The notes under the pieces were generated by a model. That model was not told the origin of the DNA, made no database searches, and saw nothing but the letters and a program-made list of their open reading frames with translations. A DNA stretch of 64,000 bases, taken from the sequence record SRR2962707_940; one strand, 5' to 3'. The translations under genes were made by a program, and so were the position numbers. Shown piece by piece: positions 1-64,000 of the stretch (position 1 is its first letter; every line of letters begins with the position of its first letter).

Positions 1-1
1 G

Positions 2-1384
2 CCGACCAACTATCTCGACCTTGAAGGCACTCTTTGGCTAGAAAATTATATTCAGCGCTACCCGCACACGGTTTTGCTGATTAGCCACGACCGCGACTTG
101 CTAAATTCTGCGGCGACTTCGATCCTGCATTTGGAAAACAAAGAGTTGACGTTCTATCGCGGCAATTACGATATTTTCCAACGCACACGCGCTGAGCGCA
201 TGATGCAGCAGACCAAAATGAAGGAAAAGCAGGACGCCAAGAAGAAGCATATGGAAGCATTTGTCGCCCGCTTCCGCGCCAAGGCTTCCAAAGCAAAGCA
301 GGCCCAATCGCGCCTGAAAGCACTTGAAAAAATGGGCGATATTTCGCTGATGGTTGATGAAGGCGTTAAACCGCTCAAATTCCCATCACCGGACCGCGAA
401 GCGGCATCGCCGATCATCACGATGGACAATGCCCAAGTTGGCTATGAACCCAACAAGCCGATTTTGAAAAACCTGACATTACGCATTGATGCTGACGACC
501 GCATCGCGCTTTTGGGTGCAAACGGCAATGGTAAGTCCACGTTCGCGAAATTGATTTCTGACCGCCTTAAAGCAGGCGAAGGCCGTGTCGTGCGGGCTGA
601 TAAATTGCGCGTTGCGATGTTTGCTCAGCACCAGATGGATGATCTGCACGCCGATTGGACAGCCTATGACCATTTGCGCGCTGCCCTGCCCGAAGAGCCA
701 GAGAGCCGTGTTCGCGCACGTGTTGCGGGGCTTGGTCTTGGCACGGAAAAAATGGACACAAAAGCGGCACAGCTATCAGGCGGTGAACGCGCGCGCCTAA
801 CGCTTGGCTTGGCAACCCTCGATAAGCCGCATTTGCTAATCCTCGATGAGCCAACCAACCATCTAGACATCGATAGCCGGTCAGCGCTGATTGAAGCGCT
901 CAATGATTATTCAGGCGCTGTCATGCTTATTAGCCACGACCGCCATCTTTTGGAAGCGACTGCCGAACGCCTTTGGATTGTGTCGGACGGTTCTGTTCAT
1001 CCCTATGACGGAGACATGGACGAATACCGCCAATTGATTTTGAAGGGTCCACAAAAAGAAAAAGTCGAAGATAGCAGCGCTAAAAAGAATGATGGTCTAT
1101 CGGGCAAAGAACGCCGCAAACTAGCGGCCGCTGCGCGTGATAAAATGAAGCCAGTTCGCAAAAAGATCAATGATCTCGAAGCCTTAATGGCCAAGGGTAA
1201 TAAATTGATTCAATCCATCGACGATGAATTAGCCTCACCTGCGGCGCTCGAAAACTCAGATAAAATGGCTGAATTGACGATCAAACGCGGCAAGACTGAA
1301 AAGCAAGTCGCGGATCTCGAGGCTGAATGGTTTGATCTTTGTACGCAGTATGAGGAAGCGACCGGCACCTCATTGATGGAGTAA
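2..1384 (+). CDS. ABC-F family ATP-binding protein (5' truncated by window edge)
   Basis: Frame is open from base 2 (PTNYLDLEG...LLISHDR). Second NBD has GANGNGKST, LSGGE, LILDEPTNHLD and ISHDR; C-terminal coiled coil; no TM segments. Confidence 0.92.
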   Translation, partial: PTNYLDLEGTLWLENYIQRYPHTVLLISHDRDLLNSAATSILHLENKELTFYRGNYDIFQRTRAERMMQQTKMKEKQDAKKKHMEAFVARFRAKASKAKQAQSRLKALEKMGDISLMVDEGVKPLKFPSPDREAASPIITMDNAQVGYEPNKPILKNLTLRIDADDRIALLGANGNGKSTFAKLISDRLKAGEGRVVRADKLRVAMFAQHQMDDLHADWTAYDHLRAALPEEPESRVRARVAGLGLGTEKMDTKAAQLSGGERARLTLGLATLDKPHLLILDEPTNHLDIDSRSALIEALNDYSGAVMLISHDRHLLEATAERLWIVSDGSVHPYDGDMDEYRQLILKGPQKEKVEDSSAKKNDGLSGKERRKLAAAARDKMKPVRKKINDLEALMAKGNKLIQSIDDELASPAALENSDKMAELTIKRGKTEKQVADLEAEWFDLCTQYEEATGTSLME

Positions 1385-1391
1385 GGCAGTT

Positions 1392-1685
1392 TTATTTACT
1401 GCCTCTTCCCCATTTCATTTTTGATGTTTCTGCAGGCGCTTCAGGATCGACGCGCCTGCCTATTTGTGAAGCGCGGCTTTGTGTGCCGGTTGGTGCATTG
1501 CTGTCGCGTTCAACGCGCCTTCTGCCTCCAAATACATAGGCGATGAGCCCGATCGCAATCAGCGTGTAACCTGTCCATTGAATGCCGCCGCTGACTTCAC
1601 CGCTCAAATATAACCCATGCAAATAGGGATATAAAAAAGCGGCAATAAGGCCGGCAATCAGCATGAATAATCCGGTTAAGCGCAT
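1392..1685 (-). CDS. Small two-TM hypothetical membrane protein
   Basis: ATG at 1685 overlaps the holC stop (ATGA). Two hydrophobic helices, then a basic tail ending KWGRGSK. Confidence 0.7.
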   Translation of the reverse strand: MRLTGLFMLIAGLIAAFLYPYLHGLYLSGEVSGGIQWTGYTLIAIGLIAYVFGGRRRVERDSNAPTGTQSRASQIGRRVDPEAPAETSKMKWGRGSK

Positions 1686-2137
1686 CAGCCCTGACGCTCC
1701 CATTTACCCTCGTCAGATTGCTTCCAATAGGTCAACGCGTGACCGGCAGTCTTCAAGTTCTTCCAGTTTTCGCGGGCTTGGCCTACAGCACTTTCATCGG
1801 TGCCATCGAACATAATTGCTATGCGTTCGTAGCTACTAATTTCTTCTGGAAGCCGAGCATTATCAACGACAAAGCGAATTTGGCTGCCATTTTGATTCAT
1901 GTCGGTTGACGTCAATATAATAGGATGTTGATCCATCGGCTCATCGCCGTCCTTGCCATGAGGTAAAAAGCTATTGGCGTCATATTCCCACAAACGGCGA
2001 TCAAGTCGGTCGCGCACATCATCGGTATGGGTTTGAACTGTCACCTTCCAATTGCGTGCAAGCGAACGCTCAACGAGGCTCGGCAAGGCCTCATCAAGCG
2101 ATGTTTGCGTCAAATGATAGAAGGTGATGTCGGTCAA
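1685..2137 (-). CDS. holC: DNA polymerase III subunit chi
   Basis: ITFYHL, LDRRLW...SFLPHG, WKQ...GKW; directly downstream of pepA. Confidence 0.93.
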   Translation of the reverse strand: MTDITFYHLTQTSLDEALPSLVERSLARNWKVTVQTHTDDVRDRLDRRLWEYDANSFLPHGKDGDEPMDQHPIILTSTDMNQNGSQIRFVVDNARLPEEISSYERIAIMFDGTDESAVGQARENWKNLKTAGHALTYWKQSDEGKWERQG

Positions 2138-2140
2138 CGA

Positions 2141-3616
2141 TTAGCCTTCATACGCATCTGTGACGAGCTGATTGAGAAGACGAACACCAAAACCAGAGGC
2201 CCATGAAGTGTTAATTTCAGTGGTCGGCGATGACATGGCAGTGCCTGCTATATCCAAATGTGCCCAAGGTGTTTCGCCCACAAAGCGCTGCAGGAATTGC
2301 GCAGCTGTAATGGAGCCAGCAAAGCGGCCGCCGGTGTTTTTCATATCCGCAAATTTGCTGTCGATCATCTTGTCATATTCTTTGCCGAGCGGCAGACGCC
2401 ACAATTTCTCACCAGATGAGAAGCCTGCGGTTAGCAAATTGGATGAAAGCTCATCATTGTTTGAGAAAAGTCCAGCATGATGTTGGCCGAGCGCAACAAG
2501 AACTGCGCCGGTCAACGTCGCTAGATTGACCATGAATTTTGGATTGAACTCTTCTTTACAATACCAAAGCGCATCACACAGCACCAAACGGCCTTCGGCA
2601 TCCGTATTAATCACTTCAATTGTTTGGCCGGACATAGAAGTCACAATATCGCCTGGGCGCTGCGCGTTGCCATCAGGCATATTTTCGACAAGGCCGATAA
2701 TGCCAATTGCGTTCACTTTGGCTTTGCGCGCTGCAAGAGCGTGCATCAAACCGGTGACTGCGGCTGCGCCGCCCATATCGCCCTTCATGTCTTCCATGCC
2801 TGCCGCAGGCTTGATCGAAATACCACCGGTATCAAAGGTCACGCCTTTGCCGATAAAGGCGATTGGCTGTTCTTTGGCTTTGCCGCCATTCCATTTCATA
2901 ATGACCAAACGCGGTGGATTGCGTGAGCCGTAAGAAACGCCCAAAAGCGCGCCCATGCCCAATTTCTTCATTTCTTTTTCGGTGAGCGTGGTTGTTTCAA
3001 CGCCAAGTTTGCTCAGCGCCTCAGCGCGGCTGGCAAATTCAATCGGCGTTAGAACATTGGCTGGCTCATTGACCAATTCACGCGCGAGCATTGTGCCTTG
3101 AGCAATCGCTTCTTGTATAGCCCATGCTTTTTTGGCCGCAGCATTTTCATCCAGCATAATGACGACTTTTTGCGTTGCTGCATCGTTTTTAGCGTCGTCT
3201 GATTTTTTGGTTTTATATTTATCAAATGAATAGGCGCGAAGCACATAGCCATGCGCGAATGCCGCGGCCTCCTCGCCGTCACAGCGCAAATGAATCGTCA
3301 CCGATGTTTCGCGCGCCGCCGCAGCCCGTGCAACACCGCCCAGTAGCATCCAGTCTTCGATTGTCAATTTATCGGCTTCGCCCATACCAATAACAAGGGC
3401 GCGGTCTGCCAAAGAACCTGCGGGCGCTAATACATCCAACTTAGTTTTTGGCTTGGCTGTAAACTTTGCGCTAGCAGCAGCTTTATCGAGCACCTTTTCC
3501 GTGTCAAAATCACTTGCAACGGTTGAAGGCTGTTCGCCTTGTGCGCATAAAAGCACATAAGCACCTTTTTTTGGCGCGGCGACTTTGGAAAAACTGATTG
3601 TTGGGACGAATGACAT
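2141..3616 (-). CDS. pepA: Leucyl aminopeptidase (M17)
   Basis: [19 protein letters not shown] and NTDAEGRL motifs. Confidence 0.97.
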
Positions 3617-3709
3617 GAATGGTCCTATGTTTTGTGTTTTGGCATTACAGCCTTGTTTTTGGCGCTAATCCATCGGATAGCAAGAGCCAAGTTCGGCGAA
3701 AAGAATTCG

Positions 3710-3730
3710 TTAACCAAAATTCTTGGTTAA
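3710..3730. promoter_or_regulatory. Palindrome TTAACCAA-N5-TTGGTTAA (CtrA half-site-like) in the pepA/lptF divergent region
   Basis: Perfect 8-bp inverted repeat read directly from the sequence; function inferred. Confidence 0.45.
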
Positions 3731-3762
3731 GTTTTAGCCCAGTGCGTTTACTGGTTAATGGA

Positions 3763-3800
3763 TTATTGCAAACAGTGCTAACATTTTATCGATGTTAGCA
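3763..3800 (+). promoter_or_regulatory. Putative lptF promoter/operator: 23-bp motif shared with surA plus palindrome TGCTAACAT-N7-ATGTTAGCA
   Basis: 3763-3785 matches 8512-8534 at 20/23 positions; 9-bp inverted repeat at 3776-3784/3792-3800. Confidence 0.5.
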
Positions 3801-3808
3801 AAGCACAA

Positions 3809-4996
3809 ATGGGATTAGGCTTGAAGACCATCGAGCGCTACATTTTAAAACGCGTTGCTATCGCCAGCCTTGGTTCGACGATAGCGATTGTTGTGCTTGT
3901 CTGGATTACGCAAGTCGCTCAACGCATTGATTTCGCAACCGGAACGGGCGGGTCGATGGCGACGTTCCTGTTATTCATGGTTTTGCTTATCCCGCAAATG
4001 ATTTCTGCATTGCTGCCATTCGGCATTGGGTTTGGCGCGGTTCAAGTTTTAAATGCGATGAACCAAGATTCTGAAATGCCGGTCATATCCAGTGCCGGAT
4101 TCGGCCGCTGGCGCGTTGCCCGCCCCTTTCTAATCGTTGGGCTGGTAGCTTCTCTTTATGTATTGCTTTCAAATATATTTATCGAGCCCCGTGCAAATTT
4201 GGCTGCGCGCGATGTTCTTGTCCAAGCACGCTCAGACCTTTTAACAACGCTCATTCAGCCTGGCCGATTTACGAAGGCAGAAGATAATTTGACTATTTTT
4301 GTCGACGGTAAAACTGGCGGCAATTTAGAACGCATTATGATTTCGGATACACGCGACCCGGAAACAAGCCTTATTTATTATGCTAAATCTGGCGCTGTGG
4401 GCGAAGTCGATGGCGACACGCTTCTCATTATGGTCAACGGTGAGATTCACCGAAAACCACGCAATTCAGAGCAGATCACCATTATTCGCTTTTCTTCTTA
4501 TGCGATTAGCCTTTCGCAATTTGCCAGTGCTGGTGGCAAGCAAAATTATTATATACATGAGCGCTCTACCGCCTATTTGCTTAACCCAGACAAAGATGAC
4601 CGCGCCATAAAAAGCCAGCCTGGCATTGCAAAGGCTGAGCTTAATCGCCGCCTTTCGGACTTCTTTTATCCGATACTTATGTCCATTGTTGGTCTCGTCT
4701 TGGCCGGTACGCCGCGCTCGCACCGCGGCATCAGTTTCCTCAACCATCTGTTGGTTTTTGGTGCAGCCCTTGGTTACCGCGGATTGGCCGGTTTCGCGAT
4801 GAGCAGCAATAAAATAACCGCCGATCAGCTTTATCTGTTCTATCTCATTCCGCTGGCGGGCATCGCCCTTAGCGCTTGGATGTATTCAACTGAACGCACC
4901 GTGGGCGTACCGCAATTTGTCTTGATCAAATATGATCAGGTCGCCAATTTCGTTCAATCCATTTATGGGCGTAAATCATCGCGGGGGGCTTCGTGA
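3809..4996 (+). CDS. lptF: LPS export ABC transporter permease LptF
   Basis: YjgP/YjgQ-type 3TM-periplasmic-3TM layout; DSE motif; divergent from pepA and followed by lptG and lptD. Confidence 0.88.
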   Translation: MGLGLKTIERYILKRVAIASLGSTIAIVVLVWITQVAQRIDFATGTGGSMATFLLFMVLLIPQMISALLPFGIGFGAVQVLNAMNQDSEMPVISSAGFGRWRVARPFLIVGLVASLYVLLSNIFIEPRANLAARDVLVQARSDLLTTLIQPGRFTKAEDNLTIFVDGKTGGNLERIMISDTRDPETSLIYYAKSGAVGEVDGDTLLIMVNGEIHRKPRNSEQITIIRFSSYAISLSQFASAGGKQNYYIHERSTAYLLNPDKDDRAIKSQPGIAKAELNRRLSDFFYPILMSIVGLVLAGTPRSHRGISFLNHLLVFGAALGYRGLAGFAMSSNKITADQLYLFYLIPLAGIALSAWMYSTERTVGVPQFVLIKYDQVANFVQSIYGRKSSRGAS

Positions 4997-6090
4997 TGCT
5001 TGGCAATACGATACAGAGATACATTTTTAGATATGTGTTCAAAATCACATTCTATCTATTTTTGGGTATTTCAATCTTGGTATTGATGATTGATTTTTCC
5101 GAGATGAGTAACAGGCTATCGGGTGTATCTGGCTTTACATCTTCGCTCGGCCTTTGGCTTTCGGCTATCCGCTTGCCATTCATTATCCAATTTATCGTGC
5201 CTTTTGTTATACTTGCGGCGACGATGACAACGCTGATGAGCCTCAACAGAAAGAACGAACTTGTTGTTGCCCGATCAATTGGATTGTCGGCATGGCAGTT
5301 TCTAGCGCCTATTTGGGTGTTTGCCTTTTTGGCTGGCTGCTTTGTTATTCTTGTTTTGAACCCGCTTGCTGCCTCAGGCATGTCAAAAGCGCTCGAAATT
5401 GAAGGCGCATTGCGCGGCAAGCCGGCAACACACGCTTTGGCGGACAAAGAGAACTCTTGGCTGCGACAAGACGCAGCAGATGGTGGCATGATCCTGATTG
5501 GTGCAGAGCGGGTGTCCCCTAACGGCATTAAAATGTTCAATGCCGTATTCATCGAAATTGATGCCAATGAGCAAATCGTCAATCGCTATGACGCGCCAAC
5601 AGCTTCGCTAGGCGACAAGGTTTGGCTTTTAAATGATGCGATACAGAGCAGAGCGGGCGAAGCCAGCGTTGAAATTGGCAGCATGGAGATCCCGACAAAG
5701 CTGGACCCATCTATCGTGACTGATGCGCTGGTTTCACCAACGATGATTCCCTTCTTTGAGCTCGGGAATCAAATCGATAAAGCACGTGCTTTTGGTGTCT
5801 CATCTGCCAGCTTTCTAATGCAATATCATTCGCTTATTGCACGGCCGGCGCTTTTGATATCGATGACACTCATTGCGGCAACAGTTTCGTTAAGGTTCGC
5901 GCGATTTGGTGTGTCTTCCGGTATGATTTTGGGTGGCATTGTGGCGGGGATCGTGCTTTATGTCGTCACAGAAGTAACTTATTCGTTTGGCGGGGCGGGA
6001 ATCATATCCCCAGTGGTGGCTGCATGGCTGCCAGTGTTGGCCTCCGGAATGTTTGGTGTGGCCTATTTATTGCACCGAGAGGACGGTTGA
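4993..6090 (+). CDS. lptG: LPS export ABC transporter permease LptG
   Basis: NELVVARSIGLSAWQ motif, ends LLHREDG; overlaps the lptF stop. Confidence 0.9.
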   Translation: MMLGNTIQRYIFRYVFKITFYLFLGISILVLMIDFSEMSNRLSGVSGFTSSLGLWLSAIRLPFIIQFIVPFVILAATMTTLMSLNRKNELVVARSIGLSAWQFLAPIWVFAFLAGCFVILVLNPLAASGMSKALEIEGALRGKPATHALADKENSWLRQDAADGGMILIGAERVSPNGIKMFNAVFIEIDANEQIVNRYDAPTASLGDKVWLLNDAIQSRAGEASVEIGSMEIPTKLDPSIVTDALVSPTMIPFFELGNQIDKARAFGVSSASFLMQYHSLIARPALLISMTLIAATVSLRFARFGVSSGMILGGIVAGIVLYVVTEVTYSFGGAGIISPVVAAWLPVLASGMFGVAYLLHREDG

Positions 6091-6096
6091 TTGGGT

Positions 6097-8466
6097 ATGC
6101 GAGTGAAGCCAAAGCAAGTTTTGCTTGAAGCACAGACTTATCGTGGGCGTTTTTTACGCCCCGCGGCTTTGTCGCTTGCTAGCGCATTGGCTATGAGCTG
6201 CGCTTTTTCAACACCTTTGTTGGCGCAATCAACAGACCTACTCACCCAGTCTGCGCAATCTAATCCGAATGCACCAATGCTGCTGCAGGCCGATGAACTA
6301 ATCTATGACATAGATCAGAAGACGATTACGGCAGCTGGTACAGTCAATGTCGACTATGACGGCACACGTCTTGTATCGGATAAGTTGGTTTATAAACAGT
6401 TAACCAAGCGCCTTGTTGCTGTTGGCAATGTCGAAATTCTTCAACCAGATGGCACACGTACATTTGCCGATGAAATCGATGTCACAGACGACTTTAGAGA
6501 TGGCTTCGTCAATTCGCTTCGCGTTGTTACGCCAGAACGCACAAATTTTGCTGCTGAAAGCGCTACACGCGAAAACGGCACCATAACGACATTTAACAAT
6601 GGCGTTTATACAGCCTGTAATGCCTGCGAAGGCAAAGAGGGCAAGCATCCATTTTGGCAAATCAAAGCCAAAAGAGTGATTTGGAATGGCGAAAAGAAAA
6701 CGATGCGCTTTGAAAATGCGCGTTTTGAATTTCTGGGCATTCCGATTGCATATCTTCCCTTCTTTGTGACGGCGGATTCGAGCGTAAAACGCAAAACCGG
6801 CTTTTTGCTGCCAAGCATTGAAAGCGCGCCGCAATTTGGTTTTGGCCTGCGTGTCCCCTATTTCGTGAATTTGGCACCTGATCGTGACTTAAGCCTAGCA
6901 GCAACCGGTTACACCAAGCAGGGCTTTTTGGCTGAAGCAGAATACCGCCAAGTGTTTGAAAGCGGCACCTTTACCCTGAAGGCGGCGGGCATTCACCAGT
7001 TCCAACCCAATGCTTTTAATGCTGGCACTGTCGATTCGTCGGTCATGAACCGTGGGATGATCGGCACTACTGGCAATTTTAAGATCAATCCACGCTGGGC
7101 ATTTGGCTGGAATGGCATGCTGCAAAGCGATGCTAACTTTTCAAACACCTATAATATTCGCGGCTTTTCTGGCAGCACGGTTGAGAACCAAATCTATCTA
7201 ACGGGTCTTGGCAGCCGCAGCTATTTTGATGTGCGCGCCATCTATTATGATAAGCAAAACTCTAGCTCAGCGAACACAAGTGAACGCGAGCAAGGCATTG
7301 TGTTGCCTAGCCTTGATTATAATTACATCGTCGACGGCCCCGTTGCTGGCGGCCAATTGTCTTTTGATTTTAATACGCGCGGCATTGTTCGGCGTGATCA
7401 GGATTCGACGCCACTAGCATCAAATTACAAAACACCGGGTGCAGATGCCAATAGCTGGCGTCTTTCTGCTCAGACGGAGTGGCGGAAGACCTTCATTACG
7501 TCATCAGGCCTCGTGATTACGCCTATATTGCATGCGCAGGGCGAAACATCGATTGTTGATGATAATACCGGCGGCGCTAATCTTTCAGCGAGCGGCGCAA
7601 GCTTTAACGGCAGCGGCTCTTCATTCCGCGGCATGGTGACTGCAGGGCTTGAGCTTCGCTATCCAATTTTGTTCTCGACATCGAGTTCAACACATGTGCT
7701 TGAGCCAATCGCGCAGATTTTCGCGCGGCCTAGCGAAACGCTTTTCGGCGTTCTTCCCAACGAAGATGCACAAAGCCTTGTCTTTGATGGCGCAAGCCTG
7801 TTCCAGCGCGATAAGTTTTCTGGCAATGACCGCATGGAAGGCGGCACACGCGCCAATATCGGACTTCGCTACACGGGCAGTTTTGCTAATGGCTGGGGTG
7901 TTAACGCGGTCGCGGGCCAATCATTCCACCTTGCGGGCGTAAACTCATACGGGCAAGCAGATACCGCCAATGTCGGTTATGATTCAGGCCTTGAGACTTC
8001 GCGTTCTGATTATGTCGCCGCGCTTAACATTACCGATGGCACCGGCCTTAATTTTAACTTCGGCACACGTCTTGATGAAAGCACATTTGAAGTGCGCCGT
8101 GCAGAAGCCAATGTATCGCTCAATTATGCGCGCGTTAACATGACCGCCGGCTATGCCTTTATCGACGCGCAGCCAACTTACGGCTTCTTAAATGACCGCC
8201 ATGAAGTGAGCACCACAGCGTCCTATAAGCTGGATGCGAATTGGAGTGTTTTCGGTTCGGCGACCTATGATATTTCAGGCAACGATCTGGATAAATATTC
8301 TTTTGGCGCCGGTTATGAAAATGATTGTTTCATCATCCGTGCGAATTACGCAGAAGACAGAACGACATCGGGCGCAATTAAAAGAAACTATGGCGTATTC
8401 ATTTCTATGCGCACGCTTGGTGACTTTGGAAATGACCCAGATCAGTTTGGTAATGGATTTAACTAA
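6097..8466 (+). CDS. lptD: LPS assembly outer-membrane protein LptD
   Basis: Signal peptide, OstA-like N domain (LLQADELIYD), YTACNAC, beta-barrel with terminal Cys (YENDCF). Start is 6091 (TTG) or 6097 (ATG). Confidence 0.93.
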   Translation: MRVKPKQVLLEAQTYRGRFLRPAALSLASALAMSCAFSTPLLAQSTDLLTQSAQSNPNAPMLLQADELIYDIDQKTITAAGTVNVDYDGTRLVSDKLVYKQLTKRLVAVGNVEILQPDGTRTFADEIDVTDDFRDGFVNSLRVVTPERTNFAAESATRENGTITTFNNGVYTACNACEGKEGKHPFWQIKAKRVIWNGEKKTMRFENARFEFLGIPIAYLPFFVTADSSVKRKTGFLLPSIESAPQFGFGLRVPYFVNLAPDRDLSLAATGYTKQGFLAEAEYRQVFESGTFTLKAAGIHQFQPNAFNAGTVDSSVMNRGMIGTTGNFKINPRWAFGWNGMLQSDANFSNTYNIRGFSGSTVENQIYLTGLGSRSYFDVRAIYYDKQNSSSANTSEREQGIVLPSLDYNYIVDGPVAGGQLSFDFNTRGIVRRDQDSTPLASNYKTPGADANSWRLSAQTEWRKTFITSSGLVITPILHAQGETSIVDDNTGGANLSASGASFNGSGSSFRGMVTAGLELRYPILFSTSSSTHVLEPIAQIFARPSETLFGVLPNEDAQSLVFDGASLFQRDKFSGNDRMEGGTRANIGLRYTGSFANGWGVNAVAGQSFHLAGVNSYGQADTANVGYDSGLETSRSDYVAALNITDGTGLNFNFGTRLDESTFEVRRAEANVSLNYARVNMTAGYAFIDAQPTYGFLNDRHEVSTTASYKLDANWSVFGSATYDISGNDLDKYSFGAGYENDCFIIRANYAEDRTTSGAIKRNYGVFISMRTLGDFGNDPDQFGNGFN

Positions 8467-8511
8467 ACGCCTTTGTTTTGACAAAGAACGCACTAGTGTG
8501 GCCAATTACGG

Positions 8512-8534
8512 TTATTAGAAACTGTGCTAACATT
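8512..8534 (+). promoter_or_regulatory. Putative surA promoter motif (copy of the lptF motif)
   Basis: TTATTagAAACtGTGCTAACATT versus TTATTgcAAACaGTGCTAACATT at 3763. Confidence 0.45.
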
Positions 8535-8561
8535 CGAAAATCTTGATATGCGGAGGAAAAC

Positions 8562-9512
8562 ATGCGCAAAAGTCCTTTAATAATGACATCGTTGTTTGCG
8601 ACAATGCTCGCTGCGGCACCGCTTTCTCTGCACCAAGATAATCATATTGTTGGCGTTTCAACCGCCTACGCATCAGACATCAAAGTTGTCGTTAATGACG
8701 AAGTTGTCACCAGCTATGATATCGCACGCCGCGTCGCATTTCTAAAATTGCAGCGCCGCAAGGGTAACCTTAATCAAGTCGCTGTGTCAGAATTAACCGA
8801 TGAAGCGCTAAAGCGCGGCGCAATTCGTGCTGCTGGTTACCGCATTCCTGATTCCAATGTTGAAGCTGCTTTCGCCAATTTTGCCCGCGGCAATAAATTG
8901 TCGACTTCGCAAATGACCAACATATTGAACCAAGCGGGCGTAACTTCTGCTCACTTTAAAGATTATATCCGCCTACAAATTGGCTGGGGACAATTGGTGC
9001 AAGCGCGTGCGGGTGGTGGTGGCCAGCTCATGAACGAGCAAGATGTTGTCGCTAAGATGCTTGAAAATGGTGGCAAAAAGCCAACATCAACGGAATATAC
9101 TTTGCAGCAGGTGATATTTGTGGTGCCTGACGCAAAGCGGTCAAGTCAACTCGGCACGCGCCGTAAAGAAGCCAACAATATGCGCGGACAAATCAACAGT
9201 TGTGACAACACCAAACAGCTCGCCACGAATGTGCGCGATGTCACTGTGCGTGACCTTGGCCGCATTCTTGAACTACGCCTTCCCCCTTTATGGGAAAAAG
9301 AAGTTATTGGCTTGAAGGCTGGCGCGACAACACGCACGAAAGATACAGAACGCGGTGTTGAATTTCTGATTGTTTGCGACGCACGTTCGGTTTCCGACGA
9401 CCGCGTTGCGCAGCTTGAATTTTCGACACAGCAGTTGGAATCGGGCGGCGGCGATATCGGCAAAGATTTCCTAGAAGAATTGCGTAAGAACGCCAAAATC
9501 AGAAATCGCTAA
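8562..9512 (+). CDS. surA: SurA-like periplasmic chaperone/PPIase
   Basis: Signal peptide, [15 protein letters not shown], ends ELRKNAKI; sits between lptD and pdxA. Confidence 0.85.
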
Positions 9513-9538
9513 GGCGACGACTTACCGAGGGTATTTGC

Positions 9539-10576
9539 ATGACAGCGCCATCTGCGACGAACGGCACAAACTTATTGCCGCTCGCAGTTAGCTGCGGCGA
9601 ACCATCGGGTATTGGTCCTGATGTGATTTTGAAAAGTTGGCTTGGACGTGATTCTGAAAAGCTCCCCGCTTTTTATGTTTTAGGTGATGTCGACCAATTG
9701 ACGGCACGGGCTAAAACCCTTGATTTTGATATTCCCATCACAGAATCACAGCCGCATGAGGCGATGAATGCTTTCACGCATTCGCTGCCTGTTTGCCCAT
9801 TGCAAAATGAACTGAGCGAAAACATCGGCGTCCCGCTGATTGAAAATGCAGCTGGCGTTATTGAGGCCATTGATCGCGGCGTTGCGGACATTGCCAATGG
9901 AAATGCTGCTGCACTTGTCACAGCGCCTATCGCAAAAAAACCGCTCTATGATGCAGGCTTCCGCCATCCTGGCCACACAGAGTTTTTAGCAGAGCTAGCC
10001 TCAAAATATTTTGGCGGCACGACCCTGCCCGTTATGATGATTGCCGGACCGGAACTGCGCACAATTCCAGTCACGATCCACATTCCAATTTCTGAAGTTC
10101 CATCTGCGTTGACAAGCCAAGCGATTATCGAAACGGCGCGCATCGCGCATCATGATCTAAAGAACCGCTTTGGCATTCATGCGCCGCGTCTTGCTATATC
10201 TGGCCTTAACCCCCATGCGGGCGAAGATGGCGCGATGGGCAAAGAGGATCTAACCATCATCGCCCCAGCTATCGCAGCCCTGCAAGCTGAAGGCATCAAT
10301 GCCTTTGGGCCACTTCCCGCTGACACGATGTTTCATGCCAGCGCACGCGCCAATTACGATGTTGCGATTTGCATGTATCACGATCAAGCCTTGATACCGG
10401 CGAAAATGCTTGGATTTGACGATGGCGTCAACGTGACGCTTGGCCTTCCCTTCATTCGCACCTCACCTGACCATGGCACGGCCTTTGCCATTGCCGGGAC
10501 AGGCATGGCAAAGCCTGACAGTTTTATGGCAGCCCTTAAACTTGCAGCCCAGATGGGTCAATCAAACCATGAGTGA
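9539..10576 (+). CDS. pdxA: 4-hydroxythreonine-4-phosphate dehydrogenase
   Basis: [36 protein letters not shown]. Confidence 0.97.
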
Positions 10577-11414
10577 AGAAAAAACAGCCATTGACGGATT
10601 GCCGCCCCTGCGCGCTGTCATCGACAAACATGGCCTCGCTGCCAAAAAAGCGCTTGGCCAGAACTTCTTGCTTGATCTAAATTTGACTGGACGCATTGCG
10701 CGCACTGCCGGTGATCTATCGAACATGACCGTGATTGAAGTTGGCCCTGGCCCCGGCGGTCTTACACGCGCCTTGCTGTTGCATGGTGCAAAAAAGGTGA
10801 TCGCGATTGAGCGCGATGCGCGGTGTCTGCCTGCGCTTGCCGAGATTTCAGACCACTATCCGGGGCGCTTGGAAGTCATTGAGGGCGATGCGCTTGAAGT
10901 CGATATGACCAAACTTGCCGACGGACCTACGGCCATCGTTGCAAACCTTCCCTACAATATTGGCACACAATTGCTGCTCAATTGGCTGAGCCTTGATGAA
11001 TGGCCACCGTTCTATCAATCCATGACATTGATGTTTCAGCGCGAGGTGGCGCTGCGCATTGTGGCAGAGGAAAATGAGAATAATTTTGGCCGATTGAGTG
11101 TTTTGGCTGGATGGCGCAGCAATGCACATATTTCATTTGATGTCCCGCCTCAGGCATTTTGGCCCCCGCCAAAAGTCACGTCGTCGGTCGTTCATATCGT
11201 GCCGAATGCTTCGCCTATCCCATGTGATGCAGGCGCATTAGAGCTGATTACGCGCCATGCGTTCGGTCAGCGCCGCAAAATGCTGCGCCAAAGCCTAAAA
11301 GCAATCGGCGGCATGGAACTACTCGAAAAAGTGGGTATAGATGGCACAAAACGCGCCGAAACACTGTCTGTTTCGGAATTTTGTGCTTTGGCCAATGCCC
11401 ATACCGGGCATTAA
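10569..11414 (+). CDS. rsmA: 16S rRNA m6,2A dimethyltransferase
   Basis: [32 protein letters not shown]. Start moved to ATG 10569, overlapping the end of pdxA. Confidence 0.96.
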
Positions 11415-12079
11415 AGTTCTTCGCTGAGCAAGCCTTTAACAAACTCAAACATGCCTGGCCGGCGATCACGCCTCAGGCGCTCAGCCAAAACGATGGCATT
11501 AACCTGCTGGTGTGATGTGCCCAGATCGCGGTTGATGATGACATAGTCATAATCGCGCCAGCGCTCAATTTCAGACGCCGCGTTTTTCAAACGCTTTGCA
11601 ATCACCGCTTCATCGTCTTCTGCGCGTCTGTGCAGACGGTTTTGTAGTTCTGCCATGGTTGGCGGCAACACAAAAATGGAGACAACATCTGTGCGCATTT
11701 TTTCGGCCAATTGGTCGGCGCCCTGCCAATCAATATCAAACAACATATCGCGACCTTCGCGCATTGCCTGCTCTACTGGTTCGCGCGGTGTGCCGTAAAA
11801 ATTGCCGTGTACTTCAGCCCATTCGAGCAACTCATCGGCATCGCGCAGGCGGTCAAATTCGCGCTGTGTGATGAAATGATAGTGAATACCATCAACTTCA
11901 CTGCCGCGGCGTGCACGGGTGGTTACACTGACAGAGAGTTCCAGCCCTGCTTCATCGAGCACATTGCGTGCGATTGACGATTTTCCCGCGCCCGAAGGAG
12001 ACGACAAAACAAGCATCAAACCGCGACGAGGTATACCATCAATCATCGCGGACGGATTCTGCTTTTCTTGTTTCGACAT
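11411..12079 (-). CDS. gmk: Guanylate kinase
   Basis: [32 protein letters not shown]. Confidence 0.97.
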
Positions 12080-12119
12080 ATTAAACCTAGACCCTGCTAC
12101 ACTCGGCCATTATTGGCTA

Positions 12120-13028
12120 TTATTGCAGATTTTGAACCTGCTCTTTGAATTGATCAATCACTGCTTTAAGTGCGAGGCCTGTTGCCGTCAATGTTACCGA
12201 CGATGACTTCGAACAAATGGTGTTCGTTTCGCGGTTAAACTCCTGCGCCAAAAAGTCAAGTTTTCGGCCCACAGCGCCGCCTTGATCCAGTAGATCACGC
12301 GCCGCTTTAACATGCGCGCTAAGGCGATCAATTTCCTCGCAAATATCAGTTTTTGTGACCAGCAGCGCGACCTCGGTATGAATGCGCTCCGAATCGAGCG
12401 CTAAATCATCTTTGCCGTCCAGAATGCTATTTAACTGATCGCGCAGCCGCGTAAATATGGCTTTAGGCTGACTTGCCTCGTCTGTGCGCGCATCGCTAAC
12501 AAGCTTTTCAATCGTCTGTAATTGTGCATTAAGCGCCATGGCGAGCGCCGCGCCTTCTGCTTCACGCATGTGGATGAGCGCACCCGCCGCATCCTCCACC
12601 ACTGCCAATACGGTATCGATCAATTTTTCCCGCTGGGCGTCATCCAGTGCCCCATAGCCAGCAGTCTCATCGGCGATAACAACGCCGCGAAGCGCCAAGA
12701 TTGAATCGGCTGTGGGCGCAGCCAAACCGGATTCGCGCGCCAGTTTGCTCGCCACTTTCGATAATTCTTTAAAACTCTCATGGTCAATGCGCGTGGCGCT
12801 GGTCTGGTTGCCCCGCTCAATGGCGATGGAAACTTGAATATTGCCGCGTTTTGCTTTGTCAGAAATGAGCTTTTTGGCAGCGGTCTCAACCGCCTCAAAG
12901 CCAGATGGCAGTCGCAACCGCAAATCAAGGCTCTTGCCGTTGACCGAGCGCATTTCGCAGGAGACCTGAAACGCGTCAACGCTTTTAGATGCGCTCGAAA
13001 ACCCTGTCATAGACTGCAATTGGTTCAT
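12120..13028 (-). CDS. yicC: YicC/YloC family endoribonuclease
   Basis: SMTGF start, RSVNGK, GRKLDFLAQEFNRETNTICSK. Confidence 0.93.
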   Translation of the reverse strand: MNQLQSMTGFSSASKSVDAFQVSCEMRSVNGKSLDLRLRLPSGFEAVETAAKKLISDKAKRGNIQVSIAIERGNQTSATRIDHESFKELSKVASKLARESGLAAPTADSILALRGVVIADETAGYGALDDAQREKLIDTVLAVVEDAAGALIHMREAEGAALAMALNAQLQTIEKLVSDARTDEASQPKAIFTRLRDQLNSILDGKDDLALDSERIHTEVALLVTKTDICEEIDRLSAHVKAARDLLDQGGAVGRKLDFLAQEFNRETNTICSKSSSVTLTATGLALKAVIDQFKEQVQNLQ

Positions 13029-13058
13029 TTTGCTGCCCCCCAGCAGTCTATCCTCATT

Positions 13059-14282
13059 TTACTGCGAACTTGTCCCCGCAGCGGCTGGTTCAGCGGGCTT
13101 TTCTTCAGCTGCTTTTTTCTCTGCAGCTTTTAAGTCGGCTTCGCGCTGTTTCTCAATTTCGCGCCATTTGGTAACATTCGCATTATGCTCTTCTAGCGTT
13201 TTCGAGAACACATGACCACCGGTGCCATCGGCAACAAAATATAAGTCGTCTGTCTGTGCAGGATTGGCAACCGCTTCAAGCGATGCGCGACCTGGAATAG
13301 CAATTGGCTTTTCCGGCACGCCATCTATCTGGTAAGTATTGTATGGCGTCACCTTATCCAAATCAGATTGATAGATCGGACGGTCGGACGGTTTACCCTC
13401 GCCGCCAAAAATGCCGTAAATAATCGTTGGATCTGATTGAAGACGCATGCCTTTGCGCAGGCGATTTTCAAAAACAGCAGCAACGCGCGGACGCTCTTCT
13501 GCAAGGCCGGTTTCTTTTTCCACAATAGAAGCCAGCGAGACGAATTCTTCAATGGTTTTAACGGGCAAATCTGGCGCGCGCTTCGCCCAAATTTGTTCAA
13601 CGAGCTTCTTTTGCTGCGCCATCATGCGATCAATAATGTCGGCACGGGTTGTTTCACGGCCAAAACGCTGCGTATCGGCAATCAGGCTGCCTTCTGGCGG
13701 CATTTCGTCCGGCATATCACCCACGAGGATTTCATTGGCTTCAATGCGTTTCATCGCCTGAAATACAGTCATGCCTTCAACAATGGTCAAGGAATGTAAA
13801 ATGGCTTGGCCAGAAACAAGCGTGTTCATCACATCATGCATAGATGCGCCCGCTTTCATCTCATACTCGCCGCTTTTCATGGCTTCTTCTTTGCCATAGG
13901 CGCGCACGCCCCATTTAAAGATTTGACCGTCAGAGATGACTTTCTCGCGTTCCAAGGCAGCCGCAATCTGGCCAATGCTTGACCCATTGCGCACATTAAA
14001 TGTCACCGCGCTTCTTAACGGGCCAGCCCCTTCAAATTCGGATTTGCCATAATAAAACCCCGCACCAACCAGCAAAATGCCTAGGATAATCAACGAGAAC
14101 AGGAAGTTGAAAAACACCACAATTTGGCTGCGGGCAGCGCGCGCACGCGTTTTACGCGGAGGCTTTACACCAGGACCTGCTTTGATCGACTGGTTTGGAG
14201 ATTTTGGCACCGGACGTCCCTGATCGGATGACACCGGATCTTGGCCATTGTTGCTACGCCCAAATTTTTCGTTTCCGCTCAC
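13059..14282 (-). CDS. mltG: Endolytic transglycosylase MltG
   Basis: Single TM anchor, ASIVEKET, LQSDPT, YFVADGTGGHVFS. Confidence 0.95.
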   Translation of the reverse strand: MSGNEKFGRSNNGQDPVSSDQGRPVPKSPNQSIKAGPGVKPPRKTRARAARSQIVVFFNFLFSLIILGILLVGAGFYYGKSEFEGAGPLRSAVTFNVRNGSSIGQIAAALEREKVISDGQIFKWGVRAYGKEEAMKSGEYEMKAGASMHDVMNTLVSGQAILHSLTIVEGMTVFQAMKRIEANEILVGDMPDEMPPEGSLIADTQRFGRETTRADIIDRMMAQQKKLVEQIWAKRAPDLPVKTIEEFVSLASIVEKETGLAEERPRVAAVFENRLRKGMRLQSDPTIIYGIFGGEGKPSDRPIYQSDLDKVTPYNTYQIDGVPEKPIAIPGRASLEAVANPAQTDDLYFVADGTGGHVFSKTLEEHNANVTKWREIEKQREADLKAAEKKAAEEKPAEPAAAGTSSQ

Positions 14283-14406
14283 TTGGCGATCCTTCTATTA
14301 CTCAAAACGAAGGCTGCATAAGAATCACACAGCACACACCGTCGACATTGTTGTAATATTTAGCCTCTCTTAGAAAGACTTTATGGCGGAAAATCAGTTG
14401 ATCAGA

Positions 14407-15675
14407 TCACTCTGTGTAACGCTTTAACACCAATGACGCGTTGGTTCCGCCAAATCCAAACGAATTTGAAAGCGCAACATCGACTTTGCGTTCGCGTTTT
14501 TTATGCGGAACAAGATCGATTAAGGTTTCAACTTCAGGATTATCAAGATTAAGGGTCGGTGGAACGACGTTATCGCGAATAGCAAGCGCACAGAAGATAG
14601 CTTCCACAGCACCTGCCGCACCCAGAAGGTGACCAATCGCTGATTTTGTAGAACTCATTGACACATTTCGCGCTGCATCGCCGAGCAATCGCTCAACCGC
14701 ACCAAGCTCAATTGTATCCGCCATTGTCGATGTGCCATGCGCATTGATATAATCAATGTCTGATGGCTCAAGACCTGCACGTTTCAGCGCTGCGCGCATA
14801 CAGCGCTCTGCGCCATTACCGTCCTCAGAAGGGGCGGTAATGTGATGCGCATCACCAGACATGCCATAGCCAACAACTTCAGCATAAATTTTTGCACCAC
14901 GGGCCAGCGCGTGTTCCAGCTCTTCAAGCACAACAATGCCTGCGCCCTCGCCCATCACAAAACCATCGCGGTCTTTGTCATAAGGGCGTGAGGCCTTTGT
15001 TGGCTCATGATTGCGACTTGTGGATAATGCGCGGCAAGCGGCAAATCCAGCCAATGAAATGCGGCTAATCGGTGATTCTGCACCGCCAGCAACCATAACA
15101 TCAGCATCGCCAAGCGCGACGATGCGGCTGGCATCGCCAATCGCATGAGCACCTGTTGAACAGGCTGTCACCACAGAATGGTTAGGGCCACGAAGCTGGT
15201 GCTGAATTGAAACATGGCCACTGGCCAAGTTAATCAGGCGACCCGGCACGAAAAACGGTGATAAACGGCGTGGGCCGCGCTCTTTGAGCAATATCCCGCC
15301 GTCAACAATACCTTCAATACCGCCAATACCCGAGCCAATGAGAACACCGCTGGTGTTTTTTTCTTCATCGGTTTGTGGATGCCAATTGGCGTCGTTTAAT
15401 GCCTGCGTGGCTGCTGCCATGGCATAAACGATAAAAGGATCAACTTTACGCTGTTCTTTTGGCTCCATCCAATCATCTGGATTGAATGTGCCATTGGTGC
15501 CATCGCCGCGCGGTATAGCACAAGCAATTTGAGCGGGCAGGTCGTCAATCTCGAAGCCCGATGCAGTCGCTGCACCGCTCTCACTATTGAGAATACGTTC
15601 CCAGGTGCTCTCCATGGTCCCACCCAAAGGCGATACCATTCCAGCACCAGTTATAACTACACGGCGTAATGTCAT
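14407..15675 (-). CDS. fabF: 3-oxoacyl-ACP synthase II
   Basis: TACSTG, NAHGTST, GHLLGAAG, SNSFGFGGTN. Confidence 0.97.
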   Translation of the reverse strand: MTLRRVVITGAGMVSPLGGTMESTWERILNSESGAATASGFEIDDLPAQIACAIPRGDGTNGTFNPDDWMEPKEQRKVDPFIVYAMAAATQALNDANWHPQTDEEKNTSGVLIGSGIGGIEGIVDGGILLKERGPRRLSPFFVPGRLINLASGHVSIQHQLRGPNHSVVTACSTGAHAIGDASRIVALGDADVMVAGGAESPISRISLAGFAACRALSTSRNHEPTKASRPYDKDRDGFVMGEGAGIVVLEELEHALARGAKIYAEVVGYGMSGDAHHITAPSEDGNGAERCMRAALKRAGLEPSDIDYINAHGTSTMADTIELGAVERLLGDAARNVSMSSTKSAIGHLLGAAGAVEAIFCALAIRDNVVPPTLNLDNPEVETLIDLVPHKKRERKVDVALSNSFGFGGTNASLVLKRYTE

Positions 15676-15685
15676 GTCAAAATAC

Positions 15686-15711
15686 GGGCCGGAACTTGTT
15701 CAGCCCGGCCC
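15686..15711 (-). terminator. Hairpin between acpP and fabF (attenuator or mRNA stabiliser)
   Basis: GGGCCGG/CCGGCCC stem, followed by GTATTTT on the minus strand. Confidence 0.55.
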
Positions 15712-15722
15712 CTATGAAACAC

Positions 15723-15959
15723 TTAAGCGTTTGCTTTTTCGATAAATTTCACTGCGTCGCCAACAGTCAGAATTGTTTCTGCTGCGTCGTCAGGAATTTC
15801 GACACTGAACTCTTCTTCAAATGCCATAACGAGTTCAACTGTGTCCAAGCTGTCTGCGCCTAGATCGTCAATAAAGCTTGCGCCTTCTGAGACTTTCTCA
15901 GCATCAACACCAAGATGCTCAACTACAATTTTCTTTACGCGGTCTGCAACGTCGCTCAT
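15723..15959 (-). CDS. acpP: Acyl carrier protein
   Basis: [14 protein letters not shown] phosphopantetheine site; start ATG 15959 (78 aa). Confidence 0.98.
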
Positions 15960-16080
15960 TTCAGAGTTCCTCGAATTTAGTTTCTTCGCTAACGTGACTA
16001 TCCGTACCAAGCATTCTAATCAAGCGCTTTCGTACAATCACATACAAATTTATTTGTTTTATGCCCGATAAAAACGATGA

Positions 16081-16818
16081 TTATATCATCGCCATACCAC
16101 CATTTACATGAATTGTTTGGCCTGTGATATAGGCCGCTTCTTGGCTGGCTAAATAAGCCACAGAAGAAGCGACTTCTGCCCCACTTCCCATACGTTTCAT
16201 AGGAATTGCGCCCAAGATTGTGTCTTTTTGTTTTTCATTGAGCTTGTCTGTCATCGCGCTTTCGATGAAGCCCGGAGCCACACAATTGACTGTCACATTT
16301 CGTGATGCAATTTCCTGTGCCAAAGATTTTGAAAAACCGATCATACCAGCCTTTGAAGCGCAATAATTGGCCTGCCCAGGGTTACCAGTTACACCCACAA
16401 CGGAAGCAATATTGATGATGCGGCCATAACGGCGGCGCATCATCGAATGAGTGATTGAGCGTGTAAGGCGGAAAACCGACGACAAGTTCACATTGATCAC
16501 ATCGTCCCAATCAGCATCCGACATGCGCACAAACAGACCATCACGCGTAATGCCTGCATTGTTCACAAGGATATCGACGCCTTCAAGCGTTGCCTCTGCA
16601 TCTGCCCCAAGCTTTGCGACAGCCTCTTTATCAGACAAATCAGCGGCGAACACATGCGTACGCTCACCAAGATTAGCGGCAAGCGCATTTAGTTTTTCTT
16701 CGCGCGTGCCGTGCAGGCCAACAATTGCGCCCTGTGCATGAAGCATCCGTGCAACGGCTTCGCCGATACCGCCTGATGCGCCTGTTACAAGCGCTTTGCG
16801 CCCGGATAGATCAAACAT
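16081..16818 (-). CDS. fabG: 3-oxoacyl-ACP reductase
   Basis: TGASGGIG, NNAGITRD, YCASK, VNGGMAM. Confidence 0.97.
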   Translation of the reverse strand: MFDLSGRKALVTGASGGIGEAVARMLHAQGAIVGLHGTREEKLNALAANLGERTHVFAADLSDKEAVAKLGADAEATLEGVDILVNNAGITRDGLFVRMSDADWDDVINVNLSSVFRLTRSITHSMMRRRYGRIINIASVVGVTGNPGQANYCASKAGMIGFSKSLAQEIASRNVTVNCVAPGFIESAMTDKLNEKQKDTILGAIPMKRMGSGAEVASSVAYLASQEAAYITGQTIHVNGGMAMI

Positions 16819-16842
16819 ATGATATTCCCACTTCTTTGCCGT

Positions 16843-17790
16843 TTAGGCGTTATTTTCTAAAAATGATTCTATATCGGCAGGGGTGTTGATGGCAACGCCT
16901 GCCAAATCGCGGTTAATGCGGCGCGCGAGACCGGTTAAAACCTTGCCTGAGCCGATTTCTGCCAAATCTGTGACTCCATTGGCTGCAAACCATTCAACTG
17001 TTTCGCGCCAACGCACCTGACCGGTGACCTGCTTAACGAGCAGATCAATCAAGGCAGCCGAATCGGTTTCTGGCGCAACATTGACGTTCGTTACCACCGG
17101 CACGACTGGGTTTTTGCTTGCAACATTGGCAAGCGCTTCAGCCATTGCATCAGCAGCAGGTGCCATCAGCGCGCAATGGAAAGGCGCAGAAACTGGCAAA
17201 ATGATCGCGCGTTTCGCGCCCGCTTCAGAGGCCAATGCGGCGGCAGCTTCCACCGCAGCCTTTGAGCCAGAAATCACCAACTGACCGCCGCCATTATCAT
17301 TGGCAATTTGGCAAACGCCGTCATTCCGCTTTGCTGCATCGGCACAAATTGCGATAACTTGGGCGTCTTCAAGGCCAATAATGGCCGCCATTGCGCCAAC
17401 ACCAACAGGTACAGCGGCCTGCATCGCATTACCGCGAATGCGCAATAGACGCGCTGTATCTGCCAAAGTGAATGTACCAGCAACCGCATGGGCGGCATAT
17501 TCACCCAGTGAGTGACCGGCCATGAATGACACTTTGTCTTTAATGGAGAAGCCTTTGGCTTCAAGAACGCGGGCAATCGCCACTGAAACCGCCATTAAGG
17601 CAGGCTGTGCATTTGCTGTGAGCGTTAGCGTCTCTTCTGGGCCATCCCACATGATTGTGGAGAGCTTTTGGCCTAGTGCGTCGTCAACTTCTTCAAAAAC
17701 CGCTTTGGCTTCGCTGAAAGTGTCTGCGAGCTCTTTACCCATGCCGACAGCTTGGCTGCCTTGGCCGGGAAATGTGAATGCCAATGTCAT
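16843..17790 (-). CDS. fabD: Malonyl-CoA:ACP transacylase
   Basis: FPGQGSQ, GHSLGEY, VSAPFH. Confidence 0.97.
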   Translation of the reverse strand: MTLAFTFPGQGSQAVGMGKELADTFSEAKAVFEEVDDALGQKLSTIMWDGPEETLTLTANAQPALMAVSVAIARVLEAKGFSIKDKVSFMAGHSLGEYAAHAVAGTFTLADTARLLRIRGNAMQAAVPVGVGAMAAIIGLEDAQVIAICADAAKRNDGVCQIANDNGGGQLVISGSKAAVEAAAALASEAGAKRAIILPVSAPFHCALMAPAADAMAEALANVASKNPVVPVVTNVNVAPETDSAALIDLLVKQVTGQVRWRETVEWFAANGVTDLAEIGSGKVLTGLARRINRDLAGVAINTPADIESFLENNA

Positions 17791-17926
17791 TTAATCACTC
17801 CAAAAGTTTGCCCAAAAGTGCAGCGGGTGTGTGACGATAGCCTCGCCGCATGTCAAGAGCGTGTCCCATTTAGCTGCATTTTCCAACATTTTCTTAACGC
17901 TACGACAGCCTATATCTTCTTAAACG

Positions 17927-17944
17927 GTGTCATTGTGCGGTCAT
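17927..17944 (+). promoter_or_regulatory. Putative Pho box upstream of cpdB
   Basis: GTGTCAT-TGTG-CGGTCAT: two CTGTCAT-like heptamers at an 11-bp period; TACAAT at 17967-17972. Confidence 0.55.
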
Positions 17945-18030
17945 ATAATTGACGCAACAAGCATTTTACAATCTGCTCAACGTGTTTACATTTTGCACGG
18001 TTAACCGCTTCATTTCAAAGGCAAAACACC

Positions 18031-20019
18031 ATGAAAAACTCAATGGATATTATCACCCTTTCCCGCCGTCAGCTGCTAACCGGTGTTGCGGCGACATCTG
18101 CATTGATTGTTATGCACCCATTTGCGGTACACGCGGCTTCCAATCAGGCCCATTTGCGCATCATGGAGACGACGGATATCCACGTAAACATCATGCCTTA
18201 TGATTATTATGCCGATAAACCCAATGATACGATGGGTCTTGCGCGCACAGCTTCGATCATCGACAGCATCCGCGCTGAAGCTGGTAACTCTATGCTCATT
18301 GATAATGGCGACCTGCTTCAGGGCAACCCAATGGGTGACTTCATGGCCTATGAAAAAGGCATGAAAGCCGGTGATATGCACCCGATCATGAAGGCGATGA
18401 ATGTGCTGGGTTATGATTGCGGCACGCTTGGCAACCACGAGTTCAATTACGGCCTCGAATTCATGTTTAACGTCATGAATGGAGCGAACTTCCCTATCGT
18501 CTGCGCCAATTTGACCAAAGGCACGCTTGCTTCTGATCCAAAGCAGGATGATCTCTTCTTCAAACCCTATCAAATCATTGAAAAAAGCATCAAAGACGGC
18601 TCTGGCGCTGAAAGCACGGTAAAAGTGGGCTTTATCGGCTTTGTGCCGCCACAAATCATGCAGTGGGATGCGGGCAATCTTGAAGGCAAAGCCCAGACAC
18701 GCGACATCGTTGATGCGGCTAAGGCTTGGGTGCCTGCCATGAAAGAAGAAGGCGCTGACATCGTTATTGCGCTGTCTCACTCAGGCATCGCTGCCACAGG
18801 CCAAGAAGAGCGTATGGAAAACGCCTCGCTTTATCTTGCTGCCGTTGACGGCATTGATGCAATTTTTACCGGTCACCAGCACTTGGTTTTCCCTGGCCCT
18901 AAAACTTGGGATGGTATGGAAGGCGTTGACGGTGTGAACGGCACATTGATGGGCAAGCCAGCCGTAATGGGTGGTTTTTGGGGCTCGCATATGGGCCTGA
19001 TCGATCTACTGCTCGAAAAAAACGGCAATAGCTGGAAAGTGGTCAGCTTTACGTCAGAAGCACGTCCAATCTATAACCGCACCGACGATCGCAAGATCGT
19101 GCCAACGGTTGAAAGCGATAGCCGCATTGAAGAGGCGGTAAAAGCTGAACACGAAGCAACGCTTGCCTATGTGCGCACGCCGGTTGGCGAAACCTCTGCG
19201 CCGCTTTACTCTTATTTTGCCCTTGTTGCCGATGATCCATCGGTTCAGGTCGTAGCCAATGCGCAGACTTGGTATGTCAAAAACCTACTCAAAGAGACTG
19301 AGTTCAAAGACTATCCGGTGCTATCAGCAGCTGCGCCGTTTAAGGCTGGTGGCCGCGGCGGCCCTGAATATTATACTGATGTGGCTGCAGGCCCAATCGC
19401 TATTAAAAACGTGGCGGACCTCTATCTTTATCCAAATACAGTGCAAGCGGTGCTTATTAATGGCGCTCAGGTGAAAAACTGGCTCGAAATGTCCGCCGGT
19501 ATTTTCAATCAGGTTGAAGTAGGCGCAAAAGACGCGCCGCTGATCAATCCAGACTTCCCATCTTATAATTATGATGTGATTGACGGTGTCACCTACCAGA
19601 TCGACCTGTCAAAACCAGCCATGTACGCCAAAGACGGCACAAAGGTTGCGGAAGGCGAAGGCCGTATCGTAGACTTGATGTTTGATGGCCAGCCAATTGA
19701 CCCGACAGCAAAATTTGTCGTTGCCACGAATAATTACCGCGCAGGCGGCGGTGGCCACTTCCCTGATATTGCAAGTGACAAAGTGATTCTCGTTGCGCCA
19801 GATACAAACCGCGATGTGATCGTGCGTTATATTGTCGATAAAGGCACAATCAACCCATCAGCTGATGCCAATTGGTCATTCAAACCGCTGGAAAATACCA
19901 CGGTTCTGTTTGAAACCGGCCCTAAAGGCAAAGAATATGCCAGCGCTGTTAAAGGCGTAAGCATTGTACCAGCCGGTGACGGCGCAGAAGGCTTTGCGCA
20001 ATATCGCATAACCCTTTAA
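18031..20019 (+). CDS. cpdB: 2',3'-cyclic-nucleotide 2'-phosphodiesterase/3'-nucleotidase, Tat-exported
   Basis: SRRQLL Tat signal; ETTDIH, DNGDLLQG, LGNHEFN, GHQH; C-terminal ADLYLYPN and NNYRA. Start is 18031 or 18043. Confidence 0.93.
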   Translation: MKNSMDIITLSRRQLLTGVAATSALIVMHPFAVHAASNQAHLRIMETTDIHVNIMPYDYYADKPNDTMGLARTASIIDSIRAEAGNSMLIDNGDLLQGNPMGDFMAYEKGMKAGDMHPIMKAMNVLGYDCGTLGNHEFNYGLEFMFNVMNGANFPIVCANLTKGTLASDPKQDDLFFKPYQIIEKSIKDGSGAESTVKVGFIGFVPPQIMQWDAGNLEGKAQTRDIVDAAKAWVPAMKEEGADIVIALSHSGIAATGQEERMENASLYLAAVDGIDAIFTGHQHLVFPGPKTWDGMEGVDGVNGTLMGKPAVMGGFWGSHMGLIDLLLEKNGNSWKVVSFTSEARPIYNRTDDRKIVPTVESDSRIEEAVKAEHEATLAYVRTPVGETSAPLYSYFALVADDPSVQVVANAQTWYVKNLLKETEFKDYPVLSAAAPFKAGGRGGPEYYTDVAAGPIAIKNVADLYLYPNTVQAVLINGAQVKNWLEMSAGIFNQVEVGAKDAPLINPDFPSYNYDVIDGVTYQIDLSKPAMYAKDGTKVAEGEGRIVDLMFDGQPIDPTAKFVVATNNYRAGGGGHFPDIASDKVILVAPDTNRDVIVRYIVDKGTINPSADANWSFKPLENTTVLFETGPKGKEYASAVKGVSIVPAGDGAEGFAQYRITL

Positions 20020-20056
20020 TCACAAGCGAAATGGGACCTAACCGCCCCTTACAAAC

Positions 20057-20085
20057 AAAGCGGCGCTTTCACGAGCGCCGTTTTT
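20057..20085 (+). terminator. Rho-independent terminator after cpdB
   Basis: CGGCGCT/AGCGCCG stem followed by TTTTT. Confidence 0.75.
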
Positions 20086-20139
20086 GCATAAGTCGCCTAA
20101 TCTACTTGCGCACTGGCCTAAATCCTGTATAAGGCGGCG

Positions 20140-20323
20140 ATTGCTGTTTAGCCGGGGGCTGAACGGAGGGTAGTCTATTGGCTATTGGAACGCAAAAAGT
20201 TCCTGCCTCCCGTGTTCCCGCTCTCGACCCGTCGAGTTCAAAGCACCTTTCCTTGCCGCAAATGCGGTGGATCTGGTTGCAGAGGCTTCGCGCTAAACAG
20301 CGGCAACAAAAGGAGAGGCATTA
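20140..20323 (+). promoter_or_regulatory. Structured 5' leader of rpsF-rpsR (possible S6:S18 autoregulatory element)
   Basis: Promoter-like TTGCGC-N16-TATAAG at 20106-20133; 10-bp long-range helix 20143-20152/20292-20301; anti-SD helix 20246-20259/20300-20318. Confidence 0.55.
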
Positions 20324-20743
20324 ATGGCCCTATACGAACATACGTTTCTGGCGCGTCAGGATATTTCTGCGCAACAGGTAGAAGAACTTACAACACACTT
20401 TAAAGGTGTTTTGGAAGCAAATGGCGGCTCAATTGGCCGCGTTGAGAGCTGGGGTCTTAAATCCCTTCAGTTCCGCATCAACAAAAACCGTAAAGCACAT
20501 TACGTGCTTATGGACATTGATGCACCAGGTGCAGCAATTCATGAGCTTGAGCGCCAGATGCGCATTCATGAAGATGTATTGCGCTATTTGACTATTAAAG
20601 TCGACGCATTCGAAGAAGGTCCATCAGCAATGATGAAACGCGGCAGCGACCGTGACGACCGTCCTTCACGCGGCGGTGACCGTCCTGACCGTGGCCCACG
20701 CGAAGACCGCGCGCCACGCTTTGAAAAAGGTGGAGACGCATAA
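20324..20743 (+). CDS. rpsF: 30S ribosomal protein S6
   Basis: [34 protein letters not shown]. Confidence 0.98.
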
Positions 20744-20991
20744 TGATTGATATTAACCAACTCCCAACACGTCGCCCTTTCCATCGTCGTCGTAAAACGT
20801 GCCCATTTTCTGGCGCGAACTCACCGAAGATCGATTACAAAGACGTAAAATTGCTTCAGCGTTATGTTTCAGAGCGCGGCAAAATCATTCCTTCACGCAT
20901 CACAGCTGTGAGCATGAAGAAACAGCGTGAATTGGCGAAAGCTATTAAACGCGCACGTTTCCTTGGCCTACTTCCATACGTGGTTGGCTAA
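20743..20991 (+). CDS. rpsR: 30S ribosomal protein S18
   Basis: [25 protein letters not shown]. Confidence 0.98.
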
Positions 20992-21001
20992 GAACTAATT
21001 T

Positions 21002-21027
21002 CCCGGCGGTTCGCCGCCGGGCTTTCT
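21002..21027 (+). terminator. Terminator-like hairpin after rpsR
   Basis: CCCGGCGG-TTCG-CCGCCGGG followed by a weak U tract (CTTTCT). Confidence 0.65.
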
Positions 21028-21113
21028 CCTTGATGATCGGCATCATGGATAAAACGAAAAACCGAGTTGGGGTCGCACAAGCACCTCTAACTGCAAGATG
21101 CAGGACAGCGACT

Positions 21114-22073
21114 ATGAATTTTAATCGACAAGACATTATGGTTGGACTGATCGCGGGCGCCGCGACAGCAGCTTTGTGTCTTGGCGTTGCCACAGGCGGC
21201 GGCCTCTCGGTTATACTCTATCTTCTTTCAGCATTGCCGATCATGGTTGCTGGCCTTGGTTGGGGTCTTGCTGCATCCGCTATTGCGGTTGTTGTGGCCG
21301 CAGTTGCAGCGCTTGCAGTCGCCAATTTCCAAACAATGATCTTTTTGATCTTAACAACGGCCCTGCCCGCTGCGGCCATGGCTTATTGGCTTACGCTTTC
21401 GCGCCCGGCCAATGAGCTTGGTGGTCCGCAAGATAAATTGGTTTGGTTTCCGCTATCAGATGTTTTGTTACGCCTATGCCTGATGGTTGGCGCTGCGTTT
21501 GTTTTCATCGGCATTATGGTTGGTTACGGCCCAGACCTTATCAAACCGATTGTTGAACAGCTGATTGCGCAGCTTAAAGAATCAAATCCAGAACTCGTTT
21601 TTTCAGATGAAGGCCGCGCAGGACTTGAAGCAACGCTGACCAACTTTATCCCGTTCATGCAGTCTTTAATGTGGACAATGGTTCTTACCGGCAACCTTTA
21701 TTTGGCGCTGCGGATTACCAAATCTTCGGGTCAGCTAAAGCGACCACGCGACTTTTTTCCCGCCTTTTTGCGGATGCCTAAGCAATCTGTTTTCGCCCTT
21801 GCACCAGCGGCTGTGCTGGCTCTTATGCCCGGCAGCTTCGGCCATATTGGTGCAGCGATTTGCGGCGGATTGGCTGGCGGTTTTGTTCTGGCTGGCTATG
21901 CCATTTTTCATGATTTCACACGCGGTAAATCATGGCGCGCACCGGTGATGTTCGCGGTCTATTTTATAACACTTATGACCATGTTGCCACCGATCGCATT
22001 TTTCATCGTGGGCATTTTCGCGCTTTCGCGCCGGATGCCTATTACTAACAACACAACAAATTCAGACACTTAA
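21114..22073 (+). CDS. DUF2232-like integral membrane protein
   Basis: Multi-TM protein between rpsR and rplI, a usual position in Rhizobiales; start moved to ATG 21114 (SD CAGGA). Confidence 0.75.
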   Translation: MNFNRQDIMVGLIAGAATAALCLGVATGGGLSVILYLLSALPIMVAGLGWGLAASAIAVVVAAVAALAVANFQTMIFLILTTALPAAAMAYWLTLSRPANELGGPQDKLVWFPLSDVLLRLCLMVGAAFVFIGIMVGYGPDLIKPIVEQLIAQLKESNPELVFSDEGRAGLEATLTNFIPFMQSLMWTMVLTGNLYLALRITKSSGQLKRPRDFFPAFLRMPKQSVFALAPAAVLALMPGSFGHIGAAICGGLAGGFVLAGYAIFHDFTRGKSWRAPVMFAVYFITLMTMLPPIAFFIVGIFALSRRMPITNNTTNSDT

Positions 22074-22090
22074 AACGAAAGGCCTAACAA

Positions 22091-22717
22091 ATGAAAGTTA
22101 TTCTACTAGAACGTATCGCCAAACTTGGCGCCATTGGAGACGAAGTAACCGTAAAAGACGGTTTTGCTCGTAACTTCTTGCTTCCTTCAGGCAAAGCTCT
22201 TCGCGCAAACGCTGCTAACCGCACTGTTTTTGAAGCACAGCGCGCTGATATCGAAGCACGCAACGCTGAACGCAAAACAGCTGCTGAAGCTATTTCTGAA
22301 GGCCTTAACGGCAAATCATTCGTATTCGTACGTTCTGCTGGTGAAACTGGTCAGCTTTACGGCTCAGTTTCAACACGCGATATTGCGGATCTATTGGTTG
22401 CTGCTGGCCACCAGGTTTCTCGTAACCAGGTTGATCTTAAAACACCGATCAAAACAATCGGTATTACAGACATCGTGCTTACACTTCATGCGGAAGTTGA
22501 AACAAAAATCACGCTTAACATTGCCCGTACAAACGAAGAAGCTGAACGTCAGGAAGCTGGCGAAGACCTATCTTCTGCGGATGCAATCTACGGCGAAAAC
22601 GAAGAGAAATTCGAATCTCTTGCTGATTTTGAAGACGAAGATGATGATCGTCCACGTCGCAGCAAACGCAATGATGACAATGAATCTGCACCAGCACCAG
22701 AAGCTGCTTCAGAATAA
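22091..22717 (+). CDS. rplI: 50S ribosomal protein L9
   Basis: [26 protein letters not shown]; acidic tail. Confidence 0.98.
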
Positions 22718-22742
22718 TCATTAGCCATTAGCGCTATAAATT

Positions 22743-22776
22743 AAGCCCGATTTGCCAAAAGCGAGTCGGGCTTTTT
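22743..22776 (+). terminator. Rho-independent terminator after rplI
   Basis: AAGCCCGATTTGC/GCGAGTCGGGCTT stem followed by a T run. Confidence 0.85.
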
Positions 22777-22829
22777 CGTCTTTGGTTTCGGCGAACTGTC
22801 AATTGCGTTATGCTAAACGATGTCGATTC

Positions 22830-22860
22830 TTATCCACAGTCTCATTTTTGCTGTGAACAG
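22830..22860. promoter_or_regulatory. DnaA box(es) upstream of dnaB
   Basis: Perfect TTATCCACA at 22830-22838; degenerate inverted box TGTGAACAG at 22852-22860. Confidence 0.55.
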
Positions 22861-22966
22861 CGTTAAGAACTTAAAACAATAAATTAAAATCAGAAAATGG
22901 CCCACAATTGCTTTGTTAGAATCTCGTTTTAACGCATAAAGAAATCTATCAAGGAGAAATCAGAAT

Positions 22967-24493
22967 ATGTCAGACCCCGCGCGGAAATTGCAGCCCGTAA
23001 ACGATGATGCAGCAAAACCCCTATACCGCGAAGCGCCTGGCAATATTGAGGCTGAACAGGCGCTTTTGGGCGCCATTTTGGTCAATAATGACGCATTTTA
23101 CCGCGTTTCTGACTTTCTCAAGCCCGAGCATTTCCTAGAGCCGCTACACCGCCAAATCTATGATGTAGGCGGCCAGCAAATCCGTATGGGCAAGACGTCT
23201 AACCCGGTCACGCTGAAAACCTTTTTGCCGCAAGATGAAAAAGTCGGCGATATCACGCTTGCGCAATATCTCGTGCGCTTGGCCGCTGAAGCGGTCACCA
23301 TCATCAATGCGGAAGATTATGGCCGCGCGATCTATGATTTGGCTATTCGCCGCGCTTTGATCGGCATTGGCGAAGATATGGTGAATGTCGCCTTCGACGC
23401 CCCAGTGGAAAATCCACCGACCGAGCAGATTGAAGATGCTGAGCGGCGTTTGTTTGAACTGGCTGAAACAGGCCGTTATGATGGCGGCTTCCAGCCCTTT
23501 ACCGATGCGCTGCGCACAGCCATCGACATGGCCAATGAAGCCTATCAGCGCGAGGGTAAGCTATCTGGTATTGCAACGGGCCTGCGCACGCTTGACGATA
23601 AAATGGGCGGTCTTCAGCGTTCCGACTTGATCGTTCTGGCGGGACGCCCAGGTATGGGTAAAACCTCTCTTGCAACCAATATTGCAGCCAACATTGCAGC
23701 GGCCTATCGCGGCGAGCAACAGGCCGATGGTTCGATGAAGGCCGTTGATGGCGGCGTTGTTGGCTTCTTCTCACTGGAGATGTCTGCCGAGCAGCTGGCC
23801 ACAAGGATTTTGTCGGAAGTTGCCGAAGTATCGTCTTCAAAAATTCGCCGTGGTGAGATCGACGACCGCGACTTTGAGACTTTGGTCACCACGTCAAACC
23901 AAATCCAGAAGATGCCACTGTTTATCGACCAAACCGGTGGTATTTCAATTGCACAACTTGCTGCCCGTGCCCGCCGTCTAAAGCGCCAGCGCGGCCTTGA
24001 TGTCATGATCATCGACTATATTCAGTTGATGACTGGCTCGTCGAAAAATAGCGGCAACCGCGTACAAGAGATCACGGAAATTACAACTGGCCTTAAAGCA
24101 CTTGGCAAAGAGCTGAATGTGCCAATCATCGCCCTCTCCCAGCTTTCTCGTCAGGTGGAAAGCCGCGAAGACAAGCGCCCACAACTTTCCGACCTTCGTG
24201 AATCTGGTTCTATCGAGCAGGATGCCGACGTGGTGCTCTTCGTGTTCCGCGAAGAATATTATGTGCAGAATATGGAGCCGCGTCGCTCGCCAGACGATTA
24301 TCGCAATGACATTAAGAACGAAGAATATATTGCGTGGGAAGAAAAAATGAACAAGGTGCGCGGCACGGCTGATGTTATCGTGGCCAAACAGCGTCACGGT
24401 CCAACCGGCACAGCGCGCCTATCCTTCGTTGCACAATATACGCGCTTTGGTGATCTTGCTGAAGATGATCAATTGCCAGAAGTTTACGAGTAA
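22967..24493 (+). CDS. dnaB: Replicative DNA helicase
   Basis: EAEQALLG, GRPGMGKT, IDYIQL, SDLRESGSIEQDAD, KQRHGP; no intein. Confidence 0.98.
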   Translation: MSDPARKLQPVNDDAAKPLYREAPGNIEAEQALLGAILVNNDAFYRVSDFLKPEHFLEPLHRQIYDVGGQQIRMGKTSNPVTLKTFLPQDEKVGDITLAQYLVRLAAEAVTIINAEDYGRAIYDLAIRRALIGIGEDMVNVAFDAPVENPPTEQIEDAERRLFELAETGRYDGGFQPFTDALRTAIDMANEAYQREGKLSGIATGLRTLDDKMGGLQRSDLIVLAGRPGMGKTSLATNIAANIAAAYRGEQQADGSMKAVDGGVVGFFSLEMSAEQLATRILSEVAEVSSSKIRRGEIDDRDFETLVTTSNQIQKMPLFIDQTGGISIAQLAARARRLKRQRGLDVMIIDYIQLMTGSSKNSGNRVQEITEITTGLKALGKELNVPIIALSQLSRQVESREDKRPQLSDLRESGSIEQDADVVLFVFREEYYVQNMEPRRSPDDYRNDIKNEEYIAWEEKMNKVRGTADVIVAKQRHGPTGTARLSFVAQYTRFGDLAEDDQLPEVYE

Positions 24494-24496
24494 AAA

Positions 24497-25633
24497 TTGA
24501 CCAGTTTTTCGCATGGCTCCTCCCACACCGGCGGTCGGCTAACAATTGATTTGGATGCCCTGAGGTTAAATTACACGCTTCTGGCGCGGCGCGCCCATCC
24601 GGCAAAATGCGCTGCGGTGGTTAAAGCGGATGGCTATGGATTAGCTGCTCATATTGTGGGGCCAGCGCTTGAAAAAGCTGGCTGCAAAACGTTCTTTGTC
24701 GCGCTTACTGATGAAGCTGTTCATTTGCGTCACGTGTGCCCAAAAGCAACAATTTATACACTCGGTGGTGCTTTTGAGAATTCCGTTGATGCCTTGCTCG
24801 CGGCGAATATATCGCCGGTGTTAAACAGCCTTGATCAAATTGAGCTTTGGGCGCGGCGCGGCGAGCGCAAACCATGTGCCGTTCAGATCGATACTGGTAT
24901 GAATAGGTTTGGTTTAAGCATGGAAGAAGCAACTATCTTCGCTTCTCTCTACAAGGCTCAAGATCTGATTAATCTGCAACTCATTATGAGCCATTTGGCC
25001 TGTGGCGACGAGCCAAGCCATCAGATGAATGCAGAGCAACTTGATAAATTTCAAAGCGTTAGCGCTCTTTTTCCAGATGTTGATTCAAGTTTGGCTAACT
25101 CTGCTGGCGTCCTGATGGGCGGCGATTATAAGTGTGATTTGGTGCGTCCTGGCATTGCGGTTTATGGCGGCGAAGCGGTCAACACGATCGCCAATCCCAT
25201 GAAACCTGTTGTCGCGCTTCATGGGCGTATTGGGCAAATTCGCGATGCAAAAGAAGGCGAAACAGTCTCCTATGGCGCAACCCATAGGCTGACACGCGAC
25301 ACAAAAATTGCGACTGTCCTTGTAGGCTATGCCGATGGGTATCCGCGCGCTGGATCAGGCTCCGGCGTTCCCCTGCGCGGCTCTCGGACAGAGGGTGCAC
25401 ATGGATTTATCGAAGGCCATAAAGTGCCACTGATCGGCCGTGTCACGATGGATATCTGCATGTTTGATGTGACAGATGTGCCAGACGATCTTTTGGCCAA
25501 AGGCTGGATTGAGCTGTTTGGTCAAAACATAAAACTAGATGATGCAGCCCGCGCGGCAGGAACCATCGGCTATGAGCTTCTCACAAGTCTTGGTTCGCGC
25601 TATGAACGTTCATATATTTCAACTGAGTCTTAA
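24497..25633 (+). CDS. alr: Alanine racemase
   Basis: VVKADGYG (PLP lysine), DTGMNR, GYADG, GTIGYE. Confidence 0.96.
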   Translation: MTSFSHGSSHTGGRLTIDLDALRLNYTLLARRAHPAKCAAVVKADGYGLAAHIVGPALEKAGCKTFFVALTDEAVHLRHVCPKATIYTLGGAFENSVDALLAANISPVLNSLDQIELWARRGERKPCAVQIDTGMNRFGLSMEEATIFASLYKAQDLINLQLIMSHLACGDEPSHQMNAEQLDKFQSVSALFPDVDSSLANSAGVLMGGDYKCDLVRPGIAVYGGEAVNTIANPMKPVVALHGRIGQIRDAKEGETVSYGATHRLTRDTKIATVLVGYADGYPRAGSGSGVPLRGSRTEGAHGFIEGHKVPLIGRVTMDICMFDVTDVPDDLLAKGWIELFGQNIKLDDAARAAGTIGYELLTSLGSRYERSYISTES

Positions 25634-25638
25634 TAACA

Positions 25639-27048
25639 TTGGCTAAAGCCCGCGCATCCTTCGTCTGCCAAAATTGTGGCACTGTTCATACGCAGTGGCA
25701 GGGTAAATGTGACGGTTGCGGCGAATGGAACACCATCGTTGAAGACAACCCTATGGCTGGTATTGGCGGTGGCCCCGGTGGCCGCGCACCAAAAAAAGGC
25801 CGCGTTGTTCCCCTCACCACGCTTGATGGTGAAATAGAAGATGCACCGCGCATTGTCTCGCGGGTTGCAGAGCTTGACCGTGTCACGGGCGGCGGTTTTG
25901 TGCGTGGTTCGGCAATTTTGCTCGGCGGTGAACCAGGTATTGGCAAGTCAACATTACTGATGCAAGCCGCTGCAGCGCTGTCTCGCGCGGGTCACAACGT
26001 GATCTATGTTTCGGGCGAGGAAGCGGTGGCGCAGGTGCGTCTTCGCGCTCAGCGCCTGCGTGCGTCAGACTCAGACGTGCAATTGGCTGCTGAAACCAAT
26101 GTTGAAGATATTTTGGCGACCTTGATGGCAGCGCCTAAGCGGCCAGACTTGGTTATTCTTGATTCCATTCAAACGCTTTGGACGGACCGCGTTGATTCTG
26201 CTCCTGGAACCGTAACGCAGGTGCGCCAATCAGCGCAGGCCATGATCAAATATGCCAAATCCACTGGCGCCGCTGTGGTTATGGTCGGTCACGTGACCAA
26301 GGAAGGCAATATTGCTGGTCCGCGCGTTGTCGAACATATGGTCGATGCGGTTATCCAATTTGAAGGTGATGGCAGCCATCAATATCGCATATTGCGCGCA
26401 CTCAAAAACCGTTTTGGGCCAACCGACGAAATTGGCGTTTTTGAGATGATGGCCTCTGGCCTTCGCCAAGTTGCCAATCCATCGGAATTATTTTTGGGCG
26501 AGCGGGCAGAAAATGCACCCGGCGCTGCCGTCTTTGCAGGCATGGAAGGCACGCGGCCTCTGCTCGTGGAAATTCAAGCTTTGGTTGCGCCAACATCGCT
26601 CGGCACACCGCGCCGCGCGGTAGTGGGATGGGATTCTGCACGGCTTTCTATGATTATCGCGGTGCTAGAAGCCCATTGCGGCGTTCGGCTCTCTCAGCAC
26701 GATGTTTACCTGAATGTGGCCGGTGGATACCGTATTTCAGAGCCTGCAGCCGATTTAGCTGTGGCTTGTGCACTCATATCATCGCTTGCTGGTCTTGCTC
26801 TCCCAACAGATTGTGTTTATTTCGGCGAAATAAGTCTTTCAGGATCGGTTAGACCTGTGCCCCATGCGGGACAGCGTTTGAAAGAGGCGGAAAAACTGGG
26901 TTTTAAATCGGCTGTGTTGCCGAAGGGAAGCTCAGACGTTCCCAAAAGGTCCGATGAAAGTATTTATGAAACAGAGAAGCTGGTTGATCTGGTTGTCAGA
27001 ATTGCCGGCGGAAAAGTGCTTTCATATGAGAGCGATGACGAAAGCTAG
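25639..27048 (+). CDS. radA: DNA repair protein RadA/Sms
   Basis: C4 zinc finger, GEPGIGKST, KNRFG, Lon-like C terminus. Confidence 0.97.
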   Translation: MAKARASFVCQNCGTVHTQWQGKCDGCGEWNTIVEDNPMAGIGGGPGGRAPKKGRVVPLTTLDGEIEDAPRIVSRVAELDRVTGGGFVRGSAILLGGEPGIGKSTLLMQAAAALSRAGHNVIYVSGEEAVAQVRLRAQRLRASDSDVQLAAETNVEDILATLMAAPKRPDLVILDSIQTLWTDRVDSAPGTVTQVRQSAQAMIKYAKSTGAAVVMVGHVTKEGNIAGPRVVEHMVDAVIQFEGDGSHQYRILRALKNRFGPTDEIGVFEMMASGLRQVANPSELFLGERAENAPGAAVFAGMEGTRPLLVEIQALVAPTSLGTPRRAVVGWDSARLSMIIAVLEAHCGVRLSQHDVYLNVAGGYRISEPAADLAVACALISSLAGLALPTDCVYFGEISLSGSVRPVPHAGQRLKEAEKLGFKSAVLPKGSSDVPKRSDESIYETEKLVDLVVRIAGGKVLSYESDDES

Positions 27049-27171
27049 ATGCGCTTGCTGGGATGTTCTTCGTTAAAAGAATATCGTAGACCTATTGGCG
27101 GTGTCTAAGATACAGGGTTATTTTGATCGCGCTGCCAAGGGGCAACGGTCTAAAATTGGGAAAAGCAATTT

Positions 27172-27696
27172 ATGCCTATCACACTCTTAGATGGCCTATT
27201 TATCGGCCTCGTTTTACTTTCAGCAGTTCTGGCAATGGTCCGCGGATTTTCGCGTGAAATATTGTCCATCGGCTCTTGGATCGCTGCCGCAGCGGCTGCA
27301 TTCTTGTTCTATAAGACACTCGCGCCAACGATTATGCCCTATGTGGGCAATGAATTGATCGCGCAATTGGCCGCGGCCGGTATCATTTTCTTGATCGCGC
27401 TCATTGGCGTGACGATGATCACCATGCGCGTTGCGGATATGATCATCGATAGCCGCATTGGGCCGCTCGATCGCACGCTTGGTTTTGTGTTTGGAGCGCT
27501 GCGCGGTATAATTGTTGCAGCTGTTGCAGTTTGGTTCCTTACATTCTTCATTGGGGATCGCCAAATAGGTTGGATCGACAATGCGAAATCGAAGCCATTT
27601 CTAACAACTGTGGCTGACCGCCTCATAAACCTATTGCCAGAAGATCTGGACGCGATGATCTCCGGCGCCAAAACACCAGAGGGTACGGACACCTAA
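27172..27696 (+). CDS. cvpA: CvpA family membrane protein
   Basis: RGFSRE and DRTLGFVFGALRG; immediately upstream of purF. Confidence 0.92.
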   Translation: MPITLLDGLFIGLVLLSAVLAMVRGFSREILSIGSWIAAAAAAFLFYKTLAPTIMPYVGNELIAQLAAAGIIFLIALIGVTMITMRVADMIIDSRIGPLDRTLGFVFGALRGIIVAAVAVWFLTFFIGDRQIGWIDNAKSKPFLTTVADRLINLLPEDLDAMISGAKTPEGTDT

Positions 27697-27698
27697 TT

Positions 27699-29171
27699 AT
27701 GGATAATTTGCCAGATCACGAAACTGATCACGAAGCAGACGACCACTTCCACGACGAATGCGGCGTGTTTGGTATTTACGGCCGAGCAGACGCAGCATCA
27801 TTCACCACCCTTGGCCTGCATGCGTTGCAGCACCGAGGACAAGAAGCTGCAGGTATTGTTACTTATGACAACCAACAGTTCCATATTGAGCGCCATGTCG
27901 GCCTCATCGGTGATAATTTCACCAAGCCTTCGGTTATTGAGCGCCTGCCGGGCGACAGATCGATTGGCCACAACCGCTACGCAACGACTGGCGGATCGTC
28001 CCTGCGCAATATTCAGCCGCTTTTTGCGGAGCTTGATGGCGGCGGCCTTGCGGTTGCCCATAATGGCAATATCACCAACGCTTTGACTGTTCAGCGCGAA
28101 TTGCAGCGTAAAGGCGCGATCTTCTCGTCAACATCAGACACAGAAACAATTCTTCACTTGGTTGCAACCAGCCAAGAAAAAGACCTTCTATCTAAATTCC
28201 AAGATGCTATTCGCCAGCTTGAAGGCGCCTTTTCGTTGGTGGCTTTGACTGCCAAGAAAATGATTGGCTGCCGCGACCCGCTGGGCATTCGCCCCTTGGT
28301 TCTTGGCGATCTTGATGGCTCGTGGATTTTGGCGTCTGAAACCTGTGCGCTGGACATTATGGGTGCAAGGCTTGTGCGGGAAATCCAACCGGGCGAACTC
28401 GTCTGCATTACAGATGATGGCATCGAGAGCTTCTTCCCGTTCAAAGAAACACCGCCTAAAAAATTCTGTATTTTTGAATATGTATATTTCGCCCGCCCCG
28501 ATTCATCTTTTGATGGCGAAAGCGTTTATGCCGTTCGCAAACGCATCGGCGAAGAGCTGGCGCGTGAATGCCCTGTTGATGCTGATATTATTGTGCCTGT
28601 GCCCGATTCAGGCACGCCGGCCGCGATTGGTTATGCACAAGAAGCTGGCCTTCCCTTTGAGCTTGGCATTATCCGCAACCATTACGTTGGCCGCACCTTT
28701 ATTGCGCCAACCGACCACATTCGCCATATGGGTGTGAAGCTAAAGCACAACGCCAACCGTCAAATGATTGAGGGCAAACGCGTGATTTTGGTGGATGATT
28801 CCATCGTGCGCGGCACAACCAGCCAAAAAATCGTGGCGATGGTGCGCGATGCGGGCGCTAAAGAAGTGCATATGCGCATTGCTTCTCCGCCCACAATGTC
28901 ACCTTGTTTCTACGGCGTTGATACACCGGAAAAGTCCAAGCTTCTTGCTTCGCGCATGACGATTGAAGAAATGGCTGACTTTATTCGCGTTGATACGTTG
29001 TCATTCTTGACCATTGATGGGCTTTACCGCGCTGTGGGTGAAATGAACCGAAACAGTGAAGTGCCGCAATATTGCGATGCTTGTTTCACCGGTGAATATC
29101 CGACGCGCTTGCTAGACCATCATGGCCCTGACAATGTGCGTAAACTTTCATTGCTTGCCAATAATAACTAA
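27699..29171 (+). CDS. purF: Amidophosphoribosyltransferase
   Basis: E|CGVFG after a propeptide, LQHRGQE, VDDSIVRGTT, Fe-S cysteines (FCIFE, PCFYG, CDAC). Confidence 0.98.
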   Translation: MDNLPDHETDHEADDHFHDECGVFGIYGRADAASFTTLGLHALQHRGQEAAGIVTYDNQQFHIERHVGLIGDNFTKPSVIERLPGDRSIGHNRYATTGGSSLRNIQPLFAELDGGGLAVAHNGNITNALTVQRELQRKGAIFSSTSDTETILHLVATSQEKDLLSKFQDAIRQLEGAFSLVALTAKKMIGCRDPLGIRPLVLGDLDGSWILASETCALDIMGARLVREIQPGELVCITDDGIESFFPFKETPPKKFCIFEYVYFARPDSSFDGESVYAVRKRIGEELARECPVDADIIVPVPDSGTPAAIGYAQEAGLPFELGIIRNHYVGRTFIAPTDHIRHMGVKLKHNANRQMIEGKRVILVDDSIVRGTTSQKIVAMVRDAGAKEVHMRIASPPTMSPCFYGVDTPEKSKLLASRMTIEEMADFIRVDTLSFLTIDGLYRAVGEMNRNSEVPQYCDACFTGEYPTRLLDHHGPDNVRKLSLLANNN

Positions 29172-29186
29172 AACGAGAGCCAATCG

Positions 29187-29936
29187 ATGAGCAAAACTAA
29201 TCGCGACCTTAATGGCCGTCTGGCGCTGGTCACTGGCGCTTCACGCGGTATTGGCTTTCAAATTGCACTGCAATTGGCACAGTCTGGCGCGGAGGTGATC
29301 GCTGTTGCGCGCACCGTTGGTGGTCTTGAAGATCTTGACGATGCGATCAAGCAAATCGGTGGCCAGTGCACATTGGTGCCGCTTGATCTCAAAGACCATG
29401 ACGGCATCGACCGTCTTGGCGGCGTTATTGCAGAGCGCTGGGGCAAGCTTGACATTCTTGTCGCAAATGCTGGTGTGTTAGGAACGATTTCGCCCGTTGG
29501 TCACATGAAAGCGAAGACCTTTGATGAATTGATGAACGTCAATTTAACCAGCACTTGGCGTTTGATGCGCACCACAGATCAGCTGCTGCGCTTATCAGAT
29601 GCAGGACGTGCCATTTTGCTATCATCCAGCGTTGCGCACTCTGCACGGTCATTCTGGGGCCCTTATGCGGCTTCTAAGGCGGCTGTAGAGGTTTTAGGGC
29701 GCACATGGGCCGAAGAGACCGCGCATCTCGCTATGCGGGTTAACAACGTCAATCCTGGCGCAACACGCACCCACATGCGGGCGCAAGCAATGCCGGGCGA
29801 AAATCCTGACACATTGCCAACACCGGCAGATGTGGCGGCAAAGATTATTCCACTCGCCAGCCCTAGCTTGACACAGACAGGCAAGCTTTGGGATGTTCCA
29901 ACTGAAAAATGGCTTGATTATCACCTGCCATCATAA
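29187..29936 (+). CDS. SDR family oxidoreductase
   Basis: TGASRGIG, ANAG, YAASK, NPGATRT. Confidence 0.9.
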   Translation: MSKTNRDLNGRLALVTGASRGIGFQIALQLAQSGAEVIAVARTVGGLEDLDDAIKQIGGQCTLVPLDLKDHDGIDRLGGVIAERWGKLDILVANAGVLGTISPVGHMKAKTFDELMNVNLTSTWRLMRTTDQLLRLSDAGRAILLSSSVAHSARSFWGPYAASKAAVEVLGRTWAEETAHLAMRVNNVNPGATRTHMRAQAMPGENPDTLPTPADVAAKIIPLASPSLTQTGKLWDVPTEKWLDYHLPS

Positions 29937-29952
29937 GTGATGGCAGATATCA

Positions 29953-30795
29953 TTATTCGCTGCTGCGCGCCATTACGGCTTGCTCACTAAGCTCGGCATT
30001 TTTTGCCTCCTTACGCCACATATGAATGGAATAAGGAAGAAAAGCCAAATAGCCGAGCGCTGTGCATGTCAGCGTTGTCCATGTGAAGTTAGCCAAAGCG
30101 GCAACATAAAGCACAACGCATAAGATTAACGGCATGACCGCGGTGCGCGACACGCTGCCCAAAGATTTCGCCGACCATACCGGCAAATTCGACACCATGA
30201 AAAAGCCAATGATGATTGTATAGATCGATACGATTGACGCTGTGATCCAGCTTGGATTAACGCCCAGAAACCCGATGTAAACTGGTAAAAGAACCAAAAG
30301 CGCTGCTGCTGGCGCTGGAATGCCGACGAAATAATTTTGCTGCCATTTTGGTCGTTCGATGTCGCCTGCCATAATGTTGAAACGGGCAAGGCGCAATGTG
30401 CAGGCGATCACATAGATCAGCGCGGCAATCCAGCCAAATTGCTTGGTTTCATCTAGCACATAGATATATAGCACCAAGGCGGGCACGCAGCCAAAATTGA
30501 CAACATCGGCCAGCGAATCCATTTCAGCGCCAAACTTTGATGTGGCTTTAAGCAGACGCGCAATGCGGCCATCCAAGCCATCAAGCAATGCAGCCAAAAG
30601 AACGAGGCCAATGGCGGATTCAAAGCGCTGTTCAAAGGCAAGCCTTACCGCTGACAAGCCAGAGCAAATCGCCAAAACGGTGATAATGTTTGGAACCACA
30701 TAACGAATTGGGATTTCGCGCAAGCGCTTTGGCTGATCCCCAGTTTTATGGGGGCCATCTGGTTCAAACGGCGGGAAAGCATCATCCATCGACAT
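29953..30795 (-). CDS. pssA: CDP-diacylglycerol--serine O-phosphatidyltransferase
   Basis: DGLDGRIAR...GAEMDSLAD CDP-alcohol motif; adjacent to psd. Confidence 0.92.
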   Translation of the reverse strand: MSMDDAFPPFEPDGPHKTGDQPKRLREIPIRYVVPNIITVLAICSGLSAVRLAFEQRFESAIGLVLLAALLDGLDGRIARLLKATSKFGAEMDSLADVVNFGCVPALVLYIYVLDETKQFGWIAALIYVIACTLRLARFNIMAGDIERPKWQQNYFVGIPAPAAALLVLLPVYIGFLGVNPSWITASIVSIYTIIIGFFMVSNLPVWSAKSLGSVSRTAVMPLILCVVLYVAALANFTWTTLTCTALGYLAFLPYSIHMWRKEAKNAELSEQAVMARSSE

Positions 30796-30813
30796 AGTTT
30801 ATACCTTTTGGTT

Positions 30814-31512
30814 TCACGCCTTTTGAACGGGATATGTTTTTACGCCGCGGCCATAGGATGCCAAAATTGTTTCGCCAGCAATCGCGTTTTGGCCAACGGC
30901 CACTTGTGGCACAGCCTTTTCAGGCAAGTAAACATCAACGCGCGAGCCGAAGCGAATGAGACCGAAGCGCTCGCCGGTCAAGATACCATCGCCCTTGGTT
31001 GCCCAACATAGAATGCGGCGCGCAACGAGACCTGCCACTTGAACTGTTGCCACCTGCCCGTGTGGGCTTTCAATGACAAGGCCATTGCGTTCATTGTCTT
31101 CGCTGGCCTTATCAAGATCAGCACTTAGAAATTGACCGGGCTTATAGGCAATATTCGAGATCTCGCCGCGCACTGGCGCGCGGTTCACATGAACAGAAAA
31201 CACATTCATAAATACAGAGATGCGGGTCATTTCGCTGTCGCCAAGGCCAAGTTCTTCTGGCGGCACAGCTGGTCCGACTGCTGAAATTACACCATCGGCG
31301 GGGCTGACAACAATATCGTCGCTGATCGGTGTTGTGCGCTCAGGATCGCGAAAGAAATAGGTGCACCATGCGGTCAGCACCAAACCGACAAAGAACAATG
31401 GTCCCCAAGCCCAACCAAGAACCAGCGTTATGGCTGCGAAGGCCCCAATAAATGGCCAGCCCTCTTTATGGATCGGCACCATTACACTTTTAACGCTGTC
31501 GGCTATGCTCAT
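30814..31512 (-). CDS. psd: Phosphatidylserine decarboxylase
   Basis: FFRDPER, SPADG, VHVNR, IRFG|S self-cleavage site. Confidence 0.96.
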
Positions 31513-31582
31513 TGAGGTTTTTCTCTCTGGTGTTTTGCTCTCTTGCTACGCTGTTTAGCATAAGAAAGTGAACGGGTCAGGG

Positions 31583-33475
31583 CTAAATATCGCTCGGCTT
31601 TTTGCGAATTAATATACCAAGCTCATCATCTTCTTGGGCTTTACGCAAGCGTTGCTCGGCTTCACTGGCTTCACTTTGGCGTTCCCACATTTTCGCGTAG
31701 AGGCCGCCTTTAAGCTTCATAAGATCGGCATGACGTCCGCGTTCAGCGATTTTACCATCGCGCAGAACGATAATTTCATCACAGGCAATAACCGTTGAAA
31801 GACGGTGTGCGATAACAAGCGTTGTGCGCCCTTTAGACACCACATCGAGCGAACTTTGAATTTCCTGCTCAGTGGCAGTATCGAGCGCCGATGTCGCTTC
31901 ATCCAAGATCAAAATCGGCGGCGCTTTTAGCAATGTGCGGGCAATCGCCACGCGCTGCTTTTCGCCGCCTGATAGTTTAAGGCCGCGTTCGCCAACCATT
32001 GCGTCATAGCCTTCAGGAACATTGCGGATAAAGCCGCCAATTTGTGCCATTTCAGCGGCTTTCTGCACATCTTCTTTGCTGGCATCAGGGCGACCATATC
32101 GAATGTTGTATTCAAGCGTATCATTGAACAAGACCGTGTCTTGCGGGACCATACCAATGGCAGCGCGCAACGACTTTTGCGTGATCGTGCGGATATCTTG
32201 ATCGTCGATAGAGATCGTTCCGCTTTGCACATCATAAAAACGATAAAGCAGACGCGACAACGTTGATTTGCCAGCGCCCGATGGGCCAACAATAGCAACC
32301 GATTTACCAGATGGCACTTCAAAGGAAATGCCCTTTAGAATGGCGCGATTTTCATTATAGGCAAAATGCACATTATCGAATTTGATCGCACCGCTGGCAA
32401 TCACAAGCGGCTTTGCGTCATCGGCATCTTTAACCTCAGGATTGGCATCGAGAAGGTCAAACATCTGTTCAATATCGGTAAGACCCTGGCGGATTTCGCG
32501 GTAAATGGAGCCAATGAAATTGAGCGGCACACCCAGCTGCATCAACATGGCATTGACGAAAACGAAGTCACCGATGGTCTGCGTTCCAGCCATAACAGCG
32601 GTCGCGGACATCCACATCATCACCAAAAGGCCAGAGGTAAAGATAACGCCCTGCCCGAAGTTCAACCATCCCAAAGATGTCCAAACGCGCGTTGCTGAGC
32701 GCTCATAACCCTCCATCGACTTATCGAAGCGCGATGCTTCCATATCCTCGTTGCCAAAATATTTGACGGTCTCATAGTTCAAAAGTGAATCAATCGCTTT
32801 CGAATTGGCATCGGTGTCTGACGCGTTCATATCGCGGCGAATTTGAATGCGCCAATCCGAAGCAATAATCGTGAACCAAGAATAGGCAACAACGGTCACC
32901 GCTGTGACTGCCAAATAGCGCCAGCCGTAGGCATAGGCGAAAATGATCGCCATCAGCACGAATTCAAAGATCGTTGGCAATGTATTCAAAATCGTAAAAC
33001 GAACGATTGCCTCAATGCCCTTTGTGCCGCGCTCAATGATGCGCGACAGGCCGCCCGTGCGGCGCTCTAAATGAAAGCGCAAAGACAATTGGTGCATATG
33101 AACAAAGGTGCGATGGGCTAACTTGCGCACCGCATGCTGGCCAACAGAAGCAAACAGCGCATCGCGCAATTGCTGCAGGCCCACATTGGTAACACGGAAA
33201 AAGCTATAGGCCACCACAAGCATGACGGGACCAAAAAACAGCGCTGGGATCCAGCTATCTGTCGGTACCTTCAACTCGCCATTGAGCGCATTGGTTGCCC
33301 ATTTGAACGCATAAGGCACAACCATCAAAACAAGTTTGGAAATGACCAAAAATAGGAACGCCCAGACCACCCGAATCTTAAGATCAGGTCGGTCGGAAGG
33401 CCACATATAGGGCCAAAGGTTTTTTATCGTGTTGAACGTGCCGGAATTATCGGCAGTCACCGTCTTATTTGCCAA
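31583..33475 (-). CDS. ABCB half-transporter (Atm1/HMT1-like)
   Basis: TMD plus NBD; DSLLNYETVKYF, GPSGAGKS, LSGGEKQR, LDEATS. Confidence 0.92.
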   Translation of the reverse strand: MANKTVTADNSGTFNTIKNLWPYMWPSDRPDLKIRVVWAFLFLVISKLVLMVVPYAFKWATNALNGELKVPTDSWIPALFFGPVMLVVAYSFFRVTNVGLQQLRDALFASVGQHAVRKLAHRTFVHMHQLSLRFHLERRTGGLSRIIERGTKGIEAIVRFTILNTLPTIFEFVLMAIIFAYAYGWRYLAVTAVTVVAYSWFTIIASDWRIQIRRDMNASDTDANSKAIDSLLNYETVKYFGNEDMEASRFDKSMEGYERSATRVWTSLGWLNFGQGVIFTSGLLVMMWMSATAVMAGTQTIGDFVFVNAMLMQLGVPLNFIGSIYREIRQGLTDIEQMFDLLDANPEVKDADDAKPLVIASGAIKFDNVHFAYNENRAILKGISFEVPSGKSVAIVGPSGAGKSTLSRLLYRFYDVQSGTISIDDQDIRTITQKSLRAAIGMVPQDTVLFNDTLEYNIRYGRPDASKEDVQKAAEMAQIGGFIRNVPEGYDAMVGERGLKLSGGEKQRVAIARTLLKAPPILILDEATSALDTATEQEIQSSLDVVSKGRTTLVIAHRLSTVIACDEIIVLRDGKIAERGRHADLMKLKGGLYAKMWERQSEASEAEQRLRKAQEDDELGILIRKKPSDI

Positions 33476-33525
33476 TAGGGTTGGCCTTTACTGAGTTGAT
33501 TTCGTTCTGCTTCAAACCAATCAAA

Positions 33526-34998
33526 TTATTGGTTTTCTGCGCCTTTGGGCAAGTCAAACACCTGTCCTGGCCAGATCATATCAGGATCTTTAATCTGGTT
33601 CTGGTTGGCCTGATAGATGGTCGTATATTTAATGCCTTGCCCGTAAACGCGCTTAGAAATTTCCCATAGTGTATCTCCGCGGCGGATGACAACACTGCCT
33701 GAAACCGCTTGAAGCGCTTGATCTGCGCCTTCAGTAGGCGCAGCAGCCATCGCGTCATTTGCTGGCGCCGCATCAAGCGCGCCGCTTTCCATCGTCGCAG
33801 GTGCGCCAGCATCGCCGGCTGGTGCTGGTGCAGCGACTGCTGCAAGCTTCTCACCTTCCGTGCGTCTGAACGGCACGGCAGCACGGGCGACGACTTCCGC
33901 ACGGTTTGCGGTTAGTTGATCGGCGCGAATGACATAATCACCCACCGGCAAATCGCGGTTGAGTTCCATCAAGAATGTGCCGCCGGGGCTCGTCTGTGTA
34001 TCGCCTAGTAATTTGTCATTGGCATAAAGTCGAATGATCGAACCTGCATCGGCTTTGCCTGCGATAAACAGCTTGGAGCCGTCGATTTCCACCGCTTCAA
34101 TGCTAACTTTAAGCGCGCCGTTGGATGCAGCAGGTGTAGCGGGCGCAGCTTCGGTTTGCGCCGCTTCCATTGCTGGGCTGGCGACATCACCAGCGGCAGG
34201 TGCTGCTGCTGGTGCATCGCTCATGGTTTCGGCGCTGGTTTCATTGGCTGGCGCAGCCATATCTGTTGCTTGTGGTTTATCTTCTTTGCTGTCAGCCATC
34301 TGCCCGTCTGGTGTTGCCTGCGCCATTTCAACAGGCTCATCTGTTTTTGTAATTAGGCGCGATGGCATGCCAGGTGCGCGCACTAGCGCTAGCACTTGGC
34401 CGTTTTTATCTTTCGGAATGGAAACAATCGCAGTTTCTGGAGATGTCATCACAGTGCCATCTGGCATGGATGAGCGCAGCACCATTTCATAATCGCCAGC
34501 ATTGAGCGCTTGATCGAATACAGCAACGAACTCGCCGCGATCATTGGCTGTGGTTCTGGCCAATACAGTCGAACCAGCAACAATTTCTACTTTTGCCAAT
34601 GGTTTTGTGCGCCCTGCGATCAAAACAGAACCATCTGGCTCAACACGCAATAGATCAAAACTTGGCACCAATAGCTCAGCTGCTTGTTCATCTTTTACAG
34701 TAGCCGCACTGTCAGGTGTTTCAACACTGGCAACTTGCGTTGGCGCAGCACTATCAGCGGCAGGTGCTTCTGGTTTAGCAGCTTCAGCGCTATCAGTGGT
34801 TACATCTTCCGGCTTGGCAGTTGTGCCATTATCCATGCTTTCATTTGCGCTGACGAGGCCGACCGGTGCCTCTTGGCTTTGTTCACCTTTGAGTGCGCTG
34901 AGCATCGCATCTACGCTGTCATATCGGCTTGATGCGATCACGCCGGTCACAACGACCACAGCGGCGACAATCATCAATCCAAGCTTTTTATCAATCAT
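33526..34998 (-). CDS. Membrane-anchored LysM peptidoglycan-binding protein with Ig-like domains
   Basis: N-terminal TM, Ala/Pro-rich linkers, C-terminal IRRGDTLWEIS...IYQAN...IWPGQVF. Confidence 0.88.
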   Translation of the reverse strand: MIDKKLGLMIVAAVVVVTGVIASSRYDSVDAMLSALKGEQSQEAPVGLVSANESMDNGTTAKPEDVTTDSAEAAKPEAPAADSAAPTQVASVETPDSAATVKDEQAAELLVPSFDLLRVEPDGSVLIAGRTKPLAKVEIVAGSTVLARTTANDRGEFVAVFDQALNAGDYEMVLRSSMPDGTVMTSPETAIVSIPKDKNGQVLALVRAPGMPSRLITKTDEPVEMAQATPDGQMADSKEDKPQATDMAAPANETSAETMSDAPAAAPAAGDVASPAMEAAQTEAAPATPAASNGALKVSIEAVEIDGSKLFIAGKADAGSIIRLYANDKLLGDTQTSPGGTFLMELNRDLPVGDYVIRADQLTANRAEVVARAAVPFRRTEGEKLAAVAAPAPAGDAGAPATMESGALDAAPANDAMAAAPTEGADQALQAVSGSVVIRRGDTLWEISKRVYGQGIKYTTIYQANQNQIKDPDMIWPGQVFDLPKGAENQ

Positions 34999-35146
34999 CT
35001 CAGCACCCTTTAGTTTCCTAGCACTTTGGCAAAGTCATACGTGCGCAAATCTTTTACAACTCATGCCTTAAACTGTTGCAGCAATATTCGCAATAATACA
35101 CAATTTTGTCTGTTGACCGGCGTTTCTGGCTCGGTCAAAAGGAGCT

Positions 35147-35713
35147 ATGAGTAAAATAAAATCCATTTGTGTCTATTGCGGCTCGTCAGCTGGTACTTCT
35201 GCTTCTTTTGAAAGTGCGGCTTCGGTTCTTGGCCAGTCAATTGCTTCTAACGATATTCGCCTGATCTATGGCGGCGGCACCAAAGGCCTTATGGGCACTG
35301 TTGCTGACTCTGTGATGGAACATGGCGGCAAAGTGACCGGCATCATTCCAAAATTCTTGATGAATTTGGAAGCGACAAGCGAAGATCTGCGCGAACTTGA
35401 CGAGCTTATCGTAACCGACGATATGCACACGCGCAAACGCACCATGTTTGAGCGCTCCGATGCTTTTGTGACATTACCGGGCGGTATTGGCACGCTCGAA
35501 GAAGTGATCGAAATGATGACTTGGGCGCAGCTTGGCCGTCACAACCGCCCCATCGTGCTGGCGAATGTGGACGGCTTTTGGGATCCGCTGATTTCTTTGC
35601 TCGATCACATGGCCGAAAGCGGCTTTATTCATACGCAGCATTTGGTGCGGCCGCTGATTATCGATAGGGCAGAAGACATTGTGCCTGCGATCATCGAGGC
35701 AGCGGGCAACTAA
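35147..35713 (+). CDS. LOG family (TIGR00730) nucleotide phosphoribohydrolase
   Basis: CVYCGS, YGGG, MHTRK, PGGIGTLEE. Confidence 0.93.
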   Translation: MSKIKSICVYCGSSAGTSASFESAASVLGQSIASNDIRLIYGGGTKGLMGTVADSVMEHGGKVTGIIPKFLMNLEATSEDLRELDELIVTDDMHTRKRTMFERSDAFVTLPGGIGTLEEVIEMMTWAQLGRHNRPIVLANVDGFWDPLISLLDHMAESGFIHTQHLVRPLIIDRAEDIVPAIIEAAGN

Positions 35714-35838
35714 ACTCACGTAAAATGCTCTATCACTGTTGATAATATAAGTTTTTACATAAGCGTTAGAAAACTCATACATTTCTGTCATGGAAGGTTG
35801 ATCTAACGGGCGCCTCTACCCCCAAATAGGAGACGCTA

Positions 35839-37071
35839 ATGTCGACGGTTCTAAAATCTACACTTCTAAGCGCATGCGCGCTTTTCGTTCTTTCTGGTTC
35901 AGCTTTGGCTGAAAGCCATATGTCAAACGCAGCACAGCTTGGCCCTCGTCCATTTTATCTGGTTGATAATATGGATGATGGCCCGCTAAAAGAAAAGTTG
36001 ATGGCGTGTAAAACAGGTCCATTCAAGCAGACAACATGGTCTATTGGCCATCGCGGCGCAGGTCTGCAGTTCCCTGAACACACACAACAATCTTACTCTG
36101 CTGCCGCTGTTATGGGCGCAGGCATAATTGAGTGCGATGTGACCTTCACAAAAGACAAGCAGCTTGTTTGCCGCCATGCGCAAAACGATTTGGCCACAAC
36201 AACAAACATTCTTGGCACTGACCTTGCTTCTAAATGTAACAAGCCATTTACAGCGGCCAGCGGCGACACAAAGGCTTCTGCTGAATGCCGCACATCAGAA
36301 CTCACACTTGCCGAATTTAAATCTCTTAACGGCAAAATTGATGCGGGCGATAGCAAAGCAACCAGCGTTGAACAGTTCATGGACTCAACGCCTAAATGGC
36401 GCACGGACCTTTATTCAACAGATGGCACATTGATGACCCATGCGGAATCAATTCAGCTGATCAAAAGCCTTGGTGCAAAATTTACACCAGAGCTAAAATC
36501 AGCGTCAGTTGAGATGCCATTTGATGGCTATACGCAGGAAATGTATGCGCAGGCGATGATCGATGAATATAAAGCAGCCGGCATTGCGCCTTCAGATGTG
36601 TTTGCGCAGTCGTTTAATCTTGATGACATTTTATACTGGATCAAAGCTGAGCCTGAATTTGGCAAACAAGCTGTCTTTCTTGATGATGGCGATTCATCGG
36701 TTGACGGCTGGGCACAGCAAGACCCGTCGACTTGGGCGCATTCAATGCAAGAACTTAAAGACATGGGCGTCAACTATATTGCGCCGCCAATGTGGTATCT
36801 TGTGACATCTGAAGATGGCAAAATTGTTCCTTCTGTCTATGCAAAAGAAGCAAATGCTGCTGGTCTTAAAATCATCTCATGGAGCGCTGAGCGTTCAGGT
36901 CTTTTGGCCGATCATGGTGGCTGGTACTATCAGTCAATCAACGATTTGATAGACAATGATGGCGACATCTACAACTTGATCAATGTGCTGCACGAAGATG
37001 TAGACATTGTTGGCCTGTTCTCAGATTGGCCTGCAACAACAACTTTCTATGCAAACTGCATGGGCTTGTAA
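35839..37071 (+). CDS. Secreted glycerophosphodiester phosphodiesterase (GDPD)
   Basis: Signal peptide, [33 protein letters not shown]. Confidence 0.9.
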
Positions 37072-37097
37072 TTTAGGACGTCTACTGAGCAGAATAT

Positions 37098-37133
37098 AAC
37101 CCGCGTTTCTAAATTAGAGGCGCGGGTTTTTTC
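37098..37133 (+). terminator. Terminator of GDPD overlapping the rarD 3' end
   Basis: AACCCGCGTTTCTAA/TTAGAGGCGCGGGTT stem followed by a T run. Confidence 0.7.
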
Positions 37134-38032
37134 TTTTTGGGTTTGTTAAACATTGACCATGTGTAAAGCGCCAATCCGGTCCAAATGAAGCAGAAAGCAA
37201 TCAGCTGGATATGCGAGAACGGCTCTTTGAACACAAATACCGCAATCAAGAAAATCATTGTCGGCGCGATATATTGCAAAATACCGACCGTTGTATAACG
37301 CAGCGCCTTTGCGCCAAATGCATAGAGAATAAGCGGTATCGCGGTAATTGGTCCTGCAAGTAATAGAAGCCCCATATCGGCCAAACCGGTTGGACCAAAA
37401 TGGCCAGTGCCGGTGTAGAAAAACCAACTAATAATACCCACAGCAGGTACGGACAAAATCAGCACTTCGAGCAGAAATCCTTGCGTCGGGCCAATGGGCA
37501 ATGTCTTGCGCAAATAGCCATAGATGCCGAAGGAGCCAGCCAATACTAATGAGACCCAAGGCAAGCCGCCTGCCCCAAAAGTCAGGATGGCGACCGCGAT
37601 CACAGCGCAGGCGACAGCGAGTATTTGCAGACGCGATAAGCGCTCACCTAAAACGAAAACGCCAAGCACCATGTTCAAAATTGGGTTGATATAGTAACCA
37701 AGCGCGCCTTCAACCGCGCGGTCGGCGGCAATCGCCCAAATGTAAACGCCCCAATTGATCGATATCAGTCCGGCAGTTATTGCCGCCATCATCAATACGC
37801 GCGGGCTTTTGAATGCAGCACGAAGATCGGCCGTACGGCCTAACCATAAGATGAGCGCACCAGCGACCGGTACAGACCAAACAATGCGATGAGCGACCAC
37901 TTCAATCGCTGGAATGTGACCGATTGTCTTGAGATAAAGCGGCAAAAAGCCCCATATTACATAGGCCGATATGGCAAATAACATGCCTGACAGCGGTTCG
38001 CTTGCTTGGGAATTATCAGGTGGTGTGCTCAT
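37109..38032 (-). CDS. rarD: EamA family transporter RarD
   Basis: AYVIWGFLPLY, HRIVWS, LGYYINP, LQYIAPT; start moved to ATG 38032. Confidence 0.92.
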   Translation of the reverse strand: MSTPPDNSQASEPLSGMLFAISAYVIWGFLPLYLKTIGHIPAIEVVAHRIVWSVPVAGALILWLGRTADLRAAFKSPRVLMMAAITAGLISINWGVYIWAIAADRAVEGALGYYINPILNMVLGVFVLGERLSRLQILAVACAVIAVAILTFGAGGLPWVSLVLAGSFGIYGYLRKTLPIGPTQGFLLEVLILSVPAVGIISWFFYTGTGHFGPTGLADMGLLLLAGPITAIPLILYAFGAKALRYTTVGILQYIAPTMIFLIAVFVFKEPFSHIQLIAFCFIWTGLALYTWSMFNKPKKKKPAPLI

Positions 38033-38112
38033 GGCTACCCCGTACACCCGAACGCAAGGGGCGAAAAGCACCAAATTGTCATGGTCACAATCGTCTACAT
38101 AGGCGCTGCGGC

Positions 38113-39738
38113 TTACTCCGCAGCGGCCAAACCCGCCTGATTTCGGTTTTTCAACAATTTGAAATTGATTGAATCCATTAGCGCCATAAAGGATGCATCT
38201 ATTATATTGTCCGACACACCCACCGTCCACCAGCGTTTGCCGGAGATATCGGTTGATTCAATCAGAACGCGGGTTATCGCCTCGGTGCCACCGTTTAGAA
38301 TACGCACCTTATAGTCGACGAGTTCCATATCGGCTATTTCAGCCTGATATTTGCCAAGGTCTTTGCGCAGCGCCAAATCCAGCGCGTTGACCGGACCGTG
38401 GCCCTCGGCAACGCTCATGCGCTGTTCGCCGTCAACGGTCACCTTAACCACCGCTTCTGATTGCGTGATTAAATCGCCATTGGCATTGTGGCGGCGTTCA
38501 ACGACAACGCGGAACGAGTCCACCTCAAAAAATGTCGGCACTTCGCCCAATGTGCGCCGCGCCAAAAGCTCAAAGCTGGCATCGGCGCCCTCATAGGAAT
38601 AGCCAAGCGATTCACGCTCTTTGACAATCGAGATCAATGTATCAAGGCGCGGATCAGACTTAGAAACTGCGACACCACGGCGAGTTAATTCATTGATAAA
38701 ATTAGATTTTCCGCCTTGGTCTGACACCATGACGCGGCGCGTATTGCCCACTTTTTCTGGCGCAACGTGCTCATAGGTCGCTGGATCTTTAAGCAATGCA
38801 GAGGCATGAATACCCGCCTTTGTCGCAAAGGCTGATGCACCAACATAGGGCGCTTGCAGCGCAGGCGCGCGGTTGAGCAATTCATCAAATGAGCGAGACA
38901 AATGGGTTAGGCTTTCCAAACCCTCATCTGAAATGCCGGTTTCAAAACGGTCTGCCCAGTTTTCTTTCAGGCCCAATGTCGCCATCAGCGTGATCAGATT
39001 GGCATTGCCGCAGCGTTCACCAATGCCATTGAGTGTGCCTTGAATTTGGCGCACACCCGCTTCAACAGCAGCCAGAGAATTGGCAACAGCCTGTTCAGTG
39101 TCATTATGGGCATGAATGCCGAGTCTATCGCCTGGAATGCCCGCGGCAATAACGGCGCTGACAATTTCGCGCACCTCTTGGGGCTGTGTGCCGCCATTGG
39201 TATCGCAGAGCACAATCCAGCGCGCACCCGCCTCAAAGGCAGCCTTTGCGCAGGAAAGCGCATATTCAGGATTGGCCTTATAGCCATCAAAGAAATGCTC
39301 GCAATCAACATAGGCTTCTTTGCCCGCTTTTAGCGTCGCCTCTACGGACTGCGTGATGTTTTCGATATTTTCTTCATTGGTGCAACCCAGCGCAACGCGC
39401 ACATGATAGTCCCACGCTTTTGCCACGAAACAAACCGCATCGCCTGTTGATTGCACCAGCGCAGCGAGGCCTGGATCATTCGACGCAGAAACGCCTGCGC
39501 GTTTGGTCATGCCAAAGGCGACAAACTTCGCATTGATCGTACGTTTTTTGGCAAAAAATTCCGTGTCCGTTGGATTTGCGCCCGGATAACCGCCTTCGAC
39601 ATAATCAATGCCAAACTCGTCCAACATATCAGCAATCGCAATTTTGCCGGCCACGGAGAAATCAATGCCCGGCGTCTGCTGGCCATCTCTGAGTGTGGTA
39701 TCGAATAAATATATGCGTTCGCGTTTGGTCATCGTCAT
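38113..39738 (-). CDS. cimA: Citramalate synthase (LeuA-like)
   Basis: DTTLRDGQQ, CEHFFDG, HAHND, GIGERCGNA, LeuA allosteric domain. Confidence 0.9.
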   Translation of the reverse strand: MTMTKRERIYLFDTTLRDGQQTPGIDFSVAGKIAIADMLDEFGIDYVEGGYPGANPTDTEFFAKKRTINAKFVAFGMTKRAGVSASNDPGLAALVQSTGDAVCFVAKAWDYHVRVALGCTNEENIENITQSVEATLKAGKEAYVDCEHFFDGYKANPEYALSCAKAAFEAGARWIVLCDTNGGTQPQEVREIVSAVIAAGIPGDRLGIHAHNDTEQAVANSLAAVEAGVRQIQGTLNGIGERCGNANLITLMATLGLKENWADRFETGISDEGLESLTHLSRSFDELLNRAPALQAPYVGASAFATKAGIHASALLKDPATYEHVAPEKVGNTRRVMVSDQGGKSNFINELTRRGVAVSKSDPRLDTLISIVKERESLGYSYEGADASFELLARRTLGEVPTFFEVDSFRVVVERRHNANGDLITQSEAVVKVTVDGEQRMSVAEGHGPVNALDLALRKDLGKYQAEIADMELVDYKVRILNGGTEAITRVLIESTDISGKRWWTVGVSDNIIDASFMALMDSINFKLLKNRNQAGLAAAE

Positions 39739-39849
39739 TCCGGTCTATGGCAAGGGGTTTTACCTCTCGCCCTTAGTATCGCGCATATCGCGCCGCTAAA
39801 GTACTGATCGGTACTAGAGCACGCGCGCCAATCGCGCAATATAGCGTTG

Positions 39850-40311
39850 CTATTCTTCCGTTTCGTGATCGGGATGCTGATAGTTTTTTAAGTCGGCCAG
39901 AAATGGCGCATCGGCAAGATCATCCAATGTGTGGCGCTGAGGCAAATTCGGTAGATCGTCGCACCAAATGCGCTTTCCTTCTGAACCATATTCAATGGTT
40001 GGCGGCACTGCATCTGGATTATCAAAGCTCATCACCGTCAGCGCCAAACCATCAGGCGCATCATAAGCGAGCGGCGTGCCGCACTTTGAGCAAAAGCCTC
40101 TGCGTGCAGCGCTAGATGATTCAAACCAAGCGGGCGTTCCGCGTGTCCACTCCACCGGCTTTTCGCCCGGGCCAACCAACGCCAAGCCGGTTGCGGCCGA
40201 CGCTTTTTGGCACATGCGGCAATAGCAAATTGATGATGTGCCTGCATCGCCGGTCACGCGAAAACGCACCGCGCCGCATTGGCAGCCGCCGGTTAAAATT
40301 TGGCGCGTCAT
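39850..40311 (-). CDS. GFA/CENP-V family Zn protein
   Basis: [29 protein letters not shown]. Confidence 0.9.
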   Translation of the reverse strand: MTRQILTGGCQCGAVRFRVTGDAGTSSICYCRMCQKASAATGLALVGPGEKPVEWTRGTPAWFESSSAARRGFCSKCGTPLAYDAPDGLALTVMSFDNPDAVPPTIEYGSEGKRIWCDDLPNLPQRHTLDDLADAPFLADLKNYQHPDHETEE

Positions 40312-40763
40312 GTGTCAAAATCCGGATGCTGGTGATTGGTTGATGTTACATCATCAAGACCGCCGGGCAGATCATCACGGTTCACAGATTTACCCGCTAG
40401 GCTTCCAAGCGCCTCAAAGAAATGTACTTTCGCTTCAACACCATCATTGCTGATGGGCACCACAGCATTTGGATCATCGAGCGAACCAAGTGTGATGGCA
40501 ACGCCGTTTGATTGCAGCGTATCGAATAAGAGCGGCGTGCCGCATTGGTTGCAGAACCCGCGCCGAACCGGATCGGATGATTGAAACCAAGACACTTCGC
40601 CGCGTGTGATTTTGAATGTATCGCCAGCGGCAAAGGCAAGCGGCATGAAGTAATTTCCCGATGCCTTCTGGCACATGCGGCAATGACACAAATGCGGGGA
40701 ATCAAGTTCACCGTTGATGCGATAACGCACCGCGCCGCACTGACACCCGCCGCTTAGTTTCAT
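40308..40763 (-). CDS. GFA/CENP-V family Zn protein
   Basis: [32 protein letters not shown] 40763 overlaps the cysS stop. Confidence 0.9.
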
Positions 40764-42181
40764 CTTTTCACTTCCCAAGTCGTGACACGCTCGCCGGTAC
40801 TTGAGTCTTTTGAATCCTTTAGCTGAATTCCTTGAGACAGTAGTTCATCGCGGATACGGTCAGCTTCTGCAAAATTTTTGTCTGCAAAATGCGCTAAGCG
40901 CGTGGCAATCGCAGCTTCAATAATAGAAGCATCAATGTCGCTGGTTGGTGCTGCATCCGGCAAACCGAGCAATGAAAGGGCTTCGGCCAATGGCGCACCT
41001 GAGAGCTTGCTCAGCTGATGGATTGCATCAGACGTATTCAGATCATCTGCCAGTGCATCAATGATTGATGACACTTCGCCAGCGTCTTCGGCCTCAACAC
41101 GGCGCCAAATTTTCGACAACACGGCTTCAGCCTCTTCCAAGCGCTTCACGCTAAAGTCGATTGGCTCGCGGTAATGGGTCATCAGCATAGCAAGGCGTAA
41201 AACTGCACCTGGCCATTTACGACCACCTAATTTTTCCGTCGCAAGCAGCTCATGAATCGTGACGAAATTACCGTCCGATTTGCTCATCTTTTTGCCTTCA
41301 ACCTGCAGGTAGCCATTATGCATCCAGATGTTGGCCATCTTTTTGGTGTCGTGGGCACAGCAGCTTTGGGCAATTTCATTTTCGTGGTGTGGGAAAATCA
41401 AATCCAAACCACCGCCATGAATGTCAAATGTTTCGCCTAAATAAGCCGCGCTCATCGCCGAACATTCAATATGCCAGCCCGGGCGTCCGTGGATGGTCTC
41501 GCCATCGAATGACGCATCCCAGCCCGGCTCATCGGCGTTTGATTCTTTCCAAAGCACAAAATCGCCTGCGTTCTTTTTATGCGTTTTGGCTTCGATGCGT
41601 GCGCCTGCCTGCTGGTCTTCCAGCTTGCGGTTTGAGAGCGCGCCATAGGCGTCCATCGAAGTGACATCAAAAAGCACTTCGCGCCCCTCGCCGCCGGTGG
41701 CAACATAGGCATGTTTTTTCTCAATCAACGTCTGAATGATGCTCGCCATATCAGCTTTGCCATCGGCGCGCGGCAAAACGAATTCGGTGGCGCGTGGCGC
41801 AAATGTCGGCGCAAGGCAGCCAAGCGCCGATACATCTTCGTGATACTGGTCAGCTGTTTTTTCCGTGACTTTGCGGATTGCTTCGTTCAGCGGCAAATCT
41901 GGATAATCGCGCAACGCCCGCGCATTAATTTTGTCATCGACATCCGTGATATTGCGCACATAGGTGACTTTGCTTTCGCCATAGACATGACGCAGCAGAC
42001 GATAGAGCACATCAAACACAATCACCGGCCGCGCATTGCCGATATGGGCAAAATCATAGACCGTTGGTCCGCAGACATACATGCGCACATTGTCCGCATC
42101 GATAGGTTCAAAAACCTCTTTGGTGCGGGTAAGCGTGTTATAAAGATGAAGCGCTTGGCCTGACGTATTATTCTCAACCAT
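40760..42181 (-). CDS. cysS: Cysteine--tRNA ligase
   Basis: [29 protein letters not shown]. Confidence 0.98.
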
Positions 42182-42284
42182 GGTAATATTTTAGCGCCTA
42201 CGCGCATTCTCGCTGATTCTATTTCGTTCAACCGACACGCTGTATCGATTATTTCGTGGCCTGTTTCTACAATCTTATGTTTGC

Positions 42285-42313
42285 AAAAAAAAGGCCGCAC
42301 AATTGATGCGCGA
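42285..42313 (-). terminator. Minus-strand intrinsic terminator upstream of cysS
   Basis: Minus strand reads TCGCGCA-TCAAT-TGTGCGG-CC followed by T8. Confidence 0.55.
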
Positions 42314-42420
42314 TTGAAGTTTCAAAATGGCACAACTGCACCTAGAAATCGCTCAATTAGTTAAGATATTTTCTCGCTATTTTGACAGAACACTATCTCG
42401 CCGCAATGGAAATGTTTAAA

Positions 42421-42536
42421 TGGTGCTCCCGCTATGCGGGGCCGGATGCCCGAGTATAGAACTTGCGCCCCATCTTCTATGCTCTTTGTTGTAGTTTTCA
42501 CGGACCAGAGAAAATTATGATGGGCGTCCGGTACCA
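42421..42536 (+). ncRNA. Candidate structured small RNA of unknown family
   Basis: Five nested helices cover almost all 116 nt; every non-WC pair is G-U on the + strand; TTGACA at 42382-42387. Confidence 0.55.
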
Positions 42537-42552
42537 ATTCTCCTTAAATCGC

Positions 42553-43158
42553 TTAGTTTTTGATTATGAGGCTTATGGCTATCGATGCCATAATGACCGC
42601 GATTAAGAAATCTAATACGCGCCACGCAAGCGGCTTTGCGAAAAGCGGTTGTAAGAGCCGCGCACCATAACCAAGCGCAAAAAACCACACAAATGATGCT
42701 GCGACAGCGCCCAATGCAAATGCTAAGCGCGCACTTTCCATATAGGCGGTCGAAAGACTGCCGAGCAGAACCACCGTATCAAGATAGACATGGGGGTTAA
42801 GAAACGTCAGCGCGAGGCAGCTGCTCAGCGCGATTTTAAGCGGCATAAGCTTTGCTTCTGCGGCGACAAGTACATCAGGGTGAATGGCCCTTCGCAGCGC
42901 TATCAAGGCATAGCCAATAAGGAATAATGCCCCGCCCCATTTAGCAATCGAGAGCAGCACAGCATTGGCGGAGATAATGGCGCCAAAGCCGCCCACGCCA
43001 AGCGTAATCAGCACCGCATCTGAAAGTGCGCACACCAAACATAAAATGAAAACATGCTCGCGCAGCAACCCTTGGCGCAAGATGAATGCGTTTTGTGCGC
43101 CAATGGCGATAATGAGTGAAGCGCCAAGGCCAAAGCCGGCTATTGCTGCTGAAAACAC
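42553..43158 (-). CDS. LysE/ArgO family amino-acid exporter
   Basis: IAIGAQNAFILRQG and TFLNPHVYLDT. Confidence 0.93.
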   Translation of the reverse strand: MFSAAIAGFGLGASLIIAIGAQNAFILRQGLLREHVFILCLVCALSDAVLITLGVGGFGAIISANAVLLSIAKWGGALFLIGYALIALRRAIHPDVLVAAEAKLMPLKIALSSCLALTFLNPHVYLDTVVLLGSLSTAYMESARLAFALGAVAASFVWFFALGYGARLLQPLFAKPLAWRVLDFLIAVIMASIAISLIIKN

Positions 43159-43172
43159 GAAGACTGCCTACA

Positions 43173-43937
43173 TCAAAAGAGAGAAGCCTGCGCATCATCA
43201 TCACGCGGCCTAGGGTTTACCGATTTGGCAGAAAACTGTTTGGCTGTCACGGGCTTTTGAATCTCCGGTCCGGTGTTTGCCACCTTGTTGACTTGATCGG
43301 AAACGGGGATTGCTTCTAACACCCCCTGCTCTGGTGCTTTGAGCAAATCTGCAACATGGCGCGGCTCTTGGCTGCGGCAATCGAGCCAGCGGGCGAAATC
43401 AGCTTGGTCAAGCATCACCGGCATGCGGTGATGGATCGGCATAAATTCTTTGTTGGAACCCACAGTGAGAATAGCAGCAGTATCCATCTCCGCGCCTTCC
43501 TTGTTCATATAAATCTCGCTAAGCGCGGCAAAGCCAACGATGCCGCCGTCTTTTGGACGCACCCAATAGGCTTGGCTTTGACCGCTTTCCTTATCGCGCT
43601 GCCATTCATAAAAACCGGATGCAGGAATGATGGACCGGCGATGGCGCATGGCGTTGCGAAATGATGGTTTTGTTTCCGCCGTTTCAGAACGCGCGTTAAT
43701 CAGCAACGGAAAATCGCTCGGGTCTTTGACCCAGCTTGGCAGCAAACCCCAACGCATGAGCTGGGCTTCGCGGTCAGGCAGGTTTGAACCCGCTTCACGC
43801 GGCATAGTCGCCGTGACAACCAAAATCGGCTGTGTCGGCGCAATATTATAGCGCGGCGGAAAGGCTTCTAGGCCAGCAACCGCAAAAAAGGCTTCAACCT
43901 CTTCTGGGCTGTGAAGGAGTGAAAAACGACCGCACAT
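43173..43937 (-). CDS. SOS response-associated peptidase (SRAP/YedK/HMCES)
   Basis: MCGRF N terminus, RYNIAPTQ, INARSET, GFYEW, HHRMPV. Confidence 0.95.
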   Translation of the reverse strand: MCGRFSLLHSPEEVEAFFAVAGLEAFPPRYNIAPTQPILVVTATMPREAGSNLPDREAQLMRWGLLPSWVKDPSDFPLLINARSETAETKPSFRNAMRHRRSIIPASGFYEWQRDKESGQSQAYWVRPKDGGIVGFAALSEIYMNKEGAEMDTAAILTVGSNKEFMPIHHRMPVMLDQADFARWLDCRSQEPRHVADLLKAPEQGVLEAIPVSDQVNKVANTGPEIQKPVTAKQFSAKSVNPRPRDDDAQASLF

Positions 43938-43955
43938 TAGCTGTTCGCCATCCGA

Positions 43956-44510
43956 TTAAAGCCCATTGCTATACGCATATCGATCTGCCCTTCGCTCGGC
44001 GCGGTTCAGCTCGCTTTGCAACTGAAATAGCTTCAAGCGTTTCAATTCGATATCCAAGCGCAAGCTGCCGCGCTCCTCTGGCGATCTATCGCGCATATCA
44101 TCAATATCATCTTCGATGTCACTTGTTAGTCTCTCTATTGCAGAGCGTGCATTATATACATCACGCCCAACCGCATAGGCGGCATTAAAGCGGGTTGATA
44201 GATCGACCGGACACGCATTGTTGTTGGTTCTGCCCGCTTTGCCTTTGGCCAGCCCATTGGCAGGTGTGCAATACTTGCGAATCGAAATGCTCCATCCGCT
44301 TTTCCAAGCCGACTGGTCCGGCGCAATGCCAAATTTGCTGCAGGCTTTTACATGATTTGCGATGTAGCTGGAATTTCTGCCAGATTGTCCATCCCTGTTG
44401 CCCAGATCATACCAATCAACAACATTGCATTCGTCTTCGTTTAACGTGGCGCATCCGCTAAATGCCAAAGGCACGAGTAGTGCGAGCGTAACGATCAATT
44501 TGTTTTGCAC
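43956..44510 (-). CDS. DUF2799-like lipoprotein
   Basis: GTG 44510 with SD AGGGGG; lipobox FSG|C; EC..DWY..G..DG..G, ACSKFG, YC, ACP pattern; coiled-coil tail. Confidence 0.75.
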   Translation of the reverse strand: MQNKLIVTLALLVPLAFSGCATLNEDECNVVDWYDLGNRDGQSGRNSSYIANHVKACSKFGIAPDQSAWKSGWSISIRKYCTPANGLAKGKAGRTNNNACPVDLSTRFNAAYAVGRDVYNARSAIERLTSDIEDDIDDMRDRSPEERGSLRLDIELKRLKLFQLQSELNRAERRADRYAYSNGL

Positions 44511-44600
44511 GTTGGTATCCCCCTGCCGAAATAAGATAGTATAGGGATAAGAACACAATTGAACCTATCAAATCGACCCCAAAGTGAGGATTGCTGAAAA

Positions 44601-45026
44601 TTGACCGTTCAAAATGCTCAATTGGCCGTATCGGTTGCTCTGCGCCACCGCGACAATGGGAAATTCTTGCTTGTGCTGCGCGGACGTGCCCCTTCCAAGG
44701 GTGAATGGGCATTTGCCGGTGGCAAAGTGCATTTTGGCGAAACATTGGTCGAGGCCGCAGCCCGTGAATTGATGGAAGAAACCGGCCTTGAGGCGGATGC
44801 GCTTGAACCGTGCGCTTCATATGAAATTATCCAAAAAACTGAGGAAGCAGACAGCCCCGCGCATCATTATTATCTCGTCGTCCATTCAGGATTTGGCAGC
44901 GGCGAACCGATTGCCGCAGACGATGCAGATGAAGCGCGCTGGGTTTCACTAAAGGAAGCCAAATCAATGCCGCTCACCGATTCGACGATGGAAATTATGG
45001 ATCGTCTTTGGCTCGATAAAAATTGA
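44601..45026 (+). CDS. NUDIX hydrolase
   Basis: Nudix box GKVHFGETLVEAAARELMEETGL. Confidence 0.92.
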   Translation: MTVQNAQLAVSVALRHRDNGKFLLVLRGRAPSKGEWAFAGGKVHFGETLVEAAARELMEETGLEADALEPCASYEIIQKTEEADSPAHHYYLVVHSGFGSGEPIAADDADEARWVSLKEAKSMPLTDSTMEIMDRLWLDKN

Positions 45027-45134
45027 TTTTCAGCATCCACGCGGCAAATATTACGCAAATAGTCCTTTTTTCCGCCGCCATTTCATGAAACAAGCGGTTC
45101 ATCAAAGCGAAGAAGTTTGGGCGTTGCTGCATAG

Positions 45135-45533
45135 ATGGAACATATATTTCGATATAGTAATTTGATGGCTACGCTTTGTGTTGCTGTGATTTTGGCTGTT
45201 TCTAACCCAACGATTAGCCGCTCGGCTGAACAGGCTGGCGTTTACGACGTTCAAATGGAGCGCTTGGCCGAAGTTTTGGGCTCAATTCATTATCTGCGAA
45301 ATTTATGCGGTGAGAAATCCAATCAATGGCGCGAGCAGATGGATGATCTTTTGGATGTGGAAAGACCAACTGCAGCGCGGCGCGCAAGACTTGTTGCGCG
45401 GTTTAATAAAGGCTATCGCAGCTTTGCGAGTGTTTACCTAGAATGCACAGATCAGGCGAGAAGCATTGTTTCGCGCTATATGGCAGAAGGGCAAGCACTC
45501 ACCAATGATATGGTTGCACGTTACGCCGAGTGA
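45135..45533 (+). CDS. TIGR02301 family protein
   Basis: RLAEVLGSIHYLRNLC, WREQM, FNKGYRSF...C; signal peptide; start uncertain. Confidence 0.8.
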   Translation: MEHIFRYSNLMATLCVAVILAVSNPTISRSAEQAGVYDVQMERLAEVLGSIHYLRNLCGEKSNQWREQMDDLLDVERPTAARRARLVARFNKGYRSFASVYLECTDQARSIVSRYMAEGQALTNDMVARYAE

Positions 45534-45629
45534 AATTTACCAAGAGTTGATTTATGTTGGCTGCAGCCGATACAATCACTTTTTCTATGCTAAAGTGCAG
45601 CGGAATAGATGGAATATAGGTCTTAGTAT

Positions 45630-45893
45630 ATGATTACCGACGAAAAATTAGCGGAACTCGATGAAGTTATCGCTCAAGAAAAACGCTCTGCAGCACGCGA
45701 AATGCAGACGGAAACTTGGGCTGATGGTATTATTGAAGGCATTGAAGCTGAGATTCTTGCCGACGCCGCAATTGCAACAGCGCTGGAAGAGATCATCCGC
45801 ACGTCTGGTGAAGATGCTGCGCTTGATATCATCGCGACTTTGCGAGACCGTGTTATTGCCGGTGAGTTTTTACCTAGCCGAACCCTACAATAG
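45630..45893 (+). CDS. Conserved hypothetical acidic protein
   Basis: 87-aa ORF with host-like codon usage; WADGIIEGIE...GEF; ends RTLQ. Confidence 0.7.
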   Translation: MITDEKLAELDEVIAQEKRSAAREMQTETWADGIIEGIEAEILADAAIATALEEIIRTSGEDAALDIIATLRDRVIAGEFLPSRTLQ

Positions 45894-45922
45894 GCCCAAT
45901 GTTCTTGGTGCCATGAGATTTA

Positions 45923-46621
45923 ATGGGCATGAAGAGAATGCAATCAAATAGACTATTGAGTTTAAAAGCCATCACTGTCGCGCTCGTGCTTGCGAGCGCA
46001 TGTGCCGTTCCACTAAGTGGCCCTGCATTCGCCCAAACTGGCACTGAGATCGCGCCAGCGCCATCGGACGCAATTCCCCTTCCCGAACCGATTCGAAATG
46101 CGGGCAAGCCTATGGTTATTCCGCCAGACGATTTTGCGCCCGAAGAGGCAAAAAAAGTCGAAGTTCTCTACGATATAGACAGTTTGCCTGCGCCGGTTAA
46201 GCGGATGCGCGAATTGATTATAGAAGCGGCGAAAACCGGTGTCCTTGAAAATTTGCGGGCGCTTTTAGGCTCCGGCGATAACCGCACGGAAATTTCCTAT
46301 GGCGATGTCAATGGCGACCCAATTGAAGTGTTGCATTCGCAATCCGGTGATCCTGACGGCCAAGAAATTCTAGCGATTTTAACAGAAGTGCTTGAGGCCG
46401 GCTATGTGCATTTGGATGAAGGCACGGAGCGCGAGCTTTATGTCTGGCCGTATTTTTATGCCATGCAGCTTGAAAAGCTAACGCCGGTTCAGCGCGTTGA
46501 GCTGTTCAAACTGGTCACAGCGGGCGACTATGAGGAAATGGTTTCCTTTGGCGCCTATATCTTTTTCCGAGTTGGCATAACGCCCGATGGGCGCTGGATA
46601 TTCTTCATCGCGGGCGATTAG
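45923..46621 (+). CDS. Conserved hypothetical exported protein
   Basis: Signal peptide, Pro-rich linker, YVWPYF, GAYIFFRVGI, WIFFIAGD; start uncertain. Confidence 0.75.
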   Translation: MGMKRMQSNRLLSLKAITVALVLASACAVPLSGPAFAQTGTEIAPAPSDAIPLPEPIRNAGKPMVIPPDDFAPEEAKKVEVLYDIDSLPAPVKRMRELIIEAAKTGVLENLRALLGSGDNRTEISYGDVNGDPIEVLHSQSGDPDGQEILAILTEVLEAGYVHLDEGTERELYVWPYFYAMQLEKLTPVQRVELFKLVTAGDYEEMVSFGAYIFFRVGITPDGRWIFFIAGD

Positions 46622-47952
46622 AATTTCGGCAGCGCTTCCTGAAACTGTACTGCTTGACCATTGTTTGGCGTTACAATCTCAGCTTCCCACATCACGCGCC
46701 TACCGCGAATGATCGTGCCAACAGGCCAGCCAGTCACTTCTTTCCCATCATAGGGTGTCCAGCCTGCTTTTGAGCCAGCTTGCGCATTGGTGATCGTCAC
46801 TTTGCGTTTCAAATCGACAATCGCAAAGTCAGCATCCCACCCCACAGCAACGCGGCCCTTACGGGCAATGCCAAACAGACGCTGCGGACCGTGCGAAGCC
46901 AAATCGACCAGCCGCTCAAGGCTTAGGCGGCCAGCATTTACATGATCAAGCATGATCGGCAACAATGTTTGCACGCCTGTCATGCCAGATGGTGACGCTG
47001 GATAAGGCTTTGCCTTTTCTTCAAGCAAATGCGGCGCATGATCTGAACCCAGCACATCAATGATGCCCTGTGTCACACCTTCCCAAATGCCAGCCTTATG
47101 ACGCGCTTCGCGCACAGGCGGGTTCATCTGAATGAGATTGCCAAGCGTTGCGTAATCATCGGCTGTGAATGTCAAATGGTGCGGGGTTACTTCGCAGCTT
47201 GCAACATCCTTATTGGCAGCGAGAAAAGGTATCTCTTCGGCTGTTGAAATATGCAGCACGTGAATACGTGCGCGCTCTTTGCGCGCAATCGCAACAAGAC
47301 GCTGCGTACATTGCAAGGCGGCAATTTCATCGCGCCAAACAGGATGCGATGACGGATCGCCTTCAACGCGCAAATCCATACGCTCGCGCAGACGATATTC
47401 GTCCTCAGAATGGAAAGCAGAGCGGCGGCGCGTATTGCGCAAAATTGAAGCAACGCCCTCATCATCTTCCACCAGCAAATTGCCGGTTGATGAACCCATG
47501 AAAACTTTAATACCAGCAGCGCCCGGCAAGCGCTCTAGCTCGCCAACATCGGCTGCATTCTCGCGCGTGCCGCCTACCCAAAACGCAAAATCAGAATGCA
47601 TACGGTTGGTTGCCCGTTTCACCTTATCGGCAAGCGCGGCTTCGTCTGTTGTTAGCGGATTGGTGTTTGGCATTTCGAAAACAGAAGTCACACCGCCCAG
47701 CACTGCGGCCAGCGAACCTGTTTCCAAATCTTCTTTGTGTTCGAGGCCCGGCTCGCGAAAATGTACTTGGCTATCTATAACGCCTGGCAAAATGTGAAGG
47801 CCAGCGCAGTCAATAATCTCGTCGCCAGCGCTTTCAGCAATCGAACCAATATGCGCGATGCGGCCATCTTTAATGCCGATATCGCGCTGACCAATACCGT
47901 CATGATTGACGAGCGTGCCGCCTTTTAAAACCAGATCAAAAACGTTCATCAA
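46618..47952 (-). CDS. pyrC: Dihydroorotase
   Basis: DSQVHFREPG, EMPNTNP, MNPP, GSDHAPH. Confidence 0.88.
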   Translation of the reverse strand: MMNVFDLVLKGGTLVNHDGIGQRDIGIKDGRIAHIGSIAESAGDEIIDCAGLHILPGVIDSQVHFREPGLEHKEDLETGSLAAVLGGVTSVFEMPNTNPLTTDEAALADKVKRATNRMHSDFAFWVGGTRENAADVGELERLPGAAGIKVFMGSSTGNLLVEDDEGVASILRNTRRRSAFHSEDEYRLRERMDLRVEGDPSSHPVWRDEIAALQCTQRLVAIARKERARIHVLHISTAEEIPFLAANKDVASCEVTPHHLTFTADDYATLGNLIQMNPPVREARHKAGIWEGVTQGIIDVLGSDHAPHLLEEKAKPYPASPSGMTGVQTLLPIMLDHVNAGRLSLERLVDLASHGPQRLFGIARKGRVAVGWDADFAIVDLKRKVTITNAQAGSKAGWTPYDGKEVTGWPVGTIIRGRRVMWEAEIVTPNNGQAVQFQEALPKF

Positions 47953-48047
47953 TTTTGCTCCTGCTCGTCATTATGCCGCTTACATACTTGCGATACCACA
48001 TTATCGGGCTTACGTATCAGTGACCAATTTTGCAAGGGATACGCGCT

Positions 48048-48884
48048 TTGCCGCACATCATTTTAGACAACCGATCATTGATTACATTTGAAGGGCCGGA
48101 TGCGACGCATCTGCTGCACAATGTGATCACCTGTAACATTGAAGGTCTAAAAGAAGGCATTGCGCAAATAGCCGGATTGCTGACGCCGCAAGGCAAAATA
48201 ATGTTCGATTTCTTTGTCAGCAAAGCGGGCGACAATCATTTTTTTGTCGATATTGAAAAGGCGCAAGCGGCTGCTTTTATCCAGCGCATGACGATGTATC
48301 GCCTGCGTTCAAAGGTCGAAATTACTGAGTCATATGAATCACTTGTGGCGGTTTGTTGGGGCGATGATTCACCAAGTTCAAGTGATGGATTACGTGACTG
48401 CCGGTTCAAAGATATCGATGTTTATCGTTGCCCTGCCACTGCTGAATCAGCAACGGGCACAGAGGCATTCGATGCGTTGCGCATTGCGCATGGCATTCCC
48501 GAAAGCGGCAAAGATTATGCGCTTAGTGATGTCTTTCCGCACGATGTTTCCTTTGACCAAAACGGCGGCGTGGACTTTAAAAAAGGTTGTTATATCGGCC
48601 AAGAAGTTGTCAGCAGAATGCACCATCGCAGCACCGCGCGTCGACGCATTTTGATTGCTCAAACAGCTATAAACTTTGACGGCGTTAATGTTACGGCCGG
48701 CGGCAAAGCAATTGGCATATTGGGCACCATCGTTGACAATCAAGCACTGGCGCTGTGCCGCATAGACCGCGCAAAAGATGCGATCGATGCGGACACTCCT
48801 GTTGTAGTTGGCGAAAGCGAAATAACCCTCAGCTTGCCGCCGCATGTGAGCTATGATTGGCCAAAAGAGGCAAGCGATGGCTGA
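48048..48884 (+). CDS. ygfZ: Folate-binding Fe-S/tRNA-modification protein YgfZ
   Basis: LLTPQGKI and KGCYIGQEVV motif; probable TTG start at 48048. Confidence 0.92.
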   Translation: MPHIILDNRSLITFEGPDATHLLHNVITCNIEGLKEGIAQIAGLLTPQGKIMFDFFVSKAGDNHFFVDIEKAQAAAFIQRMTMYRLRSKVEITESYESLVAVCWGDDSPSSSDGLRDCRFKDIDVYRCPATAESATGTEAFDALRIAHGIPESGKDYALSDVFPHDVSFDQNGGVDFKKGCYIGQEVVSRMHHRSTARRRILIAQTAINFDGVNVTAGGKAIGILGTIVDNQALALCRIDRAKDAIDADTPVVVGESEITLSLPPHVSYDWPKEASDG

Positions 48885-49509
48885 CCAAAAATCAGCGCCT
48901 AAACGCGCATGGCAGCGCATGTTATCGGGCCGCCGCCTTGACCTTTTAGATCCCTCGCCTGTCGATGTTGAGATTGAAGATATCGCGCATGGCCTTGCGC
49001 GCGTTGCGCGATGGAATGGTCAGACCAGCGGCGCGCACGCTTTTTCGGTTGCGCAGCACTCTCTGCTTGTAGAACTCATTGTCGGGCGTATCGCCAAAGC
49101 GCCTGCGCCGCCACTGCTGCTGATGGCGCTACTTCATGATGCGCCTGAATATGTGATCGGCGATATGATTTCACCCTTCAAGCAAGCCATTGGCGCGGGT
49201 GGCTATCATAAGGTTGAAGAGCGTTTGCAAAGCGCGATTAATCTGCGTTTTGGGCTGGCAGGCCAAACACCTGCCGCGACCAAAAAGATCATCAAAAAGG
49301 CCGATCAAATAGCCGCCTATTATGAGGCGACCAAATTGGCTGGCTTTTCACAAGATGAGGCAATCATCTATTTTGGCCGTCCTGAAGGCGTGACGCCCGA
49401 TGGTTTGCCGCTAGAGCCAATGACAACCAGTGACGCACAAAATGCGTTCTTGGCGCGTTTTAACGCGCTTGCCGACCTGTTTAACCCCACACGTGCTAAA
49501 ACGAGCTAA
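48877..49509 (+). CDS. HD-domain hydrolase (YfbR-like 5'-deoxynucleotidase)
   Basis: RWNGQT, SVAQHS, LLHDAPEY, KKAD; ATG 48877 overlaps the end of ygfZ. Confidence 0.88.
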   Translation: MADQKSAPKRAWQRMLSGRRLDLLDPSPVDVEIEDIAHGLARVARWNGQTSGAHAFSVAQHSLLVELIVGRIAKAPAPPLLLMALLHDAPEYVIGDMISPFKQAIGAGGYHKVEERLQSAINLRFGLAGQTPAATKKIIKKADQIAAYYEATKLAGFSQDEAIIYFGRPEGVTPDGLPLEPMTTSDAQNAFLARFNALADLFNPTRAKTS

Positions 49510-49511
49510 TC

Positions 49512-50048
49512 ATGTCCTATTTTGCGGTTTGTCCGCTTTCTAAAGTTGCGCAAACAGTAACCAGCAACAAAGCCAGCCATTTATTGACCGTGCTATCAGA
49601 TGCGCAGGATGTGCCGCGGATAGCTTCCATCAAGGAAGGCAATCATCTGGCGCTCGGCTTTAATGATATTTCATTGCCGCTTGATGGCCACATCATGCCA
49701 GAAGCCCATGATGTGCTGCAGATCATCAATTTTGTACGCGCATGGGATCAGCAAGCACCAATGTGCGTGCATTGCTGGATGGGCGTATCGCGCTCTACGG
49801 CTTCTGCCTATATCGGCGTTATGGCGCTCAATCCTGATCTTGATGAGTTTGAACTTGCCAAAGCGCTACGCTGGGCCGCGCCATTTGCTACGCCCAACCA
49901 GACCATGATTGCGCTCGCAGATGAGTTACTTGACCGACAAGGGCGTATGATAGAGGCTATCGCTTCGATTGGACGCGGCGCGAACGCCTATGAAGGCACG
50001 CCATTCGTGTTCCCGCTTAATCCGCAAGCGGTTTATGTGACTGATTAA
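49512..50048 (+). CDS. Protein-tyrosine/dual-specificity phosphatase family protein
   Basis: HCWMGVSRS (CX5R), FNDI, ATPN. Confidence 0.88.
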   Translation: MSYFAVCPLSKVAQTVTSNKASHLLTVLSDAQDVPRIASIKEGNHLALGFNDISLPLDGHIMPEAHDVLQIINFVRAWDQQAPMCVHCWMGVSRSTASAYIGVMALNPDLDEFELAKALRWAAPFATPNQTMIALADELLDRQGRMIEAIASIGRGANAYEGTPFVFPLNPQAVYVTD

Positions 50049-50156
50049 TATCCGTATCACGGATACTTTATTTCCATAACGATGCTACTTTGGGCTAGCA
50101 AAAGCCGCGTGACGCATAAATCCACATTAGAGACTTGCTAAAAATAGGACGAATTA

Positions 50157-51023
50157 ATGGATGAACTAAAACTAAGCATTGCAGATTTAGGTGATAATTT
50201 AGACGGACTTGTCGCGACAGTGGGTGGCCTTGCCGTAGAATATACATTCTCTGTTCTGGGCGCGATTGTCCTGCTTATTATCGGTTTCATGGTTGCTGGC
50301 CAAATTCGCCGAGGCGTTTATGCCGGCATCAAAAAAACCAAAAATGCAGATGAAACACTTGCGCGGTTTATCTCTAAAGTAGCGCGCTATGCGGTGTTGA
50401 CTGTCGTCCTTGTGATGGTCTTATCGCAGTTTGGCGTTCAAACGGCGTCGATCATCGCTGCGATGGGTGCTGCTGGTCTTGCTGTTGGTTTGGCCTTGCA
50501 AGGCACACTGCAAAATGTGGCGGCTGGCCTCGTACTGCTATTGCTGCGCCCATTTCGAGTTGGCGACTATGTTGATTGCGGCACTGTTAGCGGTGTGGTG
50601 CAGGAAATCGGGCTTTTTGCGACTGAGTTTAAAACACTCGATGGCCTCTATGTGCTAGCGCCGAATTCGTCTGTTTGGGGCACGCCGGTTAAAAACTATA
50701 ACAGGCATAAAGTACGCCGTTTCGACCTTACAATCGGCATTGGTTATAGCGATGATATTGACCTGGCCATGAAAACGATGCGCGATTTGGTCGATAAGCA
50801 CGAATTGGTGCTAGATAATCCAGAGCCGTTCTTGTTTGTGGATTCGCTTGGCGATAGCGCGGTTGGCGTTACTTGCCGCTTCTGGACGAAAACTGCCGAT
50901 TGGTGGCCAACAACGCGCGAACTCACCAAACAAGCAAAAGAAGCGTTTGATAAAGCTGGGCTTTCCATCCCATTTCCGCAGCGCGATGTGCACTACATTC
51001 CACTGCCGAATAAAGCCGACTAA
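50157..51023 (+). CDS. mscS: Small-conductance mechanosensitive channel
   Basis: GAAGLAVGLALQG, RPFRVGD, IPFPQR. Confidence 0.92.
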   Translation: MDELKLSIADLGDNLDGLVATVGGLAVEYTFSVLGAIVLLIIGFMVAGQIRRGVYAGIKKTKNADETLARFISKVARYAVLTVVLVMVLSQFGVQTASIIAAMGAAGLAVGLALQGTLQNVAAGLVLLLLRPFRVGDYVDCGTVSGVVQEIGLFATEFKTLDGLYVLAPNSSVWGTPVKNYNRHKVRRFDLTIGIGYSDDIDLAMKTMRDLVDKHELVLDNPEPFLFVDSLGDSAVGVTCRFWTKTADWWPTTRELTKQAKEAFDKAGLSIPFPQRDVHYIPLPNKAD

Positions 51024-51044
51024 GCAATTCTTGTTGCTGAAATT

Positions 51045-51072
51045 AAAATGGGTGCCTTTCGGCACCCATTTT
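51045..51072. terminator. Bidirectional terminator between mscS and NCS1
   Basis: AAAATGGGTGCC-TTTC-GGCACCCATTTT, a perfect 12-bp stem. Confidence 0.85.
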
Positions 51073-51099
51073 GCATTTTAATAATTGTTCAAATAAACA

Positions 51100-52524
51100 T
51101 TACTTCTTGGTGATCACGTAGTAGACGAGAGCGCCCAAGGCTGCGCCGATCACCCAAGAGAAGCCGGATAGGAAACCAAGCGCTGGCATCCAAACGGTTG
51201 CAATTGAGAAGATCGCAGGCAGGATGAAGGCGATAAGCGCTTTCTTGTTCCAGCCATTGTCGTAGTAATATGCGCCGTCTTCTGAGGCAGAGAACAATTG
51301 CTGCACATCCAATTTGCCATGCTTGATCATGTAATAATCAACAATCATGATGCCGTAGACCGGCGCCAAAATCGCACCCAGCGTGTTCACGAAGTTGAAG
51401 ATACCGATCTGGCTGATCGTTGAAACCCAAAGGCCACCAATGACAAGTGCAAAGCCAGACGTGATCAGACCTCCAACGCGGAAGTTGATTTTGCTCGGCA
51501 TTAGGTTTGCCAAATCATAGGCTGGTGGAATGAAGTTCGCCACGAGGTTGATACCAACGGTTGCGGCAAAGAACATGATAGCTGCGATCAATGTTAGAGG
51601 CAGAGAATCAACACGCGCGATAATATCGGTTGGGTTGGTAAGTGCCTCACCCCAGATGGCAACGGTTCCCGCTGTCACGATCAATGCGATCAGTGAGAAG
51701 AATGCGATGTTGAGCGGCAGGCCGGTAAAGTTGCCTTTTTTCATATCGCCTTGTGTTTTTACAAAACGTGAGAAGTCGCCATAATTGATCACCACGGCTG
51801 CAAAATAAGCAATCATCGTGCCGACAATAGCAAGGAATGCGGAGAATGATCCGCCGTCATAATTGCCTGTGCCTTTAAAGATCGTACCCATTTCAGACAT
51901 CAATCCACTGCCTGCTTTTACCCAGATGACAACCGCTAGGATGATCATGACGAGATAAACAAACGGTCCTGCAAAGTTCAGGAATTTGGTGATCCAGTCG
52001 ATACCGTTCCAGAAAAGCCAGATTTGGAACGCCCAGACAGCCAAGAACGAAATCCAATCAATGCCGCTCATGCCCAAGAACACGGGGGCACCATTACCGC
52101 CCATCAAAGAGCTTAGAAGCAACGCAACCGCTGTCGATGCGAAATAAGTCTGCGCTCCATACCAAAAAATCGCGACAATCGCGCGAACGATAGCAGGAAA
52201 GTTAGCGCCCTTGACGCCCATGCTGGCGCGCGCCATCACAGGAAATGGGATGCCATATTTTACGCTTGGCTCACCCATCAGATTGACGAGCCACATCACG
52301 AATAGACCGGCCAACATAATGGCCGCAAAAACAGTCCAGCCATTAAGGCCATAAGATAAGAACAAGGAAGCAGCGAGCGTGTATCCAAACAAGCTCTGCA
52401 CATCATTGGCCCAGACGTTGAATATTTCGAACCAGCCCCATGTTCGTTTTGATTTTGGTATTGGTGCCAAGTCTTCATTATATAGACTCGGATCTTGTTT
52501 TACGATGATTAGATCGTCGCTCAT
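51100..52524 (-). CDS. NCS1 family nucleobase:cation symporter
   Basis: LYNEDLAP...RTW, YGIPFPVMARASMG, WYGAQT, NYGDFSRF, NLVANF; about 12 TMs. Confidence 0.93.
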   Translation of the reverse strand: MSDDLIIVKQDPSLYNEDLAPIPKSKRTWGWFEIFNVWANDVQSLFGYTLAASLFLSYGLNGWTVFAAIMLAGLFVMWLVNLMGEPSVKYGIPFPVMARASMGVKGANFPAIVRAIVAIFWYGAQTYFASTAVALLLSSLMGGNGAPVFLGMSGIDWISFLAVWAFQIWLFWNGIDWITKFLNFAGPFVYLVMIILAVVIWVKAGSGLMSEMGTIFKGTGNYDGGSFSAFLAIVGTMIAYFAAVVINYGDFSRFVKTQGDMKKGNFTGLPLNIAFFSLIALIVTAGTVAIWGEALTNPTDIIARVDSLPLTLIAAIMFFAATVGINLVANFIPPAYDLANLMPSKINFRVGGLITSGFALVIGGLWVSTISQIGIFNFVNTLGAILAPVYGIMIVDYYMIKHGKLDVQQLFSASEDGAYYYDNGWNKKALIAFILPAIFSIATVWMPALGFLSGFSWVIGAALGALVYYVITKK

Positions 52525-52550
52525 TGTTGTCCCCTCTTGTTAAATGATGG

Positions 52551-52611
52551 TTGCACGATACTCTCCACTGAACTAAAATCGTGCATAACTCCGTGCAAAA
52601 TTCGAGCATAA
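52551..52611. promoter_or_regulatory. Phased repeat/operator array between NCS1 and the resolvase-like gene
   Basis: Inverted repeat TGCACGAT-N18-ATCGTGCA; direct repeats CGTGCATAA (52580), CGTGCAAAA (52592), CGAGCATAA (52603). Confidence 0.55.
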
Positions 52612-52657
52612 ATTTGTGGGATGTGTCAAGAAGATTCAACTGGGAGGGGATTTACTT

Positions 52658-53209
52658 GTGAAGATTGGCTACGCGCGCGTTTCGGCCAAATGGTATCAAA
52701 GTGAGATACAAGTCAGCGAACTTGAACGCCAAGGCTGCGATAAGATTTGGAAAGAGGCGAACCTTGAGGATGAACATCCAGACAAGGCTTTGAAGAGCTT
52801 TCTAAAACAAGTATCAAAAGGCGATACGGTGGTGGCGACACGGCTGACTTCTGTTGCCCATTCGCCTGCAGAATTGCTTCAGCTTATGGAAAAAATTCAT
52901 AAAAAAGGTGCATTTTTTCGCTCACTTGCAGAACCTTGGGCCGACACCAGCGTGCACGGTGGTGCGCGGGTGATTGATGCGATTCGCGGCATGATTGATT
53001 TTGAGATCGCGATTGCTGATGCTGAAAGCCGCGTTGAAGAAAACCGCCCACAGAGCTTTGGCTTGTCGCCCGGCAGACCGCAAAAGCTGAAGGAACAGCG
53101 GAGGATGCAAGCAATATCGCTCTTAAAGATTGGCAAATCAGCGGCAGAAATTAGCCGCGTGCTCGGCGTGAGCAGAAGCACGATTTCGCGGCTGCGCAAA
53201 AATATGTAA
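52658..53209 (+). CDS. Serine recombinase (resolvase/invertase) homologue with degenerate active site and intact HTH
   Basis: GTG 52658 after GGAGG; KIGYARVS, GDTVV, FRSL.E..DTS, GRP and a C-terminal HTH; the LDRL.RS motif is replaced by LTSVAHS. Confidence 0.85.
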   Translation: MKIGYARVSAKWYQSEIQVSELERQGCDKIWKEANLEDEHPDKALKSFLKQVSKGDTVVATRLTSVAHSPAELLQLMEKIHKKGAFFRSLAEPWADTSVHGGARVIDAIRGMIDFEIAIADAESRVEENRPQSFGLSPGRPQKLKEQRRMQAISLLKIGKSAAEISRVLGVSRSTISRLRKNM

Positions 53210-53213
53210 GCGC

Positions 53214-54098
53214 CTAGTTCAGCACAATGTCCAAGCCTATATCGAGCGTTGGGGCAGCCATAGTGATTTTGGATGTTGAAATATAATCAACGCCAGTTTC
53301 TGAGATCGCTTTGATGGTCGCAATATTCACATTGCCGGAGGCTTCAAGTTTGACCGCGCCGCCATTATCGGCCTGATTGATGGCAACGGCTTCGCGCAAT
53401 TGATCGTTGCTCATATTGTCGAGCAAAATAGCATCGGGCTTAGCGCTGAGCGCTTTGCGCATCTGATCGAGATTATCGACTTCAATTTCCACTTTGACCA
53501 TATGGCCGACATAGGCACGGGCATTTTCAACCGCCTCAGCCACGCCGCCAGAAACAGCGATATGGTTGTCTTTAATCAGGATTGCATCATCCAACCCATA
53601 GCGATGGTTGGAACCGCCGCCGCAGCGCACAGCATATTTTTCAAATGTGCGTAAGCCCGGAATGGTTTTGCGGGTGTCGCAGACTTTCGCCTCGGTATGC
53701 GCAATTTCTTTGGCAAATTCAGATGTATAGCTCGCAATACCGCACATATGCATGAGGAAGTTGAGTGCCACACGCTCTGCAGAAAGCAATGCACGGGCAT
53801 TGCCTCTAATACGGGCCAATTCATCACCGGGCTTTACGGCATCACCGTCTTTTACAAGCGCTTCAAAAACGATGTTTTCATCCATCAAACGAAACGCTGT
53901 TTCGGCGACCAGCAAGCCGCTCACATAACCTGCATCACGCGAGGCCATAACAGCGGTCGCAGTCGTATCAGGGGCAATCGTCGCATTGGTTGTGATGTCA
54001 CCAGCGCGGCCTAAATCTTCCAGCAAAGCGGCGCGGACAGCCTCTTCAACCATCAATTTTGGTAAGAATGGTGGCAACGCTTTGTTTGCGGCGGTCAT
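53214..54098 (-). CDS. nadC: Quinolinate phosphoribosyltransferase
   Basis: EDLG..GDIT, DTRKT.PGLR, NHRYGL, LIKDNH, EASG. Confidence 0.97.
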   Translation of the reverse strand: MTAANKALPPFLPKLMVEEAVRAALLEDLGRAGDITTNATIAPDTTATAVMASRDAGYVSGLLVAETAFRLMDENIVFEALVKDGDAVKPGDELARIRGNARALLSAERVALNFLMHMCGIASYTSEFAKEIAHTEAKVCDTRKTIPGLRTFEKYAVRCGGGSNHRYGLDDAILIKDNHIAVSGGVAEAVENARAYVGHMVKVEIEVDNLDQMRKALSAKPDAILLDNMSNDQLREAVAINQADNGGAVKLEASGNVNIATIKAISETGVDYISTSKITMAAPTLDIGLDIVLN

Positions 54099-54101
54099 GG
54101 C

Positions 54102-55652
54102 CTAGCCTCTCATTAATTGCGGTACAATCGCTTCTGCTTGCTCTAATGTCAGCAAAGTGCGGCGTTTCCATGCCGGATCTTCCATTGGAAAATCCGTGCG
54201 CGCATGGCCGCCGCGGCTTTCTTCACGGTTCAATGCACACACAGCAATCATTTTCGCGGTGGTGATCACATTGTCAAAACGCACGGAATGGCTTTCGCGC
54301 TGCAGCATTAATATCGCTTCCAGCGCATCGCGCATCCCTTCGCCGTCACGCAGTACGCCAAGGTTAGAGCTCATGACATGGCGCAAGGCAGTCATGTTTG
54401 GGTGATCGGTGTGCGCGAAATGCTCATCGGTTTCAACTGAACCTGCCTGCCAATTGGCCGGTGCATCAGGTAAATCCATCTCGCTGAGCGCATCGGCAAT
54501 ACGCGCAGAAAACACCACGGCTTCAAGCAGTGAGTTAGAGGCCAAACGGTTTGCGCCGTGTGCGCCTGTTGATGTGCATTCGCCGCAAGCCCAAAAACCT
54601 GGCAATGATGATTTGCCATCAATGTCAGTCCAAATGCCGCCCATAAAATAATGCGCTGCGGGCACAACTGGGATCATTTCTTTAGAAGGATCGATGCCTG
54701 CGTCTTGGCAATATTGATAAACGGTTGGAAACTCTTCGGCAAAATTCGGTACCGCTTCACGGCAATCCAAAAATGCGCCGCGCCCTGATTTTACTTCTGC
54801 AAAGATTGAACGAGCAACCACATCGCGCGGCGCCAATTCCAAATCCTTGTGCACGCCTTCCATAAAGCGCACGCCTGCCTTGTTAAACAGTTTAGCGCCA
54901 TGGCCGCGCAGTGCTTCGGTGGCCAGCGGCGCTGGGTCTTCACCCACATCAATCGCCGTTGGGTGAAACTGCACAAATTCCATATCAGCAAGGCGTGCCC
55001 CTGCCCGTGCGGCCATACCAATGCCGCCGCCGCGCGCTTCAATCGGGTTCGTTGTCACCTCATAGAGGTGGCCGATACCGCCGGTTGCCATAACCACATT
55101 TGAGCCATCAATGCGGATTAGCTCTTCGCCGCGCCCTGCATTATCACGGGCAATCACGCCGGTGACTTTGCCATCTTCAGACACGAGATCTTCAACCACA
55201 TAGCCTTCAAGCACGCGGATCGACGGTGTTTTTTCAACCGTTGCGACCAATGCCTGCATGATAGCGCGGCCTGCGCGGTCGCCTTTCACGCGCACAATCC
55301 GGCTTTCAGAATGAGCGGCTTCTCGGCTTGTGGCCAATTTGCCTTCCAAATCGCGGTCAAATGGCACGCCATATTCCAGCAAATCGTGAATACGGTCTGC
55401 GGCCTCTGTCGCCATCGCGGTAATCACGGCCTCATCGACAATGCCATCGCCCGCAACAATCGTGTCATGGACATGGCTTGCAATGGTGTCACCCTTGCCA
55501 ACAGCAGCAGCGATACCCGCTTGCGCCCATGCAGAAGAAGCGCCGCGTCCAATGGGCGCAGCGGCAAGAACGGTAACAGCTTTTGGGGCTAATTTTAACG
55601 CACAGAAAAGGCCAGCTAATCCGCCGCCAATAATAAGGATGGGTTTTGTCAC
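54102..55652 (-). CDS. nadB: L-aspartate oxidase
   Basis: [42 protein letters not shown]. Confidence 0.96.
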
Positions 55653-56719
55653 TGCTTTAAATTCACCATGCGATCAACCGCTTTACGTGCGCGGGCCGCC
55701 AGCGCTGGATCCACATGGATCTCTTCTTGCATTTCACACAATGCGTCCAAAATTTTCGGCAATGTGATGCGTTTCATATGTGGACAAAGATTACACGGCT
55801 TGATGAATTGAACTTCAGGCACTGAGCTTTCAATATTACCAGCCATAGAGCACTCGGTCACAAGCAACACTTTAGCTGGCTTATTATCGCGCACATAATT
55901 GATCATGCCTGAGGTCGAGCCGGTATAGTCTGACACGGCGACAACAGATGGCGGGCATTCTGGATGCGCGATGATCTGAATTTCTGGGTCCGCTTCCTTA
56001 TAGGCCAAAAGTTCTTCGGCGGTAAAACGCTCGTGAACTTCGCAGTGGCCTTTCCAAGTCAGGATTTTAACATTGGTTTGCGCAGCGACGTTTTGTGCCA
56101 AAAACTCGTCTGGAATACAAAACACCGTATCAACGCCGAAGCTTTCCACCACTTGGACAGCGTTTGAAGACGTGCAGCAAATATCGCTTTCGGCCTTCAC
56201 ATCAGCAGATGTGTTCACATAGGTAACAATAGGCACACCTGGATTTGCTTCGCGCAGCAAGCGCACATCTGCACCGGTGATTGATTCGGCCAGTGAACAG
56301 CCTGCTTTCATATCCGGAATAAGAACCGTCTTTTCTGGATTGAGCAGTTTTGACGTTTCTGCCATGAAATGCACACCGCATTGGACGATGATATCGGCGT
56401 CCACTTTTTCCGCTTCAATCGCCAATTGCAGGCTATCGCCCGCAATATCGGCCACGCAGTGGAAGATTTCTGGCGTCATGTAATTATGCGCAAGAATAAC
56501 AGCGTTACGCTGCTTTTTCATTTTATTGATCGCATAGACATAGGGCGCGTAGATCGGCCATTCGATCTTTGGAATGTGGTCTTTGACCTTCTCGTAAAGA
56601 TGCGCGGTTTCGCGCTCAACTTCTTCGTTCCACACCAATTCAGGGCGCGGTAAAACACCGTAGCGTTCAGCCGCTGTTTTTGGGCTGGTTGTATCTGTCG
56701 ATGTCGAAACTGAGGTCAT
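55649..56719 (-). CDS. nadA: Quinolinate synthase
   Basis: [41 protein letters not shown]; start ATG 56719 (SD GGAG). Confidence 0.96.
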
Positions 56720-56891
56720 AACTCGCTCCATAAAAACTTGCGCAATGCGCCTTACACAATGACATAAACACTGCAATGAGCGCGTGCAAGCCACATGCCG
56801 CTAACAAATTAATTCAACGCTGCAATCAGAAAAATTCAATTGCTATTGCAAAAGCAAAAAGCCAAACTTTGCCAAAATGGAGAGAGGCTTC

Positions 56892-58118
56892 ATGCGCGCG
56901 CAAATTCAACCGGCAAAAGCCGACTATCCTTGGCTTATTTTGGCTGCCGGATGCGCCATTGCGGCGCTCACCTTCGGCCCGCGCTCGGCGATGGGCTTTT
57001 TCCAACTTCCCATGGTTTCAGACATGGGCTGGACGCGCAGCGATTTTGGCCTCGCGCTGGCTATTCAAAACCTCGCATGGGGCATTGGCCAACCATTTTT
57101 CGGCGCGATTGCCGACCGCTTTGGCACTTGGCGGGTCTTGGCAATGTCAGGCACAATTTATGCGCTTGGCCTGTTGATGATGGCGCTGCCGCAAAACCTT
57201 TGGTATTTGCACATTGGCGGCGGCGTATTGGTTGGCCTTGGCATCGCTTCTGGCTCATTTGGAATCATCTTATCGGCCTTCGCGCGTAATGTGACAGCTG
57301 AACAGCGCAGTTTTGCCTTTGGCCTTGGCACTGCGGCTGGCTCCGCGGGAATGTTTATATTTGCGCCCTATTCACAAGCGCTTATCAGCAATTTTGGCTG
57401 GTCAGATTCACTGCTGATTATGTCTGCGATGATGTTGCTCGTGCCGGTGCTTGCTATTCCGCTGCGCGGTAACGCCAATTCGGGCACCCAAAAGCAAACT
57501 GACGTTGAGCAATCAATTGGCGCGGCTTTGCGCGAAGCCTTTGGCCATCAGTCCTATTTGCTTCTGGCTTCGGGCTTTTTTGTGTGCGGATTTCAGGTGG
57601 CTTTTATCACCGCGCATTTTCCCGCCTATATCGCTGATATTGGCATTGATGCGACCTATGCAGTGCTAGCGTTAGCGCTAATTGGATTTTTCAATATTTT
57701 CGGCTCGCTGGCCTCAGGCGTCATCGGGCAGAAATATTCAAAACCTATTTTTCTAGCGCTTATCTATATTGGCCGTTCCATTGCCGTGACCGCCTTTATT
57801 CTGCTGCCGCAGTCAGGCATGTCGGTCGTTATTTTTGCGAGCGTCATGGGGCTTTTGTGGCTATCCACTGTGCCGCCGACCAATGCGCTGGTTGCGATTA
57901 TGTTTGGCACACGGCATTTGGGTTTGCTCGGCGGTATCGTGTTTCTTGCCCACCAGATCGGCTCATTTTTGGGCGTATGGCTGGGCGGTTATCTCTACGA
58001 TATTTACGGCTCTTATAATCCGGTTTGGTGGCTGGGTGTCGGCTTGGGTCTATTTGCCGCCATCATGCACTGGCCGATTAAGGAAAAAGCGGTCGTGCGC
58101 GCCGTGCCTGCAACTTAA
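56892..58118 (+). CDS. MFS transporter
   Basis: 12 TMs; GAIADRFG (motif A); FFVCGF and HQIGSFLG. Confidence 0.9.
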   Translation: MRAQIQPAKADYPWLILAAGCAIAALTFGPRSAMGFFQLPMVSDMGWTRSDFGLALAIQNLAWGIGQPFFGAIADRFGTWRVLAMSGTIYALGLLMMALPQNLWYLHIGGGVLVGLGIASGSFGIILSAFARNVTAEQRSFAFGLGTAAGSAGMFIFAPYSQALISNFGWSDSLLIMSAMMLLVPVLAIPLRGNANSGTQKQTDVEQSIGAALREAFGHQSYLLLASGFFVCGFQVAFITAHFPAYIADIGIDATYAVLALALIGFFNIFGSLASGVIGQKYSKPIFLALIYIGRSIAVTAFILLPQSGMSVVIFASVMGLLWLSTVPPTNALVAIMFGTRHLGLLGGIVFLAHQIGSFLGVWLGGYLYDIYGSYNPVWWLGVGLGLFAAIMHWPIKEKAVVRAVPAT

Positions 58119-58119
58119 G

Positions 58120-58845
58120 CTATTTTGAAGCTGCTGCAAAAAATGCGCTGCGCGTGATCGGCGCTTCCATGCCGCGCGCATGCCATATATCGCGGGCGAA
58201 GAAATGACCGGTCAAAATCACTGCATCTTTCAGCTCATCGGCAGAACATTCACGCGCAGACTTCATAGTCAAAAAGGACGGCAAAGGCAGCATTTTATCA
58301 GCCCATGGCGCACCGGCATCTGCGCTGACCGCCTGCCCGCTTTTAGGCGAAACATAGATTAGGTTTTCGCGCACGCCTGTGCCCGCGCAGCTGTTTAAAT
58401 CCAAACCAAAGCCAAGCTCTTCCAGCAGACGCAGTTCAAATTTAATCATCAAAGGACCGGCAAGCTGAGGCGTGGAAAGATGTTCAATCAACACTTCCAA
58501 AGCTGAAAACAGATTATTATGCGGATCGCGCTCCGGCAAAAGCCGCAAATGACTACCCAGCAATTGAATGCCATTGACGCCAATGGCGCTGTCCATAAGG
58601 CGCGATGCGGTCATGGCCAGCGGCTCAATTTGATAGGTGCCTAAATGCTCATCAATGCGCGCGCGCCACACCGCTTCAACGCGGTTGCCCGGCTGCAAAA
58701 AGGGCTGCATTTTGCGTGAACGGCCACCGCGCACGAGGCCCAAATGGCGGCCGTGATTGGGCGTCATCAATTCCACGATAAGACTGGTCTCACCGTGTTT
58801 GCGTGTGCCTATGATAATGCCTTCGTCACGCCACTCCATATTCAC
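58120..58845 (-). CDS. recO: DNA repair protein RecO
   Basis: MEWRDEGII..RKHGE, GRHLGLVRGG, LGFGLDL..CA, YVSPKSG; follows era. Confidence 0.94.
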   Translation of the reverse strand: MNMEWRDEGIIIGTRKHGETSLIVELMTPNHGRHLGLVRGGRSRKMQPFLQPGNRVEAVWRARIDEHLGTYQIEPLAMTASRLMDSAIGVNGIQLLGSHLRLLPERDPHNNLFSALEVLIEHLSTPQLAGPLMIKFELRLLEELGFGLDLNSCAGTGVRENLIYVSPKSGQAVSADAGAPWADKMLPLPSFLTMKSARECSADELKDAVILTGHFFARDIWHARGMEAPITRSAFFAAASK

Positions 58846-58871
58846 ATTTCACTGGTTTGCGTGTCTGTTGA

Positions 58872-59777
58872 TTAGTCGTGGAAGTCGAGGCCCATTTCGC
58901 GGTAACGCGCTGGGTCATCGCCCCAATTTTTACGCACTTTAACAAAAAGGAACAGATGCACGGTTTGCTCAACCAGTTCACCGATCTCTTTACGCGCCAA
59001 CATAGAAATTTTCTTAATCGCCTCGCCCTGATGGCCGATCACGATTTTCTTCTGGCTGTCACGCTCAACATAGATCGTTTGCTCGATGCGCACAGAACCG
59101 TTGGGGAGTTCTTCCCATTTTTCGGTCTCTACAGTTGTCGCATAAGGCAATTCCTCATGCAGGCGCTCATAGATTTTCTCGCGGGTAATTTCAGACGCAA
59201 GCATACGCATTGGCAAGTCTGAAACTTGATCTTCAGGATAGAACCAAGGGCCCTCTGGTAGCGCATCAGACAGGCCTTGCAACAAATCTTTGCAGCCTGA
59301 ACCATTAAGCGCTGAAACCATGAAGGTCTTGTCAAATGATATGCGTTTGTTGAGCGCAGTTGTCAGCGCCAACAGATCTGGCGGGTCCATCATATCAACT
59401 TTATTGAGGATCAACCATTTTGGCTGGCGGATCTCATCAAGCGCATTGAGCATGTTTTCTTCGTCGCTCAAAATGCCTTTGCGCGCATCAATCATCACAA
59501 GCACGATGTCTGCATCATGCGCCCCGCCCCATGCGGTTTTGACCATAGCGCGGTCGAGCCGGCGCTTGGGCTGGAAAATACCTGGCGTATCCATAAAGAC
59601 GATTTGTGTGCGATCATGCATAGCAACACCGCGGATCAATGTGCGCGTTGTCTGAACCTTATGCGAGACGATCGAAACCTTCGAGCCAACCAAGCGGTTG
59701 AGCAGTGTCGATTTGCCTGCATTGGGAGAACCAATAAAGGCGACAAAACCCGATTTGGTTGGTGTTTCTTCGTTCAT
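58872..59777 (-). CDS. era: GTPase Era
   Basis: GSPNAGKS, QTTR, DTPG, NKVD, KH domain. Confidence 0.97.
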   Translation of the reverse strand: MNEETPTKSGFVAFIGSPNAGKSTLLNRLVGSKVSIVSHKVQTTRTLIRGVAMHDRTQIVFMDTPGIFQPKRRLDRAMVKTAWGGAHDADIVLVMIDARKGILSDEENMLNALDEIRQPKWLILNKVDMMDPPDLLALTTALNKRISFDKTFMVSALNGSGCKDLLQGLSDALPEGPWFYPEDQVSDLPMRMLASEITREKIYERLHEELPYATTVETEKWEELPNGSVRIEQTIYVERDSQKKIVIGHQGEAIKKISMLARKEIGELVEQTVHLFLFVKVRKNWGDDPARYREMGLDFHD

Positions 59778-60505
59778 TTTGTGCTTTCTGACTTATCAGT
59801 CCAAACGCGCTCACGGCGCAAAATCTTTTCTGCAGCAGCTTGTTCTGCCAATCTTTTAGAGCGACCTTTGGCGCTTTCCGGCTTCAATTTGCCGACAGTC
59901 ACTTCAATCACGAATACGGGCTCATGGTCTGGCCCTTCGCGGGATACTTCCACATAATTCGGCATACCGCCGTGATATTTATGCGTCCATTCCTGCAATT
60001 CAGTCTTCGCGTCGCGCCGCGCAGCAGTAACATTGAGCGCGCGCTCAGCCCAGAACTTCTTAATAAAGGCACGCGCCGCGTCCAAACCATCGTCAAGATA
60101 GATCGTTGCAATCAACGCTTCAACCACATCGGCACGCATGTTCTTTTGGCGGTCAGACTGAACATCGCGCACATCGGCGCCAGCGCGGATAAACTCATGG
60201 ATATTAAGCTCATCGGCAACTTCAGCCAATGTGTCGGCGTTTACCAGAGCGTTGAGACGCACAGACAATTCGCCTTCATTGGCGACTAGAAACTTAGAAA
60301 ATAGCATTTCTGCAACGCAAAGGCCGAGTACACGGTCGCCTAGAAACTCAAGGCGCTCATAATCTTTGCCGGTGCGGTGCTTAGCGCTGGAATGCGTAAG
60401 CGCCCGATCGAGGCGCTCAAGGTCTTTAAACCGGTGCCCCGTCATAGCGACAAGCTTGGCGAGGCGTTCTGGTCTTACTGTTCCAATTGGTGCATCGGTC
60501 ACCAT
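59774..60505 (-). CDS. rnc: Ribonuclease III
   Basis: ERLEFLGD, ADVVEA, dsRBD. Confidence 0.97.
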   Translation of the reverse strand: MVTDAPIGTVRPERLAKLVAMTGHRFKDLERLDRALTHSSAKHRTGKDYERLEFLGDRVLGLCVAEMLFSKFLVANEGELSVRLNALVNADTLAEVADELNIHEFIRAGADVRDVQSDRQKNMRADVVEALIATIYLDDGLDAARAFIKKFWAERALNVTAARRDAKTELQEWTHKYHGGMPNYVEVSREGPDHEPVFVIEVTVGKLKPESAKGRSKRLAEQAAAEKILRRERVWTDKSESTK

Positions 60506-60507
60506 CG

Positions 60508-61254
60508 TTACTTATTAACCGCCGTAAATAAGCGATCTGTGCGCACATCTTCCGGCCAACGCCAAATTTCTAGCGGCGAAGCACCCTCAGCAAGTGAGAA
60601 GAAGATATAGTTTGCGCGGCCAACCAAATTTTCAAACGGCACGAAACCAACGGTAAAGCGGCTATCAGATGAATTATCGCGGTTATCGCCCATGGCGAAG
60701 AAATGACCATCTGGCACAACAAATTCGCGGGTATTATCGCCTTGCGTGCCATCTGTTAGATCAAGCGTATCGTAGCTAACGCCATTTGGCAGCGTTTCGC
60801 GGTAAACATCAACGGCGCGGTCAACTTCAGTGATATCAACATTGTCAATCGTGCCGGTTTTTACGCGTTTCACGGCCGTGCCATTGATATAGAGCTGGCC
60901 TTCTTTCATTTGAATTGTATCGCCTGGCAAACCAACCACGCGTTTAATATAGTCTAGCTTAGGATTTGGCGGGAACTTGAACACAACAACATCGCCGCGT
61001 TTTGGTTCTGAACCCCAAATGCGTCCGCTGAAAATATCAGGACCAAAGGGCAGTGAGTAGCGTGAATAACCGTATGCCCATTTCGTCACGAAGAGATAAT
61101 CGCCTTCAAGCAATGTCGGTCGCATAGAACCCGATGGAATTGAAAATGGTTGAAAAAGCAGAGACCGAATAACCACAGCCAGCAGCAGCGCTTGGATGAC
61201 AACTGATATGGTCTCGCCAATGCCGCCTGATTTTTTTTCTTTTGTTTTAGCCAA
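60508..61254 (-). CDS. lepB: Signal peptidase I
   Basis: IPSGSM.PTL, YIKRVVGLPGD, MGDNRDNSSDSR. Confidence 0.97.
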   Translation of the reverse strand: MAKTKEKKSGGIGETISVVIQALLLAVVIRSLLFQPFSIPSGSMRPTLLEGDYLFVTKWAYGYSRYSLPFGPDIFSGRIWGSEPKRGDVVVFKFPPNPKLDYIKRVVGLPGDTIQMKEGQLYINGTAVKRVKTGTIDNVDITEVDRAVDVYRETLPNGVSYDTLDLTDGTQGDNTREFVVPDGHFFAMGDNRDNSSDSRFTVGFVPFENLVGRANYIFFSLAEGASPLEIWRWPEDVRTDRLFTAVNK

Positions 61255-61347
61255 CTGATTCTTCCTCGTCTTTCAAAGTCGAATTATCACTCATGCGGCG
61301 CGTCATAAACCCTTCGCCGCAATGTCGCAATCAATTACACCCTATTG

Positions 61348-61749
61348 TTATGGTTGTGGCAGCGCTTCGATGATGACGAAGGCCTGCGCTAATGGATAAT
61401 CATCCGTTATGGTCAAATGTATGACCGGATAATGCGCCTCAGGCATCATGGATTGCAATTGTTTTTGCGCTCCGCCTGTCAATTCCATGGTCGGTTTGCC
61501 GCTTGGCAGATTGACGACGCCCATATCGCGCCAATAGACCCCGCGTGATATGCCCGTGCCCAATGCTTTGCACATGGCTTCTTTAGCCGCAAAGCGCTTT
61601 GCATAGGAGGCTGCGCGAGCTTTGCGCTTTTCAGATTTTCTCTGCTCAATTGGCGTATAGATTCGCTGAATGAAGCGATCACCATGATTTTCAAGCGTTT
61701 TTTCTATCCGCCGAATATCAATCAAATCGCTACCCAGCCCGATAATCAT
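61348..61749 (-). CDS. acpS: Holo-ACP synthase
   Basis: GLGSDLI, RFAAKEA..KALGTG, SGKP. Confidence 0.96.
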
Positions 61750-62339
61750 GATGAAGCGCCTGCCTCTTTAGACGGCGCTTGCATATCTCGCGCTTCTTGA
61801 CGTGCTTGCGCCCGTGTAGAGCGTGCGTTTTGGAAAGCATTGGCCGCAGCGCGCATCGGAAAATAGAAAATCGCCCCTGCGATAAGACCTAGAGGAACGC
61901 CGCCAATTAGCATTGGCAGGATATAAGGATCCCAAACGGCCTGAAAACCTTCTGTTTTAAAAGTCGCCATAAAACCGCCTGCATGAGCAGCCGCTTCTAA
62001 CGGACGACCAAGGATAAAACGGCCAAGACCAAGCGTAGACGCCCAAATGATTGGGAATGTCAGCGGATTACCGACCGCCGTGCCAAGACCAGCGGCGATA
62101 AATGAGCTGCGCGTCAGCCAAGCAATGGTGAATGACAGGATGAAATGAAAGCCCATAAAAGGGGTAAAAGAAGCGAAAGTGCCAGCAGCAAAGCCTAAAG
62201 CGATGCCATGCGGCGTCGCACGAATGCGCATAACGCGCTTCCAAACGTAACGCGTAGAGCGTGCCCAATTGCGACGCGGCCAAAGATAGACGCGCATACG
62301 CGTCCAAAATTTATCTCTATCGCGTCTTTTGAAAAGCAT
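61746..62339 (-). CDS. DUF2062 family membrane protein
   Basis: [24 protein letters not shown]; between pyrE and acpS. Confidence 0.82.
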
Positions 62340-62421
62340 CGACCGCTTCCGTTTAAATTATCTGAGCATCACATAAGGTGGCGGAACAACCGCTACAACC
62401 ATTATATGATAATTGGTTTAA

Positions 62422-63000
62422 CTAGATGTTGCGGCTGCCAGGTTTAATCGCGGGGATAGCGGCCAATTCAGGCGGCAATTTGTCCGCTTCATAGGCTGGC
62501 ACTTCATATTCAGCCAAGGCAACCAACGGCACGCCAACATCACATTTGCCGCCAGAACGGTCGATCAAGCAGGCCGCAGCAACCACTTCAACGCCCAGTT
62601 CTTTCATACATTCAATGGTTTCGCGGATTGAAAGACCGGTCGTCACAATATCTTCAACGATGACAACCTTATCGCCCGGCTCAACTTCAAAGCGGCGAAG
62701 CCTGAACTTGCCATCCTCGCGCTCCACCCAAATCGCTGTCGCATCCATGTGGCGTGATGTCTCATAGGCTGGAATAAGGCCGCCGATGGCTGGACCAACG
62801 ACATATTTCACATCGCCAAAACCAGCATCCTTGATTTTTTGCGCCAATGCTTTGCACAGTGCTTCTGTTTTGTCTGCGTGCATGAACACACGGGCTTTTT
62901 GCAAGAATATAGGGCTTCGCAGGCCGGAGGTTAGGATAAAGTGGCCTTCAAGAACGGCCCCTGCACTTTTGAAAATATCAATTACGTCTTCAGTATTCAT
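62422..63000 (-). CDS. pyrE: Orotate phosphoribosyltransferase
   Basis: GHFILTSG and [12 protein letters not shown] motif. Confidence 0.95.
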
Positions 63001-63024
63001 CGTTCAAACCTATTTCTTGCTTTG

Positions 63025-63999
63025 CTAACCGTGCTTGCGTTCTGCCGTACTTACTGCGCCACTTTCGCGCAATTGCGCAAGCAGGCGGTTTAGGTGTTTT
63101 ACATCCCAAACTTCCAAATCAAACAACATTTCAGTGAAATCGGGCGCCGTGCGCGCCATCGACATGGTGTGAATGTTGCCATCATTATTGGCGATGATCG
63201 TTGCTATATCGGCAAGCGATCCGGGCGCATTAATCGCGGTAACGGCGATTTGCACTGGAAAACGCACGCGATTATTACGGTCGATATCCCAGCGCACATC
63301 AATCCAGCGGTCAGGCTGGTCATCATAAGCTGCCAATGCGGAAGATTCGATTGGATAGATCGTCAAACCTTTGCCCGGTGTGGCGATGCCGATAACGCGG
63401 TCGCCCGGAACGGCCCCTTCAGGCGCAAAGCGCACAGGCAAGTCACCGCTGCCACTGCGAATAGGCAAGGTGCGGTCATTGTCGCTGTCAGGATCTTCTT
63501 CTGGAAACTTGAACATCATGCCGTTGGCATTGGTCAAATTAAACCAGCCCTCGCCGATCAGATCGGGATGGGGGGCGCTGTTTTCGCTATCCAGTTCAAA
63601 GTCTGGGAAAACCGCTTTAAGCACGTTGGATGATGCCAGCTCGCCGCGGCCAACAGAGGCAAGCAAATCTTCAACATCGGTAAAGCCCAGCGGCTCAAAC
63701 CCATCTTTGAGAATTTCTTTAGAAAACGGTTTGGCGGCGCGCTGAAATGCACGCTCCAAAATGCGGCTGCCAAGGCCCGAATATTGCTTGCGCACAGCCA
63801 TGCGCGTTGCGCGGCGGATGGCCGAGCGCGCTTTGCCTGTGACAACGATATTTTCCCAAGCCGCAGGCGGTGACGCATTGCTGGAGCGAATGATTTCGAC
63901 TTCATCGCCATTTTGCAATTGTGAGACAAGCGGCATAATACGGCCGTTGATTTTCGCGCCAACACAGGCATTGCCGACATCGGTATGCACAGCATAGGC
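63025..63999 (-). CDS. spoT: RelA/SpoT homologue (C-terminal TGS...ACT part; 5' truncated by window edge)
   Basis: AYAVHTDVGN..GAKING (TGS), PGDRVIG, C-terminal ACT domain; frame is open to the window end. Confidence 0.93.
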   Translation of the reverse strand, partial: AYAVHTDVGNACVGAKINGRIMPLVSQLQNGDEVEIIRSSNASPPAAWENIVVTGKARSAIRRATRMAVRKQYSGLGSRILERAFQRAAKPFSKEILKDGFEPLGFTDVEDLLASVGRGELASSNVLKAVFPDFELDSENSAPHPDLIGEGWFNLTNANGMMFKFPEEDPDSDNDRTLPIRSGSGDLPVRFAPEGAVPGDRVIGIATPGKGLTIYPIESSALAAYDDQPDRWIDVRWDIDRNNRVRFPVQIAVTAINAPGSLADIATIIANNDGNIHTMSMARTAPDFTEMLFDLEVWDVKHLNRLLAQLRESGAVSTAERKHG

Positions 64000-64000
64000 G

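Follow-up and report, generated by a model that had tools for sequence, protein, structure and literature searches.

The element and its genomic context

The window, by which we mean the whole 64-kb stretch of DNA analysed here, contains a structured element between cysS, the gene for cysteinyl-tRNA synthetase (CysRS), and a gene for a LysE-family exporter (Table 1). A conserved RNA gene almost certainly exists at this place, on the plus strand (42417-42540). Both flanking genes are confirmed by Pfam and lie on the minus strand, as an earlier first-pass annotation of the same DNA had stated, and an SRAP gene is found beyond the LysE-family gene. The spacer between the RNA and cysS also holds a terminator-like hairpin with a T8 run on the minus strand. 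This terminator would stop lysE transcripts once they have passed the complement of the RNA gene, and no counterpart was seen in the upstream sequences of the homologues that were examined. On the other side of cysS, directly downstream of it, are two tandem paralogous minus-strand genes (39850-40311 and 40308-40778) with a GFA domain, the glutathione-dependent formaldehyde-activating enzyme family; their duplication is marked by direct repeats 461 nt apart.

Table 1. Coordinates of the RNA, its helices and the neighbouring features in the window
Feature	Position	Strand	Remarks
cysS (cysteinyl-tRNA synthetase)	40760..42181	-	Pfam tRNA-synt_1e, 1.2e-103; divergent from the RNA; start 235 nt from the model start
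Terminator-like hairpin and T8 run	42285..42313	-	In the spacer that separates the RNA gene from cysS; about 100 nt upstream of the latter's start
Promoter-like region (putative)	42382..42419	+	TTGACA at 42382-87, 17 nt, AATGGA at 42405-10
Full RNA	42417..42540	+	All 128 model positions; covariance model R1, 94.1 bits, E 5.7e-20; R2, 86.9 bits, E 9.5e-19
P1, 5' arm TGGTGC	42421..42426	+	Partner GTACCA at 42531-36; weakly conserved, possibly outside the RNA
H1 hairpin TCCCGC-TAT-GCGGGG	42427..42441	+	RNAfold; compensatory changes in 6/6 pairs
P2, 5' arm	42442..42451	+	Closes the three-way junction; partner 42522-42531; 8/10 pairs compensatory (27 rows)
P3 hairpin	42452..42484	+	Covariation in 10/10 stem pairs; apical loop 42462-42474 holds near-invariant UGCGCCCCA
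P4 hairpin	42488..42521	+	Covariation in 15/15 stem pairs; apical loop 42500-42509 holds invariant GGACC
P2, 3' arm (42522-31), and P1, 3' arm (42531-36)	42522..42536	+	Sequence and RNAfold
LysE-family exporter gene	42553..43158	-	Pfam LysE, 2.9e-37; convergent with the RNA; stop codon 16 nt past P1

Fold of the RNA

The first-pass annotation had paired five helices by hand. Read base by base, P1, H1, P2, P3 and P4 are each found where it had placed them, and RNAfold agrees. As drawn there, P2 joins CGGATGCCC (42443-51) to GGGCGTCCG (42522-30), P3 joins 42452-61 to 42475-84 around a 13-nt loop, CTTGCGCCCCATC, and P4 joins 42488-99 to 42510-21 around a 10-nt loop; the eight G-U pairs counted under this pairing are also correct. 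On the plus strand, the architecture predicted by RNAfold is a 5' hairpin followed by P2, which closes the junction of P3 and P4.

The comparison with shuffled sequences that had been proposed for both strands separates them clearly. The minimum free energy (MFE) of the plus strand is -52.8 kcal/mol, against a mean of -33.6 (sd 3.9) for dinucleotide shuffles (z -4.89), and none of 200 shuffles is as low. The minus strand reaches -37.4 kcal/mol (z -2.05), a stability equalled by 6 of 200 shuffles.

P1 is the only weak part of the structure as first drawn. Its two arms are present in the window, but the helix is absent from the consensus structure and its pairing is patchy among the homologues, where the flanks pair in certain sequences only (alignment judged by eye). 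The 3' arm of P1 is followed in the window by the pyrimidine-rich ATTCTCCTT, with no clear U-tract.

Homologues and copy number

Homologues were sought among 80 cysS loci, gathered with one genome per species. The closest named locus is that of Ahrensia kielensis DSM 5890, with 82% identity in CysRS. Six of the 80 loci carry a look-alike on the strand opposite to cysS, a few hundred nucleotides upstream of it: A. kielensis (L021), two of Roseitalea (L027 and L034), two of Oceaniradius (L031 and L035) and a MAG (L065). Covariance model R1 was built from the window and five of these six loci, and R2 was rebuilt from 15 sequences. Searches with the models retrieved 25 homologues, 15 of them window-like and 10 in a second genus. 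The named hosts of the window-like form are Ahrensia kielensis, Oceaniradius and Roseitalea.

The distribution is narrow. In the sample of the family, 10 of 151 genomes gave a match (8 of them strong, with E<=2.2e-10), and a covariance-model search of 150 other genomes sampled from the order gave none. Among the nearest relatives of A. kielensis, 5 of 41 are positive, A. kielensis itself counted; one further relative has its cysS upstream region beyond a contig end. The second genus, that of genome G120, where the first match was a weak one, is positive in 10 of 11 genomes. The RNA is conserved in two clades of a small marine group within the Rhizobiales.

The remaining 74 cysS loci gave only two matches, one of 12.6 bits at the syntenic place in Oricola indica (L032) and one of 12.2 bits in L068. 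The Oricola indica sequence (3702-3829, minus strand) has a P2-like stem and a P4-like hairpin with the loop CGCGGACCAGG, and is without the P3 loop motif. It may represent a relative of the RNA that has diverged or is decaying, and it was left out of the counts. A metagenome search with the pattern TTGCGCCCCAT...CGGACCAG returned at least 120 stretches; the pattern is too loose, and none of the 80 loci examined fits the model. In one window-like genome only (L093), an extra perfect hairpin, AACGCGACCGC-TTCG-GCGGTCGCGTT, stands directly after the RNA, without a U-run.

A hairpin-rich look is the one property that the element shares with a dispersed structured repeat of the MITE-like or REP-like kind, an alternative raised in the first-pass annotation together with a copy-number check. 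In the 64-kb window, a 20-mer taken from P2/P3 has a single occurrence even when up to three mismatches are allowed, blastn of the element against the window returns the self-match only, and none of the repeat families of the window touches it. In all relatives searched, every positive genome has one full-length copy (5/5 in the first genome set) and the syntenic position is constant; the sole extra match, in G002, is partial and covers 40 nt of the reverse strand at that place. With no dispersed copies in the window or in the positive relatives, the repeat reading is refuted, and we consider its probability to be practically nil.

Covariation and transcribed strand

The stems show extensive covariation, which had been suggested as a check on the fold. 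In an alignment of 15 sequences, 93.3% of the cells pair and 37 of the 43 pairs are changed on both sides. The covariation score is 0.619, compared with 0.238 in shuffles, and none of 500 shuffles matches the observed values. When the partners are slid by one to three columns as a control, pairing in the same sequences falls to 37-47%. The larger alignment A4, of 27 rows, is 94.3% paired, with compensatory changes in 40 of the 43 pairs; it consists of 26 real sequences and one spurious reverse-strand row from L088, which was excluded from the loop, G-U/A-C and strand-MFE counts. The match in L095 (genome G040) was judged spurious or partial and was omitted from the alignments. Since the alignments were fitted to the model, they are biased towards structure; even so, the effect is so large, and the slid controls fall so far below it, that chance is implausible.

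The first-pass annotation had argued for the plus strand because its G-U pairs would become A-C mismatches on the other strand, and this argument holds across the homologues. At paired columns, G-U exceeds A-C by 86 to 6 in the first 15 sequences and by 93 to 5 in the 16 window-like sequences, an excess that identifies the window's plus strand as the RNA strand. The corresponding counts in the 10 sequences of the second genus are 19 and 8. Similarly, the MFE of the plus strand is below that of the minus strand in 15 of the 16 window-like sequences and in 4 of the 10 of the second genus, where the strand is indicated instead by a U-run after P4.

These counts bear on the possibility that the element belongs to the minus strand, as a 3' UTR structure or terminator of lysE or SRAP, or as a small ORF (42361-42537, 58 aa, or a frame reading MGRK... 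from the complement of the P3 loop). The end of lysE is only 16 nt away, the minus-strand terminator follows at 42313-42285 and the complement of the P3 loop includes an ATG. Besides the ratio of 93 to 5, however, a minus-strand RNA would bear about 13% C-A mismatches, its fold is weak and the upstream minus-strand gene differs between genomes; the reading frames are unconserved past four codons set by the loop, and Pfam finds nothing in the 58-aa ORF. We regard a minus-strand element as highly improbable.

Transcription signals

The TTGACA hexamer reported upstream of the element is present as stated. GTTTAA, at 42414-19 in the window, aligns with a -10-like block, YTAC[CGA], which in 10 of the 16 window-like sequences lies exactly 5 nt before the model start, with near variants in most of the others. 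About 20 nt further upstream, a CCTGTTCAAG block is common to six genomes amid otherwise diverged spacers. It is plausible from these motifs that the RNA has its own plus-strand promoter. The claim goes no further than this because a sigma-70 consensus scan returns no plus-strand promoter at the window element, TTGACA is followed there by AATGGA, and the window has GTTTAA at the position of the block.

At the 3' end, the window-like form has no U-tract terminator after P2, in agreement with the first-pass annotation. In the second genus, P4 followed by the U-run was scored as terminator-like on the RNA strand in both loci scanned (L227 and L228), and the RNA would end there, at the P4 hairpin and U-run. 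The YTAC[CGA] block at a fixed distance and this hairpin with its U-run, together with the covariation and the excess of G-U over A-C, lend good support to the earlier proposal of an independent plus-strand RNA.

In the second genus, a conserved near-palindrome, TACCCCAWATGGGTGATGCG, is observed between the RNA and cysS, approximately 35-60 nt upstream of the RNA, in L094, L224, L228, L229 and L230. It may bind a regulator or belong to the promoter.

Conserved loops and candidate targets

The junction strands vary in length and sequence; the apical loops are fixed and the stems covary. The P3 loop is TGCGCCCCA in 24 of the 26 sequences and TGTGCCCCA in two. Within it, the motif UGCGCCCCA becomes UGUGCCCCA in 2 of 26, so that the consensus UGYGCCCCA fits all 26, and GGACC in the P4 loop is likewise found in 26 of 26. 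The stems could be pictured as a scaffold and the P3 and P4 loops as the working parts, through which the RNA would act in trans; its partner would be a G-rich target, recognised by base pairing, or else a protein.

The near-invariance of the C-rich P3 loop makes it plausible that the RNA acts in trans by way of this loop. The first-pass annotation had proposed a trans-acting sRNA with a C-rich seed loop; the conservation of the loop supports that part of the proposal, while the targets considered here (cysS, lysE, folA and the start regions of the window) gave negative results. The cysS mRNA has no recurrent loop-complementary site in seven genomes. When 111 ORFs of the window were compared at their translation-start regions, the best pairing was about 2 sd from the mean. 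The start region of lysE reaches -19.4 kcal/mol in the window, and values of -6.5 to -17.2 kcal/mol at inconsistent places in eight other genomes.

The 10-mer TGGGGCGCAA, the complement of the P3 loop, occurs 52 times in genomes G001, G003, G017, G101 and G312, versus 13 times for its reversed control. Most of the 30 sites examined fall inside long ORFs, two of them at the MGRKT motif of DHFR, and codon and dinucleotide bias is therefore the likely source of the excess. We rejected folA as a target, as ATGGGGCGCAA is found at the DHFR motif in 4 of 9 genomes with a strong match to the RNA (5 of 10 once the weak G040 is added) versus 21 of 54 RNA-less genomes.

The P3 loop contains UGC followed by G, and its only variant contains UGU followed by G, so that a Cys codon is present in either case. 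The RNA might then bind tRNA-Cys or CysRS, with the P3 loop reading the anticodon of tRNA-Cys as a T-box specifier does, although in trans. Compatible with this are the linkage of the RNA to cysS and the six pairs that UUUGCG could make with the anticodon loop CUGCAAA of tRNA-Cys from two RNA-bearing genomes. We nevertheless consider such binding very unlikely. By our estimate, a loop of 9-11 nt contains some Cys codon by chance in about 1 case in 4, the CAUGUG variant pairs poorly with the anticodon loop, and the equally invariant GCCCCA and GGACC are left unexplained. In the P4 loop, GGA is preceded by C, A or G and never by U, which leaves no UGGN for the tRNA 3' end; moreover, the RNA is on the strand opposite to cysS and has no T-box match in Rfam. 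Full-length duplexes of the RNA and tRNA-Cys are no better than shuffles, 94 of 200 and 42 of 200 of which are equal or better. We give scant credence to the wider suggestion that a trans RNA beside cysS couples Cys charging to expression, with the P3 loop reading tRNA-Cys or both loops binding CysRS. If true, a Gram-negative lineage that lost the Cys-codon attenuator would be using the logic of a T-box in trans.

Neighbouring genes and possible roles in cis

The neighbours of the RNA differ between the two clades. In the window and in all 14 window-like homologues with the flank present, cysS adjoins the RNA divergently; L096 begins at a contig end and its upstream side is missing from this count. 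The cysS start is located 184-281 nt from the model start in the window and in all window-like homologues measured but L093 (13 of 14), where no cysS start was located. The convergent gene 3' of the RNA is lysE in about half of these loci and SRAP or others elsewhere. In the second genus, all ten loci have the RNA approximately 100 nt upstream of map, the gene for methionine aminopeptidase, on the same strand. There, cysS is the divergent upstream gene in four loci and is absent from the 1.5 kb upstream in another four, the upstream side being cut off in two. The map gene is absent from the window and from all 80 cysS loci. Neither neighbour is needed everywhere and the RNA is kept, which makes a cis role at cysS or at map less likely.

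The constant place on the map side raises the possibility of a cis-acting 5' leader, attenuator-like or riboswitch-like in the second genus, with P4 as a regulated terminator and the RNA of the window's clade as an orphan after rearrangement. The terminator-like P4 and U-run and the same-strand arrangement in 10/10 loci would fit such a leader. We hold it to be quite unlikely, since in the window-like form the next gene is convergent and the RNA is under strong structural selection despite having no map. Only the apical loops are conserved and the junction nucleotides are not, unlike in ligand-binding aptamers. No alternative antiterminator pairing was seen by eye in the second-genus sequences, and map may have its own promoter in a conserved block that separates it from the terminator. 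A ligand-binding aptamer was rejected in its own right, because the junction is variable and the window's clade has no same-strand downstream gene.

On the cysS side, a ribosome-mediated Cys-codon attenuator, the uORFC-8-2 motif, is described upstream of cysS in Rhodobacterales (PMC8632094). A Cys-codon leader ORF 120-300 nt upstream of cysS is found in at least 48 of 72 related RNA-less loci (for example MKTSFAICGICIIG, MNTTLIKPSPACCIIKDIIG and MRTTSICICSIIIC), counted by a strict rule, with two further loci too short to judge. In Rhizobiales, such leader ORFs are followed by hairpins (e.g., L002, L024 and L036, among L002-L080) and represent the same kind of attenuator as uORFC-8-2 (PMC8632094). 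None of the six RNA-bearing cysS loci has a Cys leader ORF, and the 371-nt spacer of the window lacks one too. Three second-genus loci with an adjacent cysS carry the leader ORF as well as the RNA, indicating that the RNA is no simple attenuator substitute. Like uORFC-8-2 (PMC8632094), the window RNA is found upstream of cysS in Alphaproteobacteria, but it is on the opposite strand, is without a Cys leader ORF and, in the second genus, occurs together with such a leader. A GGACCAG motif common to the RNA and the Cys-attenuator leaders was dismissed as a coincidence, as by eye it lies in the variable stem of the attenuators.

The RNA could be a locus-specific regulator of cysS. Its transcription would interfere with the promoter, or it would serve as an antisense to a cysS 5' leader long enough to begin upstream of the element; for the window's clade, the RNA would stand in for the ribosome-mediated Cys-codon attenuator. 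The place 184-281 nt upstream of cysS in the window-like form, the contrast of 0/6 with at least 48/72 loci for the leader ORF and the divergent cysS of four second-genus loci are all in line with this. Conversely, four second-genus loci keep the RNA without cysS within 1.5 kb, and the three loci that hold both leader ORF and RNA indicate that the two are not alternatives. The sequence of the spacer between the RNA and cysS is unconserved among the homologues, in the window a minus-strand terminator interrupts it, and the cysS mRNA offers the loops no recurring complementary site. Regulation of cysS by these means therefore seems unlikely to us, although the tight linkage to cysS in the window's clade and the missing Cys leader ORF may leave room for a cis or locus-specific role.

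An independent RNA acting in trans fits best with the rigid covarying stems, the invariant loops, the single copy, the RNA's own transcription signals and the changing neighbours. On balance, we favour a single-copy structured sRNA gene of approximately 105-125 nt, back to back with cysS, that would be transcribed from its own promoter and would act in trans via its loops; judged from sequence comparison, it would be a cis regulator of neither neighbour.

Relation to known RNAs

No catalogued family matches the element. Rfam 15 gives no match at gathering score in the whole window. At E<=10, the region 42150-42750 yields only a chance lncRNA match outside the element. For eight homologue loci, the sole match is a chance one elsewhere (E 0.99). 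ARAGORN finds no tRNA or tmRNA in the window. The first-pass annotation had likewise not recognised the element as a tRNA, SRP, 6S, tmRNA or riboswitch. As judged from search results, the full-text literature on cysS leaders, Rhizobiales sRNAs and Ahrensia small RNAs contains no description of this RNA, and no sRNA of Ahrensia/Oceaniradius/Roseitalea-type Rhizobiales is described in the literature searched.

The RNA constitutes a new family. Its general kind is familiar, its architecture is unusual and its tie to cysS is intriguing but unproven. It would add a well-supported structured RNA to the poorly studied marine Rhizobiales of the Ahrensia/Oceaniradius/Roseitalea type, and its design is unusual for an sRNA: long covarying stems carry a pair of invariant loops, which one clade has in a closed three-way junction and the other as a hairpin with a terminator. 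Its place beside cysS, in a clade without the usual Cys attenuator, provides a testable lead on the control of aminoacyl-tRNA synthetases in Alphaproteobacteria. Should it prove to be an ordinary sRNA whose targets are unrelated, Rfam would still gain a clean new family.

T-boxes belong essentially to Gram-positive bacteria. The RNA is reminiscent of them in being structured, in standing beside an aminoacyl-tRNA synthetase gene and in having a conserved loop where a Cys codon precedes a purine. Its strand, however, is the wrong one for a cis leader of cysS, and it has no T-box sequence, antiterminator or Rfam T-box match. A T-box riboswitch was rejected on the grounds of the strand opposite to cysS, the lack of UGGN in the P4 loop and the missing Rfam match.

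Divergently encoded pairs of an sRNA and a protein gene are known from enterobacteria, as in micF/ompC and oxyS/oxyR. The present arrangement is likewise back to back, with an intergenic region that may serve both genes in regulation. There is no homology to these pairs, and a housekeeping synthetase takes the place of their regulator or porin.

The AbcR/alpha-r15 and alpha-r14 'cuckoo' families of alphaproteobacterial sRNAs have C-rich hairpin loops, and both are in Rfam. The closed three-way junction of the window-like RNA, without a U-tract and without an Rfam 15 match, sets it apart from them, and its loops UGYGCCCCA and GGACC differ from their anti-Shine-Dalgarno type, CUCCCA/CCUCCUCCC. 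The likeness lies in a size of about 100-130 nt, an intergenic gene with a promoter of its own (putative here) and covarying stems combined with a fixed C-rich loop; the RNA of the second genus further shares with these families the terminal hairpin and U-run.

What the first reader, a model, noticed from the sequence alone, without database searches (positions are those of the whole stretch)
52658..53209. Catalytically eroded serine resolvase with intact HTH: a candidate recombinase domesticated as a transcription regulator
Seen: the 183-aa ORF is intact, has a good SD, and keeps the resolvase scaffold (IGYARVS with the nucleophile Ser, GDTVV, FRSL.E..DT, GRP arm, full HTH SAAEISRVLGVSRSTISRL). 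Compared with the Tn3/gamma-delta/Hin consensus (established knowledge), the other catalytic positions are lost together. STxxQ becomes SAKWY. The SG...RP loop becomes ANLEDEHPD. LDRLGRS (D67/R68/R71) becomes LTSVAHS. The helix-E ER..I.ER becomes EIAIADAES. No transposase, cassette or invertible segment is nearby, and the stop lies 4 bp from the nadC stop. Inference: selective loss of catalytic arginines without frameshift or stop suggests a retained non-catalytic role. One option is a DNA-binding repressor, perhaps with the old catalytic pocket reused for ligand sensing, controlling the divergent NCS1 transporter in the classic regulator/target layout.
Basis: partly seen in the sequence, partly recalled or inferred. 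Interest (0 to 1): 0.78.

Follow-up and report, generated by a model that had tools for sequence, protein, structure and literature searches.

The report
Dead resolvase turned transporter-gene regulator
A small DNA-cutting enzyme (a serine resolvase) has lost key cutting residues but kept its DNA-binding parts, and in every relative found it sits beside the same transporter gene with a conserved row of short DNA repeats between them, so it most likely now works as that gene's switch.

Summary
Window 52658-53209(+) encodes an intact 183-aa small-serine-recombinase homologue. It keeps the fold, Y6/R8/S10, the GRP arm and the HTH. It lacks D67 and R68, and mostly R71 and R45.

It is not a one-off. 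About 60 proteins of 43-91% identity form one clade with the same losses, and dN/dS is 0.04-0.19.

The NCS1 permease gene lies divergently next to it in 27 of 27 fetched loci plus the window. nadC is never linked.

The shared intergenic region always carries 2-4 head-to-tail 12-bp units, CGTGCAWAA, on one strand. At one mismatch or fewer, the two-unit pattern occurs only there in five genomes. The units share a TGCAWA core with sites upstream of catalytically intact relatives.

Best reading (about 0.72): a recombinase exapted as a dedicated DNA-binding regulator of the NCS1 gene and of itself. This keeps the repressor half of Tn3/gamma-delta TnpR. The sign of regulation, the ligand and DNA binding itself are untested.

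Eight literature searches found no such case. Verdict: new variant of a known kind, interest about 0.7.

The parts
52658..53209 (+). REG: 183-aa catalytically eroded small serine recombinase homologue (GTG start, TAA stop)
   Evidence: orthologues share the start; AF2 model pLDDT 84.2; Foldseek top hits are 1gdt_A, 5cy1 and 2r0q
52658..52957 (+). Resolvase-fold alpha/beta core (aa 1-100). Y5/R7/S9 are kept. The clade signature is K11-W12-Y13 and W31. T64/S65/H68 stand in place of D67/R68/R71
   Evidence: N-domain dN/dS 0.04-0.18 in 13 unsaturated pairs
52964..53038 (+). Helix E (aa 103-127), the predicted dimer interface
   Evidence: DSSP helix 103-127; homodimer model interface is residues 62-73, 92-95 and 100-122
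53072..53080 (+). G139-R140-P141 arm, the counterpart of the minor-groove arm of resolvases and invertases
   Evidence: 61 of 61 family members keep G, R and P; aligned to GRP of Gin and GR of gamma-delta
53093..53203 (+). C-terminal helix-turn-helix domain (aa 146-182); recognition helix VSRSTISR is invariant
   Evidence: HTH_23, HTH_38 and HTH_7; invariant columns; helices 146-157, 162-169 and 173-182
52580..52629 (+). Operator-like array of head-to-tail 12-bp units: CGTGCATAACTC (52580), CGTGCAAAATT (52592), CGAGCATAAATT (52603), a degenerate TGTGGGATGT (52615), then GTCAA (52625-52629)
   Evidence: the same array is in all 23 unique intergenic sequences of relatives
52525..52657 (.). Shared 133-bp divergent intergenic region between NCS1 and REG
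   Evidence: no sigma-70 consensus promoter was called
51100..52524 (-). NCS1-family permease (474 aa), the conserved partner and presumed target gene
   Evidence: PF02133, E 1.4e-84; below the equivalog cut-offs for allantoin permease; adjacent and divergent in 27 of 27 loci

Best explanation
REG is an exapted small serine recombinase that no longer recombines DNA. It works as a dedicated sequence-specific DNA-binding regulator.

Shown at sequence level:
- It keeps the resolvase fold, the helix-E dimer surface, the GRP minor-groove arm and an invariant HTH.
- It has lost the D67/R68 pair in every member, and R71 and R45 in nearly every member.
- It is under strong purifying selection.
- It always forms a two-gene module with one NCS1 permease subclade.
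- The divergent promoter region always carries 2-4 head-to-tail 12-bp units, CGTGCA-WAA-nnn, close to the REG start.

Inferred:
- Each unit is a half-site. The HTH reads CGTGCA in the major groove and the GRP arm reads the following A/T tract in the minor groove, as in gamma-delta, Hin and Gin.
- Dimers, possibly two side by side, occupy the array and control transcription of the NCS1 gene and of REG itself.
- This is the regulatory half of the Tn3/gamma-delta circuit (tnpA-res-tnpR, where TnpR bound at res represses both genes), with the transposase gene replaced by a transporter gene and the crossover site gone.
- Repression is somewhat more likely than activation, about 60:40, by that analogy and because the array abuts the REG start.

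Whether the remodelled former active-site region (R7, S9, K11, W12, Y13, W31) senses the transported compound is open, at about 30%.
For: (1) Family. One search gave 93 homologues. P0002-P0061 (43-91% identity) share the losses, and relatives at 36% identity or less are canonical. In 61 aligned members:
- the R68 position is S in 46 and A in 15, so 0 of 61 Arg;
- the D67 position has 0 of 61 Asp;
- the R71 position has 4 of 61 Arg;
- W12 and W31 are 61 of 61, and G-R-P is 61 of 61.

(2) The clade lies on one side of a branch with support 100/95 in a 39-row tree. A partly eroded form, P0215, lies between it and the canonical rows.

(3) Nei-Gojobori dN/dS was computed for 19 pairs. For the whole gene, 14 pairs gave 0.036-0.189 and 5 were saturated. 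For the N-domain alone, 13 pairs gave 0.036-0.184.

(4) The NCS1 orthologue (72-92% identity) is divergently adjacent in 6 of 6 genome loci and 21 of 21 metagenome loci. No other neighbour is conserved. In a sample of 151 Rhodobacterales genomes, the 2 with NCS1 at 73% identity or more have REG next to it. The 12 with homologues at 56-66% identity do not. In those, 6 of 10 upstream ORFs scanned are divergent GntR/FCD (5) or RpiR (1) regulators. REG therefore fills a regulator slot.

(5) Operator. In 23 unique intergenic sequences there are 84 units on the REG strand against 6 on the other. Of 61 spacings, 34 are 12 bp and 10 are 24 bp. The last unit starts 37-42 nt before the REG start in 17 of 23.

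(6) The two-unit pattern with one mismatch or fewer occurs 7 times in five genomes, all at this locus. CGTGCA-N6-CGTGCA is found in 3 of 80 loci, all of this clade.

(7) Canonical relatives carry TGCAAAA-type half-sites upstream of their genes. A Xanthobacter plasmid recombinase with the same VSRSTISRL helix has three same-strand TGCAWAW copies upstream.

(8) Olorunniji & Stark 2009 (abstract read): mutating Y6, R8, S10, D36, R68 or R71 of Tn3 resolvase greatly reduced cleavage and recombination, while no mutation strongly inhibited site I binding.

(9) The homodimer model scored 0.67, with the best of 3 controls at 0.00. That mark was reached by 20 of 30 proteins solved as pairs of one chain and by 1 of 23 solved as single chains. 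The runs agree in at least 65% of contacts and pLDDT is at least 71. Resolvase dimers are solved, so the pass may reflect likeness only.

(10) There is one degenerate copy per genome in 5 of 5 genomes. Two of them, G002 and G005, show no other serine recombinase hit at E<=1e-5.
Against: - There is no direct evidence of DNA binding or of any effect on transcription.
- No sigma-70-type promoter could be placed in the intergenic region, so the array cannot be positioned relative to a promoter and the sign of regulation is unknown.
- Y6, R8 and S10 are retained (58 of 59, 59 of 59 and 60 of 61). A pure DNA-binding role does not obviously require them.
- Head-to-tail tandem half-sites at 12-bp spacing are not the geometry of a classical resolvase dimer site.
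- In the four loci with intergenic regions of about 290 bp, the main array stays beside REG, about 240 bp from the NCS1 start. Only weaker units lie near NCS1, so autoregulation is better supported than NCS1 control there.
- NCS1 orthologues at 69% identity or more number over 120 clusters, more than the roughly 60 REG clusters. Some close orthologues may therefore lack REG.
- The window's own gene gave only synonymous-saturated pairs, so its dN/dS was not estimable.
Confidence: 0.72

Rival explanations
1. REG is still an active site-specific recombinase, for example a phase-variation invertase or a resolvase acting on the repeat array, using S9/R7 with substitute residues.
For: Y5, R7 and S9 are retained in nearly all members. 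The fold and the predicted dimer interface are intact. Repeats lie next to the gene, as res sites do.
Against: - The R68 position has 0 of 61 Arg, the D67 position 0 of 61 Asp and the R71 position 4 of 61 Arg. R68 and R71 mutants of Tn3 resolvase are greatly reduced in cleavage (abstract).
- The units are head-to-tail, 84 against 6 by strand, with no palindromic crossover-type pair such as canonical relatives have.
- No flanking inverted repeats were found in 49-56 kb.
- All 28 loci show the same orientation of array and genes.
- One member, P0057, has Ala at the nucleophile position.
Confidence: 0.05
2. REG is a DNA-binding protein whose main role is not control of the NCS1 gene. It could be autoregulation only, an architectural or looping factor, or a non-catalytic accessory subunit for a canonical recombinase encoded elsewhere.
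For: The array keeps a fixed distance to the REG start rather than to NCS1. In the long intergenic regions it is about 240 bp from NCS1. G001, G003 and G004 carry canonical serine recombinase genes elsewhere.
Against: - The only conserved neighbour in 27 of 27 loci is the NCS1 gene, always divergent. That is hard to explain without a functional tie.
- G002 and G005 show no other serine recombinase hit at E<=1e-5.
- The two-unit site is unique to this locus in 5 genomes, so there are no distant targets of that form.
- Homologous NCS1 genes elsewhere have classical regulators in the same position.
Confidence: 0.15
3. REG is a decaying remnant of a mobile element with no function.
For: It is annotated only as 'recombinase family protein' or 'transposase' in public records. 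The catalytic residues are lost. One metagenome copy (L095) reads as two frames.
Against: - dN/dS is 0.04-0.19.
- Frames are intact in 22 of 23 coding sequences extracted.
- New invariant residues have appeared (W12, W31).
- The clade spans several orders of Alpha- and Gammaproteobacteria with conserved synteny.
Confidence: 0.02
4. REG acts on the transporter at the protein level, for example as a cytoplasmic partner or sensor of the permease, and the DNA repeats are unrelated promoter elements.
For: There is strict gene pairing, and the N-terminal domain is strongly conserved with no known role.
Against: The most conserved parts of REG are the HTH and the GRP arm, which are invariant. The repeat units resemble the half-sites of canonical relatives. 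No membrane-association feature was seen in the model.
Confidence: 0.04

Closest known systems
Tn3 / gamma-delta resolvase TnpR (small serine recombinase that also represses tnpA and tnpR by binding res between the divergent genes; the repressor role is recalled textbook knowledge, the structures are 1gdt and 5cy1)
   Same: Same fold and domain order: catalytic-type alpha/beta domain, helix E, arm, HTH. The gene sits divergently from a second gene, with multiple binding-site-like repeats in the shared promoter region.
   Different: D67, R68, R45 and mostly R71 are lost. There is no palindromic crossover site and the units are all head-to-tail. The partner gene is a transporter, not a transposase. 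The locus is chromosomal and single-copy, with no mobile-element genes nearby.
Gin / Hin DNA invertases (4m6f, 3uj3)
   Same: These are the best sequence matches among solved structures (E 6e-13). The G-R-P arm and the HTH are aligned.
   Different: There is no invertible segment, no flanking inverted sites and no catalytic Arg pair. Identity is about 28%.
Sin resolvase bound to res site II (2r0q)
   Same: It ranks 3rd in Foldseek. That Sin site II consists of direct-repeat half-sites bound by a dimer is recalled from Mouw et al. 2008 (PMC2428073), of which I saw only the search listing and the start of the abstract. If so, it is a precedent for a serine-recombinase dimer on head-to-tail sites in a purely regulatory role.
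   Different: Sin is catalytically active and site II is an accessory part of a recombination site. Here only the regulatory-type sites remain.
Closest canonical relatives (P0063-P0094, for example Xanthobacter plasmid recombinases; L117)
   Same: They share FRSLAEPWADT, GRP.KL and the identical recognition helix VSRSTISRL. TGCAWAW-type motifs lie upstream of the gene.
   Different: They keep VSTxGQT, EKASG..DRR, IDRLARS and ERDLIRTRT. They sit on plasmids beside ParA and toxin-antitoxin genes, with no NCS1 neighbour.
GntR/FCD and RpiR regulators divergent from NCS1 homologues
   Same: They hold the same genomic slot, divergently upstream of an NCS1 permease at 56-66% identity.
   Different: The protein family is unrelated. 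They have a classical ligand-binding domain.
Nuclease-dead mobile-element proteins reused as transcription factors, for example TldR from TnpB (recalled; seen only as a listing)
   Same: The same evolutionary route: a mobile-element enzyme loses catalysis but keeps target recognition and becomes a regulator.
   Different: The fold is different and recognition is RNA-guided. I found no serine-recombinase example.

Membership tests
Small serine recombinases (resolvase/invertase, PF00239 + PF02796) | Resolvase alpha/beta domain, then helix E, then a C-terminal HTH, about 180-200 aa | tested here: met
   PF00239 at 50.9 bits and HTH_7 at 24.6 bits, both above the gathering scores. AF2 model pLDDT 84.2. 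Foldseek top hits 1gdt_A, 5cy1 and 2r0q with probability 1.00.
Small serine recombinases (resolvase/invertase, PF00239 + PF02796) | Nucleophile Ser10 with Tyr6 and Arg8 | tested here: met
   Y5, R7 and S9 are aligned to Y6, R8 and S10. In the family: 58 of 59, 59 of 59 and 60 of 61.
Small serine recombinases (resolvase/invertase, PF00239 + PF02796) | Catalytic Asp67-Arg68 and Arg71 (the LDRLGR motif) | tested here: not met
   The window has T64, S65 and H68. In the family: D 0 of 61, R 0 of 61 and R 4 of 61. R68 and R71 are crucial in Tn3 resolvase (abstract).
Small serine recombinases (resolvase/invertase, PF00239 + PF02796) | Asp36, Ser39 and Arg45 loop | tested here: not met
   E33 is conservative (family: E 33, D 18, other 10). 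L36 stands for S39. There is at most 1 of 61 Arg at either candidate R45 column. The loop is hypervariable, with pLDDT about 64.
Small serine recombinases (resolvase/invertase, PF00239 + PF02796) | Helix-E residues E118, R119, R121, E124 and R125 | tested here: inconclusive
   E116 is kept in 55 of 61. The R119 and R121 positions are hydrophobic. R125 is kept in 53 of 61, but the alignment has a 2-residue indel here.
Small serine recombinases (resolvase/invertase, PF00239 + PF02796) | A cognate crossover site: two half-sites in inverted orientation | tested here: not met
   Units are 84 against 6 by strand and head-to-tail. The loose-pattern 'pairs' in 6 of 23 regions are unit junctions, not palindromes. 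True palindromes (TGCAAAAC-N6-GTTTTGCA type) are present upstream of canonical relatives.
Small serine recombinases (resolvase/invertase, PF00239 + PF02796) | Catalyses DNA cleavage and strand exchange | not testable with these tools
   This needs an in vitro or in vivo recombination assay.
TnpR-type autoregulatory repressor function (works-like, not a sequence family) | Multiple binding sites in the promoter region shared with a divergent gene | tested here: met
   There are 2-4 units in all 23 unique intergenic regions. At one mismatch or fewer the two-unit pattern is unique to this locus in 5 genomes.
TnpR-type autoregulatory repressor function (works-like, not a sequence family) | The protein binds these sites and lowers transcription | not testable with these tools
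   No RNA run holds the stretch. No promoter could be called.
One-component ligand-responsive regulators | A sensor domain that binds a small molecule | not testable with these tools
   There is only indirect evidence: purifying selection on the N-domain and clade-specific invariant W12 and W31 with near-invariant K11 and Y13.
NCS1 nucleobase:cation symporter family (the neighbour gene) | PF02133 domain over the full length | tested here: met
   E 1.4e-84, residues 21-460. It scores below the NCBIfam equivalog cut-offs for allantoin permease (266 against 620 bits). The only solved relative is Mhp1, at 81 bits. The substrate is unknown.

The most novel reading that the evidence does not exclude
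The whole Tn3-like regulatory circuit was domesticated: protein, binding sites and divergent layout. The emptied active-site region (R7, S9, K11, W12, Y13, W31) has become a small-molecule pocket that senses the permease's substrate. If so, this is a previously unrecognised class of ligand-responsive transcription factor built on the serine-recombinase fold. Its head-to-tail operator would descend from res accessory sites, possibly with resolvase-style dimer-dimer synapsis reused for DNA looping in the loci with long intergenic regions.
Probability: 0.3. Interest if true: 0.85.

Novelty: new variant of a known kind. Interest (0 to 1): 0.7.

Why it matters
Serine recombinases are textbook enzymes and genome-engineering tools. 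TnpR's second job as a repressor is long known. I found no report of a lineage that dropped catalysis and kept only regulation (searches; the passages read in review PMC8987985 list none).

This clade offers three things:
- A natural separation-of-function variant. It shows which residues the fold, dimer and DNA binding need and which catalysis needs.
- A clear case of a mobile-element protein and its DNA sites being co-opted together for host gene control.
- A compact protein-operator pair, a 183-aa protein with 12-bp units, that may be orthogonal and could be tested as a synthetic-biology part.

It also warns that 'recombinase family protein' or 'transposase' annotations next to transporters can hide regulators. 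It gives a handle on an uncharacterised, widely distributed marine NCS1 permease.

Tried and rejected
- Whole-genome relatives of the window: no genome is held. I worked from genomes reached through loci instead.
- A search of 400 other Alphaproteobacteria around G002 found no further member at E<=1e-30. Only up to 8 candidates per genome were scored, so this shows rarity in that sample, not absence.
- PLSDB plasmids: 72 records matched, all at 37% identity or less. No clade member is on a plasmid in that collection.
- Promoter scan of 52400-53400: 0 sigma-70-like sites. Hand inspection of TTGAC(A/T) on the NCS1 strand (the GTCAA after the last unit) found no -10 at proper spacing, so it was dropped as a promoter call.
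- The single-unit motif CGTGCAWAA with one mismatch or fewer is not enriched in the window as a whole: 41 found against 58.8 expected. Only the cluster is special.
- Sequencing runs: no RNA holder is listed, and the best holders carry 0.23 of the words or less.
- PADLOC gave only weak HTH-type hits (Csa3, E 3.8e-4). PHROGs gave DNA invertase phrog_125. There is no sign of a defence or phage context.
- NCBIfam has no model for this clade. The best hits, XisF and Mpi, are far below their cut-offs.
- The search of earlier findings by sequence returned nothing.
- The loose pattern for head-to-head site pairs produced junction artefacts in 6 of 23 clade regions. I do not count these as palindromes.
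- Substrate of the permease: no conserved metabolic neighbour, only a distant match to Mhp1, and the literature listing gave no match. It is left unknown.
- Supplementary files of papers were not consulted.
Full report
**1. The observation**

Window 52658-53209(+) is an intact 183-aa ORF with a GTG start and a TAA stop. GGGAGGGG lies 8 nt upstream of the start.

Pfam finds the resolvase N-terminal domain (PF00239, 50.9 bits, E 2.4e-13, residues 3-122). It also finds homeodomain-like and resolvase-type HTH models at residues 139-182. Both pass their gathering scores.

Among solved structures the best matches are Gin invertase (4m6f, E 6.1e-13) and gamma-delta and Tn3 resolvases. The residue-by-residue alignments give this mapping:
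- Y6, R8 and S10 are kept as Y5, R7 and S9.
- Q13 and Q14 become W12 and Y13.
- D36 becomes E33 and S39 becomes L36.
- D67, R68 and R71 become T64, S65 and H68.
- R119 and R121 become I117 and I119.
- E118 is kept, and possibly R125.

The REG stop and the nadC stop codon (starting at 53214) are 4 bp apart.

The genes from 46 to 60 kb are housekeeping genes: an amidohydrolase, a YgfZ/CAF17-like protein, a YfbR-like protein, MscS, NCS1, NadC/B/A, an MFS protein, RecO and Era. No notable inverted repeats flank the region. The only correction is that helix E is not wholly eroded.

**2. It is a family, not an accident**

A search of 5.8 billion proteins returned 93 homologues. P0002-P0061 (91-43% identity) come from Hyphomicrobiales MAGs, Hoeflea, Sneathiella, Pelagibius, Veronia and Grimontia. 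They share the same substitutions. Relatives at 36% identity or less (for example Xanthobacter and Pigmentiphaga) are canonical, with VSTxGQT, EKASG..DRR, IDRLARS and ERDLIRTRT.

Column counts in the 61-row alignment:

| Position (gamma-delta numbering) | Residues in 61 members |
|---|---|
| R68 | S 46, A 15 (no Arg) |
| D67 | no Asp |
| R71 | Arg in 4 |
| either candidate R45 column | Arg in at most 1 |
| Y6 | kept in 58 of 59 |
| R8 | kept in 59 of 59 |
| S10 | kept in 60 of 61 (one Veronia protein has Ala) |
| W12, W31 (new) | 61 of 61 each |
| Y13 (new) | 60 of 61 |
| K11 (new) | 58 of 61 |
| G139-R140-P141 arm | 61 of 61 |

The recognition helix VSRSTISR is also invariant.

A profile search of 1.84 billion cluster representatives found 20,454 relatives at E<=1e-3. 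Only three scored high (277, 247 and 231 bits), followed by a gap down to 156 bits. The clade is therefore compact. The third, P0215, is partly eroded: it has RWH, and LDQIARS with D67 and R71 kept and R68 changed to Q.

In a 39-row maximum-likelihood tree the 21 degenerate rows lie on one side of a branch (support 100/95). P0215 branches between them and the 17 canonical rows. This is consistent with one origin, though the tree is unrooted.

**3. Selection**

I computed Nei-Gojobori dN/dS for 19 pairs.
- Whole gene: 14 pairs gave 0.036-0.189. Five pairs, including all pairs with the window's own gene, were saturated at synonymous sites.
- N-terminal domain alone (residues 2-135): 13 pairs gave 0.036-0.184.

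The eroded domain is as constrained as the HTH. It is not decaying.

**4. Genomic context**

I fetched two sets of loci:
- 80 loci from species-representative genomes, of which 6 (L001-L006) belong to the clade;
- 21 loci from metagenomes, using a query restricted to the clade-specific N-terminal part.

An NCS1 permease orthologue of 72-92% identity lies divergently upstream of REG in 6 of 6 and 21 of 21. Two of these are cut by contig ends (L083, L102). nadC is present in none. All-against-all comparison of neighbours shows no other shared gene, apart from L003 and L004, which are near-identical contexts.

Further points on distribution:
- REG is single-copy in each of five genomes. Two of them show no other serine recombinase hit at E<=1e-5.
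- It was not found in 400 other sampled Alphaproteobacteria, nor on PLSDB plasmids at more than 37% identity.
- In a sample of 151 Rhodobacterales genomes, 14 have an NCS1 hit at E<=1e-150. The two at 73% identity or more have REG beside it. The twelve at 56-66% do not have it within 1.5 kb.
- Of ten upstream ORFs I scanned in those genomes, five are divergent GntR/FCD regulators, one is RpiR/SIS, one is a GCS2 enzyme and three have no family.

REG thus occupies the position that classical regulators hold next to homologous permeases. A caveat: NCS1 clusters at 69% identity or more (over 120 listed) outnumber REG clusters, so REG-less close orthologues may exist.

**5. A conserved cis-element**

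The NCS1-REG intergenic region (105-295 bp) always carries head-to-tail 12-bp units on the REG strand. There are 23 different sequences among the 28 loci. The unit consensus is (C/G)CGTGCA-(A/T)(A/T)A-nnn, and the last unit is followed by GTCAA.

In the window the units start at 52580, 52592 and 52603. A degenerate fourth starts at 52615, and GTCAA is at 52625-52629.

With a core of one mismatch or fewer, the counts are as follows:
- There are 84 units on the REG strand and 6 on the other.
- Of 61 spacings, 34 are 12 bp and 10 are 24 bp.
- The last unit starts 37-42 nt before the REG start codon in 17 of 23 sequences.

The single unit is not enriched in the window: 41 matches against 58.8 expected. 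The tandem arrangement, however, is unique. CGTGCA-N6-CGTGCA occurs in 3 of 80 loci, all of this clade.

In five whole genomes the two-unit pattern gave 24 matches at two mismatches or fewer. All 7 matches with one mismatch or fewer are at this locus. Another 14 two-mismatch matches lie elsewhere, about the same as the 15 matches of the reversed control pattern.

Four loci with intergenic regions of about 290 bp keep the main array beside REG. Three of them have a second, weaker set of units near the NCS1 start.

**6. Link to real recombination sites**

Upstream of canonical relatives I see half-sites of the type (T/C)(T/G)GCAAAA. Some are arranged as true palindromes, such as TGCAAAAC-TTCTAA-GTTTTGCA, about 130 bp upstream, with further copies nearer the gene.

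A Xanthobacter plasmid recombinase with the same VSRSTISRL recognition helix has three same-strand TGCAWAW copies upstream of its gene.

The clade's unit shares this TGCAWA(A) core. No palindromic pair exists in the clade's regions. The six pattern hits are junctions between tandem units. The simplest reading is that the array descends from res-type binding sites and that the crossover site has been lost. This is inference.

**7. Structure**

An AlphaFold2 model built on the 61-row alignment has mean pLDDT 84.2. It shows the strand-helix core, a long helix 103-127 and a three-helix C-terminal domain. Foldseek ranks 1gdt_A, 5cy1 and 2r0q first, with probability 1.00.

A two-copy complex model scored 0.67, with the best of three controls at 0.00.
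- That mark was reached by 20 of 30 proteins solved as pairs of one chain and by 1 of 23 solved as single chains.
- The runs agree in at least 65% of contacts, and pLDDT is at least 71.
- The interface is helix E plus residues 62-73 and 92-95.

Resolvase dimers are solved, so this pass may reflect likeness rather than independent evidence.

**8. Mechanism**

Shown: loss of residues that are crucial in Tn3 resolvase. Olorunniji & Stark 2009 (abstract read) report that Y6, R8, S10, D36, R68 and R71 mutants are greatly reduced in cleavage and recombination, while no mutation strongly inhibited site I binding. Also shown are retention and invariance of the DNA-binding parts, purifying selection, an obligatory pairing with one permease subclade, and a locus-specific repeat array.

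Inferred: REG dimers bind the array. The HTH would contact CGTGCA and the GRP arm the A/T tract. Binding would regulate the two divergent genes, as TnpR does at res between tnpA and tnpR (textbook knowledge, recalled).

I could not place promoters and found no RNA data. Repressor against activator therefore stays open; I lean 60:40 to repressor.

Retention of Y5, R7 and S9, together with the new K11-W12-Y13 and W31, is unexplained by DNA binding alone. It could reflect fold constraints or a new ligand pocket, which I put at about 30%. The permease's substrate is unknown. It scores below the equivalog cut-offs, its only solved relative is Mhp1 at 81 bits, and no metabolic gene is linked.

**9. 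Comparison and novelty**

[quoted passage not shown] It fails the catalytic-motif and crossover-site criteria, so I do not file it as a recombinase. It works like the repressor half of TnpR.

Eight full-text searches and passages of the review PMC8987985 on recruitment of mobile-element genes turned up no catalytically dead small serine recombinase acting as a transcription factor, and no link between NCS1 and a resolvase. Subscription-only literature and supplementary files were not searched. Public records call these proteins 'recombinase family protein', 'transposase' or 'DNA invertase Pin-like'.

Verdict: a new variant of a known kind. The confidence is 0.72 that it is a non-recombining DNA-binding regulator tied to the NCS1 gene, and the interest is about 0.7.

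Noticed in passing
P0215 (protein; no locus available): A partly eroded relative, 42% identical. It has RWH instead of KWY, keeps D67 and R71 (LDQIARS) but has R68 changed to Q and an altered helix E. In the tree it branches between the canonical and degenerate groups, so it is a possible evolutionary intermediate. Its gene neighbourhood could not be fetched.
   Followed up: partly
L005, L092, L094-L100, L102, L103, L104 (about 1.5 kb beyond the first NCS1 gene): In the HTCC2150-like Rhodobacteraceae group the REG-linked NCS1 gene is followed in tandem by a second NCS1 paralogue. It is 55-58% identical to the window's permease wherever more than a contig-end fragment of it is held.
   Followed up: no
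L095:4977-5515 and L090:4460-4627: One metagenome copy of REG (L095) aligns in two frames that switch at about 5345. One NCS1 copy (L090) aligns in two pieces. These are frameshifts or assembly errors and were not resolved.
   Followed up: no
window 52551-52557 (minus-strand reading): A single opposite-strand copy of the unit core (CGTGCAA when read on the minus strand) lies 23 bp on the NCS1 side of the array. A similar one occurs in the close relative L082. I looked in only a few other relatives by eye, without a systematic scan, and those showed weaker or no copies.
   Followed up: partly
L009:5870-5950, L016, L017, L019, L024, L026 (upstream of canonical recombinase genes): Legionella/Fluoribacter-type and other canonical relatives carry res-like regions. 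A perfect palindrome of the type TGCAAAAC-N6-GTTTTGCA lies about 130 bp upstream, and a second pair, TGCAAAAGTCTATTGTTTTGCG, about 55 bp upstream.
   Followed up: partly
P0001 residues 34-182: There is a weak PADLOC hit to Csa3, a CARF-HTH regulator (E 3.8e-4, 18.4 bits). It is probably driven by the HTH, but it covers most of the protein.
   Followed up: no
L004 (JBALWO010000022.1, titled a Pseudomonas marincola MAG): This contig is almost identical in gene order to L003 (an uncultured alphaproteobacterium MAG), and its REG and NCS1 genes are alphaproteobacterial in type. The contig may be mis-binned.
   Followed up: no
window 46618-47952(-): An amidohydrolase-family gene (PF01979) lies about 3 kb from the NCS1 gene. 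Hydantoinases and dihydropyrimidinases belong to this superfamily, but the gene is not conserved next to the module in other loci.
   Followed up: no
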